From IMG/VR virus record IMGVR_UViG_3300031566_000003: DNA of 64,000 nucleotides, one strand, 5' to 3'. The notes under the pieces were generated by a model. That model was not told the DNA's origin. It ran no database searches and saw nothing but the letters and a program-made list of their open reading frames with translations. This document shows positions 1 to 64,000 of the stretch, piece after piece (position 1 is the first letter of the stretch; each line of letters opens with the position of its first letter). This DNA is from a virus. A program made the translations under genes and the position numbers.

Positions 1-127
1 TAAAAGGATATTATGAGAGTAATAAAAGGATATTATGAGAGTAATAAAAGGATATTATGAGAGTAATAAAAGGATATTATGAGAGTAATAAAAGGATATT
101 ATGAGAGTAATAAAAGGATATTATGAG
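1..127. repeat. 22-bp tandem repeat TAAAAGGATATTATGAGAGTAA, 5 exact copies plus a 17-nt sixth copy that supplies the SD and ATG of the first gene
   Basis: Exact copies at 1-22, 23-44, 45-66, 67-88 and 89-110, partial copy at 111-127. Each copy contains AAGGA-N5-ATG. The array touches the window edge and may continue upstream. Confidence 0.95.
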
Positions 128-353
128 TAAAAAAGAATCATTAGCAACATTTGAAATTGAAGGGTATCATGCTGTTCTTCTTCATGTTCAAAATGTGTAT
201 GGAGTTGAAAAAGAACTAGATTATTGGTTTTGGGGATTTAAATACACTTCTCAAGTTTTTGAATATTTTTCATATCGAACACTTGAAGAAGCCCAAAAGG
301 TTCATGATGAGTTCATCGAAGCTATAAATCTATATTGGAAAGAAAAAAATTAG
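123..353 (+). CDS. hypothetical small protein (76 aa), aromatic-rich
   Basis: ORF with an AAGGA SD. It ends 10 nt before the radical SAM gene on the same strand. Confidence 0.6.
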   Translation: MSKKESLATFEIEGYHAVLLHVQNVYGVEKELDYWFWGFKYTSQVFEYFSYRTLEEAQKVHDEFIEAINLYWKEKN

Positions 354-363
354 AAAGAAAAAA

Positions 364-1239
364 ATGATAAAATCTGTCTTTAATAAAGAGGTTCATAAAG
401 ATGAATTCCGTTTAAGAGTTCTCTTAACGAACGATTGTAACAGAAGTTGTGAGTATTGCTTAAACGACTTTCAAGAACCTGGCTCAGATTATCTCCCTAC
501 AGAAATCGCAATTCAGGCTATTTCAGCCTATACCTCTGTAATAGACCATCCTATCGTGAACATAAGCGGCGGAGAACCTGGTCTACATCCCGATTTCCTT
601 TCTATAATTCGTTTCGCTCATGAACTAGGAGCTCGGGTCTTCGTGAACACGAACGGAACCGCCCTCCTTCCTGAAGCCTATCCATTCGTGAACTGTTTTA
701 AAGTTCATGTCTTCTCTCCCAATCTTAACCTAATATCCTCTCTTCGAGAATTCGATCAAGTAGTTTATGTTGTCGCGAACGAAACCGATTTTGAGAATTC
801 TGAGAAAATCATCGATCTTTATTCGCCCTTCTTTTCTGTAAAAATTTTCTCCAATTTCTATGGTTCTGCAAAGTATCATAAGTTGTTTAATATCTGGGCT
901 GAAAATATGGGAATAAAATTGATGAACGTCTACAGGCATGACATCCAGTTTCGTTACACTGGCATACAAAGGAATAGGGGAAGGGCGTGTGATGGCTGTA
1001 ATCGTAGATGTATAACATTGAAGGCGTTGTGGATCTTTCCGGATGGAATGGCTACAGTTTGTCCGCAGGGGTTTAGAATAAAAGGGCGACCTATAGGGAA
1101 ATCGGTGTGGAGATTGGTTAAGGCGATTGAAGTCCTTGCGGATAAAATCACGGGTGACATCAAATCTGATGATGCCTTGAAATTCACACAAGCTGCGGCA
1201 AATGCTGCGAATACTATCTGCGCTCTTAAAAACGGATAG
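364..1239 (+). CDS. radical SAM enzyme (MoaA / SPASM-twitch-like)
   Basis: CNRSCEYC (CX3CX2C) near the N-terminus, ISGGEPGLHP and NTNGT motifs, and a C-terminal CDGCNRRC...PDGMATVCPQG auxiliary-cluster-like Cys motif. Confidence 0.8.
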   Translation: MIKSVFNKEVHKDEFRLRVLLTNDCNRSCEYCLNDFQEPGSDYLPTEIAIQAISAYTSVIDHPIVNISGGEPGLHPDFLSIIRFAHELGARVFVNTNGTALLPEAYPFVNCFKVHVFSPNLNLISSLREFDQVVYVVANETDFENSEKIIDLYSPFFSVKIFSNFYGSAKYHKLFNIWAENMGIKLMNVYRHDIQFRYTGIQRNRGRACDGCNRRCITLKALWIFPDGMATVCPQGFRIKGRPIGKSVWRLVKAIEVLADKITGDIKSDDALKFTQAAANAANTICALKNG

Positions 1240-1270
1240 TAAAAACATAATATCGAGAGTAGAATAAGTT

Positions 1271-1307
1271 GAGGGGGAGCCATTTTTAGGCATCCCCTCT
1301 TTTTTTT
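1271..1307 (+). terminator. intrinsic terminator after the radical SAM gene
   Basis: GAGGGG (1271-1276) pairs with CCCCTC (1294-1299), followed by T8. Confidence 0.75.
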
Positions 1308-1511
1308 CATCTCCGAATTTTCTCTGAAATTTTCATAGCTTAATATGCTTTTAATGTATTAAACAAAGTTTAATTTGCTTAAAATGCTTTATCTGAAATT
1401 TTTCATCATGGAATTAGAAGAGAGTCTCCTAACCCACTTTTACACAAAAAAATTTTGTGCATATATGTAAACAATTCACTTTGTATTTGTTAAAAGTTAG
1501 TTACTAGTTAG

Positions 1512-1558
1512 TTATACCACATTGTAATACAAATTAGTAATACTACAATGTGGTATAA
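1512..1558. repeat. perfect 15-bp inverted repeat TTATACCACATTGTA / TACAATGTGGTATAA with a 17-nt spacer
   Basis: Arms at 1512-1526 and 1544-1558. The right arm is 13/15 identical to the direct copy at 3072-3086. Confidence 0.9.
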
Positions 1559-1711
1559 GTTAGTATTAGTATTTAATGCTATTTGCAAAACAATAAAGCA
1601 TGTTGTATTGTTTAGTTAGTATTATAAGCGCTTGCCATTGTGTTGTAGGTACTGCGCTTGCTTTAGGTGTTATATTTGCTTTATTATACATAGTATGTTA
1701 GCCCCTTGTAA

Positions 1712-1837
1712 TTAAATTTTGTATACGCGCTTTTGCGTATAGTTAGCATAACGTAAACTGTTATAAGTAACCACTGGTTGTTGTTTAGGCATTAACAAAG
1801 TAACAAGCGCAACAAAAAATTTTTTTAAGCTTACCAT
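1712..1837 (-). CDS. hypothetical small hydrophobic protein (41 aa from the ATG at 1837)
   Basis: MVSLKKFFVALVTLLMP...; AAGGGG SD spaced as in the paralog A/B leaders; own promoter at 1929-1957. Confidence 0.4.
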   Translation of the reverse strand: MVSLKKFFVALVTLLMPKQQPVVTYNSLRYANYTQKRVYKI

Positions 1838-1928
1838 TTTAAAACCCCTTGTTTTTATGTTAGCATTAAAACCCATACTATACATACACTGCAATTGCTA
1901 TGCCAAAAATTTTTGTTTTAAGCGCTTT

Positions 1929-1957
1929 ATACTATAGGCACTGCGCTTGCTAAACAA
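1929..1957 (-). promoter_or_regulatory. sigma70-like promoter TTGTTT-17-TAGTAT
   Basis: -35 at 1952-1957 and -10 at 1929-1934 (minus strand), 17-nt spacer. Confidence 0.5.
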
Positions 1958-2070
1958 GCGCTTAAAGGCATCTAATAGCGCCATAGCAAGCTTCTAACTA
2001 TATACCCTATACAAAGCAAGGGCAAAAGCAAAAGCGCTTGTTTTATGTGTGTTGTAATTTATACATACTA

Positions 2071-2108
2071 TGTGCAAAAATGGGCATCTTGTGTGCAAAA
2101 ATGGGCAA
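2071..2108. repeat. direct repeat TGTGCAAAAATGGGCA x2 (22-nt period)
   Basis: Copies at 2071-2086 and 2093-2108. Confidence 0.9.
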
Positions 2109-2135
2109 TAGTGTATAAAATCGGGCTTATGTGTA

Positions 2136-2179
2136 TAAAAAATAAGGTACCATGTTTAATATGCTTTACATGGTACCTT
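2136..2179 (-). terminator. intrinsic terminator downstream of paralog A
   Basis: AAGGTACCATG / CATGGTACCTT 11-bp stem (2169-2179 with 2144-2154), followed on the minus strand by ATTTTTT. Confidence 0.8.
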
Positions 2180-2193
2180 GTTTTATTGTTTGC

Positions 2194-2808
2194 CTATACA
2201 GTAGGCACTTGCACAGTAGGTACTTGCACAGTAGGTACTTGCACAGTAGGCACTGCGCTTGCTTTGTTACTAATACCTAAAACCTTATTGCATACCTTAA
2301 GCACAGTGGGCAATGCACTTGCTTTAAATGCCACAAAGCAATAGGTTTTAAATGGGTATACAACAACATCGTTTACACCGCTAAACAGTGCTTGTGCTTG
2401 TGTGCAAAATAAACCCTGCGCAGTATTGTTAAACGTTATTTTATTTTGCCCTGCAAATACACCGTGATACATTATAACGCCCTTAAAGCTTGCACTGTGC
2501 GCACTGGTTAGGCATAGGCCAAACGTTTGCCTATGCGCTTGTGTATACCCAAAATGCGCGTATTTAGGCAAGCTTGCACTGTTAAGCGCAGTAAACAAGG
2601 TTTGCAGTGTTGGCGTTAACAGGTCTAAAGCGCTTATATTAACATTGTGCGCTTTGTTTACTGCCAATTGTGCTACTTTACCATTTAAAGTAATTGGCGC
2701 GTTAAATGGGTTAACTTTGTTAGCGTATACATGCACTTGCGCAATATTATTGCCTTGCACAGTGCTTGCCCTTGCCCTTATTTTTTTTGGTACTATTGCT
2801 TTACCCAT
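2194..2808 (-). CDS. abundant-protein candidate, paralog A (204 aa), function unknown
   Basis: About 70% identical to 3411-3971 by hand alignment over a roughly 157-aa core. Consensus promoter, long conserved leader and strong terminator. The C-terminus is (PTVQV)n, encoded by a 15-bp tandem repeat. Confidence 0.85.
   Translation of the reverse strand: MGKAIVPKKIRARASTVQGNNIAQVHVYANKVNPFNAPITLNGKVAQLAVNKAHNVNISALDLLTPTLQTLFTALNSASLPKYAHFGYTQAHRQTFGLCLTSAHSASFKGVIMYHGVFAGQNKITFNNTAQGLFCTQAQALFSGVNDVVVYPFKTYCFVAFKASALPTVLKVCNKVLGISNKASAVPTVQVPTVQVPTVQVPTV
2198..2254. repeat. 15-bp tandem repeat ACAGTAGGYACTTGC, about 3.8 copies
   Basis: Units at 2198, 2213, 2228 and 2243. Encodes the PTVQV repeats at the 3' end of paralog A. 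Confidence 0.9.
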
Positions 2809-2969
2809 AATTAAAACCCCTTTATTAAATTGTTAGCTGCGCTTTACAGGTTATTAAGTAGTTACAAGTTTTAGTTTTTAGTTTAGGTGTAAACATGTAT
2901 ATAATGTAATGCAATTGTAATGCCAAAAAAAGCATATAAAACATATTTAATGTATTAAGCATAAAAAAC

Positions 2970-2998
2970 ATTATAAGCTTTTAAAAAAGCAATTGCAA
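2970..2998 (-). promoter_or_regulatory. consensus sigma70-like promoter TTGCAA-17-TATAAT for paralog A
   Basis: -35 at 2993-2998 and -10 at 2970-2975, with A-tracts upstream. Implies a 5' leader of about 155 nt. Confidence 0.7.
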
Positions 2999-3054
2999 GC
3001 AAAAAAAGCAAAAAATAAAATTTAAAAGCTTATTTCTTGTTTTTTTGCCTTATA

Positions 3055-3086
3055 CTACATAGTGGTATGTTACAAAGTGGTATACG
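3055..3086. repeat. two tandem GTGGTAT-containing 16-mers (CTACATAGTGGTATGT, TACAAAGTGGTATACG)
   Basis: Same motif as the 1544-1559 arm. Marks the right edge of the GCGC-rich cassette. Confidence 0.8.
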
Positions 3087-3148
3087 ATCTTTTCCCTCGC
3101 GTCCCGAGAGTAAGGAGCCTTTTTGGTCAGTTAATATGGGAGTCGAGA

Positions 3149-3168
3149 AGATCAAAGATCTTTGATCT
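3149..3168. repeat. perfect 20-bp palindrome AGATCAAAGATCTTTGATCT (three GATC sites, two overlapping GATCTTTGATC iterons)
   Basis: Read directly; the sequence is its own reverse complement. Confidence 0.95.
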
Positions 3169-3223
3169 ACCTAATTCTGTATGATTCTAAAAAAGATTCA
3201 TAGTGAAGATCTAAGACTTAATC

Positions 3224-3289
3224 TCTTTTCTGCGAATGAATGATAAGAAAAGAAATATTGGTCGGTCTATACCGGAGTCGAGAGATGAT
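3224..3289. repeat. 66-nt intergenic element, copy 1
   Basis: 49/66 identical without gaps to 4232-4297. Both end in CGAGAGATGAT. Confidence 0.8.
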
Positions 3290-3297
3290 CAAAGATC
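3287..3297. repeat. iteron GATCAAAGATC
   Basis: Same 11-mer (either orientation) at 3150-3160, 3158-3168, 4529-4539 and 4928-4938. Confidence 0.9.
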
Positions 3298-3354
3298 TTA
3301 AATCCCAGAAGAGAAACTTTCTTTCTATATGGGTATATGGATATAGGGGGGGGG

Positions 3355-3397
3355 ATAAAAAGAAGCACCATGCGGTGAATCTTGCACAGTGCTTTTC
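3355..3397 (-). terminator. intrinsic terminator downstream of paralog B
   Basis: On the minus strand, AAGCACUGUGC pairs with GCAUGGUGCUU (11 bp including G-U pairs), 10-nt loop, then CTTTTTA. Confidence 0.7.
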
Positions 3398-3410
3398 TTA
3401 GGAGGAACTG

Positions 3411-3971
3411 TTACTCTTTAGGATTACCGGCCATGCCAAGCACTTTCTTACAAGTGCTTACGATCACGGGTAGGGCAGTTTCTTTAAAGGCTACAAAGCA
3501 GTAAGTCTTAAAGGGATAGACTACAACATCTTTGGCCCCTTCTAGGACTTTTTGTGCCTGGGTAGCAAACAATCCCTGAGTTGTGTTGTTGAAGGCAATG
3601 CGCATCTGCCCTGCAAAAACTCCATGATACATGACAATACCCTTAAAACTCTTGCTGTGAGCACTGGCTAAACAAAGACCGAAAGTTTGCCTGTGTGCCT
3701 GAGTATACCCATAGCGAGCGTACTTGGGCAGCGCATCTGTGTTAAGTTCTGTGAACAAGGTTTGCAATGTTGGACTCAGCATATCCAGATTCCCAACATT
3801 TACCCTATGCACCTTGTTTACATCCAGATCTACTACCTTGCCGCTCAGTGTAATAGGTGCTGTAAATGGATGCAGCTTATTACTGAAAACATGCACTTCA
3901 GCAATAGGACTAGCTACAACTTTTTCCTTTGCCGCTTTTGCCTCTATCTTCTTAGGCTTTATCTTACCCAT
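3411..3971 (-). CDS. abundant-protein candidate, paralog B (186 aa), function unknown
   Basis: Paralog of 2194-2808. Conserved leader AACCTGTA...TAACA.T...ATAAGGGG.TTTAA..ATG. Own promoter and terminator. Confidence 0.85.
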   Translation of the reverse strand: MGKIKPKKIEAKAAKEKVVASPIAEVHVFSNKLHPFTAPITLSGKVVDLDVNKVHRVNVGNLDMLSPTLQTLFTELNTDALPKYARYGYTQAHRQTFGLCLASAHSKSFKGIVMYHGVFAGQMRIAFNNTTQGLFATQAQKVLEGAKDVVVYPFKTYCFVAFKETALPVIVSTCKKVLGMAGNPKE

Positions 3972-4078
3972 GTTAAATCCCCTTATCTTAGAATGTTAAC
4001 CGCAAGTCTACAGGTTGATAAAAAGTTAAAAAGTTCTGCTGTTAAGTTTTTCATTTCTATTACCCTTTAAGCACTTAA

Positions 4079-4107
4079 AGCATAACACGTGGACATAAGG
4101 AAGTAAA
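4079..4107 (-). promoter_or_regulatory. sigma70-like promoter TTTACT-17-TATGCT for paralog B
   Basis: -35 at 4102-4107 and -10 at 4079-4084. Confidence 0.55.
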
Positions 4108-4231
4108 GCATAAAAAGCATTGATTTAAAAATAGTTTAGATCCTTAAATCTGATATCGACTGTGAAAACCAGGGTTCTGGATCCAAGATCTAGAGTTCTT
4201 GTAAAAGTTAAACTAAATCTTAAATTTAAGT

Positions 4232-4297
4232 TCTTTTCTGAGATAGAATGATAGGAAAAAGACTTTTGTTCCGTATAAGAGAGACTCGAGAGATGAT
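4232..4297. repeat. 66-nt intergenic element, copy 2
   Basis: See 3224-3289. Confidence 0.8.
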
Positions 4298-4365
4298 TTA
4301 GTAAATGGTTGGATCATTATTCGATCTGAGGGAGATCTTCAATCTGAGATCATCGCTGCCCTTAA

Positions 4366-4408
4366 CAAAAAAATGCTGCCGGTAGTCAGGGGTAAAACTA
4401 CCGACAGC
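4366..4408 (-). terminator. strong intrinsic terminator
   Basis: GCUGUCGGUAGU pairs with ACUACCGGCAGC (12 bp; plus-strand coordinates 4397-4408 and 4375-4386), followed by A-T7-G on the minus strand. Confidence 0.8.
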
Positions 4409-4456
4409 GGTGCTTCAAGCTAAGACATGGGTAAAGCATAAACCTAACTTAAAAGC
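4367..4456 (-). ncRNA. candidate sRNA of about 90 nt, bounded by a promoter and a terminator
   Basis: TTGCAA-17-TATGCT promoter (4463-4491) followed about 50 nt later by a 12-bp GC-rich hairpin plus T7 (4366-4408). No ORF or SD in between. Confidence 0.45.
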
Positions 4457-4462
4457 ATAATA

Positions 4463-4491
4463 AGCATAACACATGGATACATCGATTGCAA
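4463..4491 (-). promoter_or_regulatory. sigma70-like promoter TTGCAA-17-TATGCT
   Basis: -35 at 4486-4491, -10 at 4463-4468, A/T-tract upstream. Confidence 0.6.
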
Positions 4492-4528
4492 GCCTTTTTT
4501 TAAATTTTTTTTAGGCCCCATTCCTCCC

Positions 4529-4539
4529 GATCTTTGATC
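4529..4539. repeat. iteron GATCTTTGATC
   Basis: Exact 11-mer, embedded in CCCGATCTTTGATCTTCGATCATGCC. Confidence 0.9.
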
Positions 4540-4927
4540 TTCGATCATGCCTCCCGATTTTTGATCCAATTTTAGACAAAAAAGCATAATCCCAGTCTTG
4601 TCCTTAGAGGACAATTTCATTCTTCCCGACTGATCCAATATTTGAAAAAACCCCTTTTCAAAAGAAGAGAGTGATTACAGGCATTTAACAGAAATTTTGT
4701 GTATTGCCGGTATACCCCCTTGGAACTTGTTTCTAAAAAGAGCAAGTAAAGCACATTAAGCATTTAATGTTTTTCTCTCGTAATCTGTCCTTTAGATCTG
4801 GGATTATCGATCGCTGGTCGATAAACAGAAAGTAAGTCTCTCAGTATAGTTCCAGATTGATCTCAGATCGGGGACTTTCAATAAGGGGCATAAACATTCT
4901 TAGTCAATTTAAGGAGACATGACTTTT

Positions 4928-4938
4928 GATCTTTGATC
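4928..4938. repeat. iteron GATCTTTGATC
   Basis: Exact 11-mer. Confidence 0.9.
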
Positions 4939-5023
4939 GTCACCATAAACATTAGCTTTTCCGTACGGACAGACAGAGTGACATCTCCATTCCCTTCGTC
5001 GATATTGGTTTCTTTTCTTCTTG

Positions 5024-5293
5024 AATTAAGATTTAAGATGGAGAGAATTGAAGAGAAGAAGAGAAGAGAGAATAGAGATTGAGATATACCCTATAACTGT
5101 GACCAATACGATGAATAAGCAGGAGATTAAAGGGGATGTTCTCTTCGGCTTAATAATATCAAAGATATTATTCTAGAGGAATATAGGGAATAAGGAGAAG
5201 GGAATGAAGAGAGGGGGGGATTAGAAATGAGGTCTAACTTCAGATCTTGAAGATATAGAGGACTAGAACAGAGCTTCTGGATAGAGAGAAGAG
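5024..5293. other. ORF-free purine-rich (AG) low-complexity tract on the plus strand
   Basis: Runs such as GGAGAGAATTGAAGAGAAGAAGAGAAGAGAGAATAGAGATTGAGA and GGAGAAGGGAATGAAGAGAGGGGGGGA. No ORF on either strand. Confidence 0.7.
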
Positions 5294-5296
5294 CCT

Positions 5297-5539
5297 TTAT
5301 CCTCTGAATTTAACATCCTGTCTCCAACTGTTTAGACTAGAAGAACACCCAAATCCAGTCGCGACTTTGGCTTTATTATCAAGGACTAACTGACACCTAT
5401 ACTTATCTTCAATCCAAATCAAATAAGGACATCGCTCTACACTACGACCATAGAATCCTATTCCAGTTGAACACATTGCTTTCAAGCAACAATATCCACA
5501 GCCTACACAGTCGCTATTCGTCATTTTTTTATTCATCAT
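5297..5539 (-). CDS. YkgJ/UPF0153-like Cys-cluster protein
   Basis: CVGCGYCC (CxxCGxCC) motif plus further Cys residues. Same motif as 12833-13123. Confidence 0.6.
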   Translation of the reverse strand: MMNKKMTNSDCVGCGYCCLKAMCSTGIGFYGRSVERCPYLIWIEDKYRCQLVLDNKAKVATGFGCSSSLNSWRQDVKFRG

Positions 5540-5828
5540 CTTTATATTTCTTTACATAGTCATCATTTTTCCAGTTATTTACAAGACTCTCCCCGAGAGG
5601 ACCTAGTTTTTCGTAATAAGCTTCAGCCAGCTTACCTCCAAGAAAGAAGACTATAGCAAAGAATAGAAAAGCATAATTATGGGTAATGAAAGATAGTATA
5701 AGACTGGCAGCAGAACCAATAGCAAAAGAAAGGCATATCTTTATAAGAATAGCTTTCTTAACTAGCTTCTCGAATTCAATCATTAACTCATTTAACCTTC
5801 TTTCCTGCTCTCTTTTTTTCTCATTCAT
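5529..5828 (-). CDS. small membrane protein (2 predicted TM helices)
   Basis: Two hydrophobic stretches; overlaps its neighbours by a few nt. Confidence 0.6.
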   Translation of the reverse strand: MNEKKREQERRLNELMIEFEKLVKKAILIKICLSFAIGSAASLILSFITHNYAFLFFAIVFFLGGKLAEAYYEKLGPLGESLVNNWKNDDYVKKYKDDE

Positions 5829-6022
5829 TTCCCTTTTCTCCTTGCGAATACCTCAGGATCACAGTGTGTAGCCTTTTCGCAGCAGCCTTCAGGATATCCG
5901 CATTCTTCCATCTTTGTACAAATTACGCAACTATATAAAGGATTCTTAGCGCTGAGATCTTCTACTTTAAGACCTTCATATCTTTTTAGTAGTCCTTTAA
6001 TTACTTCTTTATTCGTTATCAT
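5825..6022 (-). CDS. hypothetical Cys-rich protein (65 aa from the ATG at 6022)
   Basis: MITNKEVIKGLLK N-terminus parallels MVTNEKVIKGFLNK of 6009-6362; G-rich SD. Confidence 0.55.
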   Translation of the reverse strand: MITNKEVIKGLLKRYEGLKVEDLSAKNPLYSCVICTKMEECGYPEGCCEKATHCDPEVFARRKGK

Positions 6023-6362
6023 CTCTCCCCCCAACCTCAATAGCTTGAGAAAGTACATTCAATAATTCTAAAGTTCCAGATACTTCCTCAGCAGCGACTT
6101 CTTTTCGGCCAATATTTCCTCCACCGGCTAAGATACAAATTCCCCCTCCGTTAAATACTACAATCTTCACTCCGGGTAGGTTCTCATGAAGAAAAGGATG
6201 GAACCACGCAGTAGGATTAGCCTTTCTCCATTCTGGATCCTCATACAAGCACTCTTCGGGGTTTGCTTCCCATCCATACCTTAGCAAAGCATGATAAGTA
6301 TTTGCATCAGATGTTCCTTCTTTATTTAGGAATCCCTTGATTACTTTTTCATTTGTTACCAT
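6009..6362 (-). CDS. hypothetical protein (117 aa)
   Basis: Co-directional packed ORF. N-terminal paralogy with 5825-6022. Confidence 0.6.
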   Translation of the reverse strand: MVTNEKVIKGFLNKEGTSDANTYHALLRYGWEANPEECLYEDPEWRKANPTAWFHPFLHENLPGVKIVVFNGGGICILAGGGNIGRKEVAAEEVSGTLELLNVLSQAIEVGGRDDNE

Positions 6363-6390
6363 TTTTACCCTCTCCTTTATCTCATTTCAA

Positions 6391-6627
6391 CTACTTTATA
6401 AACCCATGTTTCTTCTTTAGATGATAGTAGCACAGGCCAGAAGGATCAGGCATAGTTGGATGGCCTATAGTCGCTAACTCTTTCTTATTATAATAGACAA
6501 CTGCTGGCTCGTTAGAAATAGCGGCCATTCTTACCGCACTACAATCATGATCTTTACAGGTTAACCCTAATCTTAAGTTCAGTTGAAATATTGTTTCTCT
6601 TACCTCTTCCACGTTTACCTCTTTCAT
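6391..6627 (-). CDS. hypothetical protein (78 aa)
   Basis: ATGA start/stop overlap with the upstream gene. Confidence 0.6.
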   Translation of the reverse strand: MKEVNVEEVRETIFQLNLRLGLTCKDHDCSAVRMAAISNEPAVVYYNKKELATIGHPTMPDPSGLCYYHLKKKHGFIK

Positions 6628-7040
6628 TTAAGTTCCCTCATCCAGGCTTCCCCTAACTTTACATCTAGGCCAGGCCTCATTACCTGTCTCAGTGTATCCC
6701 AATCTATATGCATAAGCTCTTTTACAAGTTGAGGGAAGAACCCAATCTCTTTCTGTTGAATTGTCGTGATCGTACGGCACTCAGTACAATCGTAAACTAC
6801 AAAGGCATGTTCATTTCCTACGACTAGCACTCCACCAGTATACGGCTCCCCGCAAGAACAGCGTTTCGCTTTAGCAACCTCATCGATTAAAGTTATCAAG
6901 ATCATAAATGTGTTCGTCTCTTTGTGCATTATAAATCGCATACACCCAGGCTTTTGTTTCCCTCCGTCTGTTATTAGTAGTCCCCATTCAATAAGGTCTA
7001 AGCCATCATCAATATTGTATTTTGCACCGTCCCTAAACAT
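6624..7040 (-). CDS. hypothetical Zn-ribbon-like protein, paralog of 18922-19311
   Basis: Shared MF.DG..Y, C.CGG...G.LVVG..FAFV..C..C and IDW blocks. Confidence 0.7.
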   Translation of the reverse strand: MFRDGAKYNIDDGLDLIEWGLLITDGGKQKPGCMRFIMHKETNTFMILITLIDEVAKAKRCSCGEPYTGGVLVVGNEHAFVVYDCTECRTITTIQQKEIGFFPQLVKELMHIDWDTLRQVMRPGLDVKLGEAWMRELK

Positions 7041-7054
7041 TTTTCTCCTTTCTA

Positions 7055-7540
7055 TTACTTAGCTTTTAGTTTACCTACATCACTCTTTAATACATAGGCT
7101 ACTGTCAGCGCACTCGCCAAAAAAGAACCCCAACCAAAATCACAGACTGGCACACCATTATGGTCTTCTGTCCTACCAAGAAAATAATGCCTATCATCTC
7201 CTACCGAAAAAGCTTCTGTAGTAGTAAGCTTATCGTGCCAATCAGTACCGAGCAAGTTAATATCTGCATCTCCATCATACGCACAAACAGCATCTTTTGG
7301 CATATTCTCAGTAAGCCAGTTAGCTATTTTCTTTTGATCAGCAGGGCTATTAATAGCCAACATAGATAACCAACTCCCAAGTTCCACATCATCTGAGAAG
7401 ACCTTGCCAAACTGTTCTGCTGAGGAAATATCCAAATTGGCAATCTCATCATCAATTGCCCCATATTCTTTAGCAAGCTCACGTAGGGTTTTTGCATCAC
7501 GTATTTTTTCTCTCTCTTCGCCTTTAGTTTCTTTTTTCAT
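7055..7540 (-). CDS. hypothetical protein (161 aa)
   Basis: Long ORF in the co-directional block. Confidence 0.65.
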   Translation of the reverse strand: MKKETKGEEREKIRDAKTLRELAKEYGAIDDEIANLDISSAEQFGKVFSDDVELGSWLSMLAINSPADQKKIANWLTENMPKDAVCAYDGDADINLLGTDWHDKLTTTEAFSVGDDRHYFLGRTEDHNGVPVCDFGWGSFLASALTVAYVLKSDVGKLKAK

Positions 7541-7703
7541 TTGAGTACCCCTTTTTTCTAAGGATTATATCTCCATTACGCTTTTCAGTTACAACCGTCT
7601 CAGTGACGATTTCCTGATAAGACAAGCGCTTACTCTCTTGCGATAAGCTTTGCATGGGTAATTGCTTTTTAATCTTTTTAAGTTTTTTTTGCCAATCTTG
7701 CAT
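7524..7703 (-). CDS. hypothetical basic protein (59 aa, below the ORF-track cutoff)
   Basis: Hand-translated MQDWQKKLKKIKK...; G-rich SD; sits downstream of the promoter at 7738-7766; 17-nt overlap with the next gene. Confidence 0.45.
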   Translation of the reverse strand: MQDWQKKLKKIKKQLPMQSLSQESKRLSYQEIVTETVVTEKRNGDIILRKKGYSNEKRN

Positions 7704-7737
7704 CTCCTCGCCCCCTTATATTGCCTTTTTTTGTTTT

Positions 7738-7766
7738 AGTATATAAGGTATTAGGGGTGAGTGCAA
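7738..7766 (-). promoter_or_regulatory. sigma70-like promoter TTGCAC-17-TATACT
   Basis: -35 at 7761-7766 and -10 at 7738-7743. Confidence 0.55.
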
Positions 7767-7800
7767 CTTCTTTTTTTAGTCTTTTAAATCTTTTTTATCC

Positions 7801-7821
7801 TTAGTCTAAAGAGCTTTAGTC
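7801..7821. promoter_or_regulatory. upstream element TTAGTCTAAAGAGCTTTAGTC, 35 nt beyond the -35
   Basis: Near-identical element at 12074-12094, at the same distance (34 nt) from another promoter. Confidence 0.5.
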
Positions 7822-7974
7822 TCTCGGAAATCGACTAAAGACCTGAAGAGGCAATATCTTAAAGTTATGATCAAGACACATGCGTTCAATACTATCTGGC
7901 TCGAAGTAAGAAAAGAGATCTTCTGACATAATAAGTTCGTAAGGCAATCAATCCGCCTTACGTTCTGGTTACTG

Positions 7975-8535
7975 TTATATCAACGTATGCTTATTAAACC
8001 AGGCAATTAGTCTTTCCCGATGCTTGAGCCACCCAGGTCGGTTCTTTAAGAATTTAATATCATTTTGGAAGGCTTTATCTATCTTGGATGGGGTAGCTTT
8101 AAACTTTTGCAAAAGCTTTGTGGAATATTCCTTACTCCATGTAGCATACTTCATTACTTCTTCGTTAACAGCTTCAAGGCCAGTGCCGCTTTCAAACGCT
8201 GCCAATTCTGTTTTATTAACTTCACTTAGAAGATGATTCCTCGCCCAGTCCTGGAGATGCCGCTTACGGTTATTCAGGAGAAGGGCTGCATACTTTTCTA
8301 CTGAAAGAGTTTCAAGTCGCTGAGCCTTGAGGAACTCGCGCCAAATATACATTCCCTCATAGCGTTTTAAACTCATATCCATCCACTTGAAAAGATAGTA
8401 AGTGGATAGCGCCTTCGCATCATCTGCGGTTACAGTCACAACCTTTGCATTCTCATAGATTTTTTTAAGATGTGCAAGCCGTATCGGCCCAACCTTATTT
8501 CTGCCATGATTCGCAAAACTGTTTCCTAAACTCAT
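7975..8535 (-). CDS. hypothetical protein, paralog of 8625-9197
   Basis: Shared SFA..GRN..G, DAKALSTYYLF.WMD and K..PGW..H..RLI..FN blocks. The ATG at 8535 follows GGAGG. Confidence 0.75.
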   Translation of the reverse strand: MSLGNSFANHGRNKVGPIRLAHLKKIYENAKVVTVTADDAKALSTYYLFKWMDMSLKRYEGMYIWREFLKAQRLETLSVEKYAALLLNNRKRHLQDWARNHLLSEVNKTELAAFESGTGLEAVNEEVMKYATWSKEYSTKLLQKFKATPSKIDKAFQNDIKFLKNRPGWLKHRERLIAWFNKHTLI

Positions 8536-8580
8536 CTTTGTTACCTCCATTATTAAATTACCTTTTTAAAAGGCAAATAC

Positions 8581-8609
8581 AGCATACTACATAGAGCTAT
8601 AGAAAGCAA
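8581..8609 (-). promoter_or_regulatory. sigma70-like promoter TTGCTT-17-TATGCT
   Basis: -35 at 8604-8609, -10 at 8581-8586, A/T-tract upstream. Confidence 0.55.
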
Positions 8610-8624
8610 GCTTTTTTAATGCTT

Positions 8625-9197
8625 TTAATGCTTTTTAGATAGGCTTACATACTCATTAAAGTATTTAATTAATCTGTCATAATGAGTCTGCCAGCCAGGG
8701 TTTTTCTTTAAGAAAAGGAGATCGTCCCGAATCTTTACCTCAATCATATCGGGATTCTCATGCATTTCCTGTAACATTTCTCTGGCCCATGTCTTTCGGC
8801 CTTGGGCTATTGCTTCATATTTATCCCGCATTCTACCTCGGCCTTCTGCTGTTTCCGTTTCAGAAAGTTCGGCCTTACGCGTCTCTGTTAGGCAGTCTAT
8901 TTCTTTAGCTCGCTCAAGCTGCCCTGTTCTTATCTTCCGTAAGTACTCTGCATCTGCCATGAGTGAAATCCCAATAAGCCGAATAGCATTAAGATGTTTC
9001 TTGAGCCTCAGAATCCCACCAAAATACTTCAGGTTCCCATCCATCCACCTGAAGAGATAGTAAGTTGATAGGGCCTTAGCATCTTCTTCGTTTTCCGTTA
9101 TTCCCTTCGCAATCTCAAAGGCTGCGAACAGATATTTCTTTCGTCTTGCTCCAATCCTATTCCTTCCCAGTTTCGCAAAGCTTTTTTCTATACTCAC
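8625..9197 (-). CDS. hypothetical protein, paralog of 7975-8535
   Basis: See 7975-8535. Confidence 0.75.
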   Translation of the reverse strand: MSIEKSFAKLGRNRIGARRKKYLFAAFEIAKGITENEEDAKALSTYYLFRWMDGNLKYFGGILRLKKHLNAIRLIGISLMADAEYLRKIRTGQLERAKEIDCLTETRKAELSETETAEGRGRMRDKYEAIAQGRKTWAREMLQEMHENPDMIEVKIRDDLLFLKKNPGWQTHYDRLIKYFNEYVSLSKKH

Positions 9198-9226
9198 TTT
9201 TCTATCCTCCTACTATTTTCTATCCT

Positions 9227-9430
9227 TTATGGCCTTACTCCTATTAGTTGAAACACAAAGAAATCATCATCCATCGCATCACGGTTAAGGTATGCTTCAT
9301 CAATTACAACTCGGTGAGTACTTGGATCACGATCCTGAAACCATCCAGGGTCAGGGTGCTTAAGTAAAAGTTCTTTCAATTGTTCATAAGACTGATTATG
9401 AATATTAATCTCTACCATTACCTTTGCCAT
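9227..9430 (-). CDS. hypothetical protein (67 aa)
   Basis: TAATG junction with the upstream gene. Confidence 0.55.
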   Translation of the reverse strand: MAKVMVEINIHNQSYEQLKELLLKHPDPGWFQDRDPSTHRVVIDEAYLNRDAMDDDFFVFQLIGVRP

Positions 9431-9726
9431 TACTTTCCTCCTTCTTTGTGATATTTACCACTTTGTACTGATTGGATTAGAGCCGTAAAAACTACTTGGT
9501 GATCCTCAAGAGAATTAATTTTCACATAAGTTATTATATAATCCTCTTCGTGGCAAATTTCAATATCTGGCTTCAATTTCCTAATATCTGCTATAATAGT
9601 CGCGACTTCAGATTCATCAAACCCATTTTCATCGGCTGGATAATATTCATCCGGAATCTCCACCTCTTCGGCTCCTACCTCAAAAACTTCCTTTATCTCT
9701 TCCCATGATTTAAGTATCTCTGCCAT
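9430..9726 (-). CDS. hypothetical acidic protein (98 aa)
   Basis: Packed co-directional ORF. Confidence 0.6.
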   Translation of the reverse strand: MAEILKSWEEIKEVFEVGAEEVEIPDEYYPADENGFDESEVATIIADIRKLKPDIEICHEEDYIITYVKINSLEDHQVVFTALIQSVQSGKYHKEGGK

Positions 9727-9738
9727 TTTTCCCTCCTT

Positions 9739-9912
9739 CTAGAGTTCCTTTCCATCTTTGTCAAAGATTCTAACATAAGCCTGAATACCATAAGTGAGTT
9801 GATGAGCCGCCCCGCACTTTGGACAAATTAGGCTCGTAATTGCAACGTTCCTATCGCTCATAATTAAGGTCGCCTTACGAAAATATAGATCCTCACCACA
9901 TATACATTCCAT
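9739..9912 (-). CDS. hypothetical Zn-ribbon protein (57 aa, below the ORF-track cutoff)
   Basis: Hand-translated MECICGEDLYF...CPKCGAAH...; GGAGAGG SD. Confidence 0.5.
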   Translation of the reverse strand: MECICGEDLYFRKATLIMSDRNVAITSLICPKCGAAHQLTYGIQAYVRIFDKDGKEL

Positions 9913-9933
9913 TTTCCTCTCCTTTAGTTTTTC

Positions 9934-10305
9934 TTATTTTAGGTCAAACAAATATTCACCACAATGACAGAAAAACTTTTCACCGCTAACTAGATTAACT
10001 AGGTGTACTCTTTTCCCTGATAGTGTTTTATAATCTTCGCCACTTTGTTCCCCACAGGTATCTTGGGGAAAGAATAACCCACATCCTGGACACCAGAATC
10101 CACTACCCCCACAATTCTGTTTATGCTTTTCCTTGATTGATTCAGTATTTTCCTTGGCACACTTTTCGTGCGTCTCTCCGCAAAAAGCACACATCGCTTT
10201 TTCATCCAGTGTTCCTGGCGTACAATGACTCCTAAGCCACCATGTTTTATCATCTTTTGGCTTCTGATCCCAGTTTGCTTTAGTACGGTAGGTCTCTAGT
10301 TTCAT
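9934..10305 (-). CDS. hypothetical Cys-rich protein (123 aa)
   Basis: Multiple CxxC pairs; packed ORF. Confidence 0.65.
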   Translation of the reverse strand: MKLETYRTKANWDQKPKDDKTWWLRSHCTPGTLDEKAMCAFCGETHEKCAKENTESIKEKHKQNCGGSGFWCPGCGLFFPQDTCGEQSGEDYKTLSGKRVHLVNLVSGEKFFCHCGEYLFDLK

Positions 10306-10321
10306 TCAACTCCCTCCTTTA

Positions 10322-10822
10322 TTATTTCTTATTCTCTTCTACAAACTTTTTAATACAGGCTAAAGCTTCTTCTCTAGAACCAATATCCATGTTGTATATA
10401 TTTATCGCTCCTTCTATGTAATAAATATACATCTTACCGTCTGCTGAACGAAGCGCAGGATCTAGTAACTCCTCATCTGAATCATAGCCTCCAGAACCAG
10501 TCCCATCAAGTCTAAACACATACTCTTCTTCCGATATCTGGATGTTGCCCATGCAAGCCATTGGATTTACAAGAATATCTTTTACATTTAGAGACAATAG
10601 TCTTTCAGAGAAGTTTATCTCTGCGATAGGGCATTCATTATCCCAATACCATATCAGCCCACTATCGTAAGAAGGGCCGAAATCTTTTGGGTTAATTCCA
10701 AACTTCTTTGTGTATAAGGTAAAAGCATCTCCATAATCACCTGCCGGTGGTCCCCACAACTTGAGTCCCCCAATCAGGCTTGCCTTTACTATCTCCTCTT
10801 TATTCAATTCGGCGCTTTCCAT
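10322..10822 (-). CDS. hypothetical protein, paralog of 10800-11345
   Basis: Shared VKASLI.GLKLWG, KKFGIN.KDF, WYWD and YVF..DGTG blocks. Confidence 0.75.
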   Translation of the reverse strand: MESAELNKEEIVKASLIGGLKLWGPPAGDYGDAFTLYTKKFGINPKDFGPSYDSGLIWYWDNECPIAEINFSERLLSLNVKDILVNPMACMGNIQISEEEYVFRLDGTGSGGYDSDEELLDPALRSADGKMYIYYIEGAINIYNMDIGSREEALACIKKFVEENKK

Positions 10823-11345
10823 TCAGTTCTCCTTTCGTCTCTATTAACTTTTTCACAAACACATTCGCTTCTTCCATTGTTTTAATATCCATAGTATATA
10901 TGGAGATCAATCCTTCTGCCCAATATGTATAAAGCTTACCATCTGTCCAGCGCAGGGTAGGCTCCAACAAACAGTCCTCTGTTGAAAAACCTGTGAAGCC
11001 AGTACCATCAGGCCAGAACACATATTCAAAGCTATCCACCATAGAATTGCCCATACACTCCTCAAGATCTTCAAAACCCACAGCCTCGCTCTGGGCATAT
11101 ATTCTTTCTGAGAATTTCTTCTCTTCAATGCCATACCGCCCTTTCTCATCCCAATACCAACACAAGCCGCTATCCATCATTCCTTTTTTAACTGGCCTAA
11201 AATCTTTAAGATTAATGCCAAATTTCTTGGCATAGTCTTGGATTTTAGTATCCTGTTGTCGCATCCGCGTGTTCGGTAGTCCCCATAGCTTTAATCCTGC
11301 AATCAAGCTTGCCTTTACCAATTCCGTCCTTGTTTTCTCATCCAT
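10800..11345 (-). CDS. hypothetical protein, paralog of 10322-10822
   Basis: See 10322-10822. Confidence 0.75.
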   Translation of the reverse strand: MDEKTRTELVKASLIAGLKLWGLPNTRMRQQDTKIQDYAKKFGINLKDFRPVKKGMMDSGLCWYWDEKGRYGIEEKKFSERIYAQSEAVGFEDLEECMGNSMVDSFEYVFWPDGTGFTGFSTEDCLLEPTLRWTDGKLYTYWAEGLISIYTMDIKTMEEANVFVKKLIETKGELNGKRRIE

Positions 11346-11357
11346 GTCCTTGTCTCC

Positions 11358-11564
11358 TTAGTCCTTTCTTCTCTTAGAAAGTCCACCGTCCGCAATTGCT
11401 CTCCAAATTCTAGTCTGCTCTTTTTCTTGGGCCTTGTTGATCTCGCGGGCTAACTCCTCTTTCCTGACCCCCTCTCTTTTCAAGATCCCAAGTTCCTTAG
11501 CCTTTACAATCAGCCAGTCTAAGCGAAACTTCATCAGCAACTTTACTCCAGGTTCTGTCTTCAT
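11358..11564 (-). CDS. hypothetical protein (68 aa)
   Basis: Packed ORF; stop abuts the next start. Confidence 0.55.
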   Translation of the reverse strand: MKTEPGVKLLMKFRLDWLIVKAKELGILKREGVRKEELAREINKAQEKEQTRIWRAIADGGLSKRRKD

Positions 11565-11962
11565 TACTTTCCCTTTTCTTGTTTATATTTATCTATAAAG
11601 TCAATCATTTCTTTCCACTTGCGCAGCGATTCCTCGTTCATAAAGGGAAATGCTTTTGAAATCGCCTTACTATCAGTCATTAAAGCAAGCACATCCCTCA
11701 TCTCTTGTACATAGGGGGGTTTACAATTCACTCTACCCGGAAAGCCAATTCGCCCATTCATATATCCATTTAGCAAAGAACAAGCAACGGCCTTTCCTAA
11801 CTCAGTAGGAACACTTGATTTACTGACCGCAAAATAGACTTCAGCAAACCTTTTAGACCGACCACCGAAATACACTTGGAGACTCTTTGTCCTACTGGAC
11901 ATTGTTGTCTCCATCCCCGACTTCTCAATCAACTCATCTAATTCTTTTTTTGTAAATTCCAT
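11564..11962 (-). CDS. hypothetical protein, paralog of 21196-21579
   Basis: Shared VYFGG.S, CSLLNGYMNGR and D.IDKYK-like blocks. Confidence 0.75.
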   Translation of the reverse strand: MEFTKKELDELIEKSGMETTMSSRTKSLQVYFGGRSKRFAEVYFAVSKSSVPTELGKAVACSLLNGYMNGRIGFPGRVNCKPPYVQEMRDVLALMTDSKAISKAFPFMNEESLRKWKEMIDFIDKYKQEKGK

Positions 11963-12011
11963 TGCCTTACCTCCTTCTATTATTAATTACCTTTATTAAG
12001 TATTGCACATA

Positions 12012-12040
12012 ATAGTAATACATAGAGCTATGGAATACAA
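12012..12040 (-). promoter_or_regulatory. sigma70-like promoter TTGTAT-17-TACTAT
   Basis: -35 at 12035-12040, -10 at 12012-12017, A-tract upstream. Confidence 0.55.
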
Positions 12041-12073
12041 GCTTTTTTAAAGCATTTTAAATCTTTTTTTTCT

Positions 12074-12094
12074 TTAGTCCAAAGACTCCTAGTC
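12074..12094. promoter_or_regulatory. upstream element TTAGTCCAAAGACTCCTAGTC
   Basis: Counterpart of 7801-7821 at the same spacing from the -35. Confidence 0.5.
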
Positions 12095-12235
12095 CTTTTT
12101 GATTTCATTTTCAAAGAATCATTTTAAGCGTTCGGTCTTTTAGAGGCTCGACCCCAGAAAAAAAACATATACATAGAAAGTCGGTTTCGTTAGGGGGTAG
12201 GCGGATTACCCCTTTTTAAGATCTTCCTTCGACAT

Positions 12236-12388
12236 TCACTTTAGGATTCCAAACCTAGTCAAAATCTGGATACATCCATATAGCCAAGGGATAGCGAGTA
12301 GAAGAAAAGCTATACCTGCACCAACAACGACTATAAGGGTAAAGGATCCAGCATTCCTTCTTTTCTTTTCAAGTTCCCATTCTTTCAT
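12236..12388 (-). CDS. small single-pass membrane protein (50 aa, below the ORF-track cutoff)
   Basis: Hand-translated MKEWELEKKRRNAGSFTLIVVVGAGIAFLLLAIPWLYG...; TAAcATG coupling to the upstream gene. Confidence 0.5.
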   Translation of the reverse strand: MKEWELEKKRRNAGSFTLIVVVGAGIAFLLLAIPWLYGCIQILTRFGILK

Positions 12389-12389
12389 G

Positions 12390-12704
12390 TTACCACCCAT
12401 AATTGATAAAGGGTAAACAGATTGTCTTTAGTTCAACACTATCTCGAATTTCTGTAGGTAATCCATACAGGACTTTTGCAGCTTCTTTATCTCCTCCGTG
12501 AATTAGCGCACGGTCAGCATCTAAACAAACTTCCCATACTTCGTCTCTTAACATTACTCTTGATTCGTCCATTTCTCCTTCCTCATCAACCAGACAATCA
12601 GCTCCTATATAGTTCCAAGTTGCATTTATCATCCTAGTTATTCGTTCCATCATTTCCTTGCCAACCTTCTCCAGAAGGTATGTGTCAATCTCTTCTTTTT
12701 TCAT
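12390..12704 (-). CDS. hypothetical acidic protein (104 aa from the ATG at 12704)
   Basis: GGAGGGG SD before 12704. Confidence 0.6.
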   Translation of the reverse strand: MKKEEIDTYLLEKVGKEMMERITRMINATWNYIGADCLVDEEGEMDESRVMLRDEVWEVCLDADRALIHGGDKEAAKVLYGLPTEIRDSVELKTICLPFINYGW

Positions 12705-12776
12705 GACCCCTCCAAAAAATAATTTAAGGGCAAAATAGGGCAATAGGGCAACTAAAAGACCCTAGCCAGACTGCCT

Positions 12777-12829
12777 CAGACGGCCCACACTGCATTCTTT
12801 TAAGGCAAGGCATAACCAACTACCACCCC
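12777..12829. repeat. GC-rich conserved intergenic element, copy 1 (CAGACGGCCCACACTGCA...GGCAAGGCATAACC)
   Basis: The first 13 nt are identical to 31999-32011. A related copy lies at 31869-31918. The element sits 70-125 nt upstream of the ATG at 12704. Confidence 0.75.
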
Positions 12830-12832
12830 ATT

Positions 12833-13123
12833 TTAATAGACTAGATTTATTTCCTCTAATTTGACAAGATACTCACCCATTCTGCATGGGTTACTTAGGT
12901 CTTCTTCAATTTGGGTATGAGCTGCGCAAGGGGTTTCTTTATACCAAGGATAATCATGGATTGCACAACTATATTCTCCAACCTTATTTCCTACGAGATG
13001 CTTACATCGCGTTCCATCTCCCCTGTAGAGTATAAAGTTGTCTAAATCTATTCCTTTTTCGGGATCATCCACAACCGCCACCATCATATACATACAACAA
13101 TATCCACAGCGTAGACAGATCAT
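12833..13123 (-). CDS. YkgJ/UPF0153-like Cys-cluster protein
   Basis: N-terminal CLRCGYCC motif. Confidence 0.6.
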   Translation of the reverse strand: MICLRCGYCCMYMMVAVVDDPEKGIDLDNFILYRGDGTRCKHLVGNKVGEYSCAIHDYPWYKETPCAAHTQIEEDLSNPCRMGEYLVKLEEINLVY

Positions 13124-13133
13124 CTTTCACCTC

Positions 13134-13187
13134 TATAAAAGAAAAGCGCACCTCCTATCCTTAATACTTTGGATAAGAGATGCGCTT
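13134..13187 (-). terminator. strong intrinsic terminator after 13215-13694
   Basis: 17-bp hairpin (AAGCGCAUCUCUUAUCC with GGAUAGGAGGUGCGCUU), followed by TTTCTTTT. Confidence 0.8.
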
Positions 13188-13214
13188 GGTAAGGGGGTTT
13201 TCACGGCCTAAGAT

Positions 13215-13694
13215 CTACGCGGGAACAACCACTTCGCTGACCTTGGGTGCTGTCTTGGGGGCTTTCTCCTTCTTGATCCGTTTCTTCTTAGAAACTGGAG
13301 AAGGGCCACCGACAAACCCTAGAATACGAGCGGCGGTTTTTGTTACCTTCTTGATCTCTTCTGCGGTAAGGTCGGCAACGCGAATGGCAAAATAGCTCTT
13401 GCCCTTTTGGGGAACAATGAGCTTATCTCCAAACCCTGCCTCTTTCAGCTCGTCCGCAATGCCGTTGACTACGAGCATGTTGTTAGTGTTAAAGAACCCG
13501 AGCGCGTTTTTGCCCTTCTTGGAGACAAAGTGCGCTCCGTAAGAAGGTGCATACTGGAGCTTGAGTCCGTCTGGGACTGGTCCCGCATTCAGGACATCCC
13601 ATACGATCTGGCTTGCCTTGCACGTTTCGTGCGGCCCCTTCATAATGTCGGTAGCCTGTCCATCTTTGGACATGAATGTGAATTTTGCTGTCAT
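13215..13694 (-). CDS. hypothetical protein with a Lys/Pro/Ala-rich H1-like C-terminal tail (159 aa from the ATG at 13694)
   Basis: GGGAGG SD before 13694. Consensus promoter and strong terminator. Tail is SPVSKKKRIKKEKAPKTAPK. Confidence 0.75.
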   Translation of the reverse strand: MTAKFTFMSKDGQATDIMKGPHETCKASQIVWDVLNAGPVPDGLKLQYAPSYGAHFVSKKGKNALGFFNTNNMLVVNGIADELKEAGFGDKLIVPQKGKSYFAIRVADLTAEEIKKVTKTAARILGFVGGPSPVSKKKRIKKEKAPKTAPKVSEVVVPA

Positions 13695-13809
13695 GGCAAA
13701 TTCCTCCCTTTCTTTTATCCGGTCTTGATTGACCATTTTTTTACTTCCCTCCATCCTACTTTCTTCACCCCCTTTCCGTCAACTTAAAACCTTATTTAAT
13801 GTTAACCCC

Positions 13810-13838
13810 ATTATAAAGTTCAGATTCCGAGATTGCAA
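13810..13838 (-). promoter_or_regulatory. consensus sigma70-like promoter TTGCAA-17-TATAAT
   Basis: -35 at 13833-13838, -10 at 13810-13815, T/A-tracts upstream. Confidence 0.7.
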
Positions 13839-13936
13839 GCATTTTTTTTGCTTTTTTTGCCCTTTTTATGTCTGTCACTTCAATTTTTAAACTCACCACA
13901 TTATATATAATAAGCGCTTTTTTGCCCAAATCTTTC

Positions 13937-14431
13937 CTATAAACTACGCCTTTTAGGATCTATAAACCAATACCTTCCTAATGCTGTCAATATTCCTTCT
14001 TCAGTAAGAGCTACAGGAGAACCTAACATATTTCTTACATCGTATAGTCCATACTGATTCAGCTTCCATCCTCTTTTCTTTGCATCTGACCGACAAAAGA
14101 TATTAAACATCTTAGAACCTGTAAAGTGCAGCATCATTGGCTCAATCTCTTCTGGCCGAGAGAACATGAAATCTATCTGCATTCCGCTTTTAGTTTGCAT
14201 GTAAATGAGCGCCGGTCCACTGGAAAGAACTTCACTGGCGACCTTAGTTACGCTATTCACAAACTCATCTATGCTACTCACAACCACCACCACATCTAAA
14301 TCATGCACCTCATCACATTTTCTGCGATAACTGCCACATACCTCCATTCTGGAATATCCTTTCAATTCAGGCAGAACTTCTTTCCAGATTGCTTCTGCCT
14401 CTGCTCGGGGCCATAGTTTTTCTTTTGGCAT
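13937..14431 (-). CDS. minimal family-X DNA polymerase (Pol beta-like palm plus thumb only, 164 aa)
   Basis: GSYRRKCDEVHDLDVVVV (GS[FY]RR...hDhD), QIDFMF (third Asp) and HFTGSKMFN...AKKRGWKLNQYGL (cf. Pol beta YFTGS..FN...A...G..lNeY). AAGGAGGAG SD before 14431. Confidence 0.75.
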   Translation of the reverse strand: MPKEKLWPRAEAEAIWKEVLPELKGYSRMEVCGSYRRKCDEVHDLDVVVVVSSIDEFVNSVTKVASEVLSSGPALIYMQTKSGMQIDFMFSRPEEIEPMMLHFTGSKMFNIFCRSDAKKRGWKLNQYGLYDVRNMLGSPVALTEEGILTALGRYWFIDPKRRSL

Positions 14432-14441
14432 CTTCTCCTCC

Positions 14442-14624
14442 TTAAGCCTTGAAATAGACAAGCGGACGACTGCTTATTACGACTCCGCTTTCATAATCGT
14501 ATAGCTCTATTTCTCCAGTCTTAAAGTTCATCCTTATTTCTGTCGTATCCAGATTATCTTGTTGACCTTTTGCCCATTCTGCAAGCTCAACTATGATAGA
14601 GGTATAAATTGTTATGTCTGGCAT
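14442..14624 (-). CDS. hypothetical protein (60 aa)
   Basis: Packed ORF downstream of the promoter at 14663-14691. Confidence 0.55.
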   Translation of the reverse strand: MPDITIYTSIIVELAEWAKGQQDNLDTTEIRMNFKTGEIELYDYESGVVISSRPLVYFKA

Positions 14625-14662
14625 TTTCTTCTCCTTACTTTGTACCTTTTATATTATAGGCA

Positions 14663-14691
14663 AGTATACCCCAAGGATTCTAAGAAAACAA
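14663..14691 (-). promoter_or_regulatory. sigma70-like promoter TTGTTT-17-TATACT
   Basis: -35 at 14686-14691, -10 at 14663-14668, long T/A tract upstream. Confidence 0.55.
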
Positions 14692-14741
14692 GCTTTTTTT
14701 TTGTTTTTTATGCTTTTTTTTTGCTCTCTTGTTCACCTACC

Positions 14742-15227
14742 TCACGTTATTCTTTTCATTAAGATACCTAACTTCCTTACCTGTTTCATGTCATCCATAC
14801 GATCCAGTTTAAGACCTGCCTTGCGACAAGTAGCATATACATTGATTCCATAGCCCTCAATTATTGAATGATAGTTCCTCAACCTCTTTAATCTTTTAAA
14901 GTCCTCTATCCGTCTTCCTAATTTCCCATCTACTCCACGCTGCCAGTAGAGTAGATTTCTGCATTGCACAGGTGACCAATCAGGATGCTTCTTCTTCATC
15001 CTTCTAGCTTGAGCCTCTAAGTCAAATTCTACCCAGACAATATAAACTGGAGCACTGAAATTAAAGAGCTGCGTAGCATGATATCTGTGTTTCATAGCAT
15101 ATCTACAAGCTTCAACATTCGGACATCCGCGCTTATGCCTAGGATAAAAGAGTCCACACCACTTGTTTGATGTCTTGAGAGAAACTGTTTTTACAGATTC
15201 TCCGCTTATCTCTATAAAGTTTATCAT
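14742..15227 (-). CDS. hypothetical basic protein (161 aa from the ATG at 15227)
   Basis: ATGA overlap with the upstream ORF; AGGAGG SD. Confidence 0.65.
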   Translation of the reverse strand: MINFIEISGESVKTVSLKTSNKWCGLFYPRHKRGCPNVEACRYAMKHRYHATQLFNFSAPVYIVWVEFDLEAQARRMKKKHPDWSPVQCRNLLYWQRGVDGKLGRRIEDFKRLKRLRNYHSIIEGYGINVYATCRKAGLKLDRMDDMKQVRKLGILMKRIT

Positions 15228-15436
15228 CCTCCTTCTCCTTTCTGTTCTTTTAGTTGCATCATCCAGTAGAAAGGAGTACAATTCCCTTCTGTACATGGTC
15301 TGTAGAATTGAGAATAAGAGTTTTCCGACATAGTAGGATCAGGAACAGTTCTTAACAAAGTACAGTGATAGTCCTCACCACACAAATCCTCTTTCCTCGA
15401 TGGACAACTTTTCACATATAACTTTTTCCAGCTCAT
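15224..15436 (-). CDS. hypothetical Cys-rich protein (70 aa)
   Basis: GGGAGGAG SD. First gene downstream of the repeat island. Confidence 0.55.
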   Translation of the reverse strand: MSWKKLYVKSCPSRKEDLCGEDYHCTLLRTVPDPTMSENSYSQFYRPCTEGNCTPFYWMMQLKEQKGEGG

Positions 15437-15454
15437 TTTACTCCTCCCTGGCCT

Positions 15455-16740
15455 TACATATCTTTGCTCTACTTCGCTTTGCCTCCGCTCCGCTTTACTC
15501 TGAGAAACAATGCCTATGCTCTACGGAACCCGACTCTGCATCACATTGCCAAAGCTTTACGAACCCGAACTATGCCAACGCAAAGCTTTACAAGACTGGA
15601 CTATGCCGATGCCGTTCCAAGCCGTACCAAACTAAACCAAGCCGTTGCGATGTCGTACTGAGCCAAACTCTGCCCATGCTTGACTATGCTTGTCTAAACT
15701 CTGCCTCTGCAAGACTATACCTGTCCACACTTTACTCCGCCATCGCCTATACCGTTGCGATACTATACTGAGCTAAACTCTGCCATAGCTCTGCTACTCC
15801 AAACCCTGCGGGTCCAAACTCCGCCATCACCCAGCATCACCTTGTCTCACCCTTCAGTACTTCACGTCGCCTTTGCCCTGCCGAATCTTACACGACTTTG
15901 CCATAGCGCTACTGAACCTAGTTTCACAGTGCTATGCCTTTGCTGCACTTTGCTTTGTGGAACTACGCCTCCGCCATACCAAACATTTCATTACTTAGGT
16001 AGACTTTGCCACCGCCTTGCCTTTCGGTGCGCTATCTCGCAACGCCTTCGCGTTACAGTGTCTAACCAGACTTTACCCGACTATGCCGATGCTATACACC
16101 GTAAAACCGGACTCTGCCGGTGCTTAACGACTCCGCACCTAACAACGCGCCACCGAAGCTGTACTACACCACTCCATTCCATGCCTCTGCTGATCTATAC
16201 CACGCTTTTCTATACCCATGCTTCTCGCCGCCATACTCTGCCTTTGCCCTATTGAACCTTACCCGACTTTGCCAACGCATTGCATGTCTATACTGAGCGC
16301 GACGACACCATCGCATCGCACCATTTCGCGTAACATGACTTAGCCAACGCATTGCTGAAATATACTAATCCTAACGTCGCCAACGCTTTGCCCAATTCCA
16401 CCTCACTTCGCCACCGCCATTCAGTGCACCTCCTCGCAATGCCTTTGCACCTCATAACATAACTTATCGCCACCGTTGCGATTCTATGCCTTTCTTTACT
16501 CTACTGCGCCCTTGCAATTCACTGTAGGACTTTACCTCGCCTTGCCTCCGCTCTGCTCTACCGCACGACTCACCGCCAACGCAATACTAGTCTATGCAAG
16601 ACTATGCCGGTGCGTGATCAAGCGTCACCCCGCTGTGCCTTTGCCTCGCTCCGCTGTGCCTATGCAAAGAACTGCCCTGCTTGACTTTGCCTATGCTTGA
16701 CTTAGCAATTCTTAGCGCTACCCGACATTGCCACTGCGAT
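15455..16740. repeat. ORF-free GC-rich, C>G-skewed island of degenerate 15/16-nt units (RACTNTGCCNNNGC) with 31-nt and 111-nt higher-order copies
   Basis: No convincing ORF on either strand. Hand counts for the rows starting at 15661, 16081 and 16381 give C=19/21/27 and G=9/12/7 per 60 nt. TGCC occurs roughly three dozen times. The 111-nt duplication is 15641 versus 15752. Confidence 0.85.
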
Positions 16741-17428
16741 TTTTCGGGATACCTGACATTACCTTTGCCTTTACTTTCCTCTTCTTCACGACCGTTGGGG
16801 TCTGCTCCTTAGGACTAAGAATTCTAAAAGCACCAAATCCGCCAGAACCTCGCCATTCCCCAACACCTACCAATTCTCCATATTCCATGCACATATTAAT
16901 CACTTCCATCGTGATCCGGCCACCAGCCAGGAGCGCAACCGTAAAGGAGAATCTTGTTCCAGCATTAACATAGTCCGATCTCTTAAGAGCTATCCTCGGG
17001 CCATCCTTGGTCATAAAACGGATAGATCTTTCAAGGGTTCCATCCGGCACCATCTTACCGAAATGAATTCTCCTTGGTTCAATGAACACCAATCTATCCG
17101 TCCATTTTTTATAAGCTTTAAACGCAGTTGCAGTGAGTTTCTTTATCTCTATCAAGGTTCCAATCGCTTCTTTTATGAAGCCTTTGATCTGGTAATTGTA
17201 AAGAAACAAGCCCTCTTCATCTCTGTGAAAGGTGCTCCAGCCTTTTTCTTCCAAGTCTACCATTGTTGCAAGTTCCTCTTCTTCATTTGCCTCTTTCTCT
17301 TCGGCTGGTATTTTCAGTTCTTTCATCTTAGCCAAGATGAATTTAGCATACACATCTTTTCCCATCGGGACCGTTCCCAAAGCCATCTCTAAAAGTTCAA
17401 CATCATACCTCTTCCTTTCTAGTTCCAT
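16718..17428 (-). CDS. RAMP-like (Csm3/Cmr4/Cas7-like) protein candidate with a basic tail (236 aa from the ATG at 17428)
   Basis: The CDS itself is secure (AAGGAGGAG SD). The family call is motif-level only: YQIKGFIKEA (cf. SS[IL]KG..R), DYVNAGTRFSFTVALL (cf. E.V..G..F.F.I) and a C-terminal Gly-rich loop GVGEWRGSGGFGAF (cf. GhG-x5-GhG). It needs a profile or structure search. Confidence 0.4.
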   Translation of the reverse strand: MELERKRYDVELLEMALGTVPMGKDVYAKFILAKMKELKIPAEEKEANEEEELATMVDLEEKGWSTFHRDEEGLFLYNYQIKGFIKEAIGTLIEIKKLTATAFKAYKKWTDRLVFIEPRRIHFGKMVPDGTLERSIRFMTKDGPRIALKRSDYVNAGTRFSFTVALLAGGRITMEVINMCMEYGELVGVGEWRGSGGFGAFRILSPKEQTPTVVKKRKVKAKVMSGIPKNRSGNVG

Positions 17429-17678
17429 TTTCTCTCCTCCTTGAGTTTTGGGCAACAATCGTTGCCAGTTTACTTTCCTTCTCCTCTTTTCTTTCATTTA
17501 TAAGCTTCATAATCCCCAAAACAACTTCTTCCTGTTGGTCCATAGAGAGAGCTTTAAATTCTCTAATCTTTTGCATAACCCTATACAGCCGATCTGTTAA
17601 GGATTGTTTTTCAATTTTTCCTGGAATTCCCGCCAGAAACCTTTTAAATTCAGCCCTGTCATTTTCCTTTTCATTCAT
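17403..17678 (-). CDS. hypothetical protein, paralog of 17692-17877
   Basis: Shared GIPG, R.Y, EF..LSMD.Q.E.VL and LI.E blocks. Confidence 0.65.
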   Translation of the reverse strand: MNEKENDRAEFKRFLAGIPGKIEKQSLTDRLYRVMQKIREFKALSMDQQEEVVLGIMKLINERKEEKESKLATIVAQNSRRRENGTRKEEV

Positions 17679-17691
17679 TTTTTCCTTCCTC

Positions 17692-17877
17692 CTACTCCTT
17701 TATAAGCTCAACTACTTTAAGAACAATTTCTCCCTGGCGATCCATTGAAAGAGAATTAAACTCAGGAATTCCTCGCAAGCATTTATACACTCTTTCCTTG
17801 ATAGGATACATTTTCAATCCTCCTGGAATTCCCATTACAATTTTCTGCCAATCAATTCTTTCTAAATCTCTACCCAT
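17692..17877 (-). CDS. hypothetical protein, paralog of 17403-17678
   Basis: See 17403-17678. Confidence 0.6.
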   Translation of the reverse strand: MGRDLERIDWQKIVMGIPGGLKMYPIKERVYKCLRGIPEFNSLSMDRQGEIVLKVVELIKE

Positions 17878-17892
17878 TTTCTTTCCTCCAAG

Positions 17893-18222
17893 CTAACTTT
17901 CTGGCTTTATCTCTTCCCACCCTGTATTTTGCACTTTAAAGTATTTATCTTCTTGTTCATCATGGAGAACATCGCCTACAGACATTGAAGTATGCTTTAA
18001 TCCAAGTTCTCTAATCAGAAGACGACCTTCTCCATGAGGAGACCAGACTTCTCCTTGCATGAACATATATGCTTCTTCTAAATCCTGGGCTACTACAGAA
18101 CGAACAAAAACATGGGTATCAACTAAAGTCTCTAAAGACAATTTTTGATCTCCCATTATACTTTCGCTGAAGTTCTTACTATACAAGGCCCTAAACTTTC
18201 TTCTTCCTGTTTCTAGATCCAT
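17893..18222 (-). CDS. hypothetical protein (109 aa)
   Basis: Packed ORF. Confidence 0.6.
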   Translation of the reverse strand: MDLETGRRKFRALYSKNFSESIMGDQKLSLETLVDTHVFVRSVVAQDLEEAYMFMQGEVWSPHGEGRLLIRELGLKHTSMSVGDVLHDEQEDKYFKVQNTGWEEIKPES

Positions 18223-18223
18223 A

Positions 18224-18406
18224 TTAGCTCCATTTCTTTAACTTCCTATAAGAACGTGCCTCCCACCCATCAGTAGGATGAGCAAACCCTTCTATCTTTC
18301 TTTCTACATAAATTAACCAGGCCCATCTGTACTTTGTCCCATCCTTCATTTTAACTGGATACCAAGCAAACCACCTATCCCATTCCAGAGCTCCAGTTTT
18401 TTCCAT
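18224..18406 (-). CDS. hypothetical Trp-rich protein (60 aa)
   Basis: Packed ORF, 1 nt from its neighbour. Confidence 0.5.
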   Translation of the reverse strand: MEKTGALEWDRWFAWYPVKMKDGTKYRWAWLIYVERKIEGFAHPTDGWEARSYRKLKKWS

Positions 18407-18424
18407 ATCCTTTCCTTTCCTCTT

Positions 18425-18697
18425 TTAGTTAGGATTACAATAAGTCTGCGGCCTAGTCCCAACCCTACACCCACACTTTCTATCTTTAATGAAGCCACCA
18501 CAATTCGCACAGAATTGAGACCATAGAAGTTTTAAATGTTTCTGTCTCTTTTCGGGATCTGATAAATCTTGTGCCGGAATCTTTGAATATAACTCATTAG
18601 CCTTCTCCACATTAGCAGCTCCATGTAAATACAAAGTAGAACCGACATCAACCAACTTTTTGCATTCCCAACAAAAAGTGACCTGATATACATTCAT
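18425..18697 (-). CDS. hypothetical Zn-ribbon protein (90 aa)
   Basis: CWEC...CANCGG...CGC Cys pairs. Confidence 0.6.
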   Translation of the reverse strand: MNVYQVTFCWECKKLVDVGSTLYLHGAANVEKANELYSKIPAQDLSDPEKRQKHLKLLWSQFCANCGGFIKDRKCGCRVGTRPQTYCNPN

Positions 18698-18710
18698 TAT
18701 CTTTCCTCCT

Positions 18711-18908
18711 TTATTTTTTATTATCTTTTGATCCTACTAAGCCCTTGCTCATAAGCAATGCTTCTATAGCAACTAACCCAGGCCGAGTCAATCTGGGGAA
18801 TTCACTTCTTAACACAATGCACACAGGAGCAGCAGCACCGTATGGACCAACTAGCTTATCCATTATTGATTCAATAAGTTGTTCCTTTGTTCTTCTTTTC
18901 TGGCTCAT
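18711..18908 (-). CDS. hypothetical protein (65 aa)
   Basis: Packed ORF. Confidence 0.5.
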   Translation of the reverse strand: MSQKRRTKEQLIESIMDKLVGPYGAAAPVCIVLRSEFPRLTRPGLVAIEALLMSKGLVGSKDNKK

Positions 18909-18921
18909 CTTGGCCCTCCTA

Positions 18922-19311
18922 TCAGTTAAAGTCTTTAAGCATAGCTTTTTTCATGGGCACCCAATCAATTTCCTTCCAAGCCTTTATCTCTTCTGGAAAA
19001 TCGGTAGTATCTTTCTGTGCCATGACTTTGGCTATCTTACAGTCAAAGCAAGCTATAGTCACAAAAGCAAATCCACTTCCTACGACTAATAGCCCATTTG
19101 TAAAAAGACCACCGCATGATGGGCATTTTTCTTGCGTTTCAACATCAAGCGTAGAAGCTACTAATAAAAAAGTACCTGTTGGAGAATGAGAGATGAACCT
19201 AACTTCGCCTTTTTCATCTCCAGGAACAGGTGCTTCTGAATCACTAGCTATCATTTTGCATTGAATAATTTGCAAATCTTCCATTGGATATCTTTTCCCA
19301 TCCTCAAACAT
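18922..19311 (-). CDS. hypothetical Zn-ribbon-like protein, paralog of 6624-7040
   Basis: See 6624-7040. Confidence 0.7.
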   Translation of the reverse strand: MFEDGKRYPMEDLQIIQCKMIASDSEAPVPGDEKGEVRFISHSPTGTFLLVASTLDVETQEKCPSCGGLFTNGLLVVGSGFAFVTIACFDCKIAKVMAQKDTTDFPEEIKAWKEIDWVPMKKAMLKDFN

Positions 19312-19411
19312 GTTTTACCTCCTTCAAAAGCTTTTTACCTTTATAATAAGCGCATATACACAATTTAATATAGGACTAATAGGATTACAAGCTTTTTTAA
19401 ACGCTCTAGAA

Positions 19412-19837
19412 TCATTTTTTTCTAAGAGTTGCACGAACCTCCATTAGAATTTTGCCTAAGTTATTTTCTCCTCTTCCTTTAAAGATTCCCCAAAAGGTAT
19501 CTTTATAATTATTTCCTTCTATTAACTCTTTCTCTCCCGTTGAAAGAAGAAGCTGTCCCAATTTCGTATTGCGTTGAAATTTCTGTGACACGAGAGATGT
19601 CATAACATCAATCCTCCGATTTAGCCAGCCTGGTCTTTGAGTGACTCTCTTACCAGCTCTCTTAGCTCTCCCAGGAGTAGGACAAGCTAAAATCTCCATT
19701 CTCTCTTCTAGGTCTAGAGTCTTAGCTGCCTGAAACGCATGCTCCAGTGTAGGATATTTTATTCCGTCAAGAATAATAGGGGTAGGATAGAAATTTGAAA
19801 GAAAGAAAAATCTTCCTCGAAAGTATTTAACAGTCAT
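19412..19837 (-). CDS. NADAR (YbiA/DUF1768) family protein
   Basis: FFFLSNFYP..I.LDGIKYPTLEHAFQAAK and WG...G.N.LG..LM..R blocks typical of the family. Confidence 0.75.
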   Translation of the reverse strand: MTVKYFRGRFFFLSNFYPTPIILDGIKYPTLEHAFQAAKTLDLEERMEILACPTPGRAKRAGKRVTQRPGWLNRRIDVMTSLVSQKFQRNTKLGQLLLSTGEKELIEGNNYKDTFWGIFKGRGENNLGKILMEVRATLRKK

Positions 19838-19838
19838 T

Positions 19839-20045
19839 TTATTCCTCCAACCTTTGATCTGATAAAGGGCTTGTCATCTTATAAGAATAAATTGGATAAT
19901 TTGGGTAAAACTTATCTCTTTCTCTTCTTGCAATATGTAAGGAAAACTCAGTATCCATAATTGCACATTCAGCAGGATCTAAAGTATATGCTCTTTGGTC
20001 ATAAATAATATAGAGTCTTTCTTCTTCTTTTTTCTTTTTCCCCAT
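19839..20045 (-). CDS. hypothetical protein (68 aa)
   Basis: Packed ORF. Confidence 0.5.
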   Translation of the reverse strand: MGKKKKEEERLYIIYDQRAYTLDPAECAIMDTEFSLHIARRERDKFYPNYPIYSYKMTSPLSDQRLEE

Positions 20046-20069
20046 TATTCCCTCTCGTTATTTCTTCCT

Positions 20070-20534
20070 CTATTCCCATTGAAATAGGCCAATATAATAA
20101 TGCTTTCCATCAATATGGCCACCAGAAACAGCAATTATTGGATCCTGTCTTTTTACAAAAACTACTGCTTTTTTTGCGGATCCATCAGGTAACTTAGTCA
20201 ATATATCTGGAGGAATATTGCCAACAAATTTTGTCAGTTTAATCTTTCTCCAGTAATTGCTCTTTCCAACGAGACCATTCTCAGAAACGTAAGCCAAATT
20301 AACTTCTTTATCACAGTCCTTCCATCCACATCCCTTAAATAATCTGAATCCTTGTTGAGCAAGAAGAGTAGCTATAACAGCACGTTTACACCGACTCTGT
20401 AACATCTTAACCTTCTTCCACATACCTACTCGTCTATACTCATCAATTTCAGTTTGTAATTCTCCAATAATAGGAAATGATACCTGGGAAAAATCGCCTC
20501 TCTTAATTAAATCAAGACTCATTACATTAATCAT
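20070..20534 (-). CDS. hypothetical protein (154 aa)
   Basis: Packed ORF. Confidence 0.65.
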   Translation of the reverse strand: MINVMSLDLIKRGDFSQVSFPIIGELQTEIDEYRRVGMWKKVKMLQSRCKRAVIATLLAQQGFRLFKGCGWKDCDKEVNLAYVSENGLVGKSNYWRKIKLTKFVGNIPPDILTKLPDGSAKKAVVFVKRQDPIIAVSGGHIDGKHYYIGLFQWE

Positions 20535-20548
20535 ACTTCTCTCCTTTC

Positions 20549-20788
20549 TTAAAAGATTTCTTTGTGTTTAGAATGTTCTACTTCACAAGCTGCTGACCAA
20601 AGCGCTGTGATTTCAAACCAAAGAAAAGCTGCGATCATAGGAATATCTTCTTGTAAGTCAGCAATCTTAGCAGCTTTTCTCAACATATCAGCGAATGGTT
20701 TTTGCAACTTGGCAAGATCTTCTGCAAATGCATCGCCAAGTTCACCTGCATAGCTCGAAAGTACATCATGTTTTTCATTAAAAGGCAT
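20549..20788 (-). CDS. hypothetical protein (79 aa)
   Basis: Packed ORF. Confidence 0.55.
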   Translation of the reverse strand: MPFNEKHDVLSSYAGELGDAFAEDLAKLQKPFADMLRKAAKIADLQEDIPMIAAFLWFEITALWSAACEVEHSKHKEIF

Positions 20789-20815
20789 TATTCTCCCTCC
20801 GCATCAAGCTTTTTC

Positions 20816-21187
20816 TTAATCAATAAAGATTTGAGGGATCTTATCCACAAGGTCGACTGCTGCATCCCATTTTTCTTGTGCTGAAAGCTCTGACATTTTA
20901 GATTTTACATAATTCACATAGTCCGTTGCCTGAATCCATGCCAGCTTCCCGTCTTCAGGATTTCTAACAATCACCCTGAATCCATCACAGACACCAAGAA
21001 TTTCCACTTCGCTAGAACCAAAAGGCCAAGAGTGTAGATTTTCTCGTAAGCTTCCTAATATAAAAATCTTCTGGGGCAATTGTTCAACAAACTTTTTCTT
21101 AATAACCAGAACAGTTATCACTTCTGGATTAGTGATTAGCGAATGTTCTTTGAAAAAGGGTACTGTATAGATTGTCATTGGGTTCAC
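20816..21187 (-). CDS. hypothetical protein (123 aa)
   Basis: Packed ORF. Confidence 0.6.
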   Translation of the reverse strand: MNPMTIYTVPFFKEHSLITNPEVITVLVIKKKFVEQLPQKIFILGSLRENLHSWPFGSSEVEILGVCDGFRVIVRNPEDGKLAWIQATDYVNYVKSKMSELSAQEKWDAAVDLVDKIPQIFID

Positions 21188-21195
21188 CTCCTTTC

Positions 21196-21579
21196 TTATT
21201 TAGATTTCTTATATATGTCAATCACATCAATTGCTTTATTCCATTCATCCAATGAATCCATCTTCATCACCCCAAAAATCTCCGGAATCTTTTTTGGATT
21301 AGTCATGACCCTAAATGCTTCGCTAACTGTTCTACAAAAGAATCCTGAAGAGACATTCACTCTTCCATTCATATAGCCATTAAGCAAAGAACAAGTTACA
21401 GCCTTTCTGTATTTAGGAGGAACTTTTGCCTCAACAACTGCGGAAAGAATTTTTCTGTAATTGCCGCTTTTCCCGCCAAAATATACCATGAGTCCTTTTG
21501 TTTTGCTAGAGAATTTAGTTTTAATCCCTGAACTAGCCAGTAAATCATCTAACTCTACACCTTGGTTTTTTCCTTTCAC
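21196..21579 (-). CDS. hypothetical protein, paralog of 11564-11962
   Basis: See 11564-11962. Confidence 0.75.
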   Translation of the reverse strand: MKGKNQGVELDDLLASSGIKTKFSSKTKGLMVYFGGKSGNYRKILSAVVEAKVPPKYRKAVTCSLLNGYMNGRVNVSSGFFCRTVSEAFRVMTNPKKIPEIFGVMKMDSLDEWNKAIDVIDIYKKSK

Positions 21580-21600
21580 TTTTCTTCTCCTTCCTATTTT

Positions 21601-22002
21601 TTATTTTGAGTAAAATAACGTGACATACTTGTCTTTATGTTTTTCTGCCAACCACTTCTTGCCAACATAGCAAGAATGTGCATTCATCCATGTGTCCCAT
21701 CTTTTCCAAGTACCCCTTTCAAAACGAGTACAAGTTACCACCTTTCGTTCTGGAACAAGAGTAAAGCAATACCAGTATTGTCCGCAGTCGTAATAGATAG
21801 AATTGTCAGTGAAGGCCCATTTAATCAAGTTGTTTGCAATATCGCCCTCAAATGCTTCAATGGCCTTTAGCCCCCTAGCATCAAAAAACTTTTCCTCCAT
21901 ATAAGACAATCTGTTTTCAGCAGTGAACAAAGCGGTAAAAGTTTGAGCATCTTTAAAAAACACTCTGCTTCCAGCCCCCTTTTCTTCAACACTTGCTTCC
22001 AT
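21601..22002 (-). CDS. hypothetical protein (133 aa)
   Basis: GGAGG SD. Downstream of the promoter at 22052-22080. Confidence 0.65.
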   Translation of the reverse strand: MEASVEEKGAGSRVFFKDAQTFTALFTAENRLSYMEEKFFDARGLKAIEAFEGDIANNLIKWAFTDNSIYYDCGQYWYCFTLVPERKVVTCTRFERGTWKRWDTWMNAHSCYVGKKWLAEKHKDKYVTLFYSK

Positions 22003-22051
22003 TGCCTAACCTCCTTCTACTGTTTATTACCTTATTAAGTATTACGCATAC

Positions 22052-22080
22052 ACAATAATACATAGAACAATAGAATACAA
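22052..22080 (-). promoter_or_regulatory. sigma70-like promoter TTGTAT-17-TATTGT
   Basis: -35 at 22075-22080, -10 at 22052-22057, A-tract upstream. The leader is near-identical in layout to the one at 12012-12040. Confidence 0.55.
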
Positions 22081-22428
22081 GTGTTTTTTTTGCCTTAGAT
22101 GCTTTTTTTTTGAATCGGTGAATCCGCGCTCTTCTTTCCTGTCTGAGATCTTTACTATCACAAACTTCTAAAAAAGATTTTTGTTCGTAGATCGACTGAC
22201 TCGAAGAGTAGATTTTAAAAAGATTTTGGCCGGAAGAATTAGAGTGGAGAAAGAGAAAAGGTAACAAAAAAATAGGTGGCACAAAATGGGATGCGCTAAA
22301 GTTTTTTAGCTTTATCAGAGCATCTATCATCCTCGAAGCCAGCTCTGTTGGAATTTTAAGGGCCAAGTTAAGGGGCATTAATCCTAGACCGCCCTTCTTA
22401 ATTTTCTTGAAAGCTTCTTCATAAAGAA

Positions 22429-22686
22429 CTAGGGGATGGGATTTAAGATCTCAGTTTTTGTTTCCTTTTTCTTTATTCCTCTTCCTTGATTCAAGAGCTT
22501 TTTAACTTTTTCAGGGAGACTTTCCCTCAGCCAAGCTATTCTCTCTTTCATGATTTTTTGACCTTCGGCAGGAAGTTTTTTTGAATATTCATTCCAATCT
22601 CTAAGAATACTTAATTTTTCTTTTGCTGAAAGCTCTAACAATATCTTATCAATTTTTTCCTTTGAAATTCCCATACGCTTCTTCAA
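22429..22686 (-). CDS. hypothetical Lys-rich protein (85 aa); first gene of the minus-strand block
   Basis: ORF next to the divergent intergenic region. Confidence 0.55.
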   Translation of the reverse strand: MKKRMGISKEKIDKILLELSAKEKLSILRDWNEYSKKLPAEGQKIMKERIAWLRESLPEKVKKLLNQGRGIKKKETKTEILNPIP

Positions 22687-22837
22687 GCCCCTGTTTTGTT
22701 TTTATGTATTATACTTTTTTCGCATATACTAATTTCATAGCAAAATAGTTCCCAAAAAGCTTTAAAACGCCCCTATATACTAATATAAAGGTATAGATTT
22801 AATTCAACCCTTTTCGGATTTGAGATAAAAAAAAGCC

Positions 22838-22866
22838 TTGTAATCGCCTAAAGGTTTTGTTATGCT
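22838..22866 (+). promoter_or_regulatory. sigma70-like promoter TTGTAA-17-TATGCT for the plus-strand block
   Basis: -35 at 22838-22843 and -10 at 22861-22866, preceded by A8. Confidence 0.6.
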
Positions 22867-22937
22867 ATTAATGCTTATAAGAAAGCAGTATAATTTAAAA
22901 ATAAAATCAACACCAATAGCAGAGGAGGATAGTAAAA

Positions 22938-23375
22938 ATGGTGGAAGATATTAGGAAAAAGTTCTATGATGAACTCAAAACAAAATTGGAAGCAGCAGGG
23001 ATTAAAGCTATCATCAAATGCGGTGGTCCTGTGAATGGGGAAGTAATTAAACTGAATGGAATAGCTTTATTCAAAGTTCTTAAAATTGCTAATCCATTCA
23101 AGCATAGAGGAGTAGCAATTTATCGTAAGCTTTCAGATTCCGCAATCCAAGCTCTAAGGGGCAAAAGAGCAAAAGGAAAAAATGATTGGGTTGGAGCTCC
23201 TTTAACAGAAGAGAACTATGATGAAATGATGAAAATTTTATTTCACATTGCTGTTCAAAGTAACAGAATCCGCAATGCAAAAATGCGGACAGCCTCTGAA
23301 AGAATGGCAATAGAAAACTTTGCTATTTTAGAATCAGAAAAAGCAGCAGTCACACCCAAGAAAAAAAGAATTTAA
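22938..23375 (+). CDS. hypothetical basic protein (145 aa)
   Basis: GAGGAGG SD. Confidence 0.7.
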   Translation: MVEDIRKKFYDELKTKLEAAGIKAIIKCGGPVNGEVIKLNGIALFKVLKIANPFKHRGVAIYRKLSDSAIQALRGKRAKGKNDWVGAPLTEENYDEMMKILFHIAVQSNRIRNAKMRTASERMAIENFAILESEKAAVTPKKKRI

Positions 23376-23389
23376 ACAGGAGATATACA

Positions 23390-23848
23390 ATGAAAAAAGG
23401 ACTATACAAAAGACAAATCTGGTCAAAATTAAGAAAAGTTACTCCAGGTCGCCCCCTGGATCCCACAAAAATCTCTAAAGTTATCGGCTGCACATTAATT
23501 CATGTAACTTCCATTCTTAAAAGTTCAAGAGATGCAGGATTTCTAAGCATTAACAATCTGGGCAACTATGTTGTGGTCCATCTTCCATCAGACTATGAAG
23601 AGTTTGATCAGCAAACTAGAATTAAAGCTCGTTCATACCGCAGCGCAATCAAGAATAAAGGTGTTCATAAACTCAAAGGTCCTGGAACAGAAATAATCCC
23701 ACAAAAAATTGAAGTCACAAAAGAAAATATTCTCACGATCATGGCAAAAATCATAGAAGAAAAAGAGGATCTAGAACGCAAGTATAACAATCTAATGATA
23801 TATGCTAAAAAGCTAAAGAAAAAACTTGCTTCGGGAGTTAGAAAGTGA
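23390..23848 (+). CDS. hypothetical protein (152 aa)
   Basis: Packed ORF. Confidence 0.65.
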   Translation: MKKGLYKRQIWSKLRKVTPGRPLDPTKISKVIGCTLIHVTSILKSSRDAGFLSINNLGNYVVVHLPSDYEEFDQQTRIKARSYRSAIKNKGVHKLKGPGTEIIPQKIEVTKENILTIMAKIIEEKEDLERKYNNLMIYAKKLKKKLASGVRK

Positions 23849-24654
23849 CCACAAAAAAATTGGAATGGCGCGTAGAATTTGAAAAAGGAATAAATGAAAA
23901 AAGCGCAACAGAACTTCTAGATTTTATATGGAACTATTTAGAAAAATTCAATGATCCAATAATGAGAAATAAAGTAGACAGAGCCATTGCTATCCGGAGA
24001 GTTGACAAAACTTTCATAGAAATGGCAAAGAAAAGAAAAGAAAACTTTTCACAAGACGAAATAAATAATCCATTAGAAGGGTATTGTCCCAAATATCGTC
24101 GTCTTTTGACCAGAATGATTTCAAGGCTATGCGAAGATGATGGACTCAGAAAGGATAATGAAATATTGGCAGACATGCTTAAATTCTATATCACTTGGGG
24201 ATATTTAACTTCCAAACAGAAAGGCTTTGCCAGTTTCCTAACAAAAGGAACAACTGAACGTGCTACTGAATTATCTGACTCAACCCGCGAAAAAATATCT
24301 AATATCGTCAATGACCTTGTCCTTGTTCATATTTCTCCTTCTGTCTTCAAGACCTACAAAGTTGATAAAACGGAGGCTATAATTGCATTAAGAAATTTGA
24401 TTCCTGAATATCGGGAGATTCTAGAATCAGGAGGAGGAGGAAGAAGAGAAAAAGGAGCATACGGCTTCAGCTTCCCATACGGGCGCGGTGAGCGCCCGTT
24501 TAAAGATGAAACAAATTTTGAAGATCTAGATAGTGATGAAGAATATCAAAAAAGTCTACCCGAACTTGAACTTAAAAAGAAGCCAGTAAGGAAAATATTA
24601 ACTCTGGCAGAATGGAGGAAGAGATTAATAATTTCTGAAGATTCTGAAAACTAA
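23845..24654 (+). CDS. hypothetical protein (269 aa)
   Basis: 4-nt overlap with the upstream gene. Confidence 0.7.
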   Translation: MTTKKLEWRVEFEKGINEKSATELLDFIWNYLEKFNDPIMRNKVDRAIAIRRVDKTFIEMAKKRKENFSQDEINNPLEGYCPKYRRLLTRMISRLCEDDGLRKDNEILADMLKFYITWGYLTSKQKGFASFLTKGTTERATELSDSTREKISNIVNDLVLVHISPSVFKTYKVDKTEAIIALRNLIPEYREILESGGGGRREKGAYGFSFPYGRGERPFKDETNFEDLDSDEEYQKSLPELELKKKPVRKILTLAEWRKRLIISEDSEN

Positions 24655-24742
24655 AAAGAGCAAAAAAAAAGCTTTATTTCTCTAATTCAATATAGTATAT
24701 AGCACATAGCATTAAATAATAAATGTAAGGAGGCAACAAGAG

Positions 24743-24991
24743 ATGGCATACGAACCAGAAAAAGAAAAAGAAATCCGAACAGAGGAAGTTGAATTCAATT
24801 CAACTTATGCAGCCAGAGGAAAATTGTATACTTACGGCGGAGGAGAACCGAAATTTAAAATACTTTTCGTAACAAAGAGACGAAACGGTACTTCTTTTTT
24901 CACATCCAAAATGCCAGCTATCACGACTCAAGAAGAAGCACAGAAGCTCAAAGCCCTACTGACTTCTTTTGAAGGAGAACTCAAAAAATGA
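24743..24991 (+). CDS. hypothetical protein (82 aa)
   Basis: AAGGAGG SD. Confidence 0.6.
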   Translation: MAYEPEKEKEIRTEEVEFNSTYAARGKLYTYGGGEPKFKILFVTKRRNGTSFFTSKMPAITTQEEAQKLKALLTSFEGELKK

Positions 24992-25758
24992 CGGAAAAAT
25001 TCCGGAGCATTTTTAAAAACAGAGGAGAAGAACAGGCTTGCGAAGGGAATTATACTGAAGAACGAACCGAATGCGATTTATGCCTAGACAATATTCCGTG
25101 CTTCATAAAGACTCTAGAAGCTGCAAGTGAGCACTGCTTAGTTAGAACTCTGGAAAGCGGAAGCGAAAGTTGCGCAGACTCTACAAGATATAGCCCCTGC
25201 TCTATTGCAAAAAGAAAACGATGCAATAACATCTTATGGCTAAAGCAAAAAACAAAACAGAAAGAATGTTTTGGCCTACCTATCATGTCTGAAGAATGCT
25301 GCCTCTGTATGCAATTTAATCAATGTGAAGAAGCAAGTATCATTGTAGCTAATTTAGAACGCAGCTATAAAGAAGCAGTATCAAAACTTGAAGAACAACT
25401 TGAAGAATTAAAAGCTGAAGAAAGTTGCCTTGGAAATTTTAACTTTTTAGAAATATGCTGGAAAGAATGTGAACTTGCCATCCGGTGTAGACGCATAAAG
25501 GGAATAATTCCTTCTAAAGAATGTATTTATTTCAATACTGCTTCTGATGAAGAAAATTTTGATCATGCAAACGAAAATTGCCTAACATGTATGTCTTCAG
25601 AATATTGCCAAAAACTCGCAGATGAAGTAAAAGCTGAAATTATAGATTTAATAAAAACTACTAAGATATTTAAAGGCTTCTTTAGACTAGATGAATTAAG
25701 AGGAGCAATGGTATCCGAAGAGGAGGAAGAGCCGGATGGCACCCAGGAGACCACATAG
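24988..25758 (+). CDS. hypothetical Cys-rich acidic protein (256 aa)
   Basis: ATGA overlap with the upstream gene; many Cys pairs. Confidence 0.65.
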   Translation: MTEKFRSIFKNRGEEQACEGNYTEERTECDLCLDNIPCFIKTLEAASEHCLVRTLESGSESCADSTRYSPCSIAKRKRCNNILWLKQKTKQKECFGLPIMSEECCLCMQFNQCEEASIIVANLERSYKEAVSKLEEQLEELKAEESCLGNFNFLEICWKECELAIRCRRIKGIIPSKECIYFNTASDEENFDHANENCLTCMSSEYCQKLADEVKAEIIDLIKTTKIFKGFFRLDELRGAMVSEEEEEPDGTQETT

Positions 25759-26257
25759 TAGGCGAGCAAAGAAAACAATTTTCTCCCCAAAAAAGAAATT
25801 AGATTCAGAGACTAAAGAATTCTTCTCAAGCGAAACTAAAAAAATAATAACAGAAATAGCAGACGCAAATGACGAATTAAGTAAGATTGCGGAGGATCCC
25901 AAAGAAGATGATGATGATGAAATAGTAGAAATAGATGAAGATATGGATGAAGATGCGGATGAAGAGGAGGATGAGGATGAAGTAAAATATAATGATGAAG
26001 ATGAAGAAGACTTCGGTGTCGATGATTCAGCATCTAAAAAAGAAGAAGATAAAAAACATTCAAATACCGTAACACTTAAACTCTCAGAAGACACAGCATT
26101 GAAAATCAACCAAGAATCTTCTGTAGAAATAAAAAGAAATATCAGAGGAGATGTAGAATTCACAGTTAAGGTTTTTGGCAGAAACGAAACACGAACCACG
26201 ATACTGGCAACAAAAATCTTTGACGAACTAGACAAAAAGTACACAGAGAGAAAATAA
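25736..26257 (+). CDS. hypothetical protein with a poly-D/E tract (173 aa)
   Basis: Packed ORF. The Ser-rich antisense ORF is an artefact of the GAA/GAT repeats. Confidence 0.6.
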   Translation: MAPRRPHSRRAKKTIFSPKKKLDSETKEFFSSETKKIITEIADANDELSKIAEDPKEDDDDEIVEIDEDMDEDADEEEDEDEVKYNDEDEEDFGVDDSASKKEEDKKHSNTVTLKLSEDTALKINQESSVEIKRNIRGDVEFTVKVFGRNETRTTILATKIFDELDKKYTERK

Positions 26258-26258
26258 A

Positions 26259-26675
26259 ATGGCTAGATTAATATTACCAGTTCGCATAACAAGCGAAAAT
26301 AAAAGAGTTCACGTGGTGGATAGCGTGGAAATAGAATGTTCAAGTGCAGATTGCTTTTTTTGCAAGCAGAATTTAGAAACCGCCTTCATCGCTTGGGAGT
26401 TTTCAATACCAATTCCTCTACCTCCTGTGGGGAAAAAATATAAAAGTCTTCTACGTCAAAACAGTAGAGGAAAAACTGTTCAAGAAATTTGTTATACTTG
26501 CCAAAAAATTCCTTGCTATTTCTGCAAAAGAGCACAATGTAAAGAATGGCATAAAGAGGAAGCTAGAAAAGGACAAGAGCAAGGGTGTTCGGGGTGGGAA
26601 AGTGGAAGATGTAAAAAATTCATCTGCAAAAAAGCTTTAATAAAGACGAATTGGCATGATCCATTAGTCCAATAG
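26259..26675 (+). CDS. hypothetical Cys-rich protein (138 aa)
   Basis: Starts 1 nt after the previous stop. Confidence 0.6.
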   Translation: MARLILPVRITSENKRVHVVDSVEIECSSADCFFCKQNLETAFIAWEFSIPIPLPPVGKKYKSLLRQNSRGKTVQEICYTCQKIPCYFCKRAQCKEWHKEEARKGQEQGCSGWESGRCKKFICKKALIKTNWHDPLVQ

Positions 26676-26759
26676 ACTAGTGATATCAATGCTTTTTTAC
26701 TTTAACTCCTTGCTCAGTATGTTATTATTTATAAAATAAAGTGTTATGGGAGCAAGGAC

Positions 26760-27425
26760 ATGAAGGTATTGAAAGACCCAAGTATAGAAGCAACATGGCC
26801 CTTCCAGGAAATGCTTGAAGAAATTCAAGCAAAACTAGCCCACATAGATAAAAAACTATTTCAAGCAATTCACGCTGCTCTCCTAAAAGATGAAATAATT
26901 CAAAAGGAACAAAAGATATGGTTTACGCCAGATTTCTGGTCTTCAGAAGATTGGAGAATTCGCCTTCAGAGTATCAACTGCATAACTGAAAGCGGAATAG
27001 TTAAAGAAGAAGAAAAAATAACAGACTTTACTGGCAGACTTTTTGTCTTATACCACGGTGTAATTCTAGAACCTTCCTTTAAATTTTCCTACGAAAGTAA
27101 AACAAATGAACTACTTCTGGACTTAAGAACAATAACCAAAGTTCTAGCAGACCGCGCAGCTTTAGAAAAATCAGTATCTATGGACGAAAAGTTCCAAGAA
27201 ACATTAAAAACCTATGACTTAGAACAACAACACAGTCTTAGAAAAATTCTAGAAAAAACTGGTCCAATGTTTACACAACTTGGCTTCAGTAAGGATGAAG
27301 CAAATGTCATGGTTTTAGGAGCAATTGCACATGATGAATACACAGCAGACATGCAGCCAGAAAATGTTGTAGGTCTGGCACTTAAGATCAGAGGGCAAAA
27401 CATGGCCCCTTCTTCTAACAAATAG
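26760..27425 (+). CDS. hypothetical protein (221 aa)
   Basis: Long ORF on the block strand. Confidence 0.7.
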   Translation: MKVLKDPSIEATWPFQEMLEEIQAKLAHIDKKLFQAIHAALLKDEIIQKEQKIWFTPDFWSSEDWRIRLQSINCITESGIVKEEEKITDFTGRLFVLYHGVILEPSFKFSYESKTNELLLDLRTITKVLADRAALEKSVSMDEKFQETLKTYDLEQQHSLRKILEKTGPMFTQLGFSKDEANVMVLGAIAHDEYTADMQPENVVGLALKIRGQNMAPSSNK

Positions 27426-27511
27426 AGTGTTACATTGTAGTAGGTCAAAAAGGGGTAGATAGTTGTTATTTGGGCATAAATTATTAACTTTATTTAAGAA
27501 ATTTTTTTACT

Positions 27512-27541
27512 TGCTTTCTTTAATATTGGCAGTGTATAAAT
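27512..27541 (+). promoter_or_regulatory. sigma70-like promoter TTGCTT-18-TATAAA
   Basis: -35 at 27512-27517 and -10 at 27536-27541, T-tract upstream. Confidence 0.5.
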
Positions 27542-27597
27542 AGGTAACTTTAAAGGCACCAGGCATCCACCCACCAGCAGGAAAGACGAGGCACAGC

Positions 27598-28638
27598 ATG
27601 GGGAAAAAGCTAAAAATCGGCAGGGCTAAAGTTGAAATTCAGTCGTATAAGGATGGCGCATGTGTTCATTTCGGTAAGAAACGGTGCATGTGTTTCAACC
27701 CCAAAATCAAAGAAAAGCAAAAAGCAATTTTTACCAAGACTCCTTCCAAGGCATGTAAGGGAATAGATGAAGAATGCGCATATTACGCAGGGCATTCTCC
27801 TTTCGTGCCAGAATATGATAACCAATATCTTCTCCCGTCATTTGAAAGTGAAGTTCTTGCCTTTGCCCTTCAGGGCGGAGGAAACCTTCTTATGGTCGGG
27901 CCTCCCGGAACAGGTAAAACTTCCCTCGTAAAACAGATCGCAGCGATATGCAATTGGGGAGTTGAGCAATATGATTGCTCAGAGGAAACGAGTTCGGCTA
28001 AAATCATTGGGCAATGGATAGCTGTAGGAAAGGAAATGCAATGGATAGATGGGCACATTACTACTGCTATGCGCAAAGGTCTTATCCTACTTGAAGATGA
28101 AGTAGATTTCATGCGCCCTGAACTACGTGGAGAAATCCATGGAGTTATGGAAAACAGAGGAACTATTTCCCTTACCACCATCCATGTAGAAACAGGCCAA
28201 CCCTTCAGAGAATTAGTTACCAAACATCCATCTTTTAGATGGGTAAGCACCGCAAACACAGTCGGGTATGGAGATGACCTGTTTGCTTTTCATGGCACAC
28301 AGTATATGAATGCAGCAAGCAGAGATAGATATGAAATAATTATGAATGTTGGATACAAAACCCGCGATGAAGAAGTAGAAATTCTTAACGTAAAAACAGG
28401 CATTGAAAAAACAATTGCCGGACAAATGGTAGAAGTAGCTAATCTCTGCCGTAATGAAAAAGACCACGATATGGTTTTTCAATTTTCCTTACGAAGGTTA
28501 TTATCTTGGGCGAAATACTGGCAATTAATCCCTAAAGAAGAAGCCAGTCAACTAGCTGTCTTAAATTACTGCAATATGACAGATAGACATACCGTTAAGA
28601 GTCTCATTCGGACTCACCTTAATGTTGAGGTAGATTAG
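27598..28638 (+). CDS. cobS: AAA+ ATPase, CobS/MoxR-like
   Basis: Walker A (GPPGTGKTS), Walker B (LILLEDEVD) and an AAA_5-like layout. Paired with a VWA protein as in phage cobS/cobT loci. Confidence 0.7.
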   Translation: MGKKLKIGRAKVEIQSYKDGACVHFGKKRCMCFNPKIKEKQKAIFTKTPSKACKGIDEECAYYAGHSPFVPEYDNQYLLPSFESEVLAFALQGGGNLLMVGPPGTGKTSLVKQIAAICNWGVEQYDCSEETSSAKIIGQWIAVGKEMQWIDGHITTAMRKGLILLEDEVDFMRPELRGEIHGVMENRGTISLTTIHVETGQPFRELVTKHPSFRWVSTANTVGYGDDLFAFHGTQYMNAASRDRYEIIMNVGYKTRDEEVEILNVKTGIEKTIAGQMVEVANLCRNEKDHDMVFQFSLRRLLSWAKYWQLIPKEEASQLAVLNYCNMTDRHTVKSLIRTHLNVEVD

Positions 28639-28701
28639 GAGGACAAAATCTAACCTTTATAGTATTATGCCACATACGCGCAATGGGAAAGGGAAACCAA
28701 A

Positions 28702-30786
28702 ATGTCAAGTGATTTGCAAACTTCGTATGAACGCCTTGCTCGCATGTATACTAAAAAGTCAGGCATTGAAGTCATCGTTAAAGGAGATACCTTCTTTACT
28801 GATAAAGATAGAATAATTGTCGCCGAAATTCCCGAAGAACTAAATAAAGAATTAAGAGATCCTAGTCTCGCCGGATTATTGCATGAATGCATGGAAGTTA
28901 AACATACTAAATTTTTGTCCCTCCGTGAAGCGTTCAAGAACCCGAAGTTCTTGAAATACAAAGGACTATATAACAACATTAATGATAGTAGACTATATAA
29001 ACTTGGCCTAAGAGAATATCCAGGATATAAAGGACTTCAAAAAGCAGGACTTACATTCATTAGAGATATTCTTCTTATTCCCACCTTAGATGAATGCGCC
29101 CCCCCAGAAAAAAGAGTAAATATTGATCTAGCTAGTCTTTTAGGAATATGTATCCATTACCGAATATCGGAAATGGAAACAGATTTCTTGCCAAAAACTG
29201 TAAATGAAATGGCAGACATAACACAATCCATTTGGGAAAATGTCAGATGGAAAGCAGGTCATGAAGGTTCAATTCAAGCAGATAAAATAACTGACCAGAT
29301 TCTCCAAAAACTCAAAGACTTTTTTGAAGATTATAAAAAAGAAAAAGGAAAGGAAGGAGAAAAGGGAGAAAAAGGAGAAGGAGAAGAAAAAGGAGGAGAA
29401 GCAGAAGAAGAAGGAGAAAAGAAAGGAGAAGGAGGAGATGAAGAAGGAGAAGGGGAAGATGAAGATAAAGGAGAAATGGGAAAAGTAGGAGGGAAAGGAG
29501 GAGAAAAAGGAGAAAAAGAAGAGGATGATGAGGAAGAAGATGAGGAAGAAGAAGATGAGGAAAGTGAAAAAAGTGGCGAAAGCGGGGAAGGGGATGAAGG
29601 AGAAGAAGGAGAAGGAGAAGGAAAAAGGGGTGCAGATAAAGGTTCAGGCTATGATGGCAAAAATCTTGAAAAAGATTTAGAAAAAATACTTAACCCAACA
29701 GAATTATCCTCTGACGATTCTGACTTTGAAAAGCCATTGATCCTATCTGAAGGATTAATGCAAATGCTGACAGATGAAATTGGCAGAAGAGTTCAAAACT
29801 GGAACAGTGACCGAGAAAAACATATTCCTCACCCAAGAATTCTTATATATGATGTAGAAGAACATATTGACAATCCTTTCAAGAATAGATTAGTTAACGA
29901 TACTACCGAGACCCAAATCAAAGTTTTAGAAAAGAAACATGCCGACATAGTTGCCAAAATAGATAAAGAAGTAGAAAGACTAAAGACAAAAATTTTGCCA
30001 CTACTTATTTCAGAAAAAAGATCAAGCTATTTATTTGAACAAAGCGAAGGCATAATTGATGATGCCTATATCTACAAACTTCTTTTAGGAAATGGTAAAA
30101 TCTACAAAAGAAAAATTCCCGGAAGAAAAGTAAATACTGCTGTGACTATACTTAACGATGTATCTGGCTCAATGGGTGGAAGAAAAATAGATATGTTAAG
30201 ACCAACCTTACTTTCTATTTCAGATGCCCTCTTTGCACTTAAAATTCCCTTTGAAATTTTAACCTTTACAACCGCTGAACTTGAGGCCGAAAGTTCAAAA
30301 GAAGTCTTTAAGCTACAGAGTGAATATGAAAGAATGTGTGCCCATTACCGATATAATCGGGTAGAACCTGTAGAACATATTATAGTGAAAGCCTTTAATG
30401 AAAATTATTATAATGTGCGCAAGCTAATCCCTTTAATTCAAGCCAGAAGAAATAACTTTGACAATGAAGCTATAGTCTGGGCAGCAAAAAGATTAGCAGA
30501 ACGCAGAGAAGAGAGAAAAATACTTTTTGTTCTCAGTGATGGTATGCCGAGTGCAGCTTATACTGATGATAACTTACTTGAAAAAGACCTTAAAGAACAA
30601 ATACGTAAGATAGAAAGAAGCGGAATTGAAGTTATAGGCATTGGCCTAATAGACAATTCAGTTCGTAAATTTTATCCCACATTTGAAATAATAAGCGAGA
30701 CAAGCCATATATCCGCAAAAGTATACAAAGCGCTCCTAATGAAACTGAAAAATAATTATAATAATAGAGAAAGGCAACGCAGATGA
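28702..30786 (+). CDS. cobT: CobT-like VWA-domain protein with a long acidic E/G/K insert
   Basis: MIDAS motif DVSGSMGG followed by a VWA-like region (FVLSDGMP). A central low-complexity acidic tract of about 110 aa. Confidence 0.65.
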   Translation: MSSDLQTSYERLARMYTKKSGIEVIVKGDTFFTDKDRIIVAEIPEELNKELRDPSLAGLLHECMEVKHTKFLSLREAFKNPKFLKYKGLYNNINDSRLYKLGLREYPGYKGLQKAGLTFIRDILLIPTLDECAPPEKRVNIDLASLLGICIHYRISEMETDFLPKTVNEMADITQSIWENVRWKAGHEGSIQADKITDQILQKLKDFFEDYKKEKGKEGEKGEKGEGEEKGGEAEEEGEKKGEGGDEEGEGEDEDKGEMGKVGGKGGEKGEKEEDDEEEDEEEEDEESEKSGESGEGDEGEEGEGEGKRGADKGSGYDGKNLEKDLEKILNPTELSSDDSDFEKPLILSEGLMQMLTDEIGRRVQNWNSDREKHIPHPRILIYDVEEHIDNPFKNRLVNDTTETQIKVLEKKHADIVAKIDKEVERLKTKILPLLISEKRSSYLFEQSEGIIDDAYIYKLLLGNGKIYKRKIPGRKVNTAVTILNDVSGSMGGRKIDMLRPTLLSISDALFALKIPFEILTFTTAELEAESSKEVFKLQSEYERMCAHYRYNRVEPVEHIIVKAFNENYYNVRKLIPLIQARRNNFDNEAIVWAAKRLAERREERKILFVLSDGMPSAAYTDDNLLEKDLKEQIRKIERSGIEVIGIGLIDNSVRKFYPTFEIISETSHISAKVYKALLMKLKNNYNNRERQRR

Positions 30787-31652
30787 AGCTAAGAAAAAAG
30801 AAAAAAGCCTCTCAAGTTCAAGCTGACAATCTTGGCGCAAAGCTTACAGTTTTAAGTAATGAAGAAGCTGAAAAGCTTTTAAAGAAATATTCTAAACAAA
30901 TCATGTTTGAATGTAGAAAAAGAAGTTATATTCCAAGCATGGATCTGGATGACCTGATGCAGGAATGTAAAATTAGGATCCTTGCAGGTTATCATTTATT
31001 TGACCCAGAAAGAGCAAGCGAATATACTTGGGTTATGAATGTTATAATTAAAACTCTTGATGGAATTTGGAACCATGCTCTCAAACCAATAAGAGCTTGC
31101 CACATTCTCTCAGAGATAGATGGAGAAGAAATTCCAGTATACAATTATAGCTTCAGTGAAGTAAGAGATCTTCAAGACCAAACATATTCTATTGAAGATA
31201 ATTATGTCGGCACACCAGATGGAAGACCTGCTTTTGGAACTACGCCAGAGACTCCAGAAGAAAGCTTTTTTTTATTTTCAATTTTAAGCTATCTTAAATC
31301 CCACCTGAATTCAGAAACATACCAATATATCCACAACAAAATCTTCCCCGACAAAACACTAATGGAAATTTTAGAATTAGATAGACGTATAAAAAGTGAA
31401 TTACAAGAAGAAGGACATGATCATTTGCACGAAAAAGATATTTATGAAGTATTATGCGTTCTAGGCAATATTTCCATTAAAGAAGCAAATATGCTCGCAG
31501 ATACAGCAAAAATAATGATATGCGGTCTAGGCTATGTAGATAGGTACATTATTGATAGAGAAGAAATGTTAAACATATTAACAGGAAAACAGATTAAAGC
31601 GCTTGAAAAAGATTTAAAAGCAAAAAAGCTACAAAGCAGGGATCTTTATTAA
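30783..31652 (+). CDS. sigma-70 family-like protein (region 2-like)
   Basis: DLDDLMQECKIRILAGYHLFDPERASEYTWVMNVIIKTL resembles sigma region 2 (DL.QEG...L....FD.....F.TY....I). Motif-level only. Confidence 0.4.
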   Translation: MKLRKKKKASQVQADNLGAKLTVLSNEEAEKLLKKYSKQIMFECRKRSYIPSMDLDDLMQECKIRILAGYHLFDPERASEYTWVMNVIIKTLDGIWNHALKPIRACHILSEIDGEEIPVYNYSFSEVRDLQDQTYSIEDNYVGTPDGRPAFGTTPETPEESFFLFSILSYLKSHLNSETYQYIHNKIFPDKTLMEILELDRRIKSELQEEGHDHLHEKDIYEVLCVLGNISIKEANMLADTAKIMICGLGYVDRYIIDREEMLNILTGKQIKALEKDLKAKKLQSRDLY

Positions 31653-31834
31653 AAAATATCTGGCAAAAAACCCTCTTTTACACCAAGCTGAATTTTAATC
31701 CCTAGCATCGGTATTGGAAGAATATAAAGCTGTCTACTTTTTCTATTAAAATACCAGCCAATCCAAAAATCATACCAAGCAAAAATGAATGATATTCGCA
31801 TAACAATCCTATCAAAAAAAGGGTTTACTACCAC
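31649..31834 (-). CDS. hypothetical small hydrophobic protein (non-ATG start in the track; alternative ATG 33 nt in)
   Basis: Converges on the sigma-like gene with a 4-nt overlap. Confidence 0.45.
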   Translation of the reverse strand: MVVNPFFDRIVMRISFIFAWYDFWIGWYFNRKSRQLYILPIPMLGIKIQLGVKEGFLPDIF

Positions 31835-31868
31835 TGCGCCCTAAAAAAAACAGCTTGCTCTGCACCCT

Positions 31869-31918
31869 CGAGACAACCCACACTGCAAGTCCGGCCATAA
31901 AGTGTATTATGCCATACC
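31869..31918. repeat. GC-rich conserved intergenic element, copy 3 (divergent)
   Basis: GACAACCCACACTGCA versus GACGGCCCACACTGCA of copy 1. Lies 35-85 nt upstream of the 31834 start. Confidence 0.6.
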
Positions 31919-31998
31919 TTTTAAAAATAGACGCAACAGCGCCCTAAATTAGCAAAATAGGCTTAAGCCCCTATGTTCCGGTATTTTTTAAGGCCATC

Positions 31999-32049
31999 CA
32001 GACGGCCCACAGACAATCTTTTAAAGGCAAGCCATACCTAACCATGCCC
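31999..32049. repeat. GC-rich conserved intergenic element, copy 2
   Basis: CAGACGGCCCACAGACAATCTTTTAAAGGCAAGCCATACC aligns with 12777-12829. Confidence 0.75.
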
Positions 32050-32090
32050 TAAAAGACTGATTCATCTAGATAGGTATATAAAAAAGAGCA

Positions 32091-32573
32091 CTATTGAACA
32101 GGTATATTCTTCCGATGTAGATCATTACAACTGAAAAATTCTTTCTTCTTCAATTCCTCAGCTACTAATTTCTTCCATATCCTAGGACGTGCAGCTTCAG
32201 TTTGAAAATTTTCAATATGAAAATTCAAATTTAGCCACCAAATAGGAGCCACAAGCCAACTTCTTTTATCAGCTTTCCATAATCTACTTTTAGGCCAATC
32301 AGAATAAGGAGTATGTCCGGCAATGAGCGAAAGTCCTTTCATGCCAAAGAGCTTCCATCCATACCACGTTCCTAATTCCCAATGAGCTTTTTTCTGATAA
32401 GGATCAGTTAAATAATCTAAGCCCCAAAGTCCAACATCATGAAGAAAAATACAAACAATTTCCCAGAATTTAGGCCATTCTTTGTATTCAAGTCTCCATG
32501 CAAAAAGCACCCATAAAGGATGCAAGAAAAATTGATGACAACCAAACAACAAGCTTTTTGTTCCTTCCTTCAT
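32091..32573 (-). CDS. hypothetical Trp-rich protein (160 aa)
   Basis: Long ORF on the block strand. Confidence 0.65.
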   Translation of the reverse strand: MKEGTKSLLFGCHQFFLHPLWVLFAWRLEYKEWPKFWEIVCIFLHDVGLWGLDYLTDPYQKKAHWELGTWYGWKLFGMKGLSLIAGHTPYSDWPKSRLWKADKRSWLVAPIWWLNLNFHIENFQTEAARPRIWKKLVAEELKKKEFFSCNDLHRKNIPVQ

Positions 32574-32575
32574 AG

Positions 32576-32767
32576 CTACCTCATCTTCTCAAGACCTTTA
32601 AGAACTTCTTCTTTTTCACGACGCTGAGCTTCTTCCTGCAAGAATCTAATAAGAGAACGAAGATAAGAAAGTGCAGTATGATTTTGATACATTAAATGAA
32701 CTGTTTGGATAATACCTTGCGCAGTTTGTTGTCCAGCATCTGTTGCTCTAGTCGTAGCTCCTGGCAT
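32576..32767 (-). CDS. hypothetical protein (63 aa)
   Basis: Packed ORF. Confidence 0.5.
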   Translation of the reverse strand: MPGATTRATDAGQQTAQGIIQTVHLMYQNHTALSYLRSLIRFLQEEAQRREKEEVLKGLEKMR

Positions 32768-32770
32768 ACC

Positions 32771-32980
32771 TTACTCCCATCTAACTTCAATATAAGCCTC
32801 CGGAGGCATGCGTTCATAGTCTTCGTCTTGAACTAATTTTTCAGTGATAATAGCCTTAAACCCCTGTCTTTTAAGAATCTTTAAAATCTCAAAAGCAATT
32901 TTCCATCCATCGATCTCAGTATATCTAAAACTTGAACCTAATTTGTGCCCCACCTTTTTAATCATACATTTTCCACTCAT
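32771..32980 (-). CDS. hypothetical protein (69 aa from the ATG at 32980)
   Basis: AAGGAG SD before 32980. Confidence 0.55.
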   Translation of the reverse strand: MSGKCMIKKVGHKLGSSFRYTEIDGWKIAFEILKILKRQGFKAIITEKLVQDEDYERMPPEAYIEVRWE

Positions 32981-32984
32981 TACC

Positions 32985-33197
32985 TTACTCCTTTTCAAGT
33001 TTCTTAAGTGGATATAAATCCAATTTTTGACCATTAAGTTGACAGGCTATAGCTTCCAGCCTACTTTCGAGATCACGAATTTCTTTTTCAAAAAAAGTTT
33101 GTTCATCTTTACTTTTCTTAAGTTTAGCCTCAAGATCTTCAAGATGACTTAAGACCTTAATAAAGTTCTTTACTTTCTTAATTTGAAGTTCTTGCAT
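32985..33197 (-). CDS. hypothetical coiled-coil protein (70 aa from the ATG at 33197)
   Basis: TAATG junction with the dehydratase gene. Confidence 0.55.
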   Translation of the reverse strand: MQELQIKKVKNFIKVLSHLEDLEAKLKKSKDEQTFFEKEIRDLESRLEAIACQLNGQKLDLYPLKKLEKE

Positions 33198-34189
33198 TAG
33201 ATACTCCAATCTAACCAACGTGGATTATCCAAAGTCCACTTGATTGTTCGCTCAAACGATTCTCTAAAAGTCATTGGAACCCTCCATCCCATCGCAGCCA
33301 TTTTAGATCCATCAAGAGCATAGCGTAAATCATGACCTGGCCTACTCTCATGGAAATTTACCATTTCAAAATGCAACTTCTTACCCATAATTTCAGCTAT
33401 GGTTTGAGCCAAGACATAATTTTTAATTTCACATTCTCCGACAATATTATATTTCTGTCTTCTTTCAAATTTGCCTAAGAGAAAATGAGCTGCATTCGCA
33501 AAGTTTCTGGCATGAATATAGAACCTTGACCCCGAAATAGTTTCTGTTATATCAGAATGAATAGTTACAGTTTCATCTCTTAGAATCTTACGAATACACA
33601 TTGGAATAAATTTTTCAGGATGCTGTCTTTCTCCAAACACGTTCATAGTATGAACGATAAATATAGGTAGGCTATATGTATTCGCATAAGCCAAACAGAG
33701 TTCTTCTGCTCCGGCTTTAGTAGCACTATATGGATTCGTACAATTATATCTATCCCATTCATTAAAGGCATCGTATGCTGAAGCCGGACCAAAGACTTCA
33801 TCAGTACTCATATAAAGCATCCCCTTTAAATTAGGTAACTTCTTTACAAATTCCAAAATATTGAATGTACCAAGCAAATTACTCATAACAAATGGCTTAG
33901 GATCCAGAATACTATTATCAACATGAGTCTCCGCAGCAAGATGAAAAAGCCAATTCGCACCTCTGACTTCGTGCAAAATTCCTTCTGGAATTTCCCTTGT
34001 TATATCTGTAGTGAGAAGAAGAACTCTATCTTCATGATATGCATTGATGTCCCTTATGCGCTCAAATCCTCTGGAAGCATAAGTAAGTTTATCCAGAATG
34101 CATATTTCCCAATTCGTATTCTTCAGGAAATGCTCCACTACATGACTCCCAATAAAGCCACAGCCTCCGGTAATAATAATTTTATTCAC
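33197..34189 (-). CDS. rfbB: NAD-dependent sugar-nucleotide 4,6-dehydratase (dTDP-glucose 4,6-dehydratase family)
   Basis: TGGCGFIGSH Rossmann motif, DKLTYA, STDEVFG, YSATKAGAE (YxxxK), RPGHDLRYALD and W..NP.W. Confidence 0.8.
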   Translation of the reverse strand: MNKIIITGGCGFIGSHVVEHFLKNTNWEICILDKLTYASRGFERIRDINAYHEDRVLLLTTDITREIPEGILHEVRGANWLFHLAAETHVDNSILDPKPFVMSNLLGTFNILEFVKKLPNLKGMLYMSTDEVFGPASAYDAFNEWDRYNCTNPYSATKAGAEELCLAYANTYSLPIFIVHTMNVFGERQHPEKFIPMCIRKILRDETVTIHSDITETISGSRFYIHARNFANAAHFLLGKFERRQKYNIVGECEIKNYVLAQTIAEIMGKKLHFEMVNFHESRPGHDLRYALDGSKMAAMGWRVPMTFRESFERTIKWTLDNPRWLDWSI

Positions 34190-34198
34190 TTTTTCTCC

Positions 34199-35212
34199 TT
34201 ACGCTTTGTTCTTATTATTTTCTATTTCCCGAGACAATGCTTTTTCAAGCTCTGCCATTGAAGCTGTACTTGTACCGACTTTCCCTACAACGATTCCCGC
34301 AGCTACATTCGCAAGAATAGCAGTATTTTCCATATCTAAGCCGGCTCCCAATCCCAAGGCCATAACCGCAGACACCGTATCGCCAGCCCCAGTGACATCG
34401 CTAACTTCTTTAGCAACTGCCGGAATATTAGTTTCTGTAATCCTTGGCTCCTTCTTGAAAAGAGTCATCCCAAGTGATCCTTGAGTTAAGAGTACCGATC
34501 CACATTTCAAAACCCCTAACAATTTCAGTCCTGTAAGATACACACCTCGTTTAGAAATCGGGTCAACATGACAAAAATGCGCAGCATCTACATAACTAGG
34601 AGTTATTAAATCTAAATATTTATGAAGTTGCATATTCTTGCCCTTTGGATCTGAAATAATAGGAGCTCCTATTCCCGCAGCAAATTCTCTTATATCTCTC
34701 ATCAGATCGCTACTGATAACTCCTTTATTATAATCAGAAATGACTATGGCTTTTATTCCGCAATCTGTCAATCTGCTTAAATTCTGCTTTATTTGCTGAT
34801 AAGTTTCTAACTCTATTTGGTAATTACTCTCTCTATCAAGACGAACCACTTGCTGACTATGAGCAATAATTCTAGTCTTTTTAGAAGTCCATCTTGAAAG
34901 TTCAGTACAGATTCCTGCCTTCCCCATTTTTCTATGTTCCACGATATCTCTGAATATCTGCCCTTCTCTATCGTCTCCTAATACTCCACAAAGAATAGGA
35001 TATCCACCAAGACTTTCAATATTACTTGCAACATTCCCTGCGCCTCCAAGTCTATAAGACAAATGATCAACTGTGACTATCGGAACAGGAGCCTCTGGAG
35101 AGATACGAAATACTTGTCCCCAGATATATTCATCCAGGATTAAGTCTCCTATCACTAAAATCTTTAGTCCAGAAACTCCATCAAAAAAACTTTTAAAATT
35201 TTGGATTACCAT
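34199..35212 (-). CDS. hldA: D-glycero-beta-D-manno-heptose-7-phosphate kinase (RfaE/HldE domain I, pfkB family)
   Basis: ILVIGDLILDEYIWGQVFRISPEAPVPIV, GGAGNVA, DYNKG, DVTGAGDTV and AAGIVVGKVGT. Confidence 0.8.
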   Translation of the reverse strand: MVIQNFKSFFDGVSGLKILVIGDLILDEYIWGQVFRISPEAPVPIVTVDHLSYRLGGAGNVASNIESLGGYPILCGVLGDDREGQIFRDIVEHRKMGKAGICTELSRWTSKKTRIIAHSQQVVRLDRESNYQIELETYQQIKQNLSRLTDCGIKAIVISDYNKGVISSDLMRDIREFAAGIGAPIISDPKGKNMQLHKYLDLITPSYVDAAHFCHVDPISKRGVYLTGLKLLGVLKCGSVLLTQGSLGMTLFKKEPRITETNIPAVAKEVSDVTGAGDTVSAVMALGLGAGLDMENTAILANVAAGIVVGKVGTSTASMAELEKALSREIENNKNKA

Positions 35213-35586
35213 GGAATATTATCCTCCTCTTCCGGAGAAATTTCTCTTACGTTCAGTCCTTCACTGAGTCGAGAGTGATCTTCGGCAAATGGGTCGTAAA
35301 ATTGAATTAGATTCTGTACGATTTTTCTAATCTTTGGAGGAATCGTTGGATCTTGGGCTAGATATCTCATAACATAAGGAGCAGTTTCAAATCTAGATAA
35401 AAGACTAGAGATCTTTTCTCCCCTATGTGATCCGAATAACAGAATTGCATCGGTGGGCGAAGTGGACTTCGGAGGTATTAATTGAAGTAATTCTTTTGAT
35501 TTCAGAATTATTTTCATCCTGTCTCTTGATTCTTCTTCTAATCGCTTGATTCTCTTCGCTATTGCTTTTGGATCAAACTTTCCCAT
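35206..35586 (-). CDS. hypothetical protein (126 aa)
   Basis: Packed ORF. The FGSHRGEKIS...YVMRYL block faintly resembles DUF3820. Confidence 0.55.
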   Translation of the reverse strand: MGKFDPKAIAKRIKRLEEESRDRMKIILKSKELLQLIPPKSTSPTDAILLFGSHRGEKISSLLSRFETAPYVMRYLAQDPTIPPKIRKIVQNLIQFYDPFAEDHSRLSEGLNVREISPEEEDNIPW

Positions 35587-36028
35587 TTTCAGATCTGGCC
35601 TTTCTTTTATTCAAAAATGTAAGTGTCCTTTCTGAATCAATCTTTAATCCACGATATACTCTAAATAATAAAAAGAATTGATCATAAACTTTATCTAATT
35701 TCTTACGTCTATCATAAAACCCAAGATCTTTACACCTTTTTCTAACTTCTTTCTCTGAGTTAGAATTAGTACAAACAGGCCATGAAGTACAATTTAACTC
35801 CATGCATAAGTAGACTTTACTAAGAAATTCAGGACATTTCCTGCGACAAGAACTTTTGCACAAATAAATATGCCGTTTCAAAACACGACATTTATAAATT
35901 CCCCCTAGCGTCTTCTTCCTTCCTTGCGGAAAGCAAGTGATATCAACAAAATGTCTCTTACTAAAATTCTCAATCTTTTCACTATACAACTTTAGAAGTC
36001 GCTTTACTCTTTCCGAGTCAGTATCCAT
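35573..36028 (-). CDS. hypothetical basic Cys-rich protein (151 aa)
   Basis: Packed ORF. Confidence 0.6.
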   Translation of the reverse strand: MDTDSERVKRLLKLYSEKIENFSKRHFVDITCFPQGRKKTLGGIYKCRVLKRHIYLCKSSCRRKCPEFLSKVYLCMELNCTSWPVCTNSNSEKEVRKRCKDLGFYDRRKKLDKVYDQFFLLFRVYRGLKIDSERTLTFLNKRKARSENGKV

Positions 36029-36062
36029 ATTTATTACCCAAAATAATATACAATATTCTATT

Positions 36063-36779
36063 TTATTTTTTCAAGAGAGTGGGAGATTTTAGGAAAAAGG
36101 CTACCTGTTTCCCATGACTAAGGATGAGTCTAAATAAGGAACTTGCTTGATACTTTAATAATTTCTTCAATCCCTTTTGTTCAATATATTCACAATCTCC
36201 GAAATAATCCTTAATATTATCTGAATCTAACTTAAGGGTAACAACATGATGGGCTAATAAAAGAGCATTTCTGGTTATTTCTGAAAGCAGAAATGCATCG
36301 GCAGCATCGTCATTTGTTATTTTAATCTTGAATTGATCGTAAATCTCTAACAAAATTTGATTTTTTTTAGCAGCCTTAACCCAGGCTTTTACGGTAAGAG
36401 GACTTATGACTAAGAGAGGTCTTTTCTTGAAAAAGAATAATCGCCTAATTACTCCTCCAAGTTCACCTGCTTGTTCCCGACCATATTTTTTATTGTAGGC
36501 ATAACCTTCAATTCCAATAAAAGGAGAAATACCATCTAATATTTTACGCAGCCTTCTTTCTATCCTTATTAGCCTACTGAATCCAGAACTCTTAGCTGTA
36601 ATAGTGCCTACTTTAACAGAAATATCTGAATTTCTTATAGCCCATCCAGTAGAATTTATACTTGGATCAACTCCCATTGTCAAAAATTCCTGACAATAAG
36701 TCTTCCTAACTTGTTCAATGAGCTTACATCCTATTACAAAAGATTCCCTTTGTTCATAAATAGAAAGTTTTTTGGTCAT
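36063..36779 (-). CDS. RuvC-like Holliday junction resolvase
   Basis: MGVDPSINSTGWA (first Asp), IGIEGYAY (Glu) and DDAADAFLL (C-terminal acidic pair). Confidence 0.6.
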   Translation of the reverse strand: MTKKLSIYEQRESFVIGCKLIEQVRKTYCQEFLTMGVDPSINSTGWAIRNSDISVKVGTITAKSSGFSRLIRIERRLRKILDGISPFIGIEGYAYNKKYGREQAGELGGVIRRLFFFKKRPLLVISPLTVKAWVKAAKKNQILLEIYDQFKIKITNDDAADAFLLSEITRNALLLAHHVVTLKLDSDNIKDYFGDCEYIEQKGLKKLLKYQASSLFRLILSHGKQVAFFLKSPTLLKK

Positions 36780-36796
36780 TTGTCATCTCCAGCTTT

Positions 36797-38716
36797 TTAT
36801 TCTATATAGCTCTTTCCATCTTTTTTTACAATATTGATCGTTTCTCCGTAGCCAGAGACAACATCATGATGAGTAATAACTAACACCTTTGTCCCTTCAT
36901 CTGCCTTTTGACGCAATAATTCCACCATCCTATCTCTGCCTGGTCCATCCGTACCGACAAAAGGTTCGTCAAACCAAAGCAAAGCAATAGGACTTTCAGC
37001 AGAACTAAAGAGAGCCATTTGCGTACTGAATTCTATTTTAGAAATTTCTCCTCCCGAATATGTTCTTACATCTCGCGGCTTTTCTCCATTAACACTTACT
37101 TCAACGGTTATTTCATCTACAACTTTCTTTGACTTCATTTCTTTTTTAGGTTTGAAAAAAACCGAGATGTCATTATCCGACAAAACATCAAGAAAATCAG
37201 AAGAATGGAGATTAAGATTAGTAAGAAAATCATCAAAGAGCTCTCGCATCGTTTTATCGTATGCTACTTCCGATAGTTCATGCTTTGCCTCTTCTATACT
37301 GATTCCCTTTAAAAGCATTTGGACAGTATTTATTCTGACTAATAATTCATTCTTTTTAATCATTATAGTTTCAAGCGTAGATTTTCCGCTAGGAAATTCA
37401 ATTTGCTTTTGAATTCTTTTTATTTCTTCACTGTTTTTGCCTAAATCTCTTTTAAAAGATGCCACCATTGCCTCCCATTTTTCAGCAATACGCAATCCTT
37501 TTAAGAGACTTTCTCTATGCTGAATTTTTGGTCCTAAGCGTTTATATCTTTCTGTAATTAGCTCTAATTCTTTTCTACTCTTCACAATGGTCTTTTCCAG
37601 AGTTTCAATTTCAATTTCAAGATTCTCAACTTCTTTTCTACACTCCTTAATCTTTACTTTATCATCATTTATAACCTTTTCAACCCTCTCAGGGGTGAGT
37701 TTAACGCCACATTTATCACATACAGTGGACTTATGGCTTCTGAGGTCACGAACCTCTAAAATCATCTGCGAAATTTTGACAGAAACCTTTCCTTTTTCTT
37801 GAGTTTTCAGACTAATTTGGGCTTTTTCCCTAGCCACCATGTCTCGAACGCGAGCAAGTTTATTTATTATTTCATTCGCCTCTTCTATGTCATGCTTCAG
37901 AGAACTGATTCTAAAACGTAGTTTTTCTATTCCTACTGTTTGTAAAATAGCATACTTTAATTTGTCAGCCACCTCTATCTCTGAATCTTTTAACTCTTTC
38001 ATTGCTACACTGGCAGCTTCCTTAAATCTTTCAACCTCTTTACATAATCTATTTTCCGTGTCCTCTAGAACTCTAAGCTCTCCTTCGAATTTATTAAGAG
38101 TAACAACTACATTTTCTTTTTCATCTCTAACTTTCCTAAAAGTCTCATGAGAAAGTTTTTTACACTTCTGAAGATCATGTAAGTCACGGATATCAATAAT
38201 GATTTCAGCTTTCCTGGTATCAGCGACGTTTAAGAATCTATTAAAATCTCTCTGACCGAAGAAATTTCGGTTACAAAATGTTCCCCAATTTATATTTAAT
38301 TCCCTATTAATAACAGTATATGTATCCGCTTTTGTTTTCCTACTCAGATCATAGACTTCTTCACCCATCTTTTTAAGAAAGAAAACTTTACTCCCGAACA
38401 CATGATGATTGCGATATTTTTTGATATACCAATAACATTTTAAGGCAGGATCCTTGAAAGCAATATACTCATACGTCCACTTTGCAAATTTTCCAATAAA
38501 GCTTTCTGGACTGTGACGACGAATTGTTTTGTCAAAAAGGAGATCTGTAAGCAAATCTCCAAGGATCGATTTTCCCGCCCCATTACTTTCAGAACCTGCG
38601 GTATCTAGATTCGTTCCAGTAATGAAGACTAAGTTATCTTTGAAACTTCCAAAATTTAGATCTAAAGTTTCATAGAAAACAAAGTTTGTTGCCTTCATCC
38701 GAATTGGAATAAGCAT
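36797..38716 (-). CDS. Rad50/SbcC-like ATPase
   Basis: Walker A (SNGAGKS), long coiled coil with a CDKCG zinc hook, signature YSGGE and Walker B (LLWFDEP). Confidence 0.8.
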   Translation of the reverse strand: MLIPIRMKATNFVFYETLDLNFGSFKDNLVFITGTNLDTAGSESNGAGKSILGDLLTDLLFDKTIRRHSPESFIGKFAKWTYEYIAFKDPALKCYWYIKKYRNHHVFGSKVFFLKKMGEEVYDLSRKTKADTYTVINRELNINWGTFCNRNFFGQRDFNRFLNVADTRKAEIIIDIRDLHDLQKCKKLSHETFRKVRDEKENVVVTLNKFEGELRVLEDTENRLCKEVERFKEAASVAMKELKDSEIEVADKLKYAILQTVGIEKLRFRISSLKHDIEEANEIINKLARVRDMVAREKAQISLKTQEKGKVSVKISQMILEVRDLRSHKSTVCDKCGVKLTPERVEKVINDDKVKIKECRKEVENLEIEIETLEKTIVKSRKELELITERYKRLGPKIQHRESLLKGLRIAEKWEAMVASFKRDLGKNSEEIKRIQKQIEFPSGKSTLETIMIKKNELLVRINTVQMLLKGISIEEAKHELSEVAYDKTMRELFDDFLTNLNLHSSDFLDVLSDNDISVFFKPKKEMKSKKVVDEITVEVSVNGEKPRDVRTYSGGEISKIEFSTQMALFSSAESPIALLWFDEPFVGTDGPGRDRMVELLRQKADEGTKVLVITHHDVVSGYGETINIVKKDGKSYIE

Positions 38717-38720
38717 ATAT

Positions 38721-39032
38721 TCACTTCTCTTTTTTTCTACTTAATTCTTTAAAGATATAATCACGCAGAATCTCTACGTGGCAAGATTGAGGAGCTCACC
38801 AGCAGATAAGAATTAATTTTCCCTTAGCCTTGACTTCTTCAATTAAATGGTCCAATACTTGAGAGATCTTTAAACTATCTTTATTTTTATAGAACCATAC
38901 TTTATACTTTTTAATAGCATTTTCCCTGCCATACACTTTCACAGAGAAAGGATTGCCTAGAGGACTAGGTCTGCCGACATAAAATCCAGGACCTCGATAA
39001 ACTCGTCTGTTTTTGATTTCAATAACTTGCAT
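38721..39032 (-). CDS. DUF4326-family protein interrupted by an in-frame TGA (38796-38798) at a conserved Cys
   Basis: YVGRPSPLGNPF then LILICW-TGA-APQSCHVEIL matches the family motif L.C.CAP..CH..vL. The continuation stays open to 38721, 4 nt before the Rad50 ATG. The track ORF is 38796-39032. Confidence 0.6.
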
Positions 39033-39552
39033 TTATTTTCTTTTTTCTCTCACTTTTCCCTTTGACATAATATATATTTTTAGATCTACCGGGATGAAGT
39101 TCTTTAAAAAGATGACGAATCTCAGTCAGTAAGTTATCAATTAAAAAACAAACTTTTTCATATTTTTCATCATGAAGTCCTATAACTACAAAAGCAAAAT
39201 GTATAATATTCCGAAAGATTCCAAGTTCATTCAAAAACTGTTTGCGTTCAATTCCAACAGTAATTCTGCCTTTTTGTTCTTTGCTTTTTTCCACCATATC
39301 TGAAAAAAAACTAGTCAGTTCAAAAATTTGCCAAAGTATTGCGGTTTCTAGATCTAATCTGTCTTCACACGCTTGGTTATCACAATTTCTTGGACAGCAG
39401 AGATCAGAACTATATTTTGCCTTACAGCTAGGATCATGACAAAGATTAAACATCTTTTTTCTAATTTTAATAATTTCATCCAGTATGTAGTCTATTTCGC
39501 CTCTGTTCCTTCTTTCAACTTTTCTTTCTAATCTGCCCATAAATACTTTCAT
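39019..39552 (-). CDS. hypothetical Cys-rich protein (177 aa)
   Basis: Packed ORF. Confidence 0.6.
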   Translation of the reverse strand: MKVFMGRLERKVERRNRGEIDYILDEIIKIRKKMFNLCHDPSCKAKYSSDLCCPRNCDNQACEDRLDLETAILWQIFELTSFFSDMVEKSKEQKGRITVGIERKQFLNELGIFRNIIHFAFVVIGLHDEKYEKVCFLIDNLLTEIRHLFKELHPGRSKNIYYVKGKSERKKKINASY

Positions 39553-40142
39553 TACAGAATCTCCTCTTTATAGTAGCAGCGTAAAAGATCTCTTCCCCAA
39601 CTTTTTTGCCAACCTCCTTTCTTTAACCAATGAGCATAACGCCTATGAAGTTTCTTAGAATCTTCAACCAAATCTTCACTAATTACAGGCCAAATATCAT
39701 GCCACATCGTATTAAATCTTTCTTTTCCAGGATGCCACTTCCAAACATCGGCATGGTTTATGACAAGTTTTTCATGCTGAATATGAGGGTAAACAAGGTC
39801 TATTACTTCTTTAGAAATTTCGTTGACAATTACTTTATCTACTCCATCAAGTTCACATAACGCTACAACTACAACGCCCAATCCAAGTCCACTAATTAAA
39901 ACTGTTCCCATTGCATTCTTCATAAAAGGAAGCATGTCTCTTCTTTCAGCAGGTGTATCACTACAAATCAAACCTCCCCTATGTGTCAACATCGTATAGA
40001 CTTCTGGAGAAACATACCTGTGAGTATTATGCATTAATTCTCTCAAATTATGAATAAATGCTCCCCTATTATCAATTGTAAATCTCTTCACCTCCCAATC
40101 ACCACACTTCCCCTCGGGAACAGTAGATTTCTTAACACGCAT
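39552..40142 (-). CDS. class I SAM-dependent methyltransferase-like protein
   Basis: VLISGLGLGVVV (motif I-like), VNEI and FNTMWHDIW (acidic/aromatic motif IV-like). Confidence 0.5.
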   Translation of the reverse strand: MRVKKSTVPEGKCGDWEVKRFTIDNRGAFIHNLRELMHNTHRYVSPEVYTMLTHRGGLICSDTPAERRDMLPFMKNAMGTVLISGLGLGVVVVALCELDGVDKVIVNEISKEVIDLVYPHIQHEKLVINHADVWKWHPGKERFNTMWHDIWPVISEDLVEDSKKLHRRYAHWLKKGGWQKSWGRDLLRCYYKEEIL

Positions 40143-40309
40143 AGAATTCTCCAGATCATTTAAGAAATTGGTACTCCCATCTTTTCTTTTTACAATATCT
40201 TATTATATCTCCAAGAGACCATCTTCTCATATAGGAAATAATAGGAGCACACTGAGATCCATCTGTTACCAAACCAGCTACAAAATGCGGAGCTACTATT
40301 CTTATCAAT

Positions 40310-41122
40310 CTACCTGACATCTTTGGCAAATCCGAAAAGAATATCTACATATCCTCCAACCTTTATATTGATATCTATGCCCGAATTAGTTACAGACGGA
40401 CGAATCTCTTGAATTATTTGACCAATTGTTTGCTTAAGCAGAACCGTGAACTCAGGACTTTCAAGAATAGCACTAGGAAGTCTTTCCCTAGTTGAAGCCT
40501 TTACCGCTCCTTCAAGTTCTGAAGACAATTTTCCCCCCGAACGCTTAATAGATTTTCTTTGTCTGTTTTGGTCCTCAAGAAATTTTAAATATAGAATGTC
40601 AGTTTCTTGTTTTGGATTTTCCGACTCAGCTTTCCAAGAAAAAACATAATTTCTGGTTCCAACAAGATTCTTTTTATCTAACAGTCCCTTTTGATCTCCA
40701 AAAAATCTCATGAACTTTGTCAGATATGAAGACAAACTGCGGGGATTTTTCATTCCTATCGCGTGAGCTAAGTCTTCTAAAGAAAACCATTCCCTAGGAT
40801 GCTTCATAAAGAAAAGTAGAAGATCCCTTCTGAATGATTGCTTTGCAGCGGTGCCATGATTTGCCATTTTTGATTCCTCCTCTCTGATTTCTCTTATGGA
40901 AAAAACCTTAGTCTGTAATACTCCTCTAAGTTCTGTCGCTGGACGAGATGGTCTCCGGTGCTTAATAATAGATTTTCCATACTTTTTACTTTCCTTTACT
41001 GCTTCTATCATTAAATTTTCTGATGGAATTCCTTCATGCAGGTGTAAATATTCCTTAGCCGTTAGCCTTTTCCCGTCCTTGAGAGTTATGTTAATGCCTT
41101 CTAGCTTCAACAAATCTCCCAT
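40310..41122 (-). CDS. hypothetical protein (270 aa), possible winged-helix segment
   Basis: Long ORF; WFSLEDLAHAIGMKNPRSLSSYLTKF looks HTH-like. Confidence 0.65.
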   Translation of the reverse strand: MGDLLKLEGINITLKDGKRLTAKEYLHLHEGIPSENLMIEAVKESKKYGKSIIKHRRPSRPATELRGVLQTKVFSIREIREEESKMANHGTAAKQSFRRDLLLFFMKHPREWFSLEDLAHAIGMKNPRSLSSYLTKFMRFFGDQKGLLDKKNLVGTRNYVFSWKAESENPKQETDILYLKFLEDQNRQRKSIKRSGGKLSSELEGAVKASTRERLPSAILESPEFTVLLKQTIGQIIQEIRPSVTNSGIDINIKVGGYVDILFGFAKDVR

Positions 41123-41199
41123 TTTTCACTCCTTTCTCTCGTTAGAAAAAGAAACAATAAATTAACTTACCTCCTTTCTATAATCATTTTAGTCATTAA

Positions 41200-41577
41200 T
41201 TATTTTTTCTTCTTAACAGGAACAAATTTTCTCTTTTCACTCACAAAACTAATAGCTTTTCCCTCAACTGTAATAGTACCACTAATTGGAATCTCTGGCG
41301 AATAAACAGGAGACTTAGCCCTCTCGAAAACAAGTTCATTTTCAAAAAGACATTTTGTTTTATCTTCATCAAGAAAAACTAAAGAACTACTTTCTACTTC
41401 TATAACAGCATAATCGAAACAGTCAGCAGTAGCAGAATATTTAAAAGTTTTTATTCCATCAATTCTTCTTCCCGAAGAATCCAGAATGTTTACAACCATT
41501 CCTTCTTCATTCCGCACCACATAAAGCTTTCCTTGCTTGGCCTTTTTACCCCGAGGACTTGGCAATTTCTTCGTCAT
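41200..41577 (-). CDS. hypothetical protein (125 aa)
   Basis: Packed ORF. Confidence 0.6.
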   Translation of the reverse strand: MTKKLPSPRGKKAKQGKLYVVRNEEGMVVNILDSSGRRIDGIKTFKYSATADCFDYAVIEVESSSLVFLDEDKTKCLFENELVFERAKSPVYSPEIPISGTITVEGKAISFVSEKRKFVPVKKKK

Positions 41578-41725
41578 ATCTTCTCTTAGCTTCTATAATC
41601 TTATCAATACAACCTGGATGAAAAACAACTTTCTTATCAGGAGCATTCATAACGGGAACACCTTTTATTGTAATCGGAACAATTTGTTCACACAAAGGGC
41701 ATTGTCTGTTTTCAGCTATGCTCAT
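41546..41725 (-). CDS. hypothetical Zn-binding protein (59 aa, below the ORF-track cutoff)
   Basis: Hand-translated MSIAENRQCPLCEQ...HPGC...; ATGA overlap with the Mre11 stop. Confidence 0.5.
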   Translation of the reverse strand: MSIAENRQCPLCEQIVPITIKGVPVMNAPDKKVVFHPGCIDKIIEAKRRYDEEIAKSSG

Positions 41726-42837
41726 CTAATTTCTCCTTCCTTCATTCTTTTATATAAAGACATTACATGTTCTTCAAACTTTGGTATTCTAGCTGACTGT
41801 TCGGCTAACCCTTTTACTACAGTATATAAAACCTTCTCCTTACTGGATTTCGCAAGCATTGTTCTTTCTTTACCAGCAGAAGACAACTTATGGATCTTTT
41901 TTGTACGTGGCATGATTAAGTAATAAGGTTCGCATTCAGAAACTCTTTTAATAAAATCAATATTTTCTTCTTCTGTTTTTTTATCTAGATCCAATACGAG
42001 TTTGACTATATTATTCCTTATTATTTCACGGTCTACAGAATAATCATCTATAACTACAAATCGTGGACTATATTTGTTGGATAATCTAGAAACTTTTAAA
42101 GCAGGAAGATCAAAAAAAGCAATCCCCGGATGAGTATTTCGTTCATCCATTCTTGTCTGCTGAATTGATCCAGAATAAAAAGCATTAGGAATAATACGTT
42201 GGAAATAATGATGATGACCAAAAATCATTAAATCATAACCATCCGCTATACCTTCAAGATTTTCTGGCTTGATCCCCCTGATACTTTTAGTTGATCCATG
42301 CAATGTTCCCTTAATTCCTGCATGGCCGACTAAAATGTTATAGTAAATACGATCAACAGGAGCCCCATTGTTACGCATTAAAAGAAGAAACTTTTCATCA
42401 GAACAATGACTTATCGCCACCACTCTAATTGGAGTATCCGTTTCCTTGAAAAGATATATTCCCAAATCTCCTTGCTTGAAATAAATATTTCTACATTGCT
42501 TCCTATAGATAGTTAAAAAATCTAGGATTGAAGTTTTATGGTCTATATCATGATTCCCAGAAACGATTACGGTCGGGATTCTATTGACTCGACAGAGTTC
42601 TAGAAAATGAATAAGCAAGAATAATGTATCACTATCTAGAAGAGTAGTATGGCATAAATCTCCAGGAACAACGATTAAATCCACTGATTTTTTGACTATT
42701 TTTTGGAATGAAGACCCTAAAAATTCCATAAGTTGATATTTACGATAATCTGATCCAACGGAAGTATAAGGGAGGGAATTTGTTAAATGAGGGTCTCCTA
42801 TGGCAGCAATTCTAATGAAACACTTTTTCTTCTCCAT
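41722..42837 (-). CDS. Mre11/SbcD-like nuclease
   Basis: Calcineurin-like motifs GDPH, GDLCH, GNHD, GH and GHHH. Confidence 0.8.
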   Translation of the reverse strand: MEKKKCFIRIAAIGDPHLTNSLPYTSVGSDYRKYQLMEFLGSSFQKIVKKSVDLIVVPGDLCHTTLLDSDTLFLLIHFLELCRVNRIPTVIVSGNHDIDHKTSILDFLTIYRKQCRNIYFKQGDLGIYLFKETDTPIRVVAISHCSDEKFLLLMRNNGAPVDRIYYNILVGHAGIKGTLHGSTKSIRGIKPENLEGIADGYDLMIFGHHHYFQRIIPNAFYSGSIQQTRMDERNTHPGIAFFDLPALKVSRLSNKYSPRFVVIDDYSVDREIIRNNIVKLVLDLDKKTEEENIDFIKRVSECEPYYLIMPRTKKIHKLSSAGKERTMLAKSSKEKVLYTVVKGLAEQSARIPKFEEHVMSLYKRMKEGEIR

Positions 42838-43084
42838 CGATATCCTTCTTAATCTCATTAGCTATTTTCTTAAGAGCTTCAAAAAAATCTGAATAGAATC
42901 CTAATGTTATTTCAACAGCTTTTTCTCTAGATAGATCCCCAACTTCACCCCAATCTCTCGCTTTTCCTTCTTCTTCTATAGCTTTAGGATTTAAAATAAT
43001 TGCCATTAATGTGATCGTCAAAACTCCTTCAAACAATTCTTTTAATTGCCCATATAATTCTGGAATTCCTTCTTCAGCAGCCAT
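42812..43084 (-). CDS. hypothetical protein (90 aa)
   Basis: Packed ORF. Confidence 0.55.
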   Translation of the reverse strand: MAAEEGIPELYGQLKELFEGVLTITLMAIILNPKAIEEEGKARDWGEVGDLSREKAVEITLGFYSDFFEALKKIANEIKKDIDGEEKVFH

Positions 43085-43087
43085 CCT

Positions 43088-44149
43088 TTAAAGTTCCTCG
43101 AGCGCAACAGGTTTCGCCAAATATCCTAAAATTATTGTCTTAGCTTCTTTGTTATCTTTTAAGAACTGAGAAAATTCATTTATGCCCTGGAATTTCAATG
43201 TGGGATCAGCTTTCATTTTAAACCATCCTCCTCTTCTCACAATATATTTTCTTTCAAGCAAAAAGTCAAGGACTGCAAAATTCCGGCTAAACCCCCTCCC
43301 ATTAATAATTTTAAACTTAACCGACCGATGAGGTGGAAAAAGTTTATTCTTTGTTGTCTTTATCAGTCCAAAATGTCCAGCAATTCTTTTCTTAGAATCT
43401 TTAATAGCATTCGTTCTATATAAACTGAGACAAATAGAGTCATGAAAATTAAAAGCATCTCCTCCTATGTTCGTTTCAGGATTCCCCCAGAATACACCCA
43501 ATTTAGATTTCGTCTGATGACTAATCAAAAAAATAGCTTTGGACTTAGCGATAGGACCAGTCAATTTACGACAAGCTAATGCTGCAAGTCTCGCATGTTC
43601 TCCTAGCGATTTTCCTTTAGTGGTGAAATCTCCGTCTGATTCAGCCTGTGTTGTGAACCCACTAAAAGAATCCATTATTATCAAATAGGGTGCAGCAATA
43701 CCAGTTTTCTGCCGAGCCAGCAAACACATGTCTACAGCTATCTCAATGGCTCTAAAAGCATCCTCTAGAGTATCGGGCTGGCTAATTAAAAAGGATTTAA
43801 CTGGAGCACAAATTTTCCTTGCATAGTCAAGATCTAAAGCATGTTCTGATTCAACAATATGAACTGCTCCCCCTCTCTTATAAGCTTCAAGGGCAACCTT
43901 TAAAAGAAAAGAAGATTTACCGACATTAGGTTTAGACTTAATACTTACTATCCTTCCTACGGGAAGACCCCATCTGCCATCCTTAGACCTAGCAAGAATT
44001 CTGTCTAGATTTGGCAATCCAGTAGACAAAACATCTTCCACAACAAGAGGAGTAGAAGGATCAGCGAGACTCATTATTCCCACTGGTTCTTTCCTCTTTT
44101 CAATGGCAGCAAGAATTGTCTCCGAGAGAAGTGTGCTTTGTAGCTTCAT
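43088..44149 (-). CDS. recA: RecA-family recombinase
   Basis: GLPVGRIVSIKSKPNVGKSSF (Walker A context), VESEHALDLDYARKI (cf. IDAEHALDP.YA..LG) and IIMDSFSG (Walker B). GGAGGA SD. Confidence 0.8.
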   Translation of the reverse strand: MKLQSTLLSETILAAIEKRKEPVGIMSLADPSTPLVVEDVLSTGLPNLDRILARSKDGRWGLPVGRIVSIKSKPNVGKSSFLLKVALEAYKRGGAVHIVESEHALDLDYARKICAPVKSFLISQPDTLEDAFRAIEIAVDMCLLARQKTGIAAPYLIIMDSFSGFTTQAESDGDFTTKGKSLGEHARLAALACRKLTGPIAKSKAIFLISHQTKSKLGVFWGNPETNIGGDAFNFHDSICLSLYRTNAIKDSKKRIAGHFGLIKTTKNKLFPPHRSVKFKIINGRGFSRNFAVLDFLLERKYIVRRGGWFKMKADPTLKFQGINEFSQFLKDNKEAKTIILGYLAKPVALEEL

Positions 44150-44861
44150 CTTTATTAGTTCCTCCTACTTTTATAACAATCCCAAAACAATAATCATTGT
44201 AAACATTATACGATTCTACAACTTCGAGAGTATATAGTCTAATAGTTTTTGGAAATATATTTTCAAGAAACCAATGCAAGCTGAAGTTTTCAACTTTATG
44301 ACTCTCATTTCGTGGTCGCTGTTTTGATTCACAAGAAGCTCTGTAGCGCTGTTCATCAGGAAGGAATAAAATAAGAAATCCTCCTGGCTTTATCACTCTA
44401 AGCCATTCTATAAGAACAAAAGGCATTTCTTCCGGTGAGAAATCTTCAAAAAGATGTGAAGAAAAAACAAAATCAAACACGCCATCTCTAAACCAATACA
44501 AGTCCCTTGCATCTCCCCTTAAATTCTGAGGGGAATTTCCGACCTTCGTATAGGGCTTTGGAAGATCCAGAGTTATAGCCCAAGGAACAACGACATCTCC
44601 GCCGAACCCTAAATCCAGACCCATTCCCTCACAATACTTAGCTATACGATTACGACATTTATCTGTTTCTGATCCCATGCTTACCTCCAAAAAATGGTCT
44701 GGGATTATTTCATCTGTATCGTGATCAACAAGGACTCCACAACTAAGACATCTTCTTCTTGTGCCTTTAGCTGCTTCCATTTCACGCTCCATTTCTTCAC
44801 CATCTGCCATACCGCCATCTATATCAGTTCCGCAATTTGGACAAAACCAATCCCAAGGCAT
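44100..44861 (-). CDS. SAM-dependent methyltransferase with an N-terminal Zn ribbon
   Basis: CPNCG...CLSCG; GLDLGFGG (motif I), FDFVFSSHLFEDF and VIKPGGFLILF. Confidence 0.65.
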   Translation of the reverse strand: MPWDWFCPNCGTDIDGGMADGEEMEREMEAAKGTRRRCLSCGVLVDHDTDEIIPDHFLEVSMGSETDKCRNRIAKYCEGMGLDLGFGGDVVVPWAITLDLPKPYTKVGNSPQNLRGDARDLYWFRDGVFDFVFSSHLFEDFSPEEMPFVLIEWLRVIKPGGFLILFLPDEQRYRASCESKQRPRNESHKVENFSLHWFLENIFPKTIRLYTLEVVESYNVYNDYCFGIVIKVGGTNKDEATKHTSLGDNSCCH

Positions 44862-44878
44862 TTCTTTTTCCTTTCTTC

Positions 44879-45118
44879 TTATGCAGTAATAAATTCTCCA
44901 TCTTCTGTAATGCCATAATAACCAGGAATTTCAGGCAATCCATAAACCAATGCAAGCTGATGACATGTTTTCACAGCATCAACAGTAGCCGCATCTCTTC
45001 TAATTCCTTCACCAACTGAAAATACAATCATACACTTTCCTGGTATCCAGCCTCTTCTTGATAGATTTATCAATTTTTCCAAATCCTCTTTTGATGCCTT
45101 TACTCCTGTTCTCTTCAT
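44879..45118 (-). CDS. hypothetical protein (79 aa from the ATG at 45118)
   Basis: AAGGAG SD. Confidence 0.55.
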   Translation of the reverse strand: MKRTGVKASKEDLEKLINLSRRGWIPGKCMIVFSVGEGIRRDAATVDAVKTCHQLALVYGLPEIPGYYGITEDGEFITA

Positions 45119-45129
45119 TCTGGTTCTCC

Positions 45130-45537
45130 TTATAACCATATACATTTTTCTTTATGAGGATATTCGTTATGAGGACAAGGAGATTCACTTCTGTTTTTTA
45201 GATCACTTACCCACGATATAGGAGAACTACGTTTGAGCAATGTAGCTGACACTCCTATATCACACCTCTGATATTTGCCGAGATCAATCTCAAAATGTGT
45301 TGACTTCGTTACTCCTATTAATTCCACCTTAAATCCGTTTAATGTTCTAACATAAACATGATAAACGACTTCATCAAGCAATGATTCTGGTAAAAGTTCG
45401 CATGAAGAATCATAAATGATAGGTTCCCATTTTAAGACAACAATGAATTTATCGCTGTTAATATATGAATAGATAGTCCAACAAGATAAAGCTAAAATTA
45501 TAGACAGTATGATCATACGTGCCGCCCACTTATTCAT
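45130..45537 (-). CDS. membrane-anchored protein (N-terminal TM helix)
   Basis: MNKWAARMIILSIILALSCW; AAGGGAG SD before 45537. Confidence 0.6.
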   Translation of the reverse strand: MNKWAARMIILSIILALSCWTIYSYINSDKFIVVLKWEPIIYDSSCELLPESLLDEVVYHVYVRTLNGFKVELIGVTKSTHFEIDLGKYQRCDIGVSATLLKRSSPISWVSDLKNRSESPCPHNEYPHKEKCIWL

Positions 45538-45548
45538 TTTTTCTCCCT

Positions 45549-45761
45549 TCAATACCAAATCCATTCAAACTTAACCCAATTCACATTAGATGGATTTTGT
45601 AAGCTCATAGCATAATTTAGAGCAGCGCCAGTTTTATCAATGTAGGTTGGTGGATTATCTAGATCTTCTTGAGTGAAATCCCACACTCTTGTATACCGAC
45701 TCATTGGTTCTCCAACTAGAATCCCTGCAACAACCACTACACTGCATTTCGTAGGACCCAT
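45549..45761 (-). CDS. hypothetical protein (70 aa)
   Basis: Packed ORF. Confidence 0.5.
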   Translation of the reverse strand: MGPTKCSVVVVAGILVGEPMSRYTRVWDFTQEDLDNPPTYIDKTGAALNYAMSLQNPSNVNWVKFEWIWY

Positions 45762-45771
45762 CTTATCTCCT

Positions 45772-45954
45772 CTATTTATTTGTTACAATTATACTATCTA
45801 CACACTTACACGATAACACATTAGAACTATAACGTCTATTGGTTGAGCCATGACACTTTGTACAGAATTCAGCTCCACACCGATCACACTTATGATCATC
45901 AACTTCACCAACCCTACAAATAGGACAACTTCCTTCACATCCACATTCGCTCAT
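45772..45954 (-). CDS. hypothetical Zn-ribbon protein (60 aa from the ATG at 45954)
   Basis: CGCEGSCPIC...CDRCG...CTKCH. Confidence 0.55.
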   Translation of the reverse strand: MSECGCEGSCPICRVGEVDDHKCDRCGAEFCTKCHGSTNRRYSSNVLSCKCVDSIIVTNK

Positions 45955-45981
45955 AGCTTGCTCTCCACGAACCACTATCCT

Positions 45982-46110
45982 TCATTTCGATGCTAGATAG
46001 GCAAATAAGGGTGCCCATATCAGAAAGATAGCAGCGAACCAAAAAAGAAGATTCCTGTGTTGTTTCTTTTTAAGTGTTCGCATCTTTAAAAAAGGTCTGT
46101 TATTTAGCAT
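45982..46110 (-). CDS. small membrane protein (42 aa, below the ORF-track cutoff)
   Basis: Hand-translated MLNNRPFLKMRTLKKKQHRNLLFWFAAIFLIWAPLFAYLASK; GGAGGAG SD. Confidence 0.5.
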   Translation of the reverse strand: MLNNRPFLKMRTLKKKQHRNLLFWFAAIFLIWAPLFAYLASK

Positions 46111-46132
46111 AAGCCCTCTCCTCCGCATTCAC

Positions 46133-46540
46133 TCATGACTTGCTCTCCACAAAAGAACTGACTGCCAGACTTACTATAACTTTACATATCCCAAATTCCA
46201 TACAGTCTGGATACGGTTCTTCAGGATGCCTTTTAGCATTCATAGTCCGAAAAATTAATGTATCTCTTAGCCCAGAAAATCTCTCACACTCAAATCCTTT
46301 TGCGCTTACCGTTAGAAATATGCAGCACTTCTCACCCTTTCCCGCTCCACACTCCTCAGGATTAGGAATTGGAACTATTTGTTCTATTTCTTCTATTTCA
46401 TCTTTATCTGTGCCGCAACCATAAGATGTTCCATCATATACTAAGAGCTCTTCGCTATCACCACATACACCAAAAGAATCTGAAACCACATGAGCTATAG
46501 CTCCTGTCAACTTATTCCTTACCCTTGTGCCAACTTTCAT
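46133..46540 (-). CDS. hypothetical protein (135 aa)
   Basis: Packed ORF. Confidence 0.65.
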   Translation of the reverse strand: MKVGTRVRNKLTGAIAHVVSDSFGVCGDSEELLVYDGTSYGCGTDKDEIEEIEQIVPIPNPEECGAGKGEKCCIFLTVSAKGFECERFSGLRDTLIFRTMNAKRHPEEPYPDCMEFGICKVIVSLAVSSFVESKS

Positions 46541-46773
46541 GTCTCTATCTCCGCATTAAGCACAGGTCGCCCCTGAATAGAAAGAATAACTGAATCAGTA
46601 GCAAGACTTACTTTCTCAGTATTTATCAGCATTTTCACAAATTCCTTTGCTTGTTGCTCAGCCTCTTCTTTATCGCTTGCAGTTTTTTTTCCACCACCTT
46701 CAATTCCATCTCCAGAAACAGTCCATCCCCATCTTCCATTTTGCTCATCAATTAAAAGAACATTTATTATCAT
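46537..46773 (-). CDS. hypothetical protein (78 aa)
   Basis: ATGA overlap with the next gene. Confidence 0.55.
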   Translation of the reverse strand: MIINVLLIDEQNGRWGWTVSGDGIEGGGKKTASDKEEAEQQAKEFVKMLINTEKVSLATDSVILSIQGRPVLNAEIET

Positions 46774-46805
46774 TTTTACTTCCTTTAGATTTTTGTACTT
46801 CTTCT

Positions 46806-46964
46806 CTTATTTTAATGCTAAACAATCACCGTTTGTATTATATAGATCTCCATCAAATTCGCAATCGTGATGACCTATGCAAGTATGACAGCTACACCAT
46901 GAATCATTATCTAAACCAAACGGATGATAAGATTGTGCTTGCCATCTTAGCCATTTCCAAACCA
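46806..46964 (-). CDS. hypothetical Cys/His-rich protein (52 aa, below the ORF-track cutoff)
   Basis: Hand-translated MVWKWLRWQAQSYHPFGLDNDSWCSCHTCIGHHDCEFDG...; AAGGGG SD. Confidence 0.45.
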
Positions 46965-46982
46965 TTTTTCCCCTTTTAATTA

Positions 46983-47684
46983 GCAGAAGAGATAAGCAGC
47001 GTTCACATTGAGGTCTACGATCCAGCTACGGCCGGAGCTTTACTTACCCTTCTGCATGTACTGGCAGCGACAGATTCCGCCACTCATTACTGAGCCAGGA
47101 TTCGAACCCGGACGAGACACTTTCTCCTATATTGGATTTTGCAGCGGGGTTACTTTCCTGAGATCACGCAAGACGCAGACACCCTCTTAAAGTCCCCGTC
47201 GGAGTGGATCACTTCTCATATACCCTCAGTCATTGCGTCTACCACGAGGCAAGCCCTTCCGTGCGATGAAGGGATCAGTACATCTTTTCGCCTTAGCAAA
47301 CTGTGCTCTTGCTTGCCTCATTCCGCCATTGCCAGCACGTCCATTCCACATTCTATTTTTCAAGTATTGGAAACTAACGGTATCTTGATAATTTTTAAAA
47401 CATAAAGCAACTTCTGACATAATTGTGCTCAATTCTTCAATAGCTTTGCTAGTATTATGGATACTTAAACCAAGAGACTGCATCGCTATATCCCTTTGAA
47501 GTTTTTGCTCAATAGTTAATTCTGTTTTCATAGTTTAATTTGTGCTGGCAGCCTCTACTCTGAGAGAGAGAAGAGATGGAAAGACGCGCTTGCTATGCTG
47601 CTTCGTTCCGTGGCACAGAGGAAGCAATCCTCCAACTACCTTGAACCATCTTTACTACTGCCCATCTCCTCCTTTACTGCCAGC
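46983..47684 (-). ncRNA. large GC-rich structured-RNA candidate containing a tRNA-type T-arm (class unknown)
   Basis: T-arm CCGGG-TTCGAAT-CCTGG at 47095-47111. Complementary pairs: 47677-84 with 47544-51; 47662-69 with 47572-79 (nested inside the first); 47311-19 with 47246-54 (9 bp); 47234-40 with 47171-77; 47049-55 with 46983-89. GC-rich flanks surround an AT-rich core. No SD before the embedded ORF. Confidence 0.5.
47226..47531 (-). CDS. questionable ORF (101 aa) embedded in the structured-RNA locus
   Basis: The N-terminal 60 aa look protein-like, but there is no SD and the 3' third runs through GC-rich paired segments (R/G/A-rich translation). Confidence 0.25.
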   Translation of the reverse strand: MKTELTIEQKLQRDIAMQSLGLSIHNTSKAIEELSTIMSEVALCFKNYQDTVSFQYLKNRMWNGRAGNGGMRQARAQFAKAKRCTDPFIARKGLPRGRRND

Positions 47685-47691
47685 GTGTATT

Positions 47692-48825
47692 TTATTTCGC
47701 TTTTTTCTTAGCCGAATGCGTTTCAAGTTTCTTTTTTAAAGAAGAACTAACTGCTTCTTCTTCTGCATCAAGATCTTCATCTTCGCTGAGCTCTTTATCT
47801 ATTTCGTTGAAGAACTCTTCGTCTTCGTCTCCTTCCTCTTTTTCCTCTTCGCTTTCTCCTTCTTTTTCTCCTGCGCTTTCTTCTTCTTCACCATCTTCTT
47901 CTCCTCCTTCCTCTTCTAGATCGTCAGTTTTTTCTTCCTCATTAAGATCTTCATCCTCATCAAGATCTTCATCAGGTTCAAGCTCAACTCCCTTCATTAC
48001 CGCCAAAATTTCTTCGCTCGTTAATTTGGGATAAATAATACTCCAATCAAGAGCGTTTTCGCTCATATATTTTCTAACAACCTTGGGGAGAATAAAAGTC
48101 GTTAACGAAAAGCCTACATCAGAATAGGTAGTTTTTATCTTTTCTCCAGATCTAGAAAATTCAAAGTTATGACCTTCCGTAATACTGAAAGGATTATGCC
48201 CAATCTCCTTATGTATTTTATTAGCCATTGAAATCAGAGGATCTCTTACGGTCGGGCCAACAGTAAGATAGCCAAGTCCTGATTGACAAACTTTCCCCCA
48301 AGATGTCTTAGCTACACATTTTTCACAAACATCATGGCCCTCATCCTCTTCGCGAAAGATATAATTTCCAAAACACTCTCTTGGCTTCGGAAATTTCTTT
48401 TCATCATCTTCAAAAAACTTGTGCAAGGGAGTCAAGTTAATTCCCTCTAGGAGACAACGCTGTTTTCGGTACCTCAACTTGAGTCTTGCCTTAGCCTTTG
48501 CCCCCCCACGTTTTCTATCCTCCTCTAGAGAAAGGCACTGCGGACATAGATCAAAAGGCTCAAAGCCTTTAAAATTCTCTTCAACATGATCTCTAATACA
48601 CCTTATTTGTGCCTTTCGGTCTGGACCACAATTGTAATGAATCCCCATCTCCTCCCAAGGAAACTCACTTTCTGTCGCAGTCTCCTTAAATCTAAAATAA
48701 TTTTTCCCATCCACGACAACAAGTCTTCTGGCAAAACGACTTGAACTCTTCTTCTTTTGTCGCTTCCTTTGAGCCGCGATCTCCTTAGTCTTTTCCCTAA
48801 CTTTTTCTCCTGAAAACTTACCCAT
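47692..48825 (-). CDS. hypothetical protein with Cys clusters and a roughly 90-aa acidic C-terminal tail (SSB-like architecture, speculative)
   Basis: Long ORF. CPQC and CEKC pairs. The D/E-rich tail resembles the tails of phage ssDNA-binding proteins, but I recognise no diagnostic motif. Confidence 0.7.
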   Translation of the reverse strand: MGKFSGEKVREKTKEIAAQRKRQKKKSSSRFARRLVVVDGKNYFRFKETATESEFPWEEMGIHYNCGPDRKAQIRCIRDHVEENFKGFEPFDLCPQCLSLEEDRKRGGAKAKARLKLRYRKQRCLLEGINLTPLHKFFEDDEKKFPKPRECFGNYIFREEDEGHDVCEKCVAKTSWGKVCQSGLGYLTVGPTVRDPLISMANKIHKEIGHNPFSITEGHNFEFSRSGEKIKTTYSDVGFSLTTFILPKVVRKYMSENALDWSIIYPKLTSEEILAVMKGVELEPDEDLDEDEDLNEEEKTDDLEEEGGEEDGEEEESAGEKEGESEEEKEEGDEDEEFFNEIDKELSEDEDLDAEEEAVSSSLKKKLETHSAKKKAK

Positions 48826-48884
48826 ATTTTTCCTCCCTCAATAGAATTAATTTTTTCTTTATGCTATTAGTATATACTATCTTC

Positions 48885-49133
48885 CTACCCTTTACTTATT
48901 TCTAAAACTTCAATCCTGGGATCGTCTTCCTTGAGAACTATCTGACCAATTCCCCACGCCATGCGGAACTGCTTCTTGACATAGTTCGGATCAAACCGGA
49001 TTGTAACCATAACAGCTTCTCTCAGCGTTCCCCAAAACCGAAGCTCTTTCTTTATCACAGTCCCCACCTCGCAATCACGTTCATACTTAGGGACCTCCTT
49101 AAAATCAACTCTGACCTTCTGCCCTAATTCCAT
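48885..49133 (-). CDS. hypothetical protein (82 aa)
   Basis: Packed ORF. Confidence 0.55.
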   Translation of the reverse strand: MELGQKVRVDFKEVPKYERDCEVGTVIKKELRFWGTLREAVMVTIRFDPNYVKKQFRMAWGIGQIVLKEDDPRIEVLEISKG

Positions 49134-49375
49134 TTAATTCTACCACGTAGCCTATAGAAATAAAGATTAGGAAAAACTTCTGGATATTTACTATACCCGC
49201 ATTTCGTACATTGAAGAGCATCCCCCATAAGACCATACCCGCCTTCAAGAATATGATCACAAAGAGATCTCTTCAGTGACTCATTGTTCTCCATATTCTT
49301 TCCGTAAAACTTTCTCAAGATAGCCTTAAAGAAAAAAGCAATTGGTCCTGGACAAATAGAATCAATTGTAGACAT
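49124..49375 (-). CDS. hypothetical protein (83 aa)
   Basis: Packed ORF. Confidence 0.55.
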   Translation of the reverse strand: MSTIDSICPGPIAFFFKAILRKFYGKNMENNESLKRSLCDHILEGGYGLMGDALQCTKCGYSKYPEVFPNLYFYRLRGRIKWN

Positions 49376-49403
49376 ATATCTCTCCTAGCTATTATATTCC
49401 ATC

Positions 49404-49745
49404 TTAATTTTTGAAAAGGGAATTCTCATAATAATTGAGTGCATATTGTTTGCACCTGAGTAACTTAGCTCTTAGTGTCTCAAAAATCTCCTTTTCTTCG
49501 ACTATAAGTTTCCGTGACACAAATGACGCTGATGCCGATAATTGCATATTTTCTAATCGATCTATGTTCCAATTCGCCAACCAATTTCTTAAGTCTTTAG
49601 AAAAATCAAAACTGGTTCCACAATAAAAAGCACCACCAGACTGAGTATCTTCTTCCGGTAGACTAAGCCAAACCTTATTATCAATGGTAATGATCCGGAA
49701 TTTATCTACGTCAATACTTTGTAATTGTTTTTGGTCTGCATTCAT
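49404..49745 (-). CDS. hypothetical protein (113 aa)
   Basis: Packed ORF. Confidence 0.6.
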   Translation of the reverse strand: MNADQKQLQSIDVDKFRIITIDNKVWLSLPEEDTQSGGAFYCGTSFDFSKDLRNWLANWNIDRLENMQLSASASFVSRKLIVEEKEIFETLRAKLLRCKQYALNYYENSLFKN

Positions 49746-49781
49746 AATAATTTTCTCCTTTCTTTATAAATTCCCAAACTG

Positions 49782-50006
49782 TTATCTTCCACAATGCCAA
49801 TGAACAAAGCACAAATCTCTAGACCACGGTAGTCCCAGAAAATCCTTACCCATATCATATTCTACTTTGTGGAGAATACAATCTCTACATTCTTGCCAAT
49901 TAAAATCGCACCCTTTCTCTTCACAAGTTATTGGAAAATGGCTATAGTGATTTTTATGTAAGCACAAATTCTCAAATAATAAATTTTGTCCTTCAAGGGT
50001 CACCAT
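49782..50006 (-). CDS. hypothetical Cys/His-rich protein (74 aa)
   Basis: Packed ORF. Confidence 0.55.
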   Translation of the reverse strand: MVTLEGQNLLFENLCLHKNHYSHFPITCEEKGCDFNWQECRDCILHKVEYDMGKDFLGLPWSRDLCFVHWHCGR

Positions 50007-50021
50007 CCTCTTTTCTCCGCA

Positions 50022-50648
50022 TTAATGAAAATAGCAACCTTCACCATTAATTAAGCATCGGGTACAATCGCTATTTCTTGTTTCGGTTGATGTCTTACAC
50101 CACCATCCATTACAGCGAGAAACAATTTCTCCGTTGAATATCATCTCTGCATAACCTGAAACAAAATCAGGATGCGCTATCATTTTTCCACTTTCTATTG
50201 ATACTTTTTTTGCCTTATATAACTCATCAATAGAAAGACCTATGTTTAATATATCATTTGAATGAACAGCTTTCCATAATTCTTCATTTCTAGTAAAACC
50301 ATACTGAGGAATACCTTTATTTTCTATACTCATAACAGTTGATACAACTGTTTGTGTCAATTTACTCGGACAATCTCCCCAAGTAAACCATTGGATCATG
50401 TGAGCATTATACTTTTCTCTCAAAAGAAACTCATAATCTTCAAGCATCTTCTTTAAAATTTCCGCATCAGTATGAGTTTTAAAAAAATTATAAGCAAATC
50501 GCTCATGCTCATTTATCTCATCTTCCCCCCCGGATGGACATAATTCCATGCACTGACTAGTAGCAAATTCACAGGTTCCACCATCTGAAAGTTTCCCTAT
50601 TGGGAAGAACACAGATGGAATGTCTGAGTCCATGTGAAGTATTCTCAT
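50022..50648 (-). CDS. hypothetical Cys-rich protein (208 aa)
   Basis: Long ORF. Confidence 0.65.
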   Translation of the reverse strand: MRILHMDSDIPSVFFPIGKLSDGGTCEFATSQCMELCPSGGEDEINEHERFAYNFFKTHTDAEILKKMLEDYEFLLREKYNAHMIQWFTWGDCPSKLTQTVVSTVMSIENKGIPQYGFTRNEELWKAVHSNDILNIGLSIDELYKAKKVSIESGKMIAHPDFVSGYAEMIFNGEIVSRCNGWWCKTSTETRNSDCTRCLINGEGCYFH

Positions 50649-50740
50649 TAATTCCTATCCTCGTCAATATTCATATTATTGTTTAAAGTATATATGGGCA
50701 TTATACCCATTTCATAAGCACCCCATTTCGCTATTTATAT

Positions 50741-50775
50741 AATCAAAAGGGGGAGAATGAGCTTATTTCCCCCCC
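50741..50775 (-). terminator. intrinsic terminator after 50811-51335
   Basis: On the minus strand, GGGGGGGAA pairs with TTCTCCCCC (9 bp including one G-U), 9-nt loop, then TTTTGATT. Confidence 0.7.
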
Positions 50776-50810
50776 TATTTTAATGAAGATTCTTCTAATA
50801 GCTATTCGAA

Positions 50811-51335
50811 TCAATCGCTTTCTATCTTCAAAAGATCTGCTTTAGCTACTCCTAAAATGCTATCAGAAGGAACCCTCCGAATATCGGCACTCCTAGATTC
50901 CAAAACAGAAGCCTTGATCACTAATGCCTGATAAAGATATCTAGCACGTTGCCAATTTGCCCTCGCCGCATTGACACTTGCACACGCCTCTATCCACTTT
51001 GGATGACGTTTAATTGTTTTATCTATCCTAGCCTCTCCGGTCATACCAGTATTTCTAACCGCCTTGTCTATCATCCCCTCAAGTTTTCGTTTGATGTCTT
51101 CCTTATTCCTATGTTCCTTTTCTAGCAATGCCGTAATTGAACCAAAATATCCTAAGATAGCTGGAATTTTTTCAACCTGGAAATGAATATCTTCTTCAGC
51201 AGTAACTAGAATTTCCGAACCCATATCTACTTCAAACGCCCTATCCCGAACTCTGAATCTTACTTTAGTTAGCTGATCATAAAGCCACACTCCATCTTTA
51301 CTTGTTGGTTTTTTATCCAGTTTCTTCTTCGCCAT
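50811..51335 (-). CDS. hypothetical protein (174 aa)
   Basis: Long ORF followed by a terminator. Confidence 0.65.
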   Translation of the reverse strand: MAKKKLDKKPTSKDGVWLYDQLTKVRFRVRDRAFEVDMGSEILVTAEEDIHFQVEKIPAILGYFGSITALLEKEHRNKEDIKRKLEGMIDKAVRNTGMTGEARIDKTIKRHPKWIEACASVNAARANWQRARYLYQALVIKASVLESRSADIRRVPSDSILGVAKADLLKIESD

Positions 51336-51365
51336 TTTATCTTCCCCTAGATTTAAAGAATCTGC

Positions 51366-51389
51366 TAGGAGAGACCAAAGTCTCTCCTA
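51366..51389 (-). terminator. perfect 10-bp hairpin TAGGAGAGAC-N4-GTCTCTCCTA downstream of the HU-like gene (weak T-tract)
   Basis: Read directly. Only CTTT follows, so its termination function is uncertain. Confidence 0.4.
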
Positions 51390-51410
51390 ACTTAATCCGG
51401 GACCGTATTG

Positions 51411-51761
51411 TTATTTCTTTACAAGTTTTTTCTTCACAGCAACCGGAACTGAAGGTTTCTTTTCTCCCTCCACCCTTTCCCTAAGAACTCGGGATGCCCT
51501 GAACCGAGGAACAGTTTTCGCGGCAATCTTAATCTTCTCTCCAGTCCGGGGATTTCTCCCGACCCTGGCAGCTCGTTCTTCTACTTTGAATTTACCAAAA
51601 TGAGGAATGGTAACATCTTCTCCCGCAGCCAAGGCCGCTGTGATGACATCAAAAAAGGCTTTTCCCATTTGATAAACTCCATGTCTCCGGAGAGGAGGAA
51701 CATCCGGGGACTGCTCGATTCTTAAATAAACTTCGTTTGTGACTTTTGCTAATGAAAACAT
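51411..51761 (-). CDS. HU/IHF-family DNA-binding protein with an atypical N-terminus and a Lys-rich tail
   Basis: FGKFKVEERAARVGRNPRTGEKIKIAAKTVPRFRAS matches the HU arm motif (GFG.F.v..R.AR.GRNP.TGe.i.I......F). Confidence 0.8.
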   Translation of the reverse strand: MFSLAKVTNEVYLRIEQSPDVPPLRRHGVYQMGKAFFDVITAALAAGEDVTIPHFGKFKVEERAARVGRNPRTGEKIKIAAKTVPRFRASRVLRERVEGEKKPSVPVAVKKKLVKK

Positions 51762-51782
51762 AAATACACTTCTCCTTTCGGC

Positions 51783-52418
51783 TTAGTTATTTCTCCTAGC
51801 ACATGCCATTTTCGGCAACTCTTCCGGCCGATCATTTATCCTATGAACATTTGCTAATCGGTTAAATTCTTTTTCATTCGCTTCTGCCAGCAACTTGAGA
51901 GCAATAAGATTATCTGTCATGGGATACTTCTCTTTCTCTACTAAATGAATACATAAATCAGACATCTTATCTTTCTCAAGTCTCCTTACCGTTCCGGTGC
52001 TATAAAGAATGTAATCATATTCTCTTCCCTTCACCAAGATACGGCCTGTTTCTTCATAGATCTTTAACTCCTCTTCGCCAATCAGATCAAGCAACAATTC
52101 TTTAGCCCTCTTCTCTGCATCCTCTCTCTCCTCAGCCAATTTCTTTTCACGAGCCAATCTCTCAGCCTGAATAGTTCTAAACCGTTCAAGATCTTTAGGA
52201 TCTCTAGCAGCAAGAATTGGAGTCACAATAACAGTCCGTCCAGTCCCGCTAGACCAATAATTCCAAGTTGCAGTAAAAGAATCTGTTGTTGAGGAATGAG
52301 AATTCCAATAATACCATGCAGAATCAGCACAAAAAGAATCAGTAGAATCGTCTATTGAAGTTGCTGCTGTTGACGTTGGCGAACCATTACCACTGGTCCA
52401 GGATATCCATGATGCCAT
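51783..52418 (-). CDS. hypothetical protein with a Ser/Thr/Trp-rich N-terminal region (211 aa)
   Basis: Long ORF. Confidence 0.6.
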   Translation of the reverse strand: MASWISWTSGNGSPTSTAATSIDDSTDSFCADSAWYYWNSHSSTTDSFTATWNYWSSGTGRTVIVTPILAARDPKDLERFRTIQAERLAREKKLAEEREDAEKRAKELLLDLIGEEELKIYEETGRILVKGREYDYILYSTGTVRRLEKDKMSDLCIHLVEKEKYPMTDNLIALKLLAEANEKEFNRLANVHRINDRPEELPKMACARRNN

Positions 52419-52419
52419 T

Positions 52420-52644
52420 CTATCCTCCTACGAGAGCAGGAACAAGAATCATCTTGCCAAGAACAGGCTTGAAGCTTTTAATTTCTTCACTAGCCTCATG
52501 GTCTTTCCCCACAGAAAAAGCCAGATAGCCCTTTTTAAGAAGTTCTTCAAACTGCTTTTTGGCAGAATCAACTTCCACCTTTACCGATGGATCCCATATA
52601 ATTTTGACATCTCCTTTGGTACCAAGAACACTTATCTCCCCCAT
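52420..52644 (-). CDS. hypothetical protein (74 aa)
   Basis: Packed ORF. Confidence 0.55.
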   Translation of the reverse strand: MGEISVLGTKGDVKIIWDPSVKVEVDSAKKQFEELLKKGYLAFSVGKDHEASEEIKSFKPVLGKMILVPALVGG

Positions 52645-52676
52645 TGTTCACACCTCCTTTCTTACTGGCTTTATCT

Positions 52677-53273
52677 TCATTTATAAAGAATCTTTATTTC
52701 GTTCACGACGAACATAACAGTTGGAATTTTAAACTCAGCATCAATTATTTTTATGGCATTATCATACAAGCTACGGAATGCATGATTACCCATATCGAGT
52801 TCATTAATGGCGAACATAAGAATTTCAAATTTATCCATGCAAGCAACTAACCGGCCCTCTTTTGAATTATCCTTAGAACATTTCCATAAACGTATATAGC
52901 CATTTCTCACAATAACAGACAGTCCATTAAAGAGCCTCTCTTCAACAACTTTTTTTCGGATATTGTTCAATGCAATTGTGAGTTCAGAATTTTCATGATG
53001 AAGGGGATACAATATATCTCCAGTTTCACTTTCCTCAAGATCATGAAGAAGTGCTCTCTTAACAACTTCAGCTATATTATACAGATCCTCTTCAAGAACC
53101 AAATGGCCGCTGGAAATCCTTTCATTTTCCAGATCAGCAAAAAACATTGCAAATAAGGCTATGAAATAAGAATGTTCTGCAACAGAATACGGTCTAATGT
53201 GAGGAGTATTTGCACATCTATCAATGAAGGCCATCCTTTTTGTTCTTTTTAAAAAATCCAAAAGATTATTCAT
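52677..53273 (-). CDS. HD-domain 5'-deoxynucleotidase (YfbR-like)
   Basis: SVAEHS and LLHDLEESETGDILYP (cf. YfbR SEHS and HDasEvlTGDlptP), plus a later acidic CMDKFE block. Confidence 0.7.
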   Translation of the reverse strand: MNNLLDFLKRTKRMAFIDRCANTPHIRPYSVAEHSYFIALFAMFFADLENERISSGHLVLEEDLYNIAEVVKRALLHDLEESETGDILYPLHHENSELTIALNNIRKKVVEERLFNGLSVIVRNGYIRLWKCSKDNSKEGRLVACMDKFEILMFAINELDMGNHAFRSLYDNAIKIIDAEFKIPTVMFVVNEIKILYK

Positions 53274-53716
53274 CTAAATTTCCTCTTCCCCTGATTTCTA
53301 CGTTTAATGCCATAGATTCTCATTAATTTCAACACAGATGTCTGGCTAATTCCTAATGCCTTAGCAACTTCATAAGTTGTCATTAGGTATTTCCAATAAT
53401 ATGTATGGATAGCGCACCATGGAAAAATATAAGGAGTTCTCATCCTTGTCTTCTGATAAATATACAACTTTCTTTTTTTTGGCTTTTTTGCAAATCTACT
53501 AGACTGACTTTTATTCCGAATAGGCCACCCCCTGCTTTCCAAAGCATCATGAAAACGCAATCTACCGACTTTAAGAATTCTAGAACATTCAACCGCAGAT
53601 TTCTTGTTTCCATAATAGCATGTGAAAACGAAAGAAGTGAAGTTTCTAAACCCATACTCTTTAGATCTAAGATCAAGTATCAGTTCCAATTTTTTCATCT
53701 CCACAGAAAGGATCAA
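53270..53716 (-). CDS. HTH DNA-binding protein (two HTH-like segments)
   Basis: C-terminal TTYEVAKALGISQTSVLKLMRIYGI. The track start is TTG; there is an ATG at 53698. Confidence 0.55.
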   Translation of the reverse strand: MILSVEMKKLELILDLRSKEYGFRNFTSFVFTCYYGNKKSAVECSRILKVGRLRFHDALESRGWPIRNKSQSSRFAKKPKKRKLYIYQKTRMRTPYIFPWCAIHTYYWKYLMTTYEVAKALGISQTSVLKLMRIYGIKRRNQGKRKFR

Positions 53717-54071
53717 AGCCGTATGTCTTTCCTCTCTCTTTCACTTCCTTTATATACTTTTTTGTTTCTTTGATTCTTTCTTCTCTCTTTTTCAAATCAG
53801 CTTTAAATTCGTATGGGATTCCATCATTATCAATGATCTTACCCAAAGTAAGCGTATCATCTTGATACCCACTCTTACCTGTAGTATCTAAACTTTTACT
53901 TCCTATTTTGAATCTAGAAACAATCTTATAGGCAGAAAACTTTTTACACCCTATACATTCAATTGCCCTGATCCTTTCATTTTCCCAATCATTGATACTC
54001 ACAGATTCAATGTTCTCAAAAATTTTTCCACAAGCTACACACTGATATTCATAGATAGGAATTCTAACCAC
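53673..54071 (-). CDS. FmdB-family zinc-ribbon protein
   Basis: N-terminal IPIYEYQCVACGKIFE...CIGC, the CxxC-N-CxxC signature of the family. Confidence 0.65.
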   Translation of the reverse strand: MVRIPIYEYQCVACGKIFENIESVSINDWENERIRAIECIGCKKFSAYKIVSRFKIGSKSLDTTGKSGYQDDTLTLGKIIDNDGIPYEFKADLKKREERIKETKKYIKEVKERGKTYGFDPFCGDEKIGTDT

Positions 54072-54080
54072 CCCCTTTTT

Positions 54081-54428
54081 TTAACGACGGAAACCGGACA
54101 TTCTTATTTTCTTAATCTCGACGGATATTCCCCAGGGCCTATTTGAACTTTCATCCCCTTCTCTGATTTCAGAAATTTTAACAGGAAATTTATATTCTTT
54201 CCACATTTCAGAAAGCATTCCAGCCAATTCTGCTTTAATGAAACCAATTCTAACAGGAGTGTTTCCATCTAGCATTACAGCAACAGCATTTTTATCAAAG
54301 CGATTTTTCGGTTCTCTCTTCAGAAAAATTCTTTCTTTACCAGACAATTTCTTAATTATTTCTTGTCTATTGACTCCATATTCCTCATTAGCAAAAGTAA
54401 CTCCAACTACGTTAGTTCGCATTCCCAT
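54081..54428 (-). CDS. HIRAN-domain protein (115 aa from the ATG at 54428)
   Basis: VVGVTF...FLKREPKNRFDKNAVAVML...IGFI...A, the HIRAN pattern (vG......l.rep.N..D.nAi.v....iGyi). Confidence 0.65.
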   Translation of the reverse strand: MGMRTNVVGVTFANEEYGVNRQEIIKKLSGKERIFLKREPKNRFDKNAVAVMLDGNTPVRIGFIKAELAGMLSEMWKEYKFPVKISEIREGDESSNRPWGISVEIKKIRMSGFRR

Positions 54429-54429
54429 T

Positions 54430-55170
54430 TTATTTATCCTCCAAAATTCTTCGCAACTCATTCAATGACAAAAAATCTTTATTATTCTTAGCAACTTCTT
54501 CCTCCATATCCTTAGCGTTTAAACGAACTCCTGTCGCATTTGTAATAGGAAAATTATGGAAAAGCATCTGCACTTTCATTCCTAATCCATCGGCCCTGGC
54601 CCCTAAAACTAAGAACTTATCTTTCCAATTTCGCTCTGCAATGAATTCCGATATCCCACGTGGAATATAACCAACTAGCAGAAATTCACGCCAAATATCA
54701 ACAGCAACATAGACTGCAATAGCATTAGAATCAAAAGGATTTTTAGGATCAGCTTTAATCCTAATAGCATTCTCCATTCCATAGGCTAAAGATAAAACTT
54801 TTTCAAATGGCTGATTCCTTATCATATCAAATAAAGTTTCTTCTGGACTCCAGAAGAAGATTCTACCAAAATTTTCAAAAAACTCATGAATTAATACATC
54901 CCTTCTTATTAATACTGGCTCTCCTGGCCGAGAAGCCCTAGGATTATTCTCTGTAAAACTTGTTCCAACAATTTTGACTTCAAGATAATAGAAAGGAAAA
55001 TTAAAATGAGAAGGACTATAGAGAATTTTTATTAGATCTTCTGTAGGAATTAACTTATTATACATAGTCTTATGACTCAGTTTTCTCTTACCAGTCACTC
55101 TACCTTCCCTCAGTGTCCCCAATAATACCTTAGTTCTTGTTAACTCTTCGGCAAAATCTAATTTTTTCAC
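54430..55170 (-). CDS. HIRAN-domain protein (246 aa)
   Basis: KIVGTSF and IKADPKNPFDSNAIAVYV...VGYIPRG. 4-nt overlap with dnaE. Confidence 0.6.
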   Translation of the reverse strand: MKKLDFAEELTRTKVLLGTLREGRVTGKRKLSHKTMYNKLIPTEDLIKILYSPSHFNFPFYYLEVKIVGTSFTENNPRASRPGEPVLIRRDVLIHEFFENFGRIFFWSPEETLFDMIRNQPFEKVLSLAYGMENAIRIKADPKNPFDSNAIAVYVAVDIWREFLLVGYIPRGISEFIAERNWKDKFLVLGARADGLGMKVQMLFHNFPITNATGVRLNAKDMEEEVAKNNKDFLSLNELRRILEDK

Positions 55171-58100
55171 AACTCCTTAACCCAAGACCCACTTGCAAAG
55201 CCAAGTTTCAGCTTAGACCTATCAGTATTCAAAATTATAGAATCCTCTTTGTTCCAAAAATGCTTAACTCCCGAGACCACCAAGACAGATCCTTGCTTAA
55301 AATAATCCTTAGCCAACTCATAACTTTCAGGAAATAGAGTAATATTAAATACAGACTTTCCATCTTTCAAGATGACAAAGGCCATATTATCTCCCTTCTT
55401 AGTTTGGATAACATGAAGACGAGAAATTCTTCCAAAAACCATTACTCTCTCTCCGGGAGAAGTATCTCTATATTCTTTTTGACCCATTAATCCTTTAAAC
55501 ATTTTAAGCTGACTACTATACAAGCTAGATAGGGATTGTAATTCAAACCCGAAGATATCTTCCATAGCCACTGCCATTGTTTCTTTAGAAGTAAAAGCAA
55601 CTGGTAGATCAGGACTTTTATCCTTACGCAATCTAATATATTCCATCATAACAGCACGTTTATTCCCGAATTCTTTAAATGCTCCGGCTAGAATTAAATT
55701 AGTAACAACTCTTTTATTACATAATCTCTTATCTACCCTGTTTAAAAAATCTTCTATAGAAATAAATGGTGCATTTTTTACTATACTAACAACAGCCTTA
55801 TCTCCTACGCTTTTTAATGCCGTCAAGGGCCACCAAATTTTGCCCATAGCTGCTTCAAATTGCATTTTGGGTGCATTTATGTTAGGCATAGCAAACTGAA
55901 TGCTGTAAATTCGTCCTGCTACCTCCTTAACATGTCCGTATTTAGCCTGAGGCTGATAACGTAAATGACAAGTGAAAAATTCTTCAGGAAAATGAACCTT
56001 CAAGTATTGACAAATGAATCCAAGAAGAGCATAACTACTCGCATGTCCCCTAGGAAAAAGATAACTTCCTGCTTGACTAAATTTTTTCCATATTTTCTTT
56101 GCAACCTCTTTTATATCAGGTTCTTCACTCCACTTCTTCATAGCCCCAGAAATAAAGACTTGACGATAAGCTTTAAAGAGATCAAGATTTTTTCCCTTAA
56201 TAATTTTCCTAAGCTTATCTGCTTCTTTAATTGGCAGTCCGGCAAATTCATTCGCTGTACGCAATATGTGTTCACTAAAGACAATCACACCAAGAGAGTC
56301 ATTTAGAATATTCTTAAGTGAATGATGATCATATTCAATTAAAGAAGGATTAGCCTTCCGTGCTGCAAAAGTCTTATCTGCTCCAGCAGCTAAAGCCCCA
56401 GGTCTGGCTAAAGCATTTATCACAATAAGATCATTGAACTCAGTTATCTTAGTCATATTAATAATTTGACTGGCAGAGCCTCCACTGAATTGAAATACCC
56501 CTGTTAATTCTTTCCGGTTAAACATCTGCAAAGTTTTTTTATCTTCAAGGTCAAGCTTGTAGAGATCTACTGACGTTCCGCGAGTCTTCTTTACAAGATC
56601 CATTACTTCTGAAACAACAGACAGAGTCTTGACTCCTAATATATCTAAAGCCATTACTCCTATTTCATTCAAATCTTCTCTTCCTGTATGAGAATTTTCC
56701 CACATAGTTGAAATTATACGCTCTTTACTATGAGGATCTACTTGAGTTCTAATGGGAAGGATTTTATCTACAGAATCTGGAGTAATTATTACTCCAGCAG
56801 GATGCAATGAAACATTCTTAATGTTTCCGATAAGAGGTTCTATATAACGCTGCATTATCTTTTTATTATTCAAATACCATTTATCAAAAATATTATAAAA
56901 TTGTCTTGCTGTATCAACAGTTAAGTCTCCGTCCATAACGGATGTGACCTTATTAATAACTTGGAAAGTAAAATCCTTTTGCATTTCTGCCAGTCTATCT
57001 GCATCTTTCTCAGTTTTAGCATTTTCTATTCTCTCATCAAGACGTTCCTTTAAAACTCTAGTCACATCTTTAATGGCAGATTTTAATTGCATTCGGCCAT
57101 AAGTTCCTACTGAAATAACTCTATCTGAACCATATCTTTTTCTAAGATATTCAACAGCTTTTGACCTAAACTCGCTCCTTACATCAATATCTATATCTAT
57201 ATCATTAAGACTTCTGTACTTACTCACAAACCGTTCAAACATAATACTATGTCTTATTGGATCAATAAGTCCAAATCCAAAAACAAAAGCAATTAAACTC
57301 CCATTAGCACTTCCCCGAATCATACTGAATGCTCCATTGCTTCGCACAAAATGCAACAGATCATCAACTATCAAAAAATAATCAATTCCTCCTAGCTTAT
57401 TTAATACTGAAAATTCGTTTGAGAGTCTAGCTTTATATATAGGATCTCTTACTTTTTCTTTCAGCATTTGCTTTGCTCTATGAATAATAATCTTTTTAAA
57501 AAATTCGGCTTTATCTGATATTGGAAATTGTTCGTAGAGGAAATGCGTAGTATGATCAAAAGAAGGAAAGTATAATTTACCAGTTTCAACTAGATAATTT
57601 GCAGAGTCAACAATTCTAAACAAATTATCTATGGCTTGATGAAAAATCTTCTTAGGAACACTCTTATGTTCTATAAAATCTTTTTCTGCATCTGCCAATG
57701 TTTTAAGAAAGTTTGATTCAGAATCCATTTTAAACTTATTCTTTGTTGCCAAGTGCAACAAAATGGACTGCAACTTATGATCTCCTTTCTTTATATAATG
57801 CACATCATTTGTGAGCACAAAGGGAATCTCAAGCATTAGTCCAAGTTCAACAAGCATCTTATTCAGCTCATCCTGAATTGGCATGTCTAAAAATTGCAGT
57901 TCTAAAAAGAAATTTCCTCCATAAATCTTTTTAAAAAGTTTCGCAACTTGAATTGCACGTTCTTTTTTACCATTTAATAATAAGGCACTTACTACTCCGG
58001 ACTGACAAGCACTGAGAACCACAAGCCCTTCAGAATGTTTTTTTAGGTGAGCAAAGTCTGTCCTATTTCTATAATAAAAACCTTCTCTCCAAGAATCATT

Positions 58101-58481
58101 GTTAATCGCAATTAAATTCTTATACCCCTGAGCATTCCTGGCAATCAAAACAAGATGATAAGCCCTCCTATTCTCCTGAATGAATGCCTTATAGATTTCT
58201 TGTTTTTTCTTGTCTTTCGTCTTATCTAGAGCTTGTCGTACTTTCTGTATTTTTTCAACATCAGGAGAGACATAAGCTTCTAACCCCAAGAGAACTTTGG
58301 TTTTATACTTTGAACTCTCGACACTAGCTTCAGCATGAGATCCCATAGATCCATGGTCGGTAAAAGCTATGGCAGGAATTTCTAATTCTTCACAGGCTTT
58401 AAGATAAGATACTGGACCAAAAACTCCATCCAACAAGGAATAATAGGTATGAACATGAAGATGTGGAAAATTGGTAGACAT
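55167..58481 (-). CDS. dnaE: DNA polymerase III alpha subunit (DnaE-type replicase)
   Basis: 1104 aa. N-terminal PHP motif HLHVHTYYSLLDG...TDHGSM. Overall Pol IIIa length and layout. Confidence 0.85.
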   Translation of the reverse strand: MSTNFPHLHVHTYYSLLDGVFGPVSYLKACEELEIPAIAFTDHGSMGSHAEASVESSKYKTKVLLGLEAYVSPDVEKIQKVRQALDKTKDKKKQEIYKAFIQENRRAYHLVLIARNAQGYKNLIAINNDSWREGFYYRNRTDFAHLKKHSEGLVVLSACQSGVVSALLLNGKKERAIQVAKLFKKIYGGNFFLELQFLDMPIQDELNKMLVELGLMLEIPFVLTNDVHYIKKGDHKLQSILLHLATKNKFKMDSESNFLKTLADAEKDFIEHKSVPKKIFHQAIDNLFRIVDSANYLVETGKLYFPSFDHTTHFLYEQFPISDKAEFFKKIIIHRAKQMLKEKVRDPIYKARLSNEFSVLNKLGGIDYFLIVDDLLHFVRSNGAFSMIRGSANGSLIAFVFGFGLIDPIRHSIMFERFVSKYRSLNDIDIDIDVRSEFRSKAVEYLRKRYGSDRVISVGTYGRMQLKSAIKDVTRVLKERLDERIENAKTEKDADRLAEMQKDFTFQVINKVTSVMDGDLTVDTARQFYNIFDKWYLNNKKIMQRYIEPLIGNIKNVSLHPAGVIITPDSVDKILPIRTQVDPHSKERIISTMWENSHTGREDLNEIGVMALDILGVKTLSVVSEVMDLVKKTRGTSVDLYKLDLEDKKTLQMFNRKELTGVFQFSGGSASQIINMTKITEFNDLIVINALARPGALAAGADKTFAARKANPSLIEYDHHSLKNILNDSLGVIVFSEHILRTANEFAGLPIKEADKLRKIIKGKNLDLFKAYRQVFISGAMKKWSEEPDIKEVAKKIWKKFSQAGSYLFPRGHASSYALLGFICQYLKVHFPEEFFTCHLRYQPQAKYGHVKEVAGRIYSIQFAMPNINAPKMQFEAAMGKIWWPLTALKSVGDKAVVSIVKNAPFISIEDFLNRVDKRLCNKRVVTNLILAGAFKEFGNKRAVMMEYIRLRKDKSPDLPVAFTSKETMAVAMEDIFGFELQSLSSLYSSQLKMFKGLMGQKEYRDTSPGERVMVFGRISRLHVIQTKKGDNMAFVILKDGKSVFNITLFPESYELAKDYFKQGSVLVVSGVKHFWNKEDSIILNTDRSKLKLGFASGSWVKEL

Positions 58482-58487
58482 ATCTTT

Positions 58488-59714
58488 TTAATGATGGAAA
58501 ATATATTCATCTATTTTAGCTATTTTTTCAGGACCAAGAAAAGAAAAATGATCATGAATCATAGCTTTTGCAATAATTACTTCAGGAGAAATTAAATTCT
58601 CCTTCGTTCCTTTCCTGACCAAATATTCAAGACAAGAAATAAAAATATCGGCTGCCACAACCTTATCTAAACACATGAACGCCAAGGATAAATCCCCTTT
58701 CTTAAGAGCTCTATAGGATAGAGCCAAGAAAATTGCATCAATTAGAAAATTAAAGAACAGAGTCTCCCTTGTGTAGTTTTCCACAATCTCTTCTGAGTCA
58801 CCATTTCTTATCGCCTGTTCAAGAGCCATAAATTTCTTAAGCTCTATGTCTAAAATTTGATAATTTGAATAATTCATACCAAGATCTTTATATCTTCTGA
58901 AATTTAGCCAAAAAGGCTTAGGAGCAACGTAATCATATACACTGAAGGGCCTTTTTTCAAGATCCTCGGCTAAAATTCGCGATGTTATTGGGCTATCTGT
59001 ATAAAAATGGAGAGAATTAATTAAATGAATCTGCTTACCTAAAGGTCTTCCGAGACACATAGTGAGCGCTTCAAGTATAACACTGAATTGTACTACATTC
59101 GCATTAAACAATCCCAAGTGGATATCGTTTGATCTGTTATAGACAGTAAGCTGAAGAGCAGATTCGCGAATCAAAAAATGAAGAGCAAAATTACATGGTC
59201 TATCAATAGTAGCCATCCCAATATTGTCAAAAGCAGGGTTCCAAAGTGTAACAAGCGCATGGCGAGTATCAGGATCAATATCAAGATAGTCAAAACAATT
59301 CTTTAACTGATCGGGGGGATAACCAACTACGGATCGAAGAGTATAAACCGCATCCCGGTAAGCCCCAAAATCACGAATTCGCTTTCCATACGGAGCATGA
59401 AATTCTTTTTCTCCATCTGAATACTTTTCTATATCTTTCAGATAATAAGAAATCCACTCTACCGACGACCCACCTGAAAGAATCCAAATAGCTTCCATTA
59501 CCTGAAAATAAGGATTAATCCATCGGCCAGGACAAGTTAAAAATCTTTTTCTAGGATCTGAAAGAATAAGAACTACAGGTCTGACTTCTTTCGTTTCCAT
59601 TCCTCTTGAAACAACTATGTCTCCAAATTGAACAAGACTCTTGACTGTTTGTAAATAACAATCATTCACGCCATCAGCTTCTATTATCCCGTAGTTGGTA
59701 AGATCAGCATCCAT
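58488..59714 (-). CDS. divergent thymidylate synthase (ThyA)-fold enzyme with a C-terminal extension, possibly a pyrimidine hydroxymethylase
   Basis: TLWNP, DRPCN (catalytic Cys context), YNRSNDIHLGLFNAN (cf. YQRS.D..LG.PFNI) and SLHFY. About 130 extra C-terminal residues. Confidence 0.6.
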   Translation of the reverse strand: MDADLTNYGIIEADGVNDCYLQTVKSLVQFGDIVVSRGMETKEVRPVVLILSDPRKRFLTCPGRWINPYFQVMEAIWILSGGSSVEWISYYLKDIEKYSDGEKEFHAPYGKRIRDFGAYRDAVYTLRSVVGYPPDQLKNCFDYLDIDPDTRHALVTLWNPAFDNIGMATIDRPCNFALHFLIRESALQLTVYNRSNDIHLGLFNANVVQFSVILEALTMCLGRPLGKQIHLINSLHFYTDSPITSRILAEDLEKRPFSVYDYVAPKPFWLNFRRYKDLGMNYSNYQILDIELKKFMALEQAIRNGDSEEIVENYTRETLFFNFLIDAIFLALSYRALKKGDLSLAFMCLDKVVAADIFISCLEYLVRKGTKENLISPEVIIAKAMIHDHFSFLGPEKIAKIDEYIFHH

Positions 59715-59737
59715 TACCTACCTCCATTATTCATGCA

Positions 59738-60007
59738 TTATGCAATGATTATTTTACTTTCATCCAGATTGTGTTCAAAGATGACCTTAACTACACGATA
59801 TTCTTTCCGTCTTTCAAGAAAGAAAGTCCCTCCGTCTTTCAATCCCATGACCATATTGGCAAAACGAGAAAAATCTGAAATTCTAATGCGAATTGATATA
59901 TAATCCAGACTAATTATTTCTGAAATAGAGGCCATTGGATCATTATTAATAGGATCCTTTGCGTTACTCATGATTCGCCTCACTGGGAAATAAGTGCTTT
60001 GCTCCAA
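59738..60007 (-). CDS. hypothetical protein (89 aa)
   Basis: Packed ORF; the start is uncertain because it overlaps 59964-60281. Confidence 0.5.
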   Translation of the reverse strand: MEQSTYFPVRRIMSNAKDPINNDPMASISEIISLDYISIRIRISDFSRFANMVMGLKDGGTFFLERRKEYRVVKVIFEHNLDESKIIIA

Positions 60008-60281
60008 AAATAATAGCTAAGAAAAAGATAAACAAAGATGATCCAAAGTAAAGCATTATCGGAACCGTTGTACCAGGATGTAAAAAATAATCGTAGCCTC
60101 TGGTAAGAAGTGAACCAGAGATAAAAGCACACCCTACCGATTTCAGAATATCTTTGTAATTGTCGCTTACATGAATTTCAGAGTCTGTGAGCTTTTCATC
60201 CTTCATTGTGTCATCCTCTTTTAGAGATAAAAAAAAACAATAAACCATTTTACTAACCCATATACGAAATTCTGTAGGCAA
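59964..60281 (-). CDS. hypothetical membrane protein (105 aa)
   Basis: Hydrophobic helices at both ends. Confidence 0.5.
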   Translation of the reverse strand: MPTEFRIWVSKMVYCFFLSLKEDDTMKDEKLTDSEIHVSDNYKDILKSVGCAFISGSLLTRGYDYFLHPGTTVPIMLYFGSSLFIFFLAIIFGAKHLFPSEANHE

Positions 60282-60284
60282 GGT

Positions 60285-60857
60285 TTACATCAACACAATT
60301 ATTCCAAGGACAGACCAGTCATGTTTTCTCATTTTCTTTATATGTTCAATGGGATAGCCAAGAACTTTTAGACACCGAGGACGATTCCTGGTCGAAGAAG
60401 GAATAGCACACATTCCTATTCTACCTTCTGTTCTGGGGTTAAGACAAAGTTGGCAAGTATACTGCACCATGAACATCATACATTCATGCCATCCTTGCCT
60501 CACTAATCCTAATCTTAAGGAATATAAATCTCCCTGAAATTTCAAAATCTGATAATGAAGAATGTTTTTCTTATGCTGTTGGATGTGATCTTGGAGTCTA
60601 TATCCACGCCAGTATTCTCTTCTTATTCCTCTTATCATTTTTCGAGAATCGTAGTCACACCAGGGACATTTCACCCCTCCTATTTTTTCTCTAAAGGGAC
60701 GCTCAAAAAGAAGCGCTTCCTTTCCCCACAAGATCTCTCCGAGTTGATACGGAGTAATCCCCATTGCCTTAAAATCATACAGATAGCATGGATGAGGCTT
60801 TTTTAATTCAGGAATCCATTCTTTAATTTCTATATGGTCTACTAAATCAAGAATCAT
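60285..60857 (-). CDS. hypothetical Cys/His-rich protein (190 aa)
   Basis: Packed ORF. Confidence 0.6.
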   Translation of the reverse strand: MILDLVDHIEIKEWIPELKKPHPCYLYDFKAMGITPYQLGEILWGKEALLFERPFREKIGGVKCPWCDYDSRKMIRGIRREYWRGYRLQDHIQQHKKNILHYQILKFQGDLYSLRLGLVRQGWHECMMFMVQYTCQLCLNPRTEGRIGMCAIPSSTRNRPRCLKVLGYPIEHIKKMRKHDWSVLGIIVLM

Positions 60858-61473
60858 TTTTTTTCACCATTAATGCTACTTGCGTAAGATAATTACGAAC
60901 CGGATACTCATAAGGAATACCTAACTTTTTAAGAAGAGAATATACATTGATGCCTGTAGCTTCAAGACTAGGAAGGCCTCCTTTTTTGCAAGGAGGATTG
61001 CTTCTATTAGGACATTTGCCACACTTGTCACAGTGGCCTTGAATAAAAGTGGCAACAGTAAAGCCTCTCTTTTTATTCACTAATTCAGCTTTCTTCATTA
61101 AATGCGTTAGCTTCCGAGCACTACTCGCCTCTACTCCCTTCAACTGCCTTCCTAATCTAACCTGAAGTTTAATGTGAGCAAAGTCTCCCCACTCTTTTTG
61201 ATACCACCATCTCCTTCTTCCATCATTTTTAAACACATAAAGGTAGGCTTCATCAAAAGAATCAAAATATTCCCTTGAAGAATCTATGGTTTTAAATTGT
61301 GGATAAGTGAGAGGAAGCAAAGGAGGGCAAAGAATTCCGCGATTATATAATCCGCAATTAGTACACAGAATTCTGGCATAAGCATCAATCACCAAATCCT
61401 TAGGATCCATAAGCACAATTTGATCCAAAAAAGGAGGAAAGTTTTTAGTTTCTGTATAAGCTAATTTTTTCAT
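60847..61473 (-). CDS. DUF2284-like metal-binding protein
   Basis: CTNCGLYNRGILCPP and GHCDKCGKCPNRSNPPC Cys motifs. Confidence 0.55.
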   Translation of the reverse strand: MKKLAYTETKNFPPFLDQIVLMDPKDLVIDAYARILCTNCGLYNRGILCPPLLPLTYPQFKTIDSSREYFDSFDEAYLYVFKNDGRRRWWYQKEWGDFAHIKLQVRLGRQLKGVEASSARKLTHLMKKAELVNKKRGFTVATFIQGHCDKCGKCPNRSNPPCKKGGLPSLEATGINVYSLLKKLGIPYEYPVRNYLTQVALMVKKNDS

Positions 61474-62813
61474 TTTCCTATTACCCTCAGGATAACATCA
61501 ACACAGCGTTCTGAATTGAAGAGTCGATAGATAAATCTCTTTTGCCATTGATGGAATTGCAATAGCTTTGAATGTGTGAGTTTATCATTAAAGAACTGAA
61601 TTTTTTCATCTAGCTCTTTCGCATCATTGACAATAAAATATTTACTCATATACCGCCTGATTCCATGCATCTCTCCTGGGACTAACAAAATGCAACCACT
61701 GAGAATCACTTCAAACCAGCGATGAACAATCCATCCCATTTCATAATATCTGGGCCTTGCAATAGATAAACAAGTTCTTGCTTGATTATATGTCTTCCAT
61801 ACATCCCCTTGCGGAATAGGGCCATGCATCTCTGTATTACCTATATACTTTTCAAAATTTTCGTAGCCTTCTGCCCTTCTAGACATCCCTCCTCCAAAAA
61901 GATCTAATCTATTCTTCTTCTCCAATGGAGTAAAGAACTTTCTAAAAGTTTGTCTTCTTTCTGAATCGTTACCGATGTATGCAAGACGATATATAGTCTT
62001 TGGGCATATATTATACTGACCAAATTGAAAGCTATAAGGTGGGAAAAATGGCAAAATTCTTATTCTAGGATTAAGACTCTTGATTCTATCTAGAGCTTCA
62101 CCAGGAATTTGTAATAGCCAATAAGCATTATCAGCAATAGTTTTGAATTGATCAACTGAAAAGATTTTATCTGCTCCAGAATATCTGAAATATTTCTTGG
62201 GAAGATTATCTTTTTCACTTGTTCTAAGAGTCCTCAATTCATAATCCCACAAGAAAACAGGGGTATGAGTTTTTGCATAATGCAAATTGATCAAATAAAA
62301 CATCATGTTTGAAAAGAAAAAGGAAGGAAAAGCATTCGTTACTACCACGTCTGCTTTAGGAAATTCCATTCCATAGCGAGTCTCATAGTTTTCCAAACAG
62401 TCTTCTATCCAATCAGCAATAGGCTTATATGGAGTAGGAAGTTTTTTCCATTCTCCACTATAGTCTTTCATATCAGGATGAAAACCTTCAAACTTCTTAC
62501 TAGATTTCCCAATAAAAGAAATCTTACATCCTCTAGCTAGAAACTCTTTCAGAACAGGAATTTCTAAAAGGTTTTCAGTAACATTTCTATTGGTGATAGG
62601 ATGTGAAAGACAATAGTTGAATCCATAAGCTACTCTGGTTCCCAAACAATGATTAAGAAGATCTGGTAAAACATTAGCGTGTATTTTACCTGATGAAAGT
62701 TTTGAATTAACCAATAATTCAAGATTATATCTATCCATAAACTTATAATCTTGAACTTTCTTTCTCGTAAGAAAATCTCTGGCGCTATCCTTATCTAGAA
62801 AAACTTCTCTCAT
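61470..62813 (-). CDS. putative glycosyltransferase (CgeB / GT1-like C-terminal domain)
   Basis: The C-terminal block CLSIARPRYYEMGWIVHRWFEVILSGCILLV resembles the CgeB-type R.FE..a.G motif. Motif-level only. Confidence 0.45.
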   Translation of the reverse strand: MREVFLDKDSARDFLTRKKVQDYKFMDRYNLELLVNSKLSSGKIHANVLPDLLNHCLGTRVAYGFNYCLSHPITNRNVTENLLEIPVLKEFLARGCKISFIGKSSKKFEGFHPDMKDYSGEWKKLPTPYKPIADWIEDCLENYETRYGMEFPKADVVVTNAFPSFFFSNMMFYLINLHYAKTHTPVFLWDYELRTLRTSEKDNLPKKYFRYSGADKIFSVDQFKTIADNAYWLLQIPGEALDRIKSLNPRIRILPFFPPYSFQFGQYNICPKTIYRLAYIGNDSERRQTFRKFFTPLEKKNRLDLFGGGMSRRAEGYENFEKYIGNTEMHGPIPQGDVWKTYNQARTCLSIARPRYYEMGWIVHRWFEVILSGCILLVPGEMHGIRRYMSKYFIVNDAKELDEKIQFFNDKLTHSKLLQFHQWQKRFIYRLFNSERCVDVILRVIGK

Positions 62814-62879
62814 GGGCCTCTCTCCAATAAAAAGGGGCAGACAAGCTGCCCCTTTCCGACCAAAAATGCAATTCCTAAC

Positions 62880-63857
62880 CTACTTGGTAAGTTTCTTCTT
62901 GACTAACACCTTACCAGCGGTTCCAGGTTTGGATGCAACCGTCTTCTTTGCTGCCACTGGAGGCGGAGGTGGAGCTTTTTTCTTGGTAATCACTTTGCCG
63001 CCAGCTCCAGCCGGTGCAGGTTTACTTACCACCGGTCCCTTTTTTCCTGTTTCAGGTTTCGTCTCTTCTTTTTTCTTAGCAGTACTCATTGCGTTGGCTT
63101 TAAACCATGTCGCATATTCGGCTACGATAGCCAGAGCTTCTTCTATAGTGTCCTTGGTAACAATGACCCTTACCGCTCGTCTGGGCTTCTCCCAAAAAGT
63201 ACACATTTTCTGTAAAGACTTTTTGGAAGGTGCGAAGACGGCATCTCCCTTTACGGACTGATTAAGCCAGAGGTTTGTTGTTTCGGCAGTTGATAATTGA
63301 GGAACAATACTGACGAAATTGGCACCATCTTTCGACTCCAGAAGAACAGCGGTGATTGAAGACTTATGGACAACTTTTCCAAACTTTTCAAGACCTCTAA
63401 CGAGAGGCTTGAAAGCCAAAGGAACAACGGTTTGCTTTTCCCCGATTATCAAACGGCTAACCTTTGCTCCTCCTCCTGCCCTCTTTGATTTCTGCGGAGC
63501 TATCTTTTCTCCAGGAAAACGAGCTTCTTCTCCGGGAAGTTCTTCTTCCCCTTCTTCTACACCTTCTTCCTCTGCGCCTTCCTCTTCTCCGGCTTCTTCT
63601 TCGCCTTCCTCTTCTTCACCTTCTTCCTCGGTACCTTCTTCCTCGGTACCTTCTTCTTCCGTACCTTCTTCTTCCGTAGTTTCTTCTTCTGTACCTTCCT
63701 CTTCCGCGCCCTCTTCTCCTTCTTCGACGCTTTCTTCAAAATCCTCTGAATCTTCCAACTCGTCAAGACCTTCTTCTAACTCAAGATCTTCATCAAGTTC
63801 AAAATCTTCTTCTTCATCTTTCTTCTTAACCATACCTTTCCTCCTGATTGAATTCAA
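62880..63857 (-). CDS. hypothetical protein with an acidic (EEGTE)n N-terminus and a Lys/Pro/Ala H1-like C-terminal tail
   Basis: 325 aa. The tail is KKKAPPPPPVAAKKTVASKPGTAGKVLVKKK. The Ser-rich antisense ORFs are repeat artefacts. Confidence 0.7.
   Translation of the reverse strand: MNSIRRKGMVKKKDEEEDFELDEDLELEEGLDELEDSEDFEESVEEGEEGAEEEGTEEETTEEEGTEEEGTEEEGTEEEGEEEEGEEEAGEEEGAEEEGVEEGEEELPGEEARFPGEKIAPQKSKRAGGGAKVSRLIIGEKQTVVPLAFKPLVRGLEKFGKVVHKSSITAVLLESKDGANFVSIVPQLSTAETTNLWLNQSVKGDAVFAPSKKSLQKMCTFWEKPRRAVRVIVTKDTIEEALAIVAEYATWFKANAMSTAKKKEETKPETGKKGPVVSKPAPAGAGGKVITKKKAPPPPPVAAKKTVASKPGTAGKVLVKKKLTK
63630..63704. repeat. 15-bp tandem repeat (GGTACCTTCTTCCTC-like) x5 encoding EEGTE repeats
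   Basis: Units start at 63630, 63645, 63660, 63675 and 63690. Confidence 0.85.
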
Positions 63858-64000
63858 ATTTAGAATTAAAATCCCTTAAACTTCACTATCCCTCACCTAT
63901 ACTGCACATTGCCCTCCTCTTCTTTAATTTTTTTATTCACCATTGACCATTAATTGTATATACGACCTTCTTTAAAAAGAAGTTCATCCATCCACACTTT

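Follow-up and report, generated by a model that had tools for sequence, protein, structure and literature searches.

A GC-rich phage locus with an isolated tRNA T-arm as a possible composite of a hairpin, an orphan gene and a tRNA-gene relic

tRNA-like signals and mimics, such as the plant mitochondrial t-elements, mascRNA and the viral 3' tRNA-like structures, possess a contiguous acceptor/T-arm stack. Phages may also carry decayed tRNA genes. The related phage locus L016 has a "minihelix" (9402-9441) composed of an acceptor stem and a T-arm, without the D and anticodon arms; as far as compared, its T-arm and 3' acceptor strand are those of bona fide tRNA-Thr(GGT) genes. A third kind of element, the promoter-early stem-loops (PeSLs), flanks orphan ORFs in the hyperplastic regions of T4-type phages; the PeSLs are small composite motifs of a terminator and an early promoter, which are repeated through the genome (PMC2839356, PMC4122927).

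Here we analyzed the locus 46983-47690 of the IMG/VR virus record IMGVR_UViG_3300031566_000003, within a window of 64,000 nt, which is the whole stretch of DNA under analysis. A reading made from the sequence only had proposed that the locus encodes a single structured RNA of ~700 nt or a degenerate tRNA-like element, on the combined evidence of nested complementary segments, GC-rich blocks and a perfect T-arm. Our analysis suggests that the locus may well be a hairpin, an orphan gene for a small protein and a GC-rich spacer with a tRNA-gene relic, which lie side by side (Table 1). We propose that it represents the first cassette of a phage-specific insertion of ~3.5 kb, which separates uvsX from a conserved 377-aa gene. 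On the minus strand, the sense strand of the operon, this cassette would comprise three parts: the imperfect hairpin H1, immediately past the stop codon of the upstream gene; a small orphan protein gene of 85-101 aa, whose Arg/Gly/Ala-rich tail would explain part of what had been taken for GC-rich RNA; and the non-coding spacer IGR2, harboring the isolated T-arm, a small GNRA-capped hairpin and the hairpin H3 in front of the next gene.

Table 1. Coordinates of the features in and around the locus
Feature	Position	Strand	Description
Upstream conserved gene	47692-48825	minus	377 aa; Cys-rich core, long acidic tail
Lineage-specific insertion	44150-47691	minus	~3.5 kb between the 377-aa gene and uvsX; the locus comes first
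H1	47544-47684	minus	Imperfect rod-like hairpin of 141 nt
Orphan ORF	47226-47531	minus	306 nt, 101 aa (85 aa if the start is Met17)
Local hairpin in the C-terminal coding part of the ORF	47244-47321	minus	z -2.47; contains the pair 47311-19/47246-54
IGR2	46966-47225	minus	Non-coding spacer of 260 nt, GC about 0.50-0.52, between the ORF and the next small gene
Canonical tRNA T-arm, CCGGG-TTCGAAT-CCTGG	47095-47111	minus	D, anticodon and acceptor arms absent around it
GNRA-capped hairpin, CUCA-GUAA-UGAG	47083-47094	minus	4 bp, GUAA tetraloop; read from the sequence
H3	46983-47055	minus	Extended hairpin of 73 nt, ending 17 nt before the ATG of the next gene

The overall arrangement resembles the PeSL cassettes, in that an orphan small ORF in a hypervariable insertion between core genes is bracketed by stem-loops (H1 and H3). 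However, H1 and H3, of 141 and 73 nt, are unlike each other, carry no promoter or terminator motif and are not repeated in the window, where H1 and the locus sequence were each found only once. The locus resembles the L016 minihelix in several respects: its T-arm has the same sequence as T-arms of functional phage tRNAs, neither element has a D or anticodon arm, both sit in an intergenic spacer of the replication module, and tRNA finders overlook them. They differ in what has been kept: the minihelix retains both acceptor strands (7/7 pairs) and an identifiable donor isotype, whereas the window has preserved no more than the T-arm and perhaps the 3' strand, the best pairing with an adjacent 5' acceptor strand reaches 4/7 (linkers of 0-12 nt) and no donor was found. 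Compared to t-elements, mascRNA and viral tRNA-like structures, the locus also places a T-arm, with a possible acceptor-like helix, inside a longer transcript; by contrast, the test for a contiguous acceptor/T-arm stack was negative, and the long-range alternative is not significant.

The conserved gene upstream of the locus has relatives in 25 loci (48-61% identity). Its product, perhaps a gp32-like ssDNA-binding protein, has no Pfam, PHROG or PDB-sequence match. In 10 of 12 related loci this gene abuts an ORF of uvsX size (337-358 aa; identified by the RecA_N Pfam domain in L001 and by identical downstream sequence in L024) at a gap of -1 to 20 nt, so that the locus falls in a lineage-specific insertion. 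The rest of the insertion consists of a methyltransferase and small unannotated ORFs, the latter without Pfam matches. In none of the 25 loci with relatives of the upstream gene was there a sequence like that of the locus, a GC-rich spacer or a match in structure, and no homologue of the locus was found by blastn against phages and plasmids, nhmmer, exact k-mers, protein synteny or covariance models. Moreover, exact 20-24-mers of the T-arm with its acceptor, of H1, of IGR2 and of H3 are absent from the IMG/VR and GTDB genomes. No difference within the locus was seen among three independent contigs of the same phage. Samples containing this phage are those of the assemblies ERZ27256827 and ERZ27256810 and of the runs SRR8554512 and SRR8554643.

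The central ORF probably represents a genuine gene. Scored with the codon usage of the same phage, it reaches a log-odds of 0.235 per codon (0.22 in the N-terminal part and 0.26 in the GC-rich C-terminal part), compared to 0.275 +/- 0.066 for real genes and at most 0.12 for 51 spurious open frames, the null being frames that overlap real genes. The flanks of the ORF have negative coding scores in all six frames. As codon usage in its GC-rich third is coding-like, we argue that this third is translated; the GC content of the tail at the three codon positions is 0.56, 0.62 and 0.41, respectively. The N-terminal two thirds of the product are predicted to be helical, followed by a tail rich in Arg, Gly and Ala. 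Three points stand against reading this ORF as a gene: it lacks an SD sequence at Met1, as had been noted before; no homologue of its product was found in 5.8e9 or 1.84e9 proteins; and the AF2 model, all helical, is of low confidence (pLDDT 55). The sequence AAGGGA is present upstream of Met17.

The base composition of the locus is as the sequence-only reading described it, with GC-rich segments (0.50-0.54 over 47000-47349 and 0.48-0.51 over 47550-47699) flanking a core of 0.28-0.35 (47350-47549). Against a window mean of 0.375 with an sd of 0.053 (150-nt windows), these blocks are true outliers at about +2.5 to 3 sd, and other such blocks occur elsewhere in the window. A functionless spacer in a phage of 37% GC should drift toward AT, so that a block of 50-54% GC points to either recent acquisition or selection for structure. 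This is a point against the cassette with a tRNA relic.

Most of the complementary segments listed earlier are also present, namely 47677-84/47544-51 (8 bp), 47662-71/47570-79 (10 nt at 90%, previously given as 47662-69/47572-79), 47311-19/47246-54 (9 bp) and 47049-55/46983-89 (7 bp, read from the sequence and appearing in the computed fold). Complementarity between 47234-40 and 47171-77 exists too, but it is actually AGACGC/GCGTCT at 47172-77/47236-41, with 6 bp and an offset of 2 nt. Nevertheless, these pairs, whose nesting had been put forward as evidence of structure, are at the level of chance: 46983-47690 contains 17, 6 and 2 perfect complementary 7-, 8- and 9-mers, compared to 15.0, 3.7 and 1.0 in dinucleotide shuffles (P 0.37, 0.21 and 0.26, respectively).

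Further analysis spoke against a single RNA of ~700 nt of the GOLLD/ROOL, tmRNA or intron type. The entire locus folds no better than its genomic context (z of -0.9 to +1.5 for its windows in a genome-wide MFE scan), and its middle is gene-like by codon usage. The Rfam search proposed by the sequence-only reading, which had counted an empty result against itself, gave no relevant family at gathering thresholds over the whole window; even at E<=10 there was no match to GOLLD, ROOL, HEARO, OLE or another large RNA over 46700-47900 (1.2 kb), and none to any family, the tRNA family RF00005 included, over the 281 nt of the IGR2 search. GOLLD and ROOL RNAs share with the locus the phage setting, a proposed size of several hundred nucleotides and a tRNA-like sequence nearby; however, their covariance models have no match here at E<=10, and the locus has a coding-like middle third and no overall excess of structure.

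ARAGORN, another of the checks that had been proposed, called no tRNA or tmRNA gene by default, with or without introns of up to 3 kb. Lowered thresholds and the permuted-tmRNA mode yielded calls at noise level only (the permuted-tmRNA noise at ps70), and in the tRNA model obtained at low threshold 5/7 acceptor pairs form, the D stem is nearly absent and the anticodon stem is poor. Extending the genome to 72.8 kb revealed no tRNA gene either. A tmRNA, likewise rejected by ARAGORN and Rfam, would resemble the locus in its T-arm, an ORF without SD and a GC-rich structured flank; by contrast, the locus lacks a G.U acceptor stem, an encoded CCA, a tag-like ORF end and a pseudoknot ring, and its GC-rich block continues 3' of the T-arm. 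A group I or group II intron was rejected as well, with no Rfam match at E<=10, flanking genes that are complete and separate, and no tRNA exons that could be assembled.

Folding better than that of shuffled sequences is confined to H1 (47684-47544) and H3 (47055-46983). H1, with an MFE of -55.9 kcal/mol (z -2.8 to -3.3 against shuffles), starts 7 nt past the upstream stop codon and ends 12 nt short of the ATG of the ORF; inside it, an SD-like AAGGAGG is paired to a CU-rich strand. Taken in register, H1 would rank 45th among 5108 windows of a genome-context scan, and its covariance model found no other match. The local hairpin in the ORF lies entirely inside coding-scoring sequence. H3 has a z of -3.15 on the minus strand against -1.48 on the plus strand, and thus its G.U pairs favour the transcribed strand. 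Both H1 and H3 lack a U-tract and are unlike the ordinary compact terminators of the same phage. Since no promoter or terminator motif was found in 46500-48000, the whole stretch would be co-transcribed with its neighbours, and H1 and H3, if active at all, might act as intercistronic mRNA structures; processing or stability elements would be our guess.

The T-arm itself is as perfect as the sequence-only reading held. It has the GTTCRANYC loop closed by a 5-bp stem, is identical to the T-arms of called phage tRNAs and is directly followed by CTCAGTA (47094-47088); the motif is unique within the window. Together with the two preceding bases it forms the 19-mer GTCCGGGTTCGAATCCTGG, identical to genuine phage tRNA T-arms of several isotypes and found in 24 IMG/VR contigs, where nearly all sites are inside recognisable tRNA genes. 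Against a phage-tRNA profile, the T-arm is the best match in the window, covering positions 48-66 only, with an E of 0.045, and the similarity to real tRNAs around it extends over at most 28 nt. The sequence GGTTCGAATCC with up to one mismatch is expected 0.78 times per window, and the exact 11-mer with three further stem pairs about 0.001 times per window by our estimate. The T-arm is therefore probably more than chance.

The surroundings of the T-arm are less tRNA-like. GACTGAG, which had been suggested to pair with CTCAGTA, is present at 47231-47225, but the two form only 6 bp plus a G.A mismatch; moreover, an equally good partner, TACTGAT, is found at 47280-47274. GACTGAG also overlaps the TGA stop of the ORF. 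The GNRA-capped hairpin, which is selected in both the MFE and the centroid folds, consumes CTCAGTA, the proposed 3' acceptor strand. A search of IMG/VR and of 185,579 species genomes gave no tRNA matching this strand, and hence no donor. The suggestion of a degenerate tRNA-like element stands in part: the T-arm equals genuine phage tRNA T-arms base for base, and relatives carry decayed or aberrant tRNAs, such as a tRNA (39.6 bits) with a 21-nt anticodon loop that adjoins the same conserved gene in L011, but no cloverleaf surrounds the motif. Altogether, the T-arm is probably the relic of a tRNA gene; most likely it would be the fossil of a phage tRNA gene whose 5' part was lost or overwritten, and the piece would have no function of its own.

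Alternatively, IGR2, possibly together with H1, might be a functional phage ncRNA of an undescribed kind, built around a tRNA-like T-loop module, which we consider unlikely. Such an RNA may be a tRNA mimic that recruits or diverts RNase P or Z, the CCA-adding enzyme, TruB or TrmA; it may also be a decoy against tRNA-targeting host defences or a t-element-like processing signal. This reading would account for a GC-rich non-coding spacer in an AT-rich genome, for a strict-consensus T-arm that is improbable by chance and adjoins a GNRA hairpin, and for the better folding of H3 on the transcribed strand, and a 6-bp closing helix (47230-25/47094-89) is possible. However, IGR2, which has negative coding scores in all six frames, folds as a whole no better than shuffles (z -0.28), and nor does the proposed 155-nt tRNA-like unit (z +0.42). 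The closing helix is not significant (anchored test, P 0.017 with Watson-Crick pairs only and 0.44 with G.U), has two equally good partners and a competing local hairpin, and RNase P cutting there would remove the stop codon of the ORF. In addition, no homologue is present in the collections searched and the locus is absent from all relatives. Overall, a novel tRNA-mimicking RNA ranges from unlikely to quite unlikely. Quite unlikely is also its most specific form, in which the spacer, perhaps with H1, would be the singleton of an undescribed phage RNA class, with a T-loop module and a GNRA hairpin inside a polycistronic mRNA that hijack tRNA-processing or -modifying enzymes or decoy tRNA-directed defences, and with selection for structure maintaining its high GC in a genome of 37% GC.

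It is likewise doubtful that the T-arm is coincidental and the GC blocks are recently captured foreign DNA or noise in composition, with neither tRNA ancestry nor RNA function. A relaxed T-arm pattern does occur about once per 60 kb in related phage DNA, the match to the sequence-only tRNA profile is marginal, the motif is not accompanied by any other tRNA-like sequence, and a 1-in-1000 event can surface if many windows are scanned. Against this stand the strict 11-nt consensus with its fully paired 5-bp stem, the position of the T-arm within the ~1% of the window that is both GC-rich and non-coding, the identity of the 19-mer to real phage tRNAs and the tRNA remnants carried by relatives.

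Very improbable is an interrupted tRNA gene, with a large anticodon-loop intron or in split form, in which the GC-rich sequence would be the intron. Phage tRNAs with the same T-arm do have introns of 189 or 245 nt (L050 and L039), and ARAGORN at ps60 proposes a tRNA-Thr(cgt) at about 47280-47087 with a 99-nt intron, the 5' exon being read as TACTGAT-CC-CTTC...GAAG from 47280. Yet the ps60 setting makes 11 calls in 1.2 kb, which is noise, whereas the default with introns of up to 3 kb gives nothing; the anticodon stem has 2-3 of 5 pairs, group I and II introns have no match at E<=10, and the candidate 5' exon falls within coding-like sequence. A tRNA 5' half at 47280 with long-range acceptor pairing was also rejected, as it is not significant once G.U pairs are allowed.

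tRNA-derived attP cores usually extend from near the anticodon loop through the T-arm. The tRNA similarity of the locus has this extent, and an attP-like core, copied from the 3' part of a host tRNA gene for integration into that gene, nevertheless has scarcely any probability: no integrase or recombinase domain was detected by Pfam in 42 ORFs of >=150 aa and the small neighbouring ORFs, no integrase is among the genes called out to 72.8 kb, the phage has its own replication and recombination genes, and none of 185,579 species genomes contains the 20-mer GGGTTCGAATCCTGGCTCAG. Hardly credible, too, is an element acting as DNA, such as a replication origin or a cluster of protein-binding sites with GC-rich flanks and an AT-rich unwinding core: it would fit the location among replication and recombination genes and the motif TGT(A/G)CTGGCAGC, found twice exactly and only in the locus, but the "AT-rich core" has ordinary genome composition and is coding-like, GC skew is unchanged at the locus, chance alone should produce repeats of such length in 850 nt, and relatives lack the locus. 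Repeats of the CTGGCAG type were rejected as sites or insertion scars, the 9-12-nt repeats being at chance expectation.

The locus is most likely a minor curiosity and not a new RNA class. It offers three cautions for the reading of phage genomes: a structured RNA should not be called from a perfect T-arm with GC-rich flanks alone, complementary 7-9-mers need a comparison with shuffles, and the codon usage of an embedded ORF should be checked before the ORF is dismissed. On the minority reading of a functional tRNA-mimicking module, which rests on one sequence, the locus would have moderate interest for the study of conflicts between phage and host over tRNAs. If instead it is a cassette with a hairpin, an orphan gene and a tRNA-gene relic, as we propose, it would be a further example of the accumulation of orphan genes and decaying tRNA fragments in the hypervariable regions of large phages.

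The source phage (~136 kb, 37.5% GC) carries in the window a DnaE-type polymerase, a thymidylate-synthase-like gene, a UvsX/RecA-like recombinase, an Mre11-type (Metallophos) phosphoesterase, an SMC/SbcC-type ATPase and a sigma factor. A 174-aa protein at 13937-14461 (-), with the palm and thumb domains of DNA polymerase beta, is assigned from its sequence as a minimal Pol X-type nucleotidyltransferase. The genes surrounding the locus (46983-47690) lie on the minus strand; the 377-aa gene upstream of it has no Pfam, PHROG or PDB-sequence match, and may encode an SSB. Its relatives share 48-61% identity, and 25 encoding loci were fetched. Among the 12 that reach far enough for synteny comparison, ten have the homologue followed immediately, at a distance of -1 to 20 nt, by an ORF of uvsX size (337-358 aa; RecA_N called in one, L001). 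In the fetched loci, no GC-rich spacer at the corresponding site, no ARAGORN-called tRNA and no locus-like sequence were found. This gene order, together with the lack of locus-like sequence, indicates that 44150-47691 is a lineage-specific insertion, of which the locus is the first cassette. The locus has no blastn match in phage and plasmid collections, and its exact 20-24-mers are absent from IMG/VR and 185,579 species genomes; it does not vary among three independent contigs from this phage.

Two GC-rich segments had been described around an AT-rich core, and this composition was borne out, with 0.50-0.54 GC at 47000-47349, 0.48-0.51 at 47550-47699 and 0.28-0.35 in between, compared to a window mean of 0.375 (sd 0.053, 150-nt windows). 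Most of the core lies within a 101-aa ORF (47226-47531), which is probably a real gene. A codon log-odds score, trained on 42 long genes from within the window, gives this ORF 0.235 per codon, with 0.22 for the AT-rich N-terminal part and 0.26 for the C-terminal third, which is GC-rich. The corresponding value for real genes is 0.275 +/- 0.066, and none of 51 spurious open frames of 70 codons or more exceeds 0.12. The GC content of its tail at codon positions 1-3 (0.56, 0.62 and 0.41) argues for a translated Arg/Gly/Ala-rich tail rather than a position-independent RNA structure. The flanks 47532-47691 and 46966-47225 have negative coding scores in all six frames. Several points count against the ORF. 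As noted from sequence alone, Met1 lacks an SD, though most genes in the phage have one; AAGGGA lies upstream of Met17. Searches of 5.8 billion clustered proteins, 1.84 billion representatives, Pfam and PHROG returned no homologue, and a single-sequence AlphaFold model is all-helical and weak (pLDDT 55). If the ORF is real, the proposed 700-nt RNA comes down to two spacers, of 160 and 260 nt, on either side of a gene.

Thermodynamics speaks against a single ~700-nt structured RNA: folding gives z -1.5 for the whole locus (731 nt), -1.95 for the 376-nt 3' block, -0.28 for the 271 non-coding nt holding the T-arm and +0.42 for a proposed 155-nt tRNA-like unit. In a window-wide scan of 150-nt windows on both strands, with MFE regressed on composition, the locus spans z -0.9 to +1.5. 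The complementary pairs listed by the sequence-only reading are present, except that one is offset by 2 nt and has only 6 bp. Such pairs are no commoner than chance: there are 17, 6 and 2 perfect complementary 7-, 8- and 9-mers, where dinucleotide shuffles yield 15.0, 3.7 and 1.0 (P = 0.37, 0.21 and 0.26), and direct repeats are also at chance level.

Two local hairpins, H1 and H3, stand out in folding, and H1 in register would rank 45th of 5108 windows in the MFE scan. Both lack a U-tract, and 46500-48000 contains neither promoter nor terminator motifs; other spacers of the phage contain compact canonical terminator hairpins. H1 also holds a 9-codon mini-ORF (MGSSKDGSR, 47664-47635 (-)), very close behind a strong SD-like AAGGAGG whose strand pairs with a CU-rich strand; it is probably incidental.

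Hairpins of the locus and its neighbouring reading frames
Feature	Coordinates	Strand	Remarks
377-aa gene	47692-48825	(-)	upstream of locus; Cys-rich core and acidic tail
H1	47684-47544	(-)	MFE -55.9 kcal/mol; z -2.8 to -3.3
H3	47055-46983	(-)	z -3.15 on minus strand vs -1.48 on plus strand
52-aa ORF	46807-46965	minus-strand reading	downstream neighbour of locus

Known RNA families do not account for the locus. Rfam 15 gave no match at gathering thresholds over the whole window and, at E<=10, none of relevance in 1.2 kb or in 281 nt, which rules out tRNA, tmRNA, GOLLD, ROOL, HEARO, OLE, RNase P, 6S and group I and II introns as modelled there; the suggested GOLLD/ROOL, tmRNA and self-splicing-intron identities thus fall away. 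ARAGORN called zero tRNA and zero tmRNA in the window and, at default stringency with introns up to 3 kb, still nothing; at lowered thresholds it made many calls across 1.2 kb, which are noise. Run over 467 kb, covariance models built for H1 and for the block from the T-arm to H3 gave only T-arm-driven matches in real tRNAs.

The T-arm itself, CCGGG-TTCGAAT-CCTGG at 47111-47095 (-) followed by CTCAGTA, is as first reported. The 19-mer GTCCGGGTTCGAATCCTGG containing it occurs in 24 IMG/VR contigs. Eighteen sites lie inside tRNAs called by default ARAGORN (Arg, Gln, Ile, Gly and amber suppressors), and in four further contigs (L050 and three that share identical flanks) it serves as 3' exon in tRNAs whose introns measure 245 or 189 nt. 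Its presence in real phage tRNAs marks the window motif as genuine tRNA T-arm sequence. Of the idea of a degenerate or split tRNA, the T-arm stands, but neither a cloverleaf nor an ARAGORN tRNA was found. Against 225 phage tRNAs, similarity extends over at most 28 nt (26/28 identical, tRNA positions 38-66), and the match to a phage-tRNA profile covers only positions 48-66 (E 0.045), though it is still the best in the window. The intron-bearing tRNAs are a Ser-CGA tRNA with a 245-nt anticodon-loop intron in L039, L044 and L045 (e.g. L039 7261-7578) and an amber-suppressor (CTA) tRNA with a 189-nt anticodon-loop intron at L050 12367-12628. Amber-suppressor tRNAs also occur in contigs L030-L032, L038, L042 and L051, which suggests stop-codon-recoding phages.

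Two fetched loci exemplify tRNA decay within the clade. In L016 (9402-9441, in a 102-nt spacer), GTTCCCA-TGAT-GCAAGTTCGATTCTTGC-TGGGAGC stacks an acceptor of 7 bp on a T-arm, with D and anticodon arms missing; both the T-arm and the 3' acceptor strand match exactly those of a bona fide tRNA-Thr(GGT) in IMG/VR contigs L055 and L056. We read this minihelix, undetected by ARAGORN and Rfam, as an internally deleted tRNA-Thr. In L011 (3394-3476), a tRNA directly upstream of the 377-aa gene homologue scores 39.6 bits in Rfam (gathering score 29), and was missed by default ARAGORN; its 21-nt anticodon loop reflects a 10-nt insertion.

That the locus is a novel tRNA-mimicking RNA is a minority possibility. 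An anchored test that required, upstream of the T-arm, an acceptor strand and then a D-arm gave P = 0.017 when restricted to Watson-Crick pairing but 0.44 with G.U allowed, and the best adjacent pairing at the T-arm, 4/7, falls short of a minihelix. GACTGAG, the proposed partner of CTCAGTA, is indeed present upstream, but at 47231-47225, overlapping the TGA stop of the ORF. TACTGAT (47280) and a local UGAG (47086-47083) are the other candidates; energy-minimised folds select the latter, which gives a GUAA-capped hairpin of 4 bp. Equally improbable is a coincidental T-arm within captured GC-rich DNA. Allowing up to one mismatch, the 11-mer of the T-arm should turn up 0.78 times per window, and the exact T-arm roughly 0.001 times; as many windows may have been screened, a chance origin is unlikely without being negligible. 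The non-coding 260-nt spacer has ~51% GC against 37% for the phage, which fits both recent capture and selection for structure. An interrupted tRNA has the intron-bearing tRNAs of other phages in its favour and the empty intron-mode search against it, and is very improbable; an attP core or a DNA-level element is slightly more so.

Other unusual blocks lie elsewhere in the window. The most GC-rich non-coding one (15450-16720, ~1.3 kb, 55-59% GC, 9-27 stop codons per frame in all frames) is strongly skewed to C over G on the plus strand (C 0.31-0.39, G 0.13-0.20) and holds many degenerate direct repeats with periodicities of 31 and 5 nt. It shows neither inverted repeats nor excess folding, has no match in Rfam or phage databases, and is unrelated in sequence to the locus. 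The window opens, approximately at the contig start, with 5.8 perfect tandem copies of a 22-nt unit (1-127), and a 2-kb zone (1300-3400) dense in direct, tandem and inverted repeats has the most stable local folds in the window (z down to -5.8 at 2126-2275); together they may form a terminal, origin or regulatory region.

For the locus, we favour, at roughly even confidence, an orphan small gene located in a phage-specific insertion, preceded by a long hairpin and followed by a GC-rich spacer that would hold a tRNA-gene relic and a second hairpin. The hairpins, if functional, would act at the level of the operon mRNA, in its processing or stability.
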